Shown in pieces: positions 1 to 20,837 of a DNA stretch of 20,837 nt (position 1 is its first letter; each line of letters begins with the position of its first letter). The position numbers and the translations under genes are program-made. This stretch comes from a bacterium (GTDB taxonomy: Bacteria; Patescibacteriota; Microgenomatia; Daviesbacterales; UBA10151). Where the stretch lies: assembly GCA_021786105.1 (NCBI GenBank), contig JAJYNW010000001.1:1-20837 (forward strand), given 5' to 3'. A model generated the notes under the pieces. It searched no databases and was not told the origin of the DNA. It saw only the letters and a program-made list of their open reading frames with translations.

Positions 1-89
1 AACTGTTTAGCTATATGGGTCTTAGGAACTTCCTGCTCATAGAGTTCCCAGGCAATCGTAATTTTAGTTAATTGATTCACTTCTTCCAT
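1..89 (-). CDS. Partial ORF, N-terminus of putative transposase (HTH-like start)
   Basis: Translates MEEVNQLTKITIAWELYEQEVPKTHIAKQ..., identical to the ORF at 20749. 'VPKTHIAKQ' resembles the first helix of a transposase HTH. Only 29 codons are visible. Confidence 0.5.
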   Translation of the reverse strand, partial: MEEVNQLTKITIAWELYEQEVPKTHIAKQ

Positions 90-127
90 TTTACTGGAAG
101 TGTCGGATTTCTATGGAGAATACTTCG
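1..127 (-). mobile_element. End of a repeated element (probable IS), copy 1, running off the left edge
   Basis: Bases 1-127 are the exact reverse complement of 20711-20837, and identity stops abruptly at the inner boundary. Contains the start of an ORF (ATG at 89, minus strand). Confidence 0.65.
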
Positions 128-132
128 TATGC

Positions 133-162
133 TTGCAAACTTAGGTAATCCTCATATATAAT
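133..162 (+). promoter_or_regulatory. sigma70-type promoter of rpmG (probably leaderless)
   Basis: TTGCAA(133-138)-18 bp-TATAAT(157-162), with ATG 6 nt downstream and no SD. Confidence 0.6.
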
Positions 163-168
163 TCAAAA

Positions 169-336
169 ATGGCTAAAAAAGGCAACAGAAATTTATTTAA
201 CTGGCAGTGTTCGGTTTGTAAAAACCGGAATTATACCGGGACGAAAAACACGGTAAATATAAAAGAAAAGCTAACTTTGAACAAGTTTTGTAAACAGTGC
301 CGCAAAACCACTCCTCACAACGAAGTTAAGCTTTAA
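169..336 (+). CDS. rpmG: 50S ribosomal protein L33 (Zn-ribbon form)
   Basis: Not in the ORF track (55 aa). Manual translation: MAKKGNRNLFNWQCSVCKNRNYTGTKNTVNIKEKLTLNKFCKQCRKTTPHNEVKL. Two CxxC pairs, RNY and KFC motifs, canonical position before tRNA-Trp. Confidence 0.96.
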   Translation: MAKKGNRNLFNWQCSVCKNRNYTGTKNTVNIKEKLTLNKFCKQCRKTTPHNEVKL

Positions 337-376
337 GCACGATTTTCCTAATCATTTTTGGTATACTACATTTCAT

Positions 377-447
377 ACGGGAGTGGTGAAATGGTATCAC
401 GAAGGTCTCCAAAACCTTCTTTCCAGGTCCGAATCCTGGCTCCCGTG
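377..447 (+). tRNA. trnW: tRNA-Trp (CCA)
   Basis: Cloverleaf: acceptor ACGGGAG/CTCCCGT, D-stem GTGA/TCAC, anticodon stem AAGGT/ACCTT with CCA at 409-411, T-stem CCAGG/CCTGG. No encoded 3'-CCA. Extended -10 TGGTATACT at 359-367. Confidence 0.95.
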
Positions 448-536
448 CATTTCAATTAGGAAGCAAAGTTCCTTCCGCCCATACTTCTTTAAACAGATTT
501 GCAAAAACAACTAAAATGGGCGTATAAATAAATTAG

Positions 537-779
537 ATGCACGGTGTAGAATTTGCTATTAATATTATTGGTATTTTTAATAGAGAAACGCCGGCACAGC
601 CACATAAATCTTTCAGAGATACCCATCCATTATTTGCTTCTATCTCTGGCCCAACTGCAAAAATCTTAGAAGAATCAGGCGTTTCCGATAAAGGCCGGGG
701 AATCATTAAAATTCATGAAACCGCAAATAAATCCTTAGTAATAGACTATGAACATAGAACCATTCATTCATTAACCTGA
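537..779 (+). CDS. Hypothetical protein (80 aa)
   Basis: ORF fills the gap, with TTGCAA(499-504)/TATAAA(523-528) just upstream of the ATG. No recognisable motif. Confidence 0.4.
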   Translation: MHGVEFAINIIGIFNRETPAQPHKSFRDTHPLFASISGPTAKILEESGVSDKGRGIIKIHETANKSLVIDYEHRTIHSLT

Positions 780-840
780 ATTCTGACAACACTATCATTC
801 AAAATGAATCCCGAACGTGGTTTGCAAGAAGAAATAATTT

Positions 841-1560
841 TTAAAAATTCACCTTGATTCTGGCAGTTTGGACAAAAAGGGATGTTCCAAGAGTACTTTT
901 AACTTGAATAGTGTAGGTTTTTTGCCCGCTGGGTAGCTTAAAAGTGCCGGAAGCTTGCAAACTAAAACTGGTGCCGGTAGTATCCAGCTGAGAATTAGAA
1001 ACAGCAGTTCCATCTGTCACATTGTATAGCCGGACAGACCCCGTGCCCGCCGCCTCAACCAATCTAAAGTTAGCTTCAAGCTGCACACTGGAATAACCGG
1101 AATAATTATCCGAATTAACTGAGGTTTGATATTCAGTTAAAGTATGCCAATCCTGATCAGTCCAAGGCCCGCCTCCTGCGCTCATGGGAATATATAAAGG
1201 GTATTTGGAGCCGGAAACTGCAGCAGCCGGGGCCGGACTGGCTTGCTCCAAAGCTGACACCCTGGCTTTAAGCTCAGTAATCGCCGATTCCGCATTATTC
1301 AATCGGGCATCTAGGTTAGTAGGAGCTGGAGAAGTTTTAGCAACATTTACCTGAGCAGCCAGTTTTGTTACCACACCTTCCAAGCTCTTCACTCTGTCTT
1401 CCAAAGTAGCTCCAGGTAGGGTTTTCGGCACCTCCACCGGTGCCGTATTTTCAGCTGTTTGCGGGGTGGCCAGATTTTGTTTGATGGTCGAGCTTCGCCA
1501 GTACCACAAACCTGCCACTAAAAGGACTGGTATCAAAATAAAGGGCAGCAGTCTTATCAC
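841..1560 (-). CDS. Membrane-anchored hypothetical protein with coiled coil and C-terminal beta-rich domain
   Basis: N-terminal TM helix and heptad segment (LEDRVKSLE...ITELKARVSALE). GTG start lies 6 nt after an extended -10 TGGTATGAT. Confidence 0.85.
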   Translation of the reverse strand: MIRLLPFILIPVLLVAGLWYWRSSTIKQNLATPQTAENTAPVEVPKTLPGATLEDRVKSLEGVVTKLAAQVNVAKTSPAPTNLDARLNNAESAITELKARVSALEQASPAPAAAVSGSKYPLYIPMSAGGGPWTDQDWHTLTEYQTSVNSDNYSGYSSVQLEANFRLVEAAGTGSVRLYNVTDGTAVSNSQLDTTGTSFSLQASGTFKLPSGQKTYTIQVKSTLGTSLFVQTARIKVNF

Positions 1561-1681
1561 AAATTAATCATACCACGTCTTTGTTTACCATAATTTATCT
1601 ACAAAAGGACTCTATTCAAAAAAACTTTTTTGGACTTAATGACGAGCCTATAGGATTTATGGTATAATTTTTGATTAATTT

Positions 1682-2416
1682 ATGACTATCAGCAAAATCG
1701 AGGCACTACAATTAGAACGCTACAATCACCTAGAAGGCGACCATTTTGGTAGGTACGGAACAGGCCCAAACGATATGGCAATGAAGAGATTTAAAGTCAA
1801 ACTGATCAAGGAGATGTTCAGTGATGTAAAGGGAGCACCAATATTGGATTTGGGGGCTGATGAGGGCAGCGTGGTAGGAGCACTTTCAGACAACGGCAAT
1901 ACAGGAATCAGTATCGACATAGCTTATCAAAGATTATTAGGCAACAGTCGACTAGGAAAAGGGTTATTTGTTTGCTCCAGAGCACAAGAGCTTCCTTTTT
2001 CAGAAAGTTCTATTGGCGGTATTTGTGCGTTTGATATTATCGAGCACCTTGATAAGAAAGACCCTGTAAAAATGATGGAAGAGATTTACAGAGTCTTGGC
2101 ACCAGGCAAAAAAGTTATTCTAGCAACCACTAATACAAGTTGTTTGGCAAGGAACATGAGGAGATTAATTGAACCAGACAGAGTTGTTTCAATAGCCGAG
2201 CATGCCAATGAAATGTCCTACCAAACAGTTAGACAATTATTTAGGCAAACCGGATTTGTTAATATTCACGCTCGCGGAGCTGGAATTATTCCCGGGATGA
2301 GGAGACTTCAATGGTTTTTGCCTTTTAATAAGCTTCATAAATGGGATATTGCTATCAGTGAGCGGTTTCCTCAAATATCTCCTGAAATTTTTATTGCGGC
2401 CGAAAAACCTCAGTAG
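1682..2416 (+). CDS. Class I SAM-dependent methyltransferase (Methyltransf_11-like)
   Basis: Motif I ILDLGADEG, LPFSESS, IEHL, EIYRVLAPG. Extended -10 TGGTATAAT at 1660-1668. Confidence 0.9.
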   Translation: MTISKIEALQLERYNHLEGDHFGRYGTGPNDMAMKRFKVKLIKEMFSDVKGAPILDLGADEGSVVGALSDNGNTGISIDIAYQRLLGNSRLGKGLFVCSRAQELPFSESSIGGICAFDIIEHLDKKDPVKMMEEIYRVLAPGKKVILATTNTSCLARNMRRLIEPDRVVSIAEHANEMSYQTVRQLFRQTGFVNIHARGAGIIPGMRRLQWFLPFNKLHKWDIAISERFPQISPEIFIAAEKPQ

Positions 2417-2438
2417 CCTATTCCCTAACCTAATCAGT

Positions 2439-2467
2439 TTGACTTTTATCTCATAGTATGCTAAAAT
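2439..2467 (+). promoter_or_regulatory. sigma70-type promoter of the VanW-like gene
   Basis: TTGACT(2439-2444)-17 bp-TAAAAT(2462-2467) with TG extension. Confidence 0.6.
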
Positions 2468-2500
2468 ACTTAGCTTACAACCTTTTGGTTGCATGAACAT

Positions 2501-3172
2501 ATGATCAAAAAATCAGTTCAAACCCTGATCATCTTTCCCCTAACCTTAGGTTCTCTGCTGGGACAAAATCACAACCAAAATTTAATCCCGCTGCCTTCGA
2601 GGGAACATTTGGTGGCTCAAAAAGAGATGCCGCTTAATGACCGCTATTCCAATGGCTTTGTCAACGACGTTTTCAGGGATAATATCCTGTTAAATCTTGC
2701 CTATTTAAGCGGCCGGGTTACCAATGCTTCCGATATTAAATGGGATGAAATTACCAAACCGTTTACTTTTGAATTCAAGCTGGAACCAAATAAAACTTTT
2801 GCCTTCCATTCTGATGTGGAAGATCAATACAAAGCCAGCTTGGTCAAAACTACCAATGCCCACTTTAATGCCCAGGAAGGGTTTAAGACAGACGGGTATT
2901 TATTTGGGGACGGGGTTTGCCACTTAGCCTCCTTAATCAACTGGACAGCCAAAGAAGCTGGGTTGTCAGTAGAAGCACCTACCAGTCATGATTTTGCCAA
3001 TATCCCGGATGTGCCTAAAGAATACGGGGTGTCAATTTATTCAAACCCGGGCTCAACCGGTTCCAACGCCCTGCAGAATTTATATATCACTAATAACAAA
3101 TCTAAACCTGTCGCTTTTAGGTTCCAATACCAAAACGACAAACTCAAAGTATCAGTGGTTGAATTAAATTAA
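2501..3172 (+). CDS. VanW-family exported protein
   Basis: GDGVCHLASLINWTAKEAGL resembles the VanW GGGxCQxxSxL motif. N-terminal hydrophobic signal. ATG at 2501 preferred over TTG at 2489. Confidence 0.75.
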   Translation: MIKKSVQTLIIFPLTLGSLLGQNHNQNLIPLPSREHLVAQKEMPLNDRYSNGFVNDVFRDNILLNLAYLSGRVTNASDIKWDEITKPFTFEFKLEPNKTFAFHSDVEDQYKASLVKTTNAHFNAQEGFKTDGYLFGDGVCHLASLINWTAKEAGLSVEAPTSHDFANIPDVPKEYGVSIYSNPGSTGSNALQNLYITNNKSKPVAFRFQYQNDKLKVSVVELN

Positions 3173-3281
3173 TCTATAATTCAAAGACGACTTAAGCTGG
3201 CAAGAACCACCGCTTTATGGTTTAGAAAACTCTAATCTATCACTTCCCCAATTAAATGGAAAATCGACAGCCATGATTAAC

Positions 3282-3318
3282 TATACAAAACCTACAACGA
3301 TCGTTGCATAAATTGTCA
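3282..3318. repeat. 37-bp palindromic direct repeat, copy at the stop codon of the PaaX/Cas2-like gene
   Basis: TATACAAAACCTACAACGATCGTTGCATAAATTGTCA, 31/37 identical to 3825-3861. Its last 3 bases are the gene's TGA. Confidence 0.85.
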
Positions 3319-3825
3319 TCGGCCGGTATTTTCAGATTCAATTACCAAAACCCAGTCTGTAATATCAAGCTCTTTTATCAATTTTCGCAGTTTTTCCGTC
3401 ACATTTTTCTTAGATGCCCAAACACTTTTTTGCCAGGGTTGAAAATCCCACAATTTCAACCGCCTTCTTAAAATATCACGCACTAGCCTCTTGTTTTCCG
3501 GAATATCAAATACCACGATTCGCCACTTTCCATCCCACTCAATTTCATCATCAGATTTGGAAAAAAGCAAAAATTCCCTGCCAGCCTCTGTCAGCTTTAG
3601 GATAATTTTGTTTGTATCTTTCTCCGGAACTTTTTCAATAAACCCCTTTTGCCGCAGTCTTTGCAAGGTTTGAGCTAGCGTCGATTTTTTCAAAGGATAT
3701 TCCCAACCGCTGCCATAAGCATAATATCCTGGATGGTACATGAAATCCTCCAGCCTAACATAACCATCAACCGCCTTTTCCAAAGCCAACAGCACTAATT
3801 TCCCAATTGTTTCTTTCTTACTCAT
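3316..3825 (-). CDS. PaaX-like protein: winged HTH plus Cas2-like (ferredoxin-fold) domain
   Basis: wHTH segment TLQRLRQKGFIEK...LKLTEAG, then WDGKWRIVVFDIPE...R..LR..L...F...QKSVW typical of the PaaX central/Cas2-like domain. ATG at 3825 preferred over TTG at 3831. Confidence 0.85.
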   Translation of the reverse strand: MSKKETIGKLVLLALEKAVDGYVRLEDFMYHPGYYAYGSGWEYPLKKSTLAQTLQRLRQKGFIEKVPEKDTNKIILKLTEAGREFLLFSKSDDEIEWDGKWRIVVFDIPENKRLVRDILRRRLKLWDFQPWQKSVWASKKNVTEKLRKLIKELDITDWVLVIESENTGR

Positions 3826-3861
3826 ATACAAAATATACTACGATCGTTGTATATTTTGTCA
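3825..3861. repeat. 37-bp palindromic direct repeat overlapping the promoter and start codon of the PaaX/Cas2-like gene
   Basis: TATACAAAATATACTACGATCGTTGTATATTTTGTCA. Bases 3828-3859 form a 32-bp palindrome with one mismatch. Minus-strand TTGACA (3862-3857) and TAGTAT/TATATT -10 candidates overlap it. Confidence 0.85.
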
Positions 3862-3904
3862 ATAAGTCTTTACAAGCCCTTATGCTCTACTCTAATATGG
3901 AACT

Positions 3905-5347
3905 ATGCCAGATAACGGAGTCATACTTGACAATCACCTTGAAGAACATCATGACCATGAAACTATTTATTTCCCATCAGGTTTTCTTTGGGGCGCATCC
4001 ACCAGCGCCTATCAGGTAGAAGGCAATAATACCAATGCCGACTGGTGGTATTGGGAACAAACTCACCAACCGCCGGAAAAATGGTCCGGGCAAGCCTGTG
4101 ACCAATATAACCGCTATGAGCAGGACTTTGATCTGGCCAAGCAGCTGGGCCATAATGCCCATAGGTTATCCATTGAATGGTCTAGGATTGAACCAAAAGA
4201 AGGTGAATTTAACCAGGCAGAAATCGATCATTACAAGAAAGTACTCAAGTCTTTGAAAGACCGTGAGCTAACTGTTATGTTAACCTTGTGGCACTTTACC
4301 CTGCCGAAATGGGTGGCGGATAAGGGTGGCTGGGAGTCGGGCCAGACCCCTCAATTTTTTGAAAGGTTTGTCAAAAGAATCGTGCCGGAGATTGGGGTTT
4401 TTGTGGATTTTTGGATCACTTTGAATGAGCCGGGGGTATACATTTATGAAACTTATATCGAGCGGGCCTGGCCCCACTCGAAAAAAAGCTGGATTGGCCA
4501 GGCTAAAACATTTTTAAACCTGACCAGTGCCCACAAAAAAGCTTATAAATACCTGCACTCGGTTTATCCGGTCGGCAAACCGGTCGGCATCGCCAACAAC
4601 ATCCTGTCTTTTGAGTCATATCACAAGCATTCTGTTACCGAGCAGGTGGCCGTTTCTCTAAACGACCTGTTTGCCAATCACCTGTTCTATTTTTTTACTC
4701 ACGGCACTCACGATTTTTTAGGAATCAACTACTATTTTCATGTCCGCTTTAGAAGCGGCAGTTTTATAGCTGAGCGCCGGGATATGATGCAAACTCACGA
4801 TATTTCTGATATGGGTTGGGAAGTTTATCCGGAAGGAATTTATCAGGTCTTAACTGATTTGGCAGATGACATACCTATATATATTACGGAATGCGGCATT
4901 GCCTCCACCAATGACGACAGAAGAAACCGCTTCCTGATTTCTTATTTACAAGAGGTAGCCAGGGCCATCAAAGGCGGAGTGAATGTCCGGGGGTTTTTCT
5001 ATTGGTCTTTGCTTGATAATTTTGAATGGCATTTAGGCTTTGAACCCAGATTTGGCCTGGTGGAAGTAGATTATGAAGTTCTTGCCAAAGAGCAAGAGCT
5101 GCGTAAGTCGACTACGTCGCCTTATAAAACCCAAAGCAGAAAAATCAGACCTTCAGCCTTAGTGTATAAAGATATTATTCAAAATAACGGAATTCCGCAT
5201 TCCCTGCTGCGCTTTATCGGGCATACTGTTCGGGCGGAGGAAGTATTGGAGAAAAGGTCCAAGGAAACGGAAAAAGAAATGATTCAGCCAGAAGTTTTGG
5301 GAAAAGGGCAAAAAGAAATACCAGAAGAGACAGAAAAAACTGCATGA
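3905..5347 (+). CDS. Glycoside hydrolase family 1 (beta-glucosidase-like)
   Basis: FPSGFLWGASTSAYQVEG, RLSIEWSRIEP, acid/base TLNEP, nucleophile YITECG, YWSLLDNFEW, RFGLVEVDY. Confidence 0.95.
   Translation: MPDNGVILDNHLEEHHDHETIYFPSGFLWGASTSAYQVEGNNTNADWWYWEQTHQPPEKWSGQACDQYNRYEQDFDLAKQLGHNAHRLSIEWSRIEPKEGEFNQAEIDHYKKVLKSLKDRELTVMLTLWHFTLPKWVADKGGWESGQTPQFFERFVKRIVPEIGVFVDFWITLNEPGVYIYETYIERAWPHSKKSWIGQAKTFLNLTSAHKKAYKYLHSVYPVGKPVGIANNILSFESYHKHSVTEQVAVSLNDLFANHLFYFFTHGTHDFLGINYYFHVRFRSGSFIAERRDMMQTHDISDMGWEVYPEGIYQVLTDLADDIPIYITECGIASTNDDRRNRFLISYLQEVARAIKGGVNVRGFFYWSLLDNFEWHLGFEPRFGLVEVDYEVLAKEQELRKSTTSPYKTQSRKIRPSALVYKDIIQNNGIPHSLLRFIGHTVRAEEVLEKRSKETEKEMIQPEVLGKGQKEIPEETEKTA
5071..5125 (+). 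repeat. 51-bp in-frame double-hairpin insertion in the GH1 gene
   Basis: TTAT direct repeats at 5071 and 5122. Hairpins GTTCTTGC/GCAAGAGC (5078-5099) and TAAGTCGAC/GTCGCCTTA (5104-5124). Confidence 0.6.
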
Positions 5348-6261
5348 GCCATTTACCTTTTACACTACTGGCATACTTTCTCAATGCCTTGGCAGTTTTA
5401 GCCAACAAATTCCTGCTTAGTAATATTATTCCCGACCCCCTGGTTTACATCTTTTACATCAGTCTAGCCTCACTTTTGGCAATTGTGGCCCTACCTTTTA
5501 CCCGAGTTCCCGGCCTGGAAGTATTTACCCTGGCTTCCGTCTCCACCTTATTATGGACCACCGGTGCCTATTTTATGTACAAAGCCTTAAAAATAGGCGC
5601 TGTTTCCCGGGTCATCCCCATCATCGGCACCCTGATTCCCCTAATCTTATTGATCTTTGCCTCAGAAACTCGCTCCATCACCCTTCCTCAAACTTGGGCG
5701 ATTTGGACCTTAATCGTCGGCATGCTGTTTTTAACTTTGCCGGATTGGCGATTAAAACTAACTGCCGGTGAAATTATTTTTGAAGTTTTATCAGCAGGGT
5801 TTTTTGCCGTTTCCTACATTATCTTAAGACAAGCCTATTTACAGTTTGATTTTTTCTCAGTGTTGGTTTGGTCAAGACTGATCCTCTTGCCTCTGACTAT
5901 TATCATGGTAGCCATTCCTACCCTCAGAAGTAAAATCATTAATTCTTCATCTTCTCTGTCATCCCGGACTCGATCCGGGATCCATTTTTTCTCCAAAACC
6001 GGCTTAATTTTTATAGGCGGACAGATCAGCGGGGCTGCTTCCGAGCTTTTAATTCTTTTCTCTATTTCTTTAGCAAACCCAGCCTTGGTAAATTCATTAC
6101 AAGGAGTACAATATGTGTTCTTATTAATTTTTGGCTTTATTTTATCCAAAAAATACCCGGCTATTTTTCAGGAAAGATATACACCTTTAGTCTTAATTTC
6201 TAAGGCAGCCGGCATAGCGCTGATAGGAATTGGTCTTTACCAGCTGGCGTTTGGAGGTTAG
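5344..6261 (+). CDS. EamA/DMT family transporter
   Basis: About 10 hydrophobic helices in two repeats, YKALKIGAVSRVIPI motif. ATGA overlap with the GH1 stop suggests translational coupling. Confidence 0.85.
   Translation: MSHLPFTLLAYFLNALAVLANKFLLSNIIPDPLVYIFYISLASLLAIVALPFTRVPGLEVFTLASVSTLLWTTGAYFMYKALKIGAVSRVIPIIGTLIPLILLIFASETRSITLPQTWAIWTLIVGMLFLTLPDWRLKLTAGEIIFEVLSAGFFAVSYIILRQAYLQFDFFSVLVWSRLILLPLTIIMVAIPTLRSKIINSSSSLSSRTRSGIHFFSKTGLIFIGGQISGAASELLILFSISLANPALVNSLQGVQYVFLLIFGFILSKKYPAIFQERYTPLVLISKAAGIALIGIGLYQLAFGG
5958..5984 (+). repeat. REP/RPE-like palindrome within the EamA coding sequence
   Basis: GTCATCCCGGACTCGATCCGGGATCCA, with a perfect 8-bp stem ATCCCGGA/TCCGGGAT. GC-rich within AT-rich surroundings. 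Confidence 0.65.
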
Positions 6262-7012
6262 CAAAATTACTCTCCGTAAACAAATGGCCTGAGAGAAAAA
6301 CCGACATAGCCACAAAAGTTCCTTTATCTGCTACTACTAATTGTTCAATCGGTACAATAGGTTCTTTCTCCTCCTGATAAAATTTAATGTCGGCAACAAC
6401 ACCAGGGTATTTTTTTGATGGTGCAAGAGGAAGTTCCAACATATTAATATCTTCATGATCCATACGCACTAGAATTTCCGGATTTCCTTTAAAAAGAACC
6501 CGCGCTCCCTTATAATCATCTCTCTCTACTGATTGTATTTGTGGGCTTCTTACCAAATCCTCCCAACTTTCTCCTTCTCCTAAAATTCCCAACACTCGGG
6601 CAAAACCTCGTTGTAAAGCCCCACTTTTTTGTACCGATATCATATCCGCCTTTATATAAGCCGGAGGTTTGTATAGAATAAAACGAGGCAGCTCAAAATA
6701 AGCTAATCCTGGATAATCACTAAAGAAAACTTTGCCATCAGGAGATTTAGCTTGAGCTTCACCGTGTGCTATAACAAACCTCCTCCAGGCTTCATTACCT
6801 GCAATGCCTTTATTTGGGGCATCCTGCCATTCCCGATAAAGCCTGCCCAGTATATTATTTTGCAAACTGATTCTTTTCTCTACAAGCCTCTCAAAAAAAA
6901 TCTGACCAACATCTGATATAGGTGGATATTCTTCGCTTACAGCTGCTATAGTATCTGCAATACCTGTAACAATTTCATTAAGTGGTGCCGGAAAATAAGT
7001 TTCTCTTACCAT
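6200..7012 (-). CDS. Hypothetical protein (270 aa)
   Basis: Long ORF with its own promoter TTGACT(7047-7042)-17 bp-TATTAT(7024-7019), 6 nt before the ATG. No recognised family. Confidence 0.75.
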   Translation of the reverse strand: MVRETYFPAPLNEIVTGIADTIAAVSEEYPPISDVGQIFFERLVEKRISLQNNILGRLYREWQDAPNKGIAGNEAWRRFVIAHGEAQAKSPDGKVFFSDYPGLAYFELPRFILYKPPAYIKADMISVQKSGALQRGFARVLGILGEGESWEDLVRSPQIQSVERDDYKGARVLFKGNPEILVRMDHEDINMLELPLAPSKKYPGVVADIKFYQEEKEPIVPIEQLVVADKGTFVAMSVFLSGHLFTESNFANLQTPAGKDQFLSALCRLP

Positions 7013-7133
7013 GTCAGCATAATATCCTCTTTATAACTCATAGTCAAATAAATTGACCTCTTGTGGGGTTTAAAAAAATCTTTTAGAATGCATTTAATAC
7101 TTTCCCTGTGTCTGTCCCGAAAAGTTTGGATTT

Positions 7134-9374
7134 ATGCCCAGAAAACCAAAGGACAAGGCTTATCTTAAACTAACTTCCAACCGCATTGCTCTCCTTTTGG
7201 TTAAATTTTTCCTGATTGAAATTGGCAAAATACCGCTCAGTCTAATCAGATTTGTTATATATAACAAAATTATATATTTTGCCCTTTCTAAACTGCACCT
7301 GGTACACCCTCGTCGCCCAGTTGGTCGTCCTAAAAAATTCCGCCTTGCCCCGAGGACTAAAATTACCCTGGCTTTATCCGTTTTTCTGATCTTCATTTTT
7401 TCCTATACCACCTTTTTGCTGACGGCAGCTTATCAGTTACCCACTCCCACCAGACTAATCTCTTCGGGTCAACCCCTTACCACCGAAATCTACGATCGGC
7501 ATGGCAACTTGCTTTACCGTATGTATGATGATAAAAACCGTACTTTAGCCAATCTTTCCGATATCTCCAAAGATTTGATCCATGCCACCCTGGCCGCGGA
7601 AGACCGGAATTTCTACCACCACGTTGGCATTGATATGGTGGCTATTATCCGGGCGCTTTACCACAACTGGAAAAATGGCAGCCAGGAAGGAGCCTCCACC
7701 ATTACACAACAACTGATCAAAAACTCCCTCCTCACTCCGGAAAGAACTTATACCCGTAAACTCAAAGAAATCATCCTGGCTTTGTGGGTGGAACGAATCT
7801 ATTCCAAGGACCAAATCCTGCAGATGTATTACAACGAAGCTCCATTCGGCGGGTCAATCATGGGGATTGCCGCAGCCTCCCAAACCTATTTTGGTAAATC
7901 GCCTTCTCAACTTGACTTGGCAGAAAGTGCTTATTTGGCCGGCTTGCCCGCCTCACCCACTCAATTTTCCCCTTATGGCTCCCAACCTTACCTGGCTAAA
8001 CTGCGGCAAAAAGACATTTTAGACAAAATGGTCGAGCAAAAATACATCACCAAAGCCAAAGCCACGGCAGCTTTTGCCGAAGACTTGAATATTAAACCCC
8101 TGGTTAACAACATCCATGCCCCGCATTTTGTATTTTATGTTAAGGAGCAGCTGGAACAAGAATTTGGACCACGGCTGGTTTCCCAGGGCGGCTTGAAGGT
8201 TTACACTACTTTGGATTTAGGACTGCAGGAACAGGTAGAAAAGATTGTCAAAACTGAAATAGACCAAGATAAATCTTTAAACGTCCAAAACGGCGCCGCA
8301 ATGGTTTTGGATGCAAAAACCGGGCAAATTCTAGCTATGGTCGGCTCCCGCGATTACCATTATCCTGAGTTTGGCAACTATAATGCTGCGGTGTCTCTGC
8401 GACAACCCGGCTCATCCATCAAACCAGTAACTTATGCGACGGCTTTTGCCAAAGGATTTAATCCCACTAGCATAATTTTAGATACACCGGTGACTTTCTC
8501 CGACGAATGGGGCAATGGTTATACACCGGTCAACTATGACGGCACCTTCCGTGGCCCGGTAACTTTACGCCAGGCTTTAGGCAGTTCCCTAAATATTCCG
8601 GCAGTTAAGCTGCTAGCCACCATCGGAATTGATTCGTTTGCCCAAACAGCCAGGGATTTAGGGATTACTACTATCGATAATCCAAGGCGTTATGGCCTGT
8701 CCTTAACCTTGGGTGGGGCGGCAGTCAGGATGATTGAAATGATAGGAGCTTATGGCACCTTTTCAGACGGCGGTACCCTGCACACCCCAACTGGAATCCT
8801 CAAAGTGACAGATTCCAATAATCATATTTTAGACGAGTACAAAGATTCTCCAAAACAAGTAATTTCACCGCAAATTGCTTACTTAATCACTAATATTTTA
8901 TCTGATGATAACGCCCGGAGTTTGGCTTTTGGTCCGCATTCCCTACTCTATATCCCGGGATTTGAAGTAGCGGTTAAAACCGGCACCTCAGACAACAAAA
9001 GGGATAACTGGACCTTCGGTTATACCCCTCAATACGTAGCTGGTGTTTGGGTGGGTAACCCGGATAACTCACCCATGAATCCAAAGCTGGCATCAGGTAT
9101 CACCGGCGCCGCCCCCATTTGGAACAAAATCATGCATACGCTGTTAGACGGCACCAAACCGCTGGCCTTCCAAAAACCAGAAGGGCTCACTGAAACTGTA
9201 GTCAACGGCAGGAAAGATCTGACCATTACGGAAAATCTTCCCAAGGCCATGGTGCGGGTCACCAAAAATGAAGATAAAATGGTTTTTTCAGATGCCTTTT
9301 CCAGTTATGCCACTGCTTCTGCCCAGCCAGCCCAACAGGCAGACCAGTCTAATCCAATACCACCCAGCCTCTGA
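7134..9374 (+). CDS. Class A penicillin-binding protein (transglycosylase/transpeptidase, PBP1A family)
   Basis: GT51 motifs AEDRNFYHHVGID, GASTITQQLIKN, RKLKE. Transpeptidase motifs SSIK (SxxK), SLN, KTGT. One TM anchor. Confidence 0.95.
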   Translation: MPRKPKDKAYLKLTSNRIALLLVKFFLIEIGKIPLSLIRFVIYNKIIYFALSKLHLVHPRRPVGRPKKFRLAPRTKITLALSVFLIFIFSYTTFLLTAAYQLPTPTRLISSGQPLTTEIYDRHGNLLYRMYDDKNRTLANLSDISKDLIHATLAAEDRNFYHHVGIDMVAIIRALYHNWKNGSQEGASTITQQLIKNSLLTPERTYTRKLKEIILALWVERIYSKDQILQMYYNEAPFGGSIMGIAAASQTYFGKSPSQLDLAESAYLAGLPASPTQFSPYGSQPYLAKLRQKDILDKMVEQKYITKAKATAAFAEDLNIKPLVNNIHAPHFVFYVKEQLEQEFGPRLVSQGGLKVYTTLDLGLQEQVEKIVKTEIDQDKSLNVQNGAAMVLDAKTGQILAMVGSRDYHYPEFGNYNAAVSLRQPGSSIKPVTYATAFAKGFNPTSIILDTPVTFSDEWGNGYTPVNYDGTFRGPVTLRQALGSSLNIPAVKLLATIGIDSFAQTARDLGITTIDNPRRYGLSLTLGGAAVRMIEMIGAYGTFSDGGTLHTPTGILKVTDSNNHILDEYKDSPKQVISPQIAYLITNILSDDNARSLAFGPHSLLYIPGFEVAVKTGTSDNKRDNWTFGYTPQYVAGVWVGNPDNSPMNPKLASGITGAAPIWNKIMHTLLDGTKPLAFQKPEGLTETVVNGRKDLTITENLPKAMVRVTKNEDKMVFSDAFSSYATASAQPAQQADQSNPIPPSL

Positions 9375-9741
9375 GATCCTTTTTGGGAAGCTTAATCGGC
9401 GAGGTAATAAAACGAGCAGAATCACCAATAAAGATCAGTGTACCAAAACGGGAGCTTTTTGCCTTGCTCCAATACTCTTCCTCAACCGCCAACTCTTTAC
9501 CGTACCTTTCTTCCAGATCAATAAAATCTGCTGAGTCGAGGTTATCAAAAAAGATCACTTTTTTTACTCTGAATTGTCCGATTATGTCTTTGCCGGATGG
9601 CTTTATATAAACTAAATCTCCGGAAGAAACTACCCCAAAAGGCGGATTTTTGGTCTTCGAGAAACGGGATTCAATGGTTTTTTTACCCAGGAGGATTTTT
9701 TCCCCTGCCTCCCCCTTAAAAATAGCTAAGTGCTTTTTCAT
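9349..9741 (-). CDS. ASCH/PUA-like domain protein
   Basis: ILLGKKTIESR matches the ASCH GxKxxExR motif, followed by GDLVYIK. Confidence 0.8.
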   Translation of the reverse strand: MKKHLAIFKGEAGEKILLGKKTIESRFSKTKNPPFGVVSSGDLVYIKPSGKDIIGQFRVKKVIFFDNLDSADFIDLEERYGKELAVEEEYWSKAKSSRFGTLIFIGDSARFITSPIKLPKKDLRGWVVLD

Positions 9742-9750
9742 AATCCACCC

Positions 9751-9779
9751 TTGAATTATAACACTAGCTTTGGTATACT
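9751..9779 (+). promoter_or_regulatory. Promoter of secE-nusG-rplK-rplA, overlapping the divergent ASCH gene promoter
   Basis: TTGAAT(9751-9756)-17 bp-TATACT(9774-9779) with TG extension. Minus-strand TGnTATAAT at 9763-9755. Confidence 0.6.
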
Positions 9780-9788
9780 TGACAAAGG

Positions 9789-9811
9789 TCCTCTATATTA
9801 GAGGATTTTTT
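9789..9811 (+). terminator. Terminator-like hairpin upstream of secE
   Basis: TCCTCTA-TAT-TAGAGGA followed by TTTTTT. Confidence 0.4.
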
Positions 9812-9824
9812 AGTATTTAACTTT

Positions 9825-10007
9825 ATGCCTAATATCTTTGTCTTTTTAAAGGAGGTTAGAGAAGAGTTAGGAAAAGTGACCTGGCCCAGCCGGGAACAAA
9901 CTATTCGCTACACCATTTTGGTAGTCATTGTGGCAGTAGCAGTCGGATTGTTCTTAGGCGGCTTGGATTATATTTTAACTGCCTTTACAGCATTTTTGCT
10001 TAAATAA
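9825..10007 (+). CDS. secE: Preprotein translocase subunit SecE
   Basis: FLKEVREELGKVTWPSREQT motif, a single TM helix, directly upstream of nusG. Confidence 0.96.
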   Translation: MPNIFVFLKEVREELGKVTWPSREQTIRYTILVVIVAVAVGLFLGGLDYILTAFTAFLLK

Positions 10008-10009
10008 TT

Positions 10010-10969
10010 ATGGACGATAATAACCAGAATCAAGAATTAAGAATCAAGAATCAAGGTGAACCAGAAAAACAAAATTCTGAGGTACCGACAAAGACTGAAC
10101 CAGAAACAAGTGGATCAGCAAATCAGCAAGAAGAAACTGGTGATGCTGCCATTCCGAGCGTCAGCGAAGAATCTCAAGATTTAAAAAACCAGAATGAATC
10201 TGGAGATCCTTCGGCTGCGCCTCAGAATAACAAAAATAAAACAGAATCTGAGGCTAATAAAGAAGAAGCCGAACAAAATGGTGTTTCGACCACTGACGAG
10301 CCGACTTCAGAAAAAACTCAAGACGACAAAAACGAAGAAACAGAAAAACCAGAAGAAACTAGCCAATCAGAAAAACAAGAGAACAAAACCGAAGATCAAG
10401 ACCAAAAACCAGGCGAACCAACTCCCCCTGCCAAACCTGACAATCCCAACGCCCGCTGGTATGTAGTCCATACCTATTCCGGTCACGAAAACAAAGTGGC
10501 CCACACTTTAAAGCAAAGAATTGAATCAGAGCACCTGGAAGACAAAATCCTGGAAGTTTTGGTGCCAATGCAGGAAAAAATTGAGATCAAGAGCGGCAAA
10601 AAGGTCAATGTCAAAGAAAAAATCTTTCCCGGCTACATTTTGGTAAAAATGGTGTTGGATGATAATTCCTGGCTGGCAGTCAGAACCACTCAGGGAGTAA
10701 CCTCTTTTGTCGGTATGGGCAACAAACCCACCCCGATTTCCGAGGCTGAAGTCCAAACCATTGTTAAATTTACCCAAGCCGAAGCTCCTATGTACAAGCA
10801 GGTCTTTTCTGCTAATGACACTGTTAAGATTGTGGATGGGCCTTTTGCTGACTTTATCGGTAAAATTGATTCGGTTGATGAAGAAAAAGGCAAAGTCAGA
10901 GTTTTGGTATCTATTTTCGGACGCGAAACACCTGTAGAATTAGACTTTCTTCAAATTAAGAAGATATAA
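10010..10969 (+). CDS. nusG: Transcription termination/antitermination factor NusG with ~145-aa acidic N-terminal extension
   Basis: NGN domain WYVVHTYSGHENKV...IFPGYILV and KOW domain VKIVDGPFADFIG...VSIFGRETPVELDF. Confidence 0.97.
   Translation: MDDNNQNQELRIKNQGEPEKQNSEVPTKTEPETSGSANQQEETGDAAIPSVSEESQDLKNQNESGDPSAAPQNNKNKTESEANKEEAEQNGVSTTDEPTSEKTQDDKNEETEKPEETSQSEKQENKTEDQDQKPGEPTPPAKPDNPNARWYVVHTYSGHENKVAHTLKQRIESEHLEDKILEVLVPMQEKIEIKSGKKVNVKEKIFPGYILVKMVLDDNSWLAVRTTQGVTSFVGMGNKPTPISEAEVQTIVKFTQAEAPMYKQVFSANDTVKIVDGPFADFIGKIDSVDEEKGKVRVLVSIFGRETPVELDFLQIKKI
10147..10232 (+). repeat. REP/RPE-like palindromic element in frame within the nusG extension
   Basis: Outer arms TGCCATTCCGAG/CTCAGAATAACA (9/12 complementary) and inner arms CGAAGAATCTC/GAGATCCTTCG (10/11). 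Confidence 0.7.
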
Positions 10970-10978
10970 CTTCAACCT

Positions 10979-11404
10979 ATGGCTAAAAAGATTAAAACAT
11001 TGATAAAATTGAATATTCCGGCTGGCGAGGCTACTCCGGCTCCCCCGGTTGGTCCAGCTTTAGGCCAGCATGGTTTGCCGATCATGGAGTTTGTCAAAGC
11101 TTTTAACGACAAAACTCAAGACAAAAAAGGCAATATTTTGCCGGTGGTTATCACAGTTTATGAAGACCGGACTTTTTCCTTTATCACCAAGGAGCCGCCT
11201 GTAGCGGAAATGATCAAAAAAGCCCTGAAATTGGAAAAAGGTTCTGCAACCGCTATGAAAGCACCGGTGGGAGAACTTTCCAAAATGCAAGTCAGACAAA
11301 TTGCCGAAGCTAAATTACCTGATTTAAACACTAAAAATGTGGAGGCTGCCATGAAAGTTGTCGAAGGCACAGCCAGAAGCATGGGGGTCAAAATAAGTGG
11401 GTAG
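10979..11404 (+). CDS. rplK: 50S ribosomal protein L11
   Basis: [35 protein letters not shown]. Confidence 0.98.
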
Positions 11405-12293
11405 ACCAAAAATAAAAATTATTGATGATTCGCAAATAGAATCTGAAGAAAAAAAGCAAAAAACCTCTAGGGAGGAAAAGCGAGCAAAGTCTGAGTCAGC
11501 CGAAGCAATCGGTGCAGTTGAGCACACCACCGAGCCCGAAGAATCAAATCAAGAGGAAGGCGCGAAACAAACCAGTAGCGAGCAAACCGGTAGTGCGAGC
11601 GGTGCTTCGCGACCAGACGAGCGAGCAAACGAGAAAAAAGCTCAAAAACCAGGTAAAGCCAAGCCAAGGAGCAAAAAATACCAAGAAATTGCCAAAGATT
11701 TGGACAGAAATAAAGCATATCCTTTAAACGAAGCAGTTGACACGGTTAAAAAATTGTCTTATTCTAAATTTGATGCCACCTTAGAGGCTCACATCAACAC
11801 CGCGCAAACGGGAATTCGTGGTTTAGTCTCCTTACCCTATGCGAAAGGTCGCCAGTTACGCATCCTGGCCTTCGGTAAAGGCGCTGATCAATCGGGCGCA
11901 AGTTTTGTTGGTTCTGAAGAAACCATTGAAGAAATAAACAAAGGTAAAATTAACTTTGACATAGCGGTTACCACCCCTGAATGGATGCCGAAATTAGCCA
12001 AAGTTGCCCGGATTTTAGGCCCCAGAGGTTTAATGCCTAATCCTAAAAACGGTACCATCACGGAAGATTTGAAAAAAGCCGTGGAAGGTTTCCAAGCGGG
12101 CAAAACTGAATATAAAACTGAGCCCAAAGCTCCGGTTCTCCATATTGCCCTGGGTAAGCTAAACCAACCCGATGAAGAATTAATAGCCAATGTTAAAGCC
12201 TTACTGCAAACTTTAGGAAAAACCAGGGTCAAAAAAGTTACCTTGGCTCCTACCATGGGACCGGGAGTAAAAGTAGATATTTCCTCAATCTAA
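11397..12293 (+). CDS. rplA: 50S ribosomal protein L1 with charged N-terminal extension
   Basis: [39 protein letters not shown] start overlaps the end of rplK. Confidence 0.97.
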
Positions 12294-12814
12294 ACTTGGT
12301 CTTTACCTAGGATAACTAACAAATCTGCATCTTTGGGCTTAATTTCTCCTGCCGGTAAACTACTGACCTTAGCCTTCAAATCTTTAGCCAAAACATCTGC
12401 CACTTCTTTAGCTAAACCATTAACCACTACAATCAAAGTCTTATCATAGTTTGAACTTTCAGCGTTATCCTTTTTGATCACATTAATCCGATCAGATACT
12501 TTTTCGATTTCCGACTCCATCGTCTTGGTCAAGCCTACCTTGGAAGTACCATTTAACAAAACCACCTTCACCTCTGTTTTCCGGGAAGAGTCCAACGAGG
12601 CAGAGGAAGAAGCTAAACCAGCATTAACTGGATCTTCTTCTATTTTTTTTGTTTCCGCTTGGACTGCTCTTTTAACAGCAGAAAGGTCATCCTTAAGGGC
12701 CTGGAGTTCTTTTTGGGTTTGTTGATATTGACCATAATAGAAATACCCTACTCCTCCCAAACCAATAATGGCCAGAATAACAAAAACAAATAGCAGCTTT
12801 TGTATAATTTTCAT
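12290..12814 (-). CDS. Membrane-anchored LytR C-terminal domain protein
   Basis: N-terminal TM and coiled coil, then VVLLNGTSKVGL...DLLVILGKD (LytR_C signature). Confidence 0.85.
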   Translation of the reverse strand: MKIIQKLLFVFVILAIIGLGGVGYFYYGQYQQTQKELQALKDDLSAVKRAVQAETKKIEEDPVNAGLASSSASLDSSRKTEVKVVLLNGTSKVGLTKTMESEIEKVSDRINVIKKDNAESSNYDKTLIVVVNGLAKEVADVLAKDLKAKVSSLPAGEIKPKDADLLVILGKDQV

Positions 12815-12865
12815 CTTTTGGAAGATATCATACCGGAAGATTGTTTAGCAAGTGTCTAGATTTGG

Positions 12866-13861
12866 CTAATTCTTCTTTCTTAAAACTTTAAGAAGAGTTC
12901 CTATATTCATCTTCAGACTGTAAACAGAAATTAGCCCAAAGATTAACACAAAAACGGCTGAGGCAATATGAAATAAAACTGTCATGGCTGAAGCCAAATT
13001 TGACTGGATTCCAAACACACCTGACAAAATTAATAAACCGGAAGCCTCCGCTGAACCGACATATCCCGGGGCTGCCGGCACCAGATAAGTCAAAGCGGAC
13101 AAAAGCTGCCCTAAATACATCTTTAGAAAATTTTGGTTTGCCCCCAAGGCCATAAAGGCAAAATACCAAATTGCCGCATCAGCCGCATACGCCAAAATGG
13201 TAATCCCAATCATTAATCCTAAATCTTTCGGGTGCCTGTTTAGGATGGCGAATGACTCTAAAATGAAGTTACTAAACTTATCAAAATATATCTTAATGCT
13301 ATTAACTATTAACAGATGTTTCAAAAAATTGGATAAATTTTTGGCAAAATTTGATTTATAAACCGTCAAGTAGGTTAGCAGCAAGGCTAACGTTAGTATA
13401 ACAATTATAATCGTTATAAAATTTATACTAAGAGCGGTCGGAACAATGAAGAAAAGCGCAGTTGTTAAAAGTAAAACCGCCAGAAAATCAACAAACCTGT
13501 CTATGAATGTCCACACTACCGACTTCCCCAAGGGTAACTGATAATTGGTATTAAGGTAAACACCCTTAAGGATCTCCCCTGCCCGGATAGGTATGAAAAA
13601 GTTAAGCATCATTGCCGCCCCGTTTAGAAAGATCAAATCCAGAAGGCGGATTTTTTTAATCTCCGACAGAAAAATTTTAAACCTGACAGCCCGGGCCACT
13701 GGAGACAACAGCATAAAGAAAGCTGCCGGCACCAGATAAGCTAAATTTACCTTGGATAAGGTAGCAATAATCTGCGGCAGATTAACAAACCGGGACCAGA
13801 TAAAGATTAAAACAATACCCAGGATGGTGTTAAATATGATCTTAAACATCTTAGTTGCCAA
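12866..13861 (-). CDS. Lysylphosphatidylglycerol synthase TM / flippase-like membrane protein
   Basis: NFFIPIRAGEILK, DRFVDFL, PAAPGYVGSAE motifs in a multi-TM protein. Start may be ATG at 13849. Confidence 0.85.
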   Translation of the reverse strand: MATKMFKIIFNTILGIVLIFIWSRFVNLPQIIATLSKVNLAYLVPAAFFMLLSPVARAVRFKIFLSEIKKIRLLDLIFLNGAAMMLNFFIPIRAGEILKGVYLNTNYQLPLGKSVVWTFIDRFVDFLAVLLLTTALFFIVPTALSINFITIIIVILTLALLLTYLTVYKSNFAKNLSNFLKHLLIVNSIKIYFDKFSNFILESFAILNRHPKDLGLMIGITILAYAADAAIWYFAFMALGANQNFLKMYLGQLLSALTYLVPAAPGYVGSAEASGLLILSGVFGIQSNLASAMTVLFHIASAVFVLIFGLISVYSLKMNIGTLLKVLRKKN

Positions 13862-13889
13862 ATCCCATCAATTAAATATACACTATAGT

Positions 13890-13960
13890 TAGGTACTAGG
13901 GTATAGCCACTAGGGTCTAGTGAAATTTTTAAACCCTAACCCCTATACCCTAAACCCTAC
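13890..13960. repeat. 7-bp-periodic inverted repeat (TAGGGTN x5 / NACCCTA x4), intergenic
   Basis: TAG at 13890, 13897, 13904, 13911, 13918 and CTA at 13936, 13943, 13950, 13957. Confidence 0.8.
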
Positions 13961-13963
13961 CTT

Positions 13964-14842
13964 ATGTTTTCCACCTTCAGACAAAAACTAATTTTGGGCA
14001 TATATGTCTTTATTCTGCTGTCCATCCCCATCGGCGCCTATCTGGCCTCAGAATACCAAAACATCTCCGGCAGTGCCAAGGCGCAAAAACCTACCGTTGC
14101 GCCGCCTATTCAGATTCCACCTAAACCCTTTACTTCGCCCGCCAAGGGGTTACTGAACGCTTCTGCCGGCATGGCGGGAACCGATTCCGCCGCTTCACCT
14201 TCAGCTTTGTCTTCAACTACTGAGTCCACAATCGCCAACACCTATGGCCCGACACTATCCTTAAAAGCCAATCTTCAAGGCAGGCCGGCCAACAACCAAG
14301 CCACCAAGTTGTTCGTGGGCATCATGGATGGTGATTTAACCAGTAATCCCAAATTCCTCCTAAACTTTACTGTGGATTTACCCGCCTCCGGGGAGTATTC
14401 CGGCTTATCATTGGCTGGTTTAACCCCGGGATCCCGCTATACTGCCCTGCTAAAAGGCTCGGCCCAGATTGCCACTGCCTCGGCTTTTGTCATGTCCCCT
14501 AATGTCACCCATTTAAATGATGACCAACCCGTCAACCTGCTTTCCGGAGATTTAAATGATGATAATGTGGTCAATTCTGCTGATTATTCAATTGCCCAAA
14601 AAGCGCTGGGCACAAGCCCAAACTCTAACACCTGGAATGAAAATGCTGATTTAAACAAAGACAGCTTAATCAACGCCTTTGATTTGGCTATAATTTCCAA
14701 AAACATCGGCCAAGTTGGTGCTTCTGGAGCCTGGACTTCACCTATCCCTAAAGTCGCCTCCTCATCTGCCAGCCTAGCTGCGCCCCCTGTCGGCGGGCCA
14801 TTAGGCAGCACTAACGGCTATTGGGTGTGGGTACCCAAATAA
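13964..14842 (+). CDS. Membrane-anchored protein with type I dockerin-like domain
   Basis: N-terminal TM, Pro/Ser/Ala linker, and duplicated Ca-binding loops GDLNDDNVVNSADY and ADLNKDSLINAFDL. Confidence 0.85.
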   Translation: MFSTFRQKLILGIYVFILLSIPIGAYLASEYQNISGSAKAQKPTVAPPIQIPPKPFTSPAKGLLNASAGMAGTDSAASPSALSSTTESTIANTYGPTLSLKANLQGRPANNQATKLFVGIMDGDLTSNPKFLLNFTVDLPASGEYSGLSLAGLTPGSRYTALLKGSAQIATASAFVMSPNVTHLNDDQPVNLLSGDLNDDNVVNSADYSIAQKALGTSPNSNTWNENADLNKDSLINAFDLAIISKNIGQVGASGAWTSPIPKVASSSASLAAPPVGGPLGSTNGYWVWVPK

Positions 14843-14876
14843 CCTCACCCCATTTTGGTTATTATCCCATAGCTAC

Positions 14877-14905
14877 TTGACAAAAGCCTTATAGTCTGGT
14901 ATACT
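14877..14905 (+). promoter_or_regulatory. Near-consensus sigma70 promoter of the FN3 gene
   Basis: TTGACA(14877-14882)-17 bp-TATACT(14900-14905) with TG extension, ATG 8 nt downstream. Confidence 0.7.
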
Positions 14906-14913
14906 ATCGGACT

Positions 14914-15636
14914 ATGAAATCAAAAACAGCATTTTCAAGCCGAATTTTATCCTTAATTGGGTTGGTATTTTTAATGCAAATCACTGCTTCTTCAGTAATG
15001 GCTGATAACGATGGGAGTCCTATAACTAGCCCAATTACTGCTCCAATTACTGCTCCAATTGTCAACCCTACTCCTACCCCAGCTCCACAATCAAACAATA
15101 ACTCTTCATCTCAACCTTCAACAGGCGGACCTGCACAAGCCCCTGTTTGCGGTGACTCAAAACCGGTCAGCGCTCCTAAATTAGTCTATGCTGCCAATAC
15201 AGGCAGAAACGAAGTGACTTTAGTTTGGACCAAAGCCCTAAACCCGGTTAGCTATTACTTAGTAGCTTACGGAACAAAACCCGGTGCAATGGAATACGGC
15301 AACCCTAACGTCGGCGGCCCGGACACTATCAAATACACTATCAAGGGCTTAAATAACGGTAAAACTTACTACTTTAAAGTCAGGGCCGGAAATGGCTGCA
15401 TGCCCGGAGATTTCTCAAACGAGGTAGCTGTAAAAGTATCTGGTAATAATATTACTAACGAACCTGCAACTGGATTTAAAGCCGGAGTTTTAGGATCAAA
15501 CAAGCAAAAGGAAGCTTCTGACACAGCTGTTCCGTTTAAACCGATTACTTCTGCATCACCATCCCGTATCATAGTCAGTTCAGAAAGCTTTTTGACCAAA
15601 GTTGTTAAGTTCTTCACCAATATTTTCAAAAAATAA
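14914..15636 (+). CDS. Secreted fibronectin type III domain protein
   Basis: Signal peptide, (S/A)PIT tandem repeats, then VTLVW...YLVAYG...YTIKGLNNGKTYYFKVRAGN FN3 pattern. Confidence 0.88.
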   Translation: MKSKTAFSSRILSLIGLVFLMQITASSVMADNDGSPITSPITAPITAPIVNPTPTPAPQSNNNSSSQPSTGGPAQAPVCGDSKPVSAPKLVYAANTGRNEVTLVWTKALNPVSYYLVAYGTKPGAMEYGNPNVGGPDTIKYTIKGLNNGKTYYFKVRAGNGCMPGDFSNEVAVKVSGNNITNEPATGFKAGVLGSNKQKEASDTAVPFKPITSASPSRIIVSSESFLTKVVKFFTNIFKK

Positions 15637-15663
15637 TTACCCGATTTATAGTACACTAAAAGT

Positions 15664-16743
15664 GTGAGCGCCTATTTGGTCTGGTTTCTGCTATTTATCC
15701 TCTATCTTATTGTCATTCCCATTGGTATCTCCCCTTTTGAAGCACCAAAAGTGATCATTGCGGAAGCCGTTATCGATCTACTGATCATCATTAGACTTAT
15801 TCATTTTAAAAAAATCCCATTCAAACATCTATTTACTTCCCAAACTTTACTACTGAGTATCATTTTGCTGCTCTCTTTGGATCAAGTATTGTTGTTCCAC
15901 CCCCATGACAGTTTCTTCGGTAATCCCTTCAGACTTCAGGGGCTTTTTTTGTTTTTACATTTAGCTGTCTTCTCCTTTATATCAAAAGATATATTACTAT
16001 CTCATATACCAAAAGCCCTCTACTATTTATCATTTATATTTTTATTTCTGGCTACCGTTATTTTAGGGGTAAATCCCAACTACCGGGCTTTCGGCACACT
16101 GGGAGAACCAAACGCCCTAGCAGCCACTACTCTATTCCTTTTACCTTTTGTATTTTTCCGGGGTAATAACATTACTAAAATTGCCTCTTTCGCTTCTGCG
16201 CTCTTAATAATTATTCTGTCCGGCTCAAGAGCCGGGCTGGTTGGCCTAAGCATCGAATCATTGTTTCTGGCTCTGATATATTTTAAGATTACCTGCTTCA
16301 AATCCGTCAGTATTTCATCAGTATTTATCCTTCTTAGCCTAATTTTGCCATTGATTGAAGGCGGAGGCTGGTTTGAAAACCGCAGCCAGATTTGGCAAAC
16401 CGCCCTGCAGGCCGGATTACAATCTCCCATCTTGGGCAACGGCTTTGGCAATATCCAAAACCCCATCCACCAAAACTCCCTTAAACTGGATAACCAGATC
16501 CAGTACCAAGTGGTCGACAGCTCCCACAATTTTGTCTTGGACTTATGGATCCAAAGCGGCATTGTGGGAATTATCTCTATAATCACCTTAATCTGTCTAT
16601 CTTTCCATGGGTTAATCAAACAAAGAAGGAAATTGGAGTTAACCGCCTTTTTAGGCATCATCACCGCCATGTTATTTAATCCGGTTTCCGTGGTGAACCT
16701 GGTAGCCTTTTGGTGGCTAATTGGCCAAGGATTTACTGATTGA
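15664..16743 (+). CDS. O-antigen ligase/Wzy_C-like membrane protein
   Basis: GTLGEPNALA, LSGSRAG, R..IW, PILGNGFGN, SHNFVLDLWIQSGIVG motifs in a multi-TM protein. Confidence 0.88.
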   Translation: MSAYLVWFLLFILYLIVIPIGISPFEAPKVIIAEAVIDLLIIIRLIHFKKIPFKHLFTSQTLLLSIILLLSLDQVLLFHPHDSFFGNPFRLQGLFLFLHLAVFSFISKDILLSHIPKALYYLSFIFLFLATVILGVNPNYRAFGTLGEPNALAATTLFLLPFVFFRGNNITKIASFASALLIIILSGSRAGLVGLSIESLFLALIYFKITCFKSVSISSVFILLSLILPLIEGGGWFENRSQIWQTALQAGLQSPILGNGFGNIQNPIHQNSLKLDNQIQYQVVDSSHNFVLDLWIQSGIVGIISIITLICLSFHGLIKQRRKLELTAFLGIITAMLFNPVSVVNLVAFWWLIGQGFTD

Positions 16744-16749
16744 TCGGGA

Positions 16750-16778
16750 TTGACAAAGCAATCCGTCTAGGATAGAAT
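16750..16778 (+). promoter_or_regulatory. Promoter of rplJ-rplL
   Basis: TTGACA(16750-16755)-17 bp-TAGAAT(16773-16778). Confidence 0.7.
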
Positions 16779-16788
16779 AATCAAGCTT

Positions 16789-16936
16789 AAGACAGTGAGT
16801 AGTCTTTAACGTAAATCTCACCGAGGCGAACTGAATAGCTTTCAGCTCTCAGTCTTCAGTCGTCAGACTTATTTGTTCTCTAGTCTGATAGCTGACAGCT
16901 GATGACTGACTACTACTAAGCGCCTCCATAGGCGCT
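16789..16936 (+). promoter_or_regulatory. Ribosomal protein L10 leader (autoregulatory RNA) containing a heptamer-periodic hairpin
   Basis: AAGACAGTGAG...TTAA...CTCACCGAGGCG...CGCCTC resembles the L10-leader core, immediately upstream of rplJ. Confidence 0.75.
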
Positions 16937-16942
16937 ATTATT

Positions 16943-17449
16943 ATGGCTAAAACACGAGCACAAAAAGAAGAACAAGTAAAAAAACTGACTGATAAATTCA
17001 GTCGGGCTAAAGCAGTTGTTTTTGCCGACTATAAAGGCCTAAACATGAAGCAATTATCCGATCTACGGGATAAACTGCGCGAACAAAATGCTGAATTTTC
17101 TATTACCAAAAACACTTTATTGGAAAAAGCCGTTCCTTCTTCCAATTTCGAAGGCCCAACCGCTACCCTTTTTGCCTATGATGATGAAATCTCCCCTATT
17201 AAAGTTTTAGTAAAAACTTTAAAAGATGCCACCCTTGGCAAAGTTAAAAGCGGCTTTCTGGGTAGCACCTCATTAGATGAAGCCAAAATCATCCAGCTCT
17301 CCTCCTTACCAACCAAAGACGAACTGCGGGGTAAAACCGTCGGAGTCTTGGTCGCTCCCCTGCAGGGCATACTTTCCGTGCTTAACGGGAACTTAAGAAA
17401 CTTAGTCTACGCATTAGATGCAATCAAAAAACAGAGGGGGGGTGTTTAA
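16943..17449 (+). CDS. rplJ: 50S ribosomal protein L10
   Basis: DYKGLNMKQLSDLRDKLR, KNTLL, GPTA, LPTKDEL. Confidence 0.97.
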   Translation: MAKTRAQKEEQVKKLTDKFSRAKAVVFADYKGLNMKQLSDLRDKLREQNAEFSITKNTLLEKAVPSSNFEGPTATLFAYDDEISPIKVLVKTLKDATLGKVKSGFLGSTSLDEAKIIQLSSLPTKDELRGKTVGVLVAPLQGILSVLNGNLRNLVYALDAIKKQRGGV

Positions 17450-17452
17450 ATT

Positions 17453-18022
17453 ATGGCAGATGATCAAGTAGATGCTGAAGAAAAAGCAGAAGAAGCTGTT
17501 GAACAAGCAGCCGAGCAAGCGCAAGAAGCCGCTGACGAAGCTAAAGAATCAGCAGAACAAGCCACTGAAGCAGCAGAAGAAGTTAAAGAAGCTGCAGCAG
17601 AGGTTAAAGAAGAAGCTAAACCAACTTCCAAGACAGTTTCAGCCAATTTAGAAAAGATTATCGAACAAATTGAGAAACTTTCTGTTTTGGAACTCGCTGA
17701 TTTAGTTCATGCTTTAGAGGATAGATTTGGTGTTTCAGCCTCAGCTCCAGTAGCTGTGGCAGCAGCCGGCGCAGCCGGTCCAGCAGCTGGTGAACCAGCC
17801 GAAGAAAAAACCACCTTTAATGTTATCCTCTCAGGCGCAGGAGCAAATAAAATTGCCGCTATCAAAGCTGTAAGAGAAATAGTCCCCACTTTAGGTTTGA
17901 AAGAAGCCAAGGACTTAGTCGAATCAGCTCCCAAACCTGTTTTGGAATCGGTTAACAAAGCTACTGCTGAAGAAGCAAAAGCTAAATTAACAGCAGCAGG
18001 CGCAACCGTAGAGTTGCAATAA
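17453..18022 (+). CDS. rplL: 50S ribosomal protein L7/L12 with ~60-aa Ala/Glu-rich N-terminal extension
   Basis: [54 protein letters not shown]-like GAGGGG upstream. Confidence 0.97.
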
Positions 18023-18079
18023 CTAAAAAACTCTCCCATTATGGCCAAAGACAGATCCATAAGAAGAGAGTTTTTTAGT
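18022..18079. terminator. Probable bidirectional intrinsic terminator after rplL
   Basis: ACTAAAAAACTCTC/GAGAGTTTTTTAGT outer stem with inner TTATGG/CCATAA stem. Confidence 0.6.
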
Positions 18080-18148
18080 GGGTTAAAGTGTCATTTAGAC
18101 ACAAACACTTGACAGCGTCTGAAACCATGTGATATATATTGAATCAGA

Positions 18149-18382
18149 ATGGCAGACAAAATCTCACTTGAAAATCTCCCTGATTTACTAACTGTTAAAG
18201 AAGTTGCCGAAGTCTTACGCGTCTCCCCTCTCACTATTAAACGCTGGGGCAAAAGAGGAAAATTACCGGCAATCAGAATTAATTCCAGAGGCGACAGAAG
18301 ATACAAAAAAGAGGCCGTATTGTGGTTGTTAGGAATTACTCAAAAGTCATCCTCAGCTGAATCATCCTCGGCTTCTTACTAA
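18149..18382 (+). CDS. Small helix-turn-helix DNA-binding protein (HTH_17 / excisionase / BldC-like)
   Basis: LLTVKEVAEVLRVSPLTIKRWGKRGKLPAIRINSRGDRRY. TTGACA at 18109-18114 upstream. Confidence 0.9.
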   Translation: MADKISLENLPDLLTVKEVAEVLRVSPLTIKRWGKRGKLPAIRINSRGDRRYKKEAVLWLLGITQKSSSAESSSASY

Positions 18383-18383
18383 T

Positions 18384-18473
18384 GTCATCGCTAGCGATTA
18401 GCGTAGCGATCTTCTACGAAATGGGAAGATTGCTTCGTCCCCTTCGACTAACGCTCAGGATCCTCGCAATGAC
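18384..18473. repeat. REP-like palindromic element (GTCAT...ATGAC) between convergent genes
   Basis: Outer arms GTCATCGCTAG/CTCGCAATGAC (9/11) and inner arms CGTAGCGATCTTC/GAAGATTGCTTCG (11/13). Extra CCCTTCGACTAACGCTCAGG segment in the right arm. Confidence 0.75.
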
Positions 18474-18559
18474 GCTTTTGAGATGTAGCAATCTAACTGC
18501 ATATTCTGCTAATTAGGGTTGAATATGTTGTCAGAAAAATCAAATCACTATTTTAAGGG

Positions 18560-19795
18560 TCATGGCGATACGCATTTACTTGCTAGTAATGATATTTCTG
18601 TGGGGGTCAATGCTCGATTATAAATCCTCAAATCATCAATTATGGCAACAGGAAAACTATCACTACTTACATCACACTCTTTTCCCAAACAGGCTGACCC
18701 TTGTGAATCAATACTATTTAGCGTTCCATTCTGATTGTAAGTAGCATAACTAGCGCTGGACACCTCCGTTCCGTCTTTATATACACGGATTGAATTAACT
18801 CCATTAGTATTACCAGTCCCATCATAAGTAATAGCTACCAAATGCCAAGTCCCATCAACCACATTAAAATTAGTTACATCCCTAACTCTGGCTATAGTCG
18901 GCCAAGTATCAACAATATGAAAACGCAACCTTAGTGTACTGGCAAAATAATACAGGTTCCAACCTCTCCCGTCAGCGGATCTTGATTTAGCAGCAATCCT
19001 CATATCGCTTGAAGAATTCGAGTTAATCCAAAAACTGATAGAAAACGGCTTGTTTGGATCAAATGTATAGTTAGGTATGTTGCCAAAGTTAAGGTAGCCA
19101 TTACCAACAAAATTCCCAGCATTACCGAAACCAGGCTGACCGGTAGTAATCCCAACTCCGGCAAAAGCAGTACCATTATTTACCCCAGTCCAATCCTTAA
19201 CTTCGCCCGGAGTACTATTCCAATTAGTAGTTTCATCCATTTTCCAATAACCCACTAGTCCTGCAGCCAGTATCCCATTAGAATCACAACTGGATTGCGT
19301 AGACCCGCCTAAACCTAAAGTATATTGGGTACTGGAAGAATCATAAGTGGAAGAGGAATTAATATTGCTTTGAGCAGAGAATAAGCAATAACAGTTTTGG
19401 GCTGGGGTGTTGCAGGAGGTGGAGGGGTTGGCTTCCAAGGAGGCACAGACCTTGTAGCCTGAACCATCAGAAGCCAGCCAGTTAAAATAATCTCCTTTGG
19501 TAGGATCTTGAGGTTTTACCCCGGAGGAAAAATCCGTATTCTCATTTAAAGGCAGGTATCCAGCACCTTTACGAATTTCATAAGCTTTGGAGATGGCATC
19601 AATATCTGCTCTTCTTCTGGCATCTCTGGCTGACTTTTGCACACCTGTATATACAGTCATACCTACCAAGGATAATACTGCAATAATGGAAACTACCACC
19701 ATTAATTCAATCAGGGTAAAACCGCTGTTGGGAAATTGTAACAGCGGTTTTGCCTTTTTGCTGTGCAAAAACGTAAAACCACGGGCAGAAGACAT
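18560..19795 (-). CDS. Type IV pilin-like protein (N-terminal methylation motif) fused to a LamG/ConA-like domain
   Basis: GFTLIELMVVVSIIAVL...ARDARRRADI, then GLVGYWKMDE, FSISFWI, WHLVAITYDG, IDDLRIYNRALT. ATG at 19795 has GGAG upstream. Confidence 0.9.
   Translation of the reverse strand: MSSARGFTFLHSKKAKPLLQFPNSGFTLIELMVVVSIIAVLSLVGMTVYTGVQKSARDARRRADIDAISKAYEIRKGAGYLPLNENTDFSSGVKPQDPTKGDYFNWLASDGSGYKVCASLEANPSTSCNTPAQNCYCLFSAQSNINSSSTYDSSSTQYTLGLGGSTQSSCDSNGILAAGLVGYWKMDETTNWNSTPGEVKDWTGVNNGTAFAGVGITTGQPGFGNAGNFVGNGYLNFGNIPNYTFDPNKPFSISFWINSNSSSDMRIAAKSRSADGRGWNLYYFASTLRLRFHIVDTWPTIARVRDVTNFNVVDGTWHLVAITYDGTGNTNGVNSIRVYKDGTEVSSASYATYNQNGTLNSIDSQGSACLGKECDVSSDSFPVAIIDDLRIYNRALTPTEISLLASKCVSP
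19715..19780 (-). repeat. 57-bp in-frame double-hairpin insertion with 8-bp target duplication at the prepilin GFT motif
   Basis: GTAAAACC at 19716-19723 and 19773-19780. A 15-bp stem 19715-19729/19740-19754 and a 7-bp stem 19755-19761/19765-19771. Confidence 0.75.
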
Positions 19796-19825
19796 AATTA
19801 ACTCCAGTATATACCAAATCAAATA

Positions 19826-20659
19826 TTATGAAAATAATATTAACCAGACAAATTTTACTAAAGACAGTTGTCTTTTGAATCTCCATGGTTGTACTATTAG
19901 TCTATACAACCACTCAAATCCTAATCCCTGCACCCATTTGGGCGCTCGCGGCACATTGCCGGACAAATAATCAAATGCTCCTCCTACTCCCATCATGACA
20001 TGAGCTGGAGTTTTTTGCAAATTATTGACCATCCACTTTTCCTGCTTAATATGGCCAAAGGCAACAAAGAGTAAATCGGCTGGAGGAAGTGATTTATGAT
20101 TTACGAATAAAGATTTATGATTTTTTTCTTTTTTTAAATCGTAAATCGTAAACCGTAAATCTTCTCCTCTGATCTGACCATTATTATCAACTTCTCCACC
20201 AGACCCTGCAAACACAACCTTAAGATTTGGGTATTTTTCCATCAAGCACTCAGCACACTTTTTTGCTACCCCATTCTCTCCTCCTAAAAAGCCTGTTGTA
20301 AAGCCTTTTTCTGCCGCTAGTTTACAAAGCGCCTCCATTAAGTCTGTTCCGGCAACCTTATCAAAATGCATCAGTTGTTTTACCGGCAGAAAGAATAGAG
20401 GCCATAGCAGAAACCTTAAAAAAATATTCCTTTTTAACAACCAATAAGAAAAACCCAGACTTGAACTATCCGGTATAGCCAAATCGGCGTTATTTAAAAC
20501 CCTTCTAAACTCCAAATCTTTTTGCGCCGCCACAATCATTTCCGGATTCGGGGTCACAATATAATGCTTACCTGGATGCCAAATCCACTTCTCGATTAAC
20601 TCTGCAGCCTCTGCTTGATTAATTTTGTCGATCTTAACCCCTAATATGCAAACTTTCAT
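19826..20659 (-). CDS. WecB/TagA/CpsF family glycosyltransferase (GT26)
   Basis: IVTPNPE, ADLAIPDS, KVAGTDLM, LFVAFGHIKQEKW, GVGGAFDYLSG, RAPKWVQGLGFEWLYRLIVQPWRFKR. Confidence 0.95.
   Translation of the reverse strand: MKVCILGVKIDKINQAEAAELIEKWIWHPGKHYIVTPNPEMIVAAQKDLEFRRVLNNADLAIPDSSSLGFSYWLLKRNIFLRFLLWPLFFLPVKQLMHFDKVAGTDLMEALCKLAAEKGFTTGFLGGENGVAKKCAECLMEKYPNLKVVFAGSGGEVDNNGQIRGEDLRFTIYDLKKEKNHKSLFVNHKSLPPADLLFVAFGHIKQEKWMVNNLQKTPAHVMMGVGGAFDYLSGNVPRAPKWVQGLGFEWLYRLIVQPWRFKRQLSLVKFVWLILFS
20091..20162. repeat. 7-bp-periodic inverted repeat (GATTTAY / TAAATCG) in frame within the WecB/TagA gene
   Basis: GATTTAT GATTTAC GAATAAA GATTTAT ... TAAATCG TAAATCG TAAACCG TAAATCT, encoding DLRFTIYDLKKEKNHKSLFVNHKS. 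Confidence 0.8.
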
Positions 20660-20710
20660 AACTATGTTATCTTAATATTGTACTATGTCTGCCTGTTTAA
20701 ACCAAAAAGG

Positions 20711-20837
20711 CGAAGTATTCTCCATAGAAATCCGACACTTCCAGTAAAATGGAAGAAGTGAATCAATTAACTAAAATTACGATTGCCTGGGAACTCTATG
20801 AGCAGGAAGTTCCTAAGACCCATATAGCTAAACAGTT
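20711..20837 (+). mobile_element. End of a repeated element (probable IS), copy 2, running off the right edge
   Basis: Exact reverse complement of 1-127. Confidence 0.65.
20749..20837 (+). CDS. Partial ORF, N-terminus of putative transposase
   Basis: MEEVNQLTKITIAWELYEQEVPKTHIAKQ..., open to the window edge and identical to the copy at 1-89. Confidence 0.5.
   Translation, partial: MEEVNQLTKITIAWELYEQEVPKTHIAKQ

Follow-up and report, generated by a model that had tools for sequence, protein, structure and literature searches.

Why should a putative repressor gene keep a second copy of its own operator exactly on its stop codon? This question is raised by a small gene, here named mini-PaaX (P0001), in a 20,837-nt stretch of DNA from an ultra-small bacterium of the CPR/Patescibacteria (Daviesbacteria; contig JAJYNW010000001.1), referred to as the window. 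The gene, its flanking repeats R1 and R2 and its neighbours are arranged as follows.

2489-3172, plus strand: VanW-like gene, convergent neighbour (Pfam PF04294, E 3.7e-7)
3173-3281: 109-nt spacer from the VanW-like stop codon to R1, part of the stretch that relatives with an empty site lack
3282-3318: R1, downstream repeat, likely second binding site (kept in 7/9 orthologous loci)
3316-3825, minus strand: mini-PaaX gene, 169 aa (translation, Pfam, AF2 model, Foldseek, hhalign)
3825-3861: R2, upstream repeat, likely operator (repeat alignment; centre 19 nt before the ATG)
3835-3862, minus strand: mini-PaaX promoter (promoter scan, 10/12 matches)
3869-3898, plus strand: GH1 promoter-like site (promoter scan, 9/12 matches)
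3905-5347, plus strand: GH1 beta-glucosidase-family gene, divergent neighbour (Pfam PF00232, E 1.5e-77)

The first-pass annotation, made from the letters of the window, had described a repeat pair that brackets a lone ORF, and this was confirmed. R1 and R2 are direct repeats with 31 of 37 positions identical (84%) and a distance of 543 bp from start to start, and both have the core ACGATCGT. Between them lies coding sequence alone, consisting of the single minus-strand ORF. The 3' edge of R1, TCA at 3316-3318, is the TGA stop codon of this ORF, and position 3825 is at once the first base of R2 and the A of the ATG. The 32-bp palindrome within R2 (3828-3859) has 15 of 16 arm pairs complementary, while that of R1 (3285-3316) is degenerate with 11 of 16. 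The Pfam scan of the neighbours returned a methyltransferase, the VanW-like gene, GH1, a PBP and unnamed ORFs. In relatives, additional convergent ORFs are found in the region of the 109-nt spacer.

The promoter of mini-PaaX is formed on the minus strand by a -35 box TTGACA (3862-3857), a 16-nt spacer and a -10 box TAGTAT (3840-3835), and it was the best site in the scan of positions 2900-4100. The near-perfect R2 palindrome thus overlaps a TTGACA/-10 promoter as had been proposed, and mini-PaaX is likely to repress itself, since R2 is located between the -35 and the -10 of its own promoter. Only 9 nt separate the -10 box from the ATG, so the mRNA, judged from this predicted start, probably has no leader or a very short one. 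The promoter-like site of GH1 (TTTACA, 18 nt, TAATAT) adjoins the -35 box back to back. The centre of R2 is 62 nt before the GH1 ATG, a position kept in 4/6 carriers, and the GH1 promoter motif is retained in the empty sites of relatives. No terminator-like site was called within 2900-4100, R1 itself is not terminator-like, and rho had no match over the cut-off in the genome.

The protein consists of an N-terminal winged helix (approximately residues 1-93) followed by a PaaX_M/Cas2-like b-a-b-b-a-b domain (approximately residues 97-165), the latter matching PF20803 (PaaX_M) with an E of 1.1e-20 over residues 96-167. In the AF2 model (pLDDT 79.8 overall, 88-93 over most of residues 101-160) the elements E101-106, H110-125, E129-132, E135-138, H143-152 and E159-164 form a predicted ferredoxin-like b-a-b-b-a-b fold. 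The best Foldseek match of the model was PaaX (8a39, E 6e-5, TMq 0.55), and hhalign related the protein to E. coli PaaX with 93.8% (E 1.7e-7). A PDB sequence search with the family profile gave 8a39 at an E of 0.11 only, and one with the Cas2-like domain alone nothing meaningful. The PaaX equivalog TIGR02277 was reached with 30.1 bits as compared to its cut-off of 264.55 bits. PaaX_C (PF08223) had no match in P0001, which ends at residue 169, or elsewhere in the genome (92% complete). The homodimer prediction scored 0.31 against a mark of 0.42.

PaaX, known from E. coli and Pseudomonas (PDB 8a39, 3l09), is a phenylacetyl-CoA-responsive repressor whose C-terminal PaaX_C domain binds phenylacetyl-CoA. 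Like mini-PaaX, it has a winged helix and then a central Cas2-like domain, and the WDGKW motif is common to both. The accessible text of PMC9493321 presents PaaX as an autorepressor with a site of two inverted hexamers 27 bp apart (EcoPaaX, TGATTC(N27)GAATCA). The predicted binding site of mini-PaaX resembles this, being a wide inverted repeat that overlaps its own promoter. The two also differ. E. coli PaaX has 316 aa and a C-terminal ligand-binding domain, which the 169 aa of mini-PaaX lack; the Pfam scan found no paa genes among the neighbours of mini-PaaX; and SEGL and APS of E. coli PaaX are replaced by FDIPE and QxS. Furthermore, mini-PaaX occurs as six paralogues, each with its own sites, in a single 1-Mb genome, its second site lies at the stop codon, and its central domain is predicted to read bases, as residue 133 co-varies with the palindrome core.

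The arrangement is not restricted to the window. The 1.04-Mb genome contains 6 mini-PaaX paralogues, each flanked by its own palindrome on the ATG side as well as on the stop-codon side. Among the 927 ORFs of the genome, 12 reached a local-alignment score of at least 35 between their upstream and downstream flanks, five of these 12 being the paralogues; the only other multi-gene families with flank repeats were RAYT-like genes, IS200 transposases and Fic genes. A flank similarity score of at least 30 was obtained for 35/77 homologous loci in comparison to 8/453 shuffled upstream/downstream pairs. The remaining 42/77 loci had no clear downstream copy at a score of 30, a point against the reading proposed below. 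In most close relatives the geometry is fixed, with a distance of 19-20 nt between the centre of the upstream palindrome and the ATG and of about 15 nt between the stop codon and the centre of the downstream one. Clustering of the family at 50% identity gives approximately 5,400 clusters; of 301 genomes sampled from the phylum, 75 had members, with a maximum of 11 copies in one genome. A search of the openly accessible literature found no paper on the family or on this layout.

At orthologous loci R1 is kept in seven of nine cases next to unalignable DNA, the downstream conservation ending about 36 nt past the stop codon. In the orthologue L164 the gene is intact and the downstream copy was lost; R1 is thus not indispensable. 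Across species, the upstream and the downstream copies each retain arm sequences specific to their position, and the likeness of R1 and R2 is thus not simply a matter of gene conversion. The earlier suspicion that the copy at the stop codon is no accident was therefore well founded, given its presence in all six paralogues and across the family, its retention in orthologues and its co-variation with the protein. Judged from these comparisons, R1 is a likely second cognate site for mini-PaaX and kept by selection.

The co-variation concerns the central base pair of the palindrome. Proteins with K or R at residue 133 go with a central AT (CGATCG) at all 32 called upstream and at 24 of 27 called downstream sites (83 rows). 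With Q133 a central GC (CGGCCG) was found at 16/20 upstream and 11/13 downstream sites and AT never. Raw mutual information was dominated by hypervariable loop columns and was replaced by shuffle-normalised scores. Here, K133 with half-site position 1 was the top pair among 169 residues and 16 positions, with a z of 18.7 against shuffles that ignore relatedness. In the model, residue 133 is placed at the tip of the b2-b3 hairpin of the Cas2-like domain. Close orthologues show three switches, in each of which the core after the gene changed along with the one before it: at one locus the window, L147 and L148 (K, CGATCG) differ from L149 and L167 (Q, CGGCCG), the others being L044 versus C22 and L053 versus C6b. 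A conservative tree test left four upstream pairs, all of which agreed (p 0.125), and two downstream pairs. Locus L012, with CGATCG upstream and CGGCCG downstream, is an exception that counts against the reading proposed below. Taken from the alignments, residue 133 is a predictor of the central base pair. The expectation of the first-pass annotation that homologues have their own palindrome pairs co-varying with the winged-helix recognition helix thus held for the pairs, but the strongest residue, K133, lies in the Cas2-like domain and not in that helix.

Layout, generality, co-variation and presence/absence polymorphism (see below) are direct observations. We consider it probable, with some reserve, that they are best read as a self-bracketed mini-PaaX repressor with R1 and R2 as its cognate sites, DNA binding, dimer formation, repression and the function of R1 being our inferences. 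Such a repressor would combine a winged helix with the PaaX_M/Cas2-like domain and lack the C-terminal domain with which true PaaX binds its ligand. By analogy to PaaX and from the palindromic site, it may bind the 32-37 bp palindrome as a two-fold symmetric dimer. The winged helices would read the outer ACAA...TTGT arms, and the Cas2-like domain the central CGRYCG, with residue 133 at the hairpin tip contacting the central base pair, possibly in the minor groove. Protein on R2 would shut off its own gene. GH1, whose promoter-like site adjoins R2 back to back, is a possible regulated target. The most likely place of action of R1 is the 3' end of the gene, in cis, where bound protein would be a roadblock or insulator against read-through; neither Rho in the genome nor an intrinsic terminator at the locus was found. 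It may also, or instead, pair with R2 in a loop that tightens autorepression.

A promoter operator with a second site some hundred bp away is present in lac (O1/O2), gal (OE/OI), lambda CI (OR/OL) and coliphage 186 CI (flanking sites). The OR and OL regions of lambda bracket the repressor gene (cI-rexAB), the downstream operator of lac can also act as a roadblock, and the lac, gal, lambda and 186 repressors form tetramers or higher oligomers. Mini-PaaX would share with lac, gal and lambda CI the two cognate operators in cis, as suggested by the cores of R1 and R2 that switch together with residue 133. It differs in that its second site lies exactly on the stop codon and in that the site-gene-site layout is found family-wide with changing specificities.

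The members of the CPR/Patescibacteria have tiny genomes with few recognisable regulators, and the present genome has six mini-PaaX genes. If our reading is true, a major transcription-factor family of the CPR that has not been studied so far would be named, with a simple recognition rule of residue 133 versus the central base pair, and a Cas2-type fold would serve in sequence-specific DNA reading.

With its presence/absence polymorphism and additional solo palindromes, the unit may be linked to mobile repeat systems. A search for sites in which VanW directly adjoins GH1 had been suggested, and such sites were indeed found in 10 of 29 related genomes, without gene and with zero repeats each. 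Five of the 29 relatives carry the gene at this place. The carrier L147 and the empty L152 are sisters with 99% support, and GH1 is present in 89/96 genomes of the family. The site-gene-site unit is dispensable and was gained or lost between sister genomes, a point against the repressor reading. A 13-bp-arm inverted repeat on the VanW stop codon of the empty site L154 had no second copy in its genome and was taken as an ordinary hairpin.

Further copies of the motif, which the first-pass annotation had proposed to look for, exist as well. With up to 3 mismatches, the palindrome pattern of the window occurs at five places in the genome, the two flanking copies included. The genome has 423 CGRYCG sites, of which 23 have at most 5 arm mismatches, and 11 of these 23 flank the six paralogues. 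Each palindrome type is present in its two flanking and about 2-4 solo copies. The solo copy C21:10788-10819 is identical to R2 in 34 of 35 positions, yet relatives lack it at 22 orthologous loci. Palindromes thus spread independently of the gene, which counts against the repressor reading. Three solo copies are of the C6b type, and one 32-bp palindrome lies within an S26-peptidase-like ORF. Solo copies are located inside ORFs or between convergent genes, positions that the operator model does not predict. The copy C8:4957-4988 lies in the loop-coding part of an O-antigen-ligase-like ORF. It was considered as an in-frame insertion and rejected, since it lengthens the loop by no more than about 3 residues in comparison to 5/10 relatives. 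A DNA similarity between the flanks of R1 and of the C8 copy was not confirmed at the protein level.

A rival reading is a selfish or mobile pair of protein and repeat, either similar to REP/RAYT or an excisable cassette, for which the presence/absence at one locus and the solo copies speak. Here, the Cas2-like domain with its invariant Asp107 would nick or otherwise process the palindromes, the flanking copies would be the ends of a unit open to excision, loss or copying, and the solo copies its dispersed progeny. In REP/RAYT systems a Y1/HUH transposase-like gene lies between copies of a palindrome presumably recognised by its product; solo copies are also found in intergenic positions, protein and repeat form pairs specific to the lineage, and the copies number tens to hundreds. 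Mini-PaaX resembles them by its flanking palindromes, whose recognition is suggested by the co-variation, by solo palindromes between genes and by lineage-specific protein/repeat pairs. In contrast, the domains found are wHTH and PaaX_M and not an HUH/Y1 fold, only a handful of palindromes is present per genome, and the copy before the gene also serves as the putative operator of the promoter. The company of RAYT-like, IS200 and Fic genes among the flank-repeated families speaks for mobility. So do some pairs of mini-PaaX much closer (96%) than their GH1 neighbours (86%), although the identities of mini-PaaX and GH1 are correlated (r 0.78) as vertical descent predicts. D107 is invariant in 75 family sequences and, as E110, R113, R116 and Q132, which are invariant or nearly so, differs from E. 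coli PaaX. However, D107-x-x-E110 starts the modelled helix 110-125, and thus a structural helix cap is equally possible. The empty sites argue against mobility in two ways: recombination between R1 and R2 would leave one palindrome behind whereas none of 23 non-carriers has one, and the missing stretch exceeds R1-gene-R2. Low copy numbers, the failure of C8 as a clean in-frame insertion and the lack of relatives in viral contigs or phage records point in the same direction. No gene-skipping joint or circle junction was seen in assembled Logan contigs of 4 runs over 2400-4700, a weak test that is no evidence against excision, because contigs cannot show rare forms. Taken together, we regard mobility of this kind as unlikely, yet it is the strongest of the alternatives. 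The assembled contigs break at R1 (3273-3289), and some others share with the locus nothing but the 37-bp repeat or the conserved stretch that encodes WDGKW. The genome also contains RAYT-like genes with hairpins on their flanks.

Somewhat more doubtful still is a far-reaching version, in which mini-PaaX proteins would be the first readers of double-stranded DNA sequence with a Cas2 fold and at the same time a self-propagating protein-repeat system of the CPR. In addition to repressing their own genes, they would cut one strand of the 32-37 bp palindromes at the centre of the dyad, near the paired Asp107, or recruit recombination, and palindromes as well as whole units would be copied, lost and re-targeted with each switch of specificity. 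If true, this would be a REP/RAYT-like system on another fold and, with respect to CRISPR adaptation, a free-living relative of its repeat-handling half.

R1 could also be a second promoter-operator, copied from the -35/operator/-10 of the gene itself and driving the downstream gene or antisense transcription into the VanW-like gene. R1 keeps TGACA where R2 has TTGACA, the -10 position reads TATGAT, TAGGAT or TAGTAT in some orthologues, and TTGACA is retained in two solo copies (C14:25679 and C21:62444). Moreover, 49/74 family members have a downstream gene on the same strand with a median gap of 85 nt. In the window, though, the -10 position of R1 is TGTAGG and the promoter scan calls nothing there, and the downstream neighbour is convergent here as well as in the orthologues L011-L014. 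The downstream copy is about equally frequent with same-strand (34/49) and convergent (14/25) genes, which makes R1 independent of the orientation of the next gene. We therefore give little credence to R1 as a second promoter-operator.

Very improbable is a role of both repeats as RNA, be it as CRISPR-repeat-like hairpins for the Cas2-like domain, which the first-pass annotation had listed as an option, or as a 3' intrinsic terminator. The repeats are 37 bp long, and R2 would fold well as RNA on both strands (z -5.8 and -5.2). The resemblance to Cas2 comprises the modelled b-a-b-b-a-b fold, an Asp that closes b1 and a strand with the motif Q-x-S-V-W; FDI and QKSVW presumably parallel the Cas2 motifs YDI (with the catalytic Asp) and QxSVF. 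On the other hand, the protein is fused to a winged helix and stays below both curated cut-offs, with 20.3 bits for PF09827 (cut-off 23.8 bits, E 6e-4) and 20.4 bits for TIGR01573 (24.5 bits). These weak matches cover residues 101-153, and hhalign to E. coli Cas2 gave a probability of 0.1%, with no relation detectable. As noted before, cas1 and a CRISPR array are absent from the window; Cas1 (PF01867) had no match in the whole genome and no CRISPR-like tandem array was found in the window. The option is disfavoured above all by the position of R2 upstream of the likely transcription start and by the transcribed copy R1, which folds no better than shuffles (z -1.45; 15/200 fold equally well). 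Besides the missing terminator, Rfam had no family match at the locus. In R1 the resemblance to the R2 sequence is preserved and the self-complementarity is not (11/16 pairs), a pattern in line with a protein site on duplex DNA.

Finally, R1 as a functionless relic of a family duplication, for instance the leftover promoter of a lost tandem copy, is hardly credible: the repeat unit (TGACA ... TTTTGTAT) does equal the promoter region with the stop codon at the place of the -35, and L164 has lost R1, but tandem mini-PaaX genes were found at none of 80 loci of about 3.5 kb, R1 persists beside unalignable DNA, and its core switches along with residue 133.

The direct repeats R1 and R2 are 31/37 identical, lie 543 bp apart and share the common centre ACGATCGT. 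They enclose one minus-strand ORF and nothing else. The features of the locus are:

3282-3318: R1, downstream repeat; its final 3 bases are the complement of the mini-PaaX TGA stop
3316-3825, minus strand: mini-PaaX gene, 169 aa (protein P0001)
3825-3861: R2, upstream repeat; it begins on the base complementary to the A of the mini-PaaX ATG
3828-3859: 32-bp palindrome within R2, 15 of 16 arm pairs complementary
3862-3857 and 3840-3835, minus strand: mini-PaaX promoter (promoter scan), -35 TTGACA and -10 TAGTAT with a 16-nt spacer

The sequence agrees exactly with the layout described in the first-pass annotation, namely direct repeats placed on the ATG and the TGA of a lone ORF. The near-perfect palindrome overlapping a TTGACA/-10 promoter, also described there, was found as well; with 10 of 12 matches this promoter was the top site of the region 2900-4100. 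From the positions of both hexamers around R2 the palindrome occupies the space between -35 and -10. The palindrome of R1 is weaker (11 of 16 arm pairs). With a gap of just 9 nt between -10 and ATG, the mini-PaaX mRNA is probably leaderless or nearly so. A -10 hexamer located 6-9 nt before the ATG, without a Shine-Dalgarno sequence, was seen for mini-PaaX (3835-3825), the divergent GH1 beta-glucosidase-family gene (3893-3907) and most of the paralogues; many mRNAs of this genome may therefore lack a leader. The window contained no CRISPR-like array, and its Rfam families were limited to one tRNA.

Residues 96-167 of P0001 matched PaaX_M (PF20803, "PaaX protein central Cas2-like domain") with an E value of 1.1e-20, and the winged-helix matches of the N-terminal half in Pfam (HxlR, PadR and MarR-like) were all weak. 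The Cas2 Pfam score remained under the cut-off (20.3 vs 23.8 bits), and the NCBIfam PaaX equivalog reached 30 bits at a cut-off of 264.55 bits. The AlphaFold model (75 family members, pLDDT 79.8) consisted of a winged helix followed by b-a-b-b-a-b, and its top PDB match (Foldseek) was PaaX of E. coli W (8a39, E 6e-5, TMq 0.55). Profile comparison of the family with E. coli K-12 PaaX gave a probability of 93.8% over residues 49-165; with E. coli Cas2 the profile yielded no alignment (probability 0.1%). The motif WDGKW is common to E. coli K-12 PaaX and mini-PaaX, whereas this PaaX has SEGL and A-P-S and the mini-PaaX family nearly invariant FDIPE and Q-x-S. The PaaX_C domain was found neither in P0001 nor in its genome, and Cas1 was not found in the genome. 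According to the domain, score and profile results, mini-PaaX is a truncated two-domain relative of PaaX and neither PaaX proper nor Cas2.

The family is large: it comprised 5,446 clusters (50% identity, E 1e-10 or better), the majority 160-230 aa long, and 75/301 genomes sampled from the phylum contained it, at no more than 11 copies each. The genome analyzed here (1.04 Mb, 26 contigs with the window as C18, 40% G+C, 92% completeness) carried six paralogues with 51-57% identity to P0001. In each of the six a private palindrome precedes the ATG and recurs directly 3' of the stop, and the palindromes differed from one another, as seen in these paralogues named by contig:

C25: ATTACGATCGTRAT
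C6a: TTCTCGGCCGAGAATAT
C6b: ACATTAAT-N-ACGGCCGT-N-ATTAATGT
C22: ACAAATGTCCTCCGGCCGTGGTACA
C13: CGGCCG-centred

The C13 paralogue (C13:10435-10866) is truncated to 143 aa, with the last 12 C-terminal residues of the family in another frame (10841-10876). It is probably a frameshifted copy, though both palindromes remain.

As a control, upstream and downstream flanks were scored against each other for all 927 ORFs of at least 100 aa with full flanks in this genome. A flank score of 35 was reached by 12 ORFs, five of which were mini-PaaX paralogues. The other seven were two RAYT-like genes, one IS200-type TnpA, two Fic-family genes, one four-helix-bundle gene and one SDR gene; a large secreted protein came next (score 38). 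The RAYT-like and TnpA-like genes (C20:58066-58716, C26:8911-9555 and C23:7582-8013), with G+C-rich hairpin flanks, provided an internal positive control: protein-repeat pairs are picked up by this scoring. From public genomes 80 homologous loci were obtained, of which 77 were scorable (one lacked a start codon and two had short flanks). A score of at least 30 was found in 35/77 loci compared to 8/453 mismatched pairs, whose upstream and downstream flanks came from different loci, and a score of at least 24 in 49/77 compared to 32/453. The second copy at the stop codon is thus no accident. In most close relatives the upstream palindrome is centred 19-20 nt 5' of the ATG and the downstream one approximately 15 nt 3' of the stop, where the TGA opens TGACA. 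Two public loci carried damaged genes: the closest orthologue (L011:1501-2010) has an in-frame stop plus a 21-nt insertion within the downstream palindrome, and L061:1489-2121 is interrupted by about 40 inserted codons that include five stops.

Two main types of palindrome core were found, CGATCG and CGGCCG. Over 83 rows (77 loci and the 6 paralogues, including L011 and L061, the frames of which contain stops), with sites called from arm complementarity alone, the central dinucleotide was predicted by the residue aligned with K133 in W-Q-K-S-V-W:

K or R at 133, upstream: AT in 32 of 32 called sites
K or R at 133, downstream: AT in 24 of 27 called sites; the rest GC, AG and GT
Q at 133, upstream: GC in 16 of 20 called sites; four AC or GT, none AT
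Q at 133, downstream: GC in 11 of 13 called sites; none AT

Asparagine at this position pairs with an asymmetric CGACCG. The unbiased scan of 169 residues by 16 half-site positions ranked K133/position 1 at the top (z 18.7; MI 0.75 vs 0.07, normalised by shuffles which ignore relatedness). D117 and L119 with half-site positions 5-6 were likewise high, by the same shuffles. The first-pass annotation had suggested co-variation of each palindrome pair with the recognition helix of the winged helix; the co-variation itself was found, with its top residue in the b2-b3 hairpin, at the tip of which K133 is located in the AlphaFold model.

In a quick tree built from the 83 proteins with column 133 excluded, the minimum number of changes was 13 for residue 133, 11 for the upstream core and 9 for the downstream core. 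A conservative test on well-supported branches yielded four independent upstream pairs, all in the same direction (p 0.125), and two downstream pairs, numbers so few that the formal tree test is weak. The case for both copies as sites comes from the lack of exceptions and from switches among close orthologues. At the locus of the window, the window itself, L147 and L148 have K and CGATCG in both copies, and L149 and L167 have Q and CGGCCG in both. Locus L044, with K and twice CGATCG, shares 85% identity with the C22 paralogue (Q, CGGCCG in both copies), and L053 (K, CGATCG) is 77% identical to the C6b paralogue (Q, CGGCCG). Mismatched copies were present in orthologue L012, with CGATCG upstream and CGGCCG downstream. 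Judged by these sequence comparisons, R1 and R2 are most likely both cognate sites of the encoded protein. The pairing of lysine or arginine with an A·T centre and of glutamine with a G·C centre runs opposite to the code commonly seen in the major groove, and would fit a minor-groove reading at the dyad.

We consider it fairly probable that mini-PaaX is a dimeric autorepressor with R1 as a second selected site, acting as roadblock or insulator and/or as loop partner. The dimer would bind the long palindrome with its winged helices on the outer arms and the Cas2-like domain at the centre. The spacing recalls the PaaX site TGATTC(N27)GAATCA (PMC9493321). Binding at R2 would shut off the promoter of mini-PaaX itself. 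The distance from R2 to the -35 of the divergent GH1 promoter is only 6 nt, and in 4 of 6 carriers the R2 centre is located 62 nt upstream of the GH1 ATG, so that an effect on GH1 is possible. R1, presumably kept by selection, would form a protein roadblock or insulator at the 3' end of the gene and/or loop to R2. No intrinsic terminator was predicted locally and no rho match exceeded the cut-off in the 92%-complete genome, the best one (48 vs 509 bits) resembling an ATPase subunit. The layout can be regarded as a variant of a PaaX-type autorepressor with an auxiliary operator. The full-text literature search, limited to the main texts of papers outside subscription journals, retrieved no paper on the family or its layout; the putative base-reading Cas2-like domain, the private specificities and the site on the stop codon were absent from the papers searched.

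The arms are position-specific across species (upstream ACAAAATAT..., downstream ACAATTTAT...), so that the likeness of the two copies is not simply due to gene conversion; only L015 departs from this, its copies sharing 32 identical bases. When the 100 nt after the stop were aligned for nine orthologous loci, conservation in seven was limited to the first ~36 nt. In L164 the downstream site is absent and the gene intact.

A selfish protein-repeat system similar to REP/RAYT, the main rival, appears unlikely. It would account for the gain and loss of the unit, which is evident at the GH1 gene, itself nearly universal in the bacterial family (89/96 genomes). Among the GH1 loci of 29 relatives, an orthologous mini-PaaX adjoined GH1 in five and lay 1.1 kb off in one more; in 13, neither gene was found within 1.5 kb or the contig ended. 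In the remaining ten the VanW-like gene was directly followed by GH1 at 0-71 nt, so the gene is not stably syntenic. A CGNNCG palindrome upstream of GH1 was present in 6/6 carriers (window included) and in 0/23 scorable others. Of the empty sites with zero or one repeat anticipated by the first-pass annotation, only those with zero were therefore found, which speaks against a selfish system. The GH1 promoter motif TTTACA ... TAATAT is retained at the empty sites. Carriers are scattered over the GH1 tree: the carrier L147 has the empty L152 as its sister (99% support, branches short), and L149 (carrier) pairs with L154 (empty; 93% support). Pairwise identities of mini-PaaX and GH1 were correlated (r 0.78, 15 pairs), and three pairs were far closer in mini-PaaX (93-96%) than in GH1 (79-86%). 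The scatter may stem from recurrent loss, from recurrent gain or from an exchange of alleles among relatives.

The first 10-15 residues of GH1 aligned with those of the window in 5/6 carriers (counting L145, 1.1 kb away) compared to 2/10 empty-site genomes; by this pattern (L147 to L173) the presence/absence allele may reach into the GH1 5' end. At the empty site L154 (G080:C13:4784-4815) the VanW stop TGA opens an inverted repeat, TGACAAACTGAAT ... ATTCAGTTTGTCA, with 13-bp arms and a 10-nt centre, the outer bases of which resemble mini-PaaX arms. It is present in one copy only in that relative's genome.

A selfish system would likewise be suited by the recent solo copies and by the residues that are invariant specifically in this family. 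The genome scan proposed earlier revealed the palindrome of the window at four further places:

C21:10788-10819: 34/35 identical to R2, between two convergent genes
C8:4957-4988: one half well kept, in the loop-coding part of an O-antigen-ligase-like ORF
C15:5107-5138: within a 97-aa S26 signal-peptidase-like ORF
C3:11300-11331: between a stop codon and the pth start

At 22 orthologous loci in relatives of the same family the C21 copy was missing, which indicates a recent gain; none of the 22 had a mini-PaaX gene nearby. The C8 copy is not a clean insertion. The C15 copy, 32 bp long and centred on CGATCG, is palindromic in all but 2 of its 16 pairs and encodes IQKYHDRDIFV. Three solo copies of the C6b-type palindrome were found. 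Against a selfish system stand these small copy numbers, and no relatives were found in viral and phage collections.

The interpretation in the first-pass annotation was partly supported, with a cassette on the one hand and looping or a roadblock on the other as candidate readings. Its RNA-hairpin option is unlikely: R1 folds with z -1.45 on the strand of the gene, and 15/200 shuffles fold equally well. R1 was also rejected as a terminator (no terminator-like sites in 2900-4100) and as a leftover of a tandem array (two mini-PaaX genes in 0/80 loci), and the scan called no promoter in it (TGTAGG at the -10 position). Nor was it tied to a downstream gene on the same strand: in the 74 loci where a neighbour lies no more than 600 nt away, a bracket scoring at least 24 was present in 34/49 same-strand and 14/25 convergent cases. 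The downstream neighbour is convergent in the window and in the orthologues L011-L014.

Other genes of this genome are flanked in a similar way. Two Fic-type genes with C-terminal DNA-binding-like tails (C14:2214-3317 and C22:3114-4121) each lie between direct repeats, one pair perfect, of 26 bp and containing TTGCGCGC, the other imperfect, of 44 bp; they may represent another class of self-flanked genes. A gene for a 118-aa four-helix bundle (C17:41796-42152), which we take to resemble the 23S rRNA intervening-sequence protein type, is located between two perfect 29-bp direct repeats, and its downstream repeat opens on the TGA stop with the same geometry as in mini-PaaX genes.
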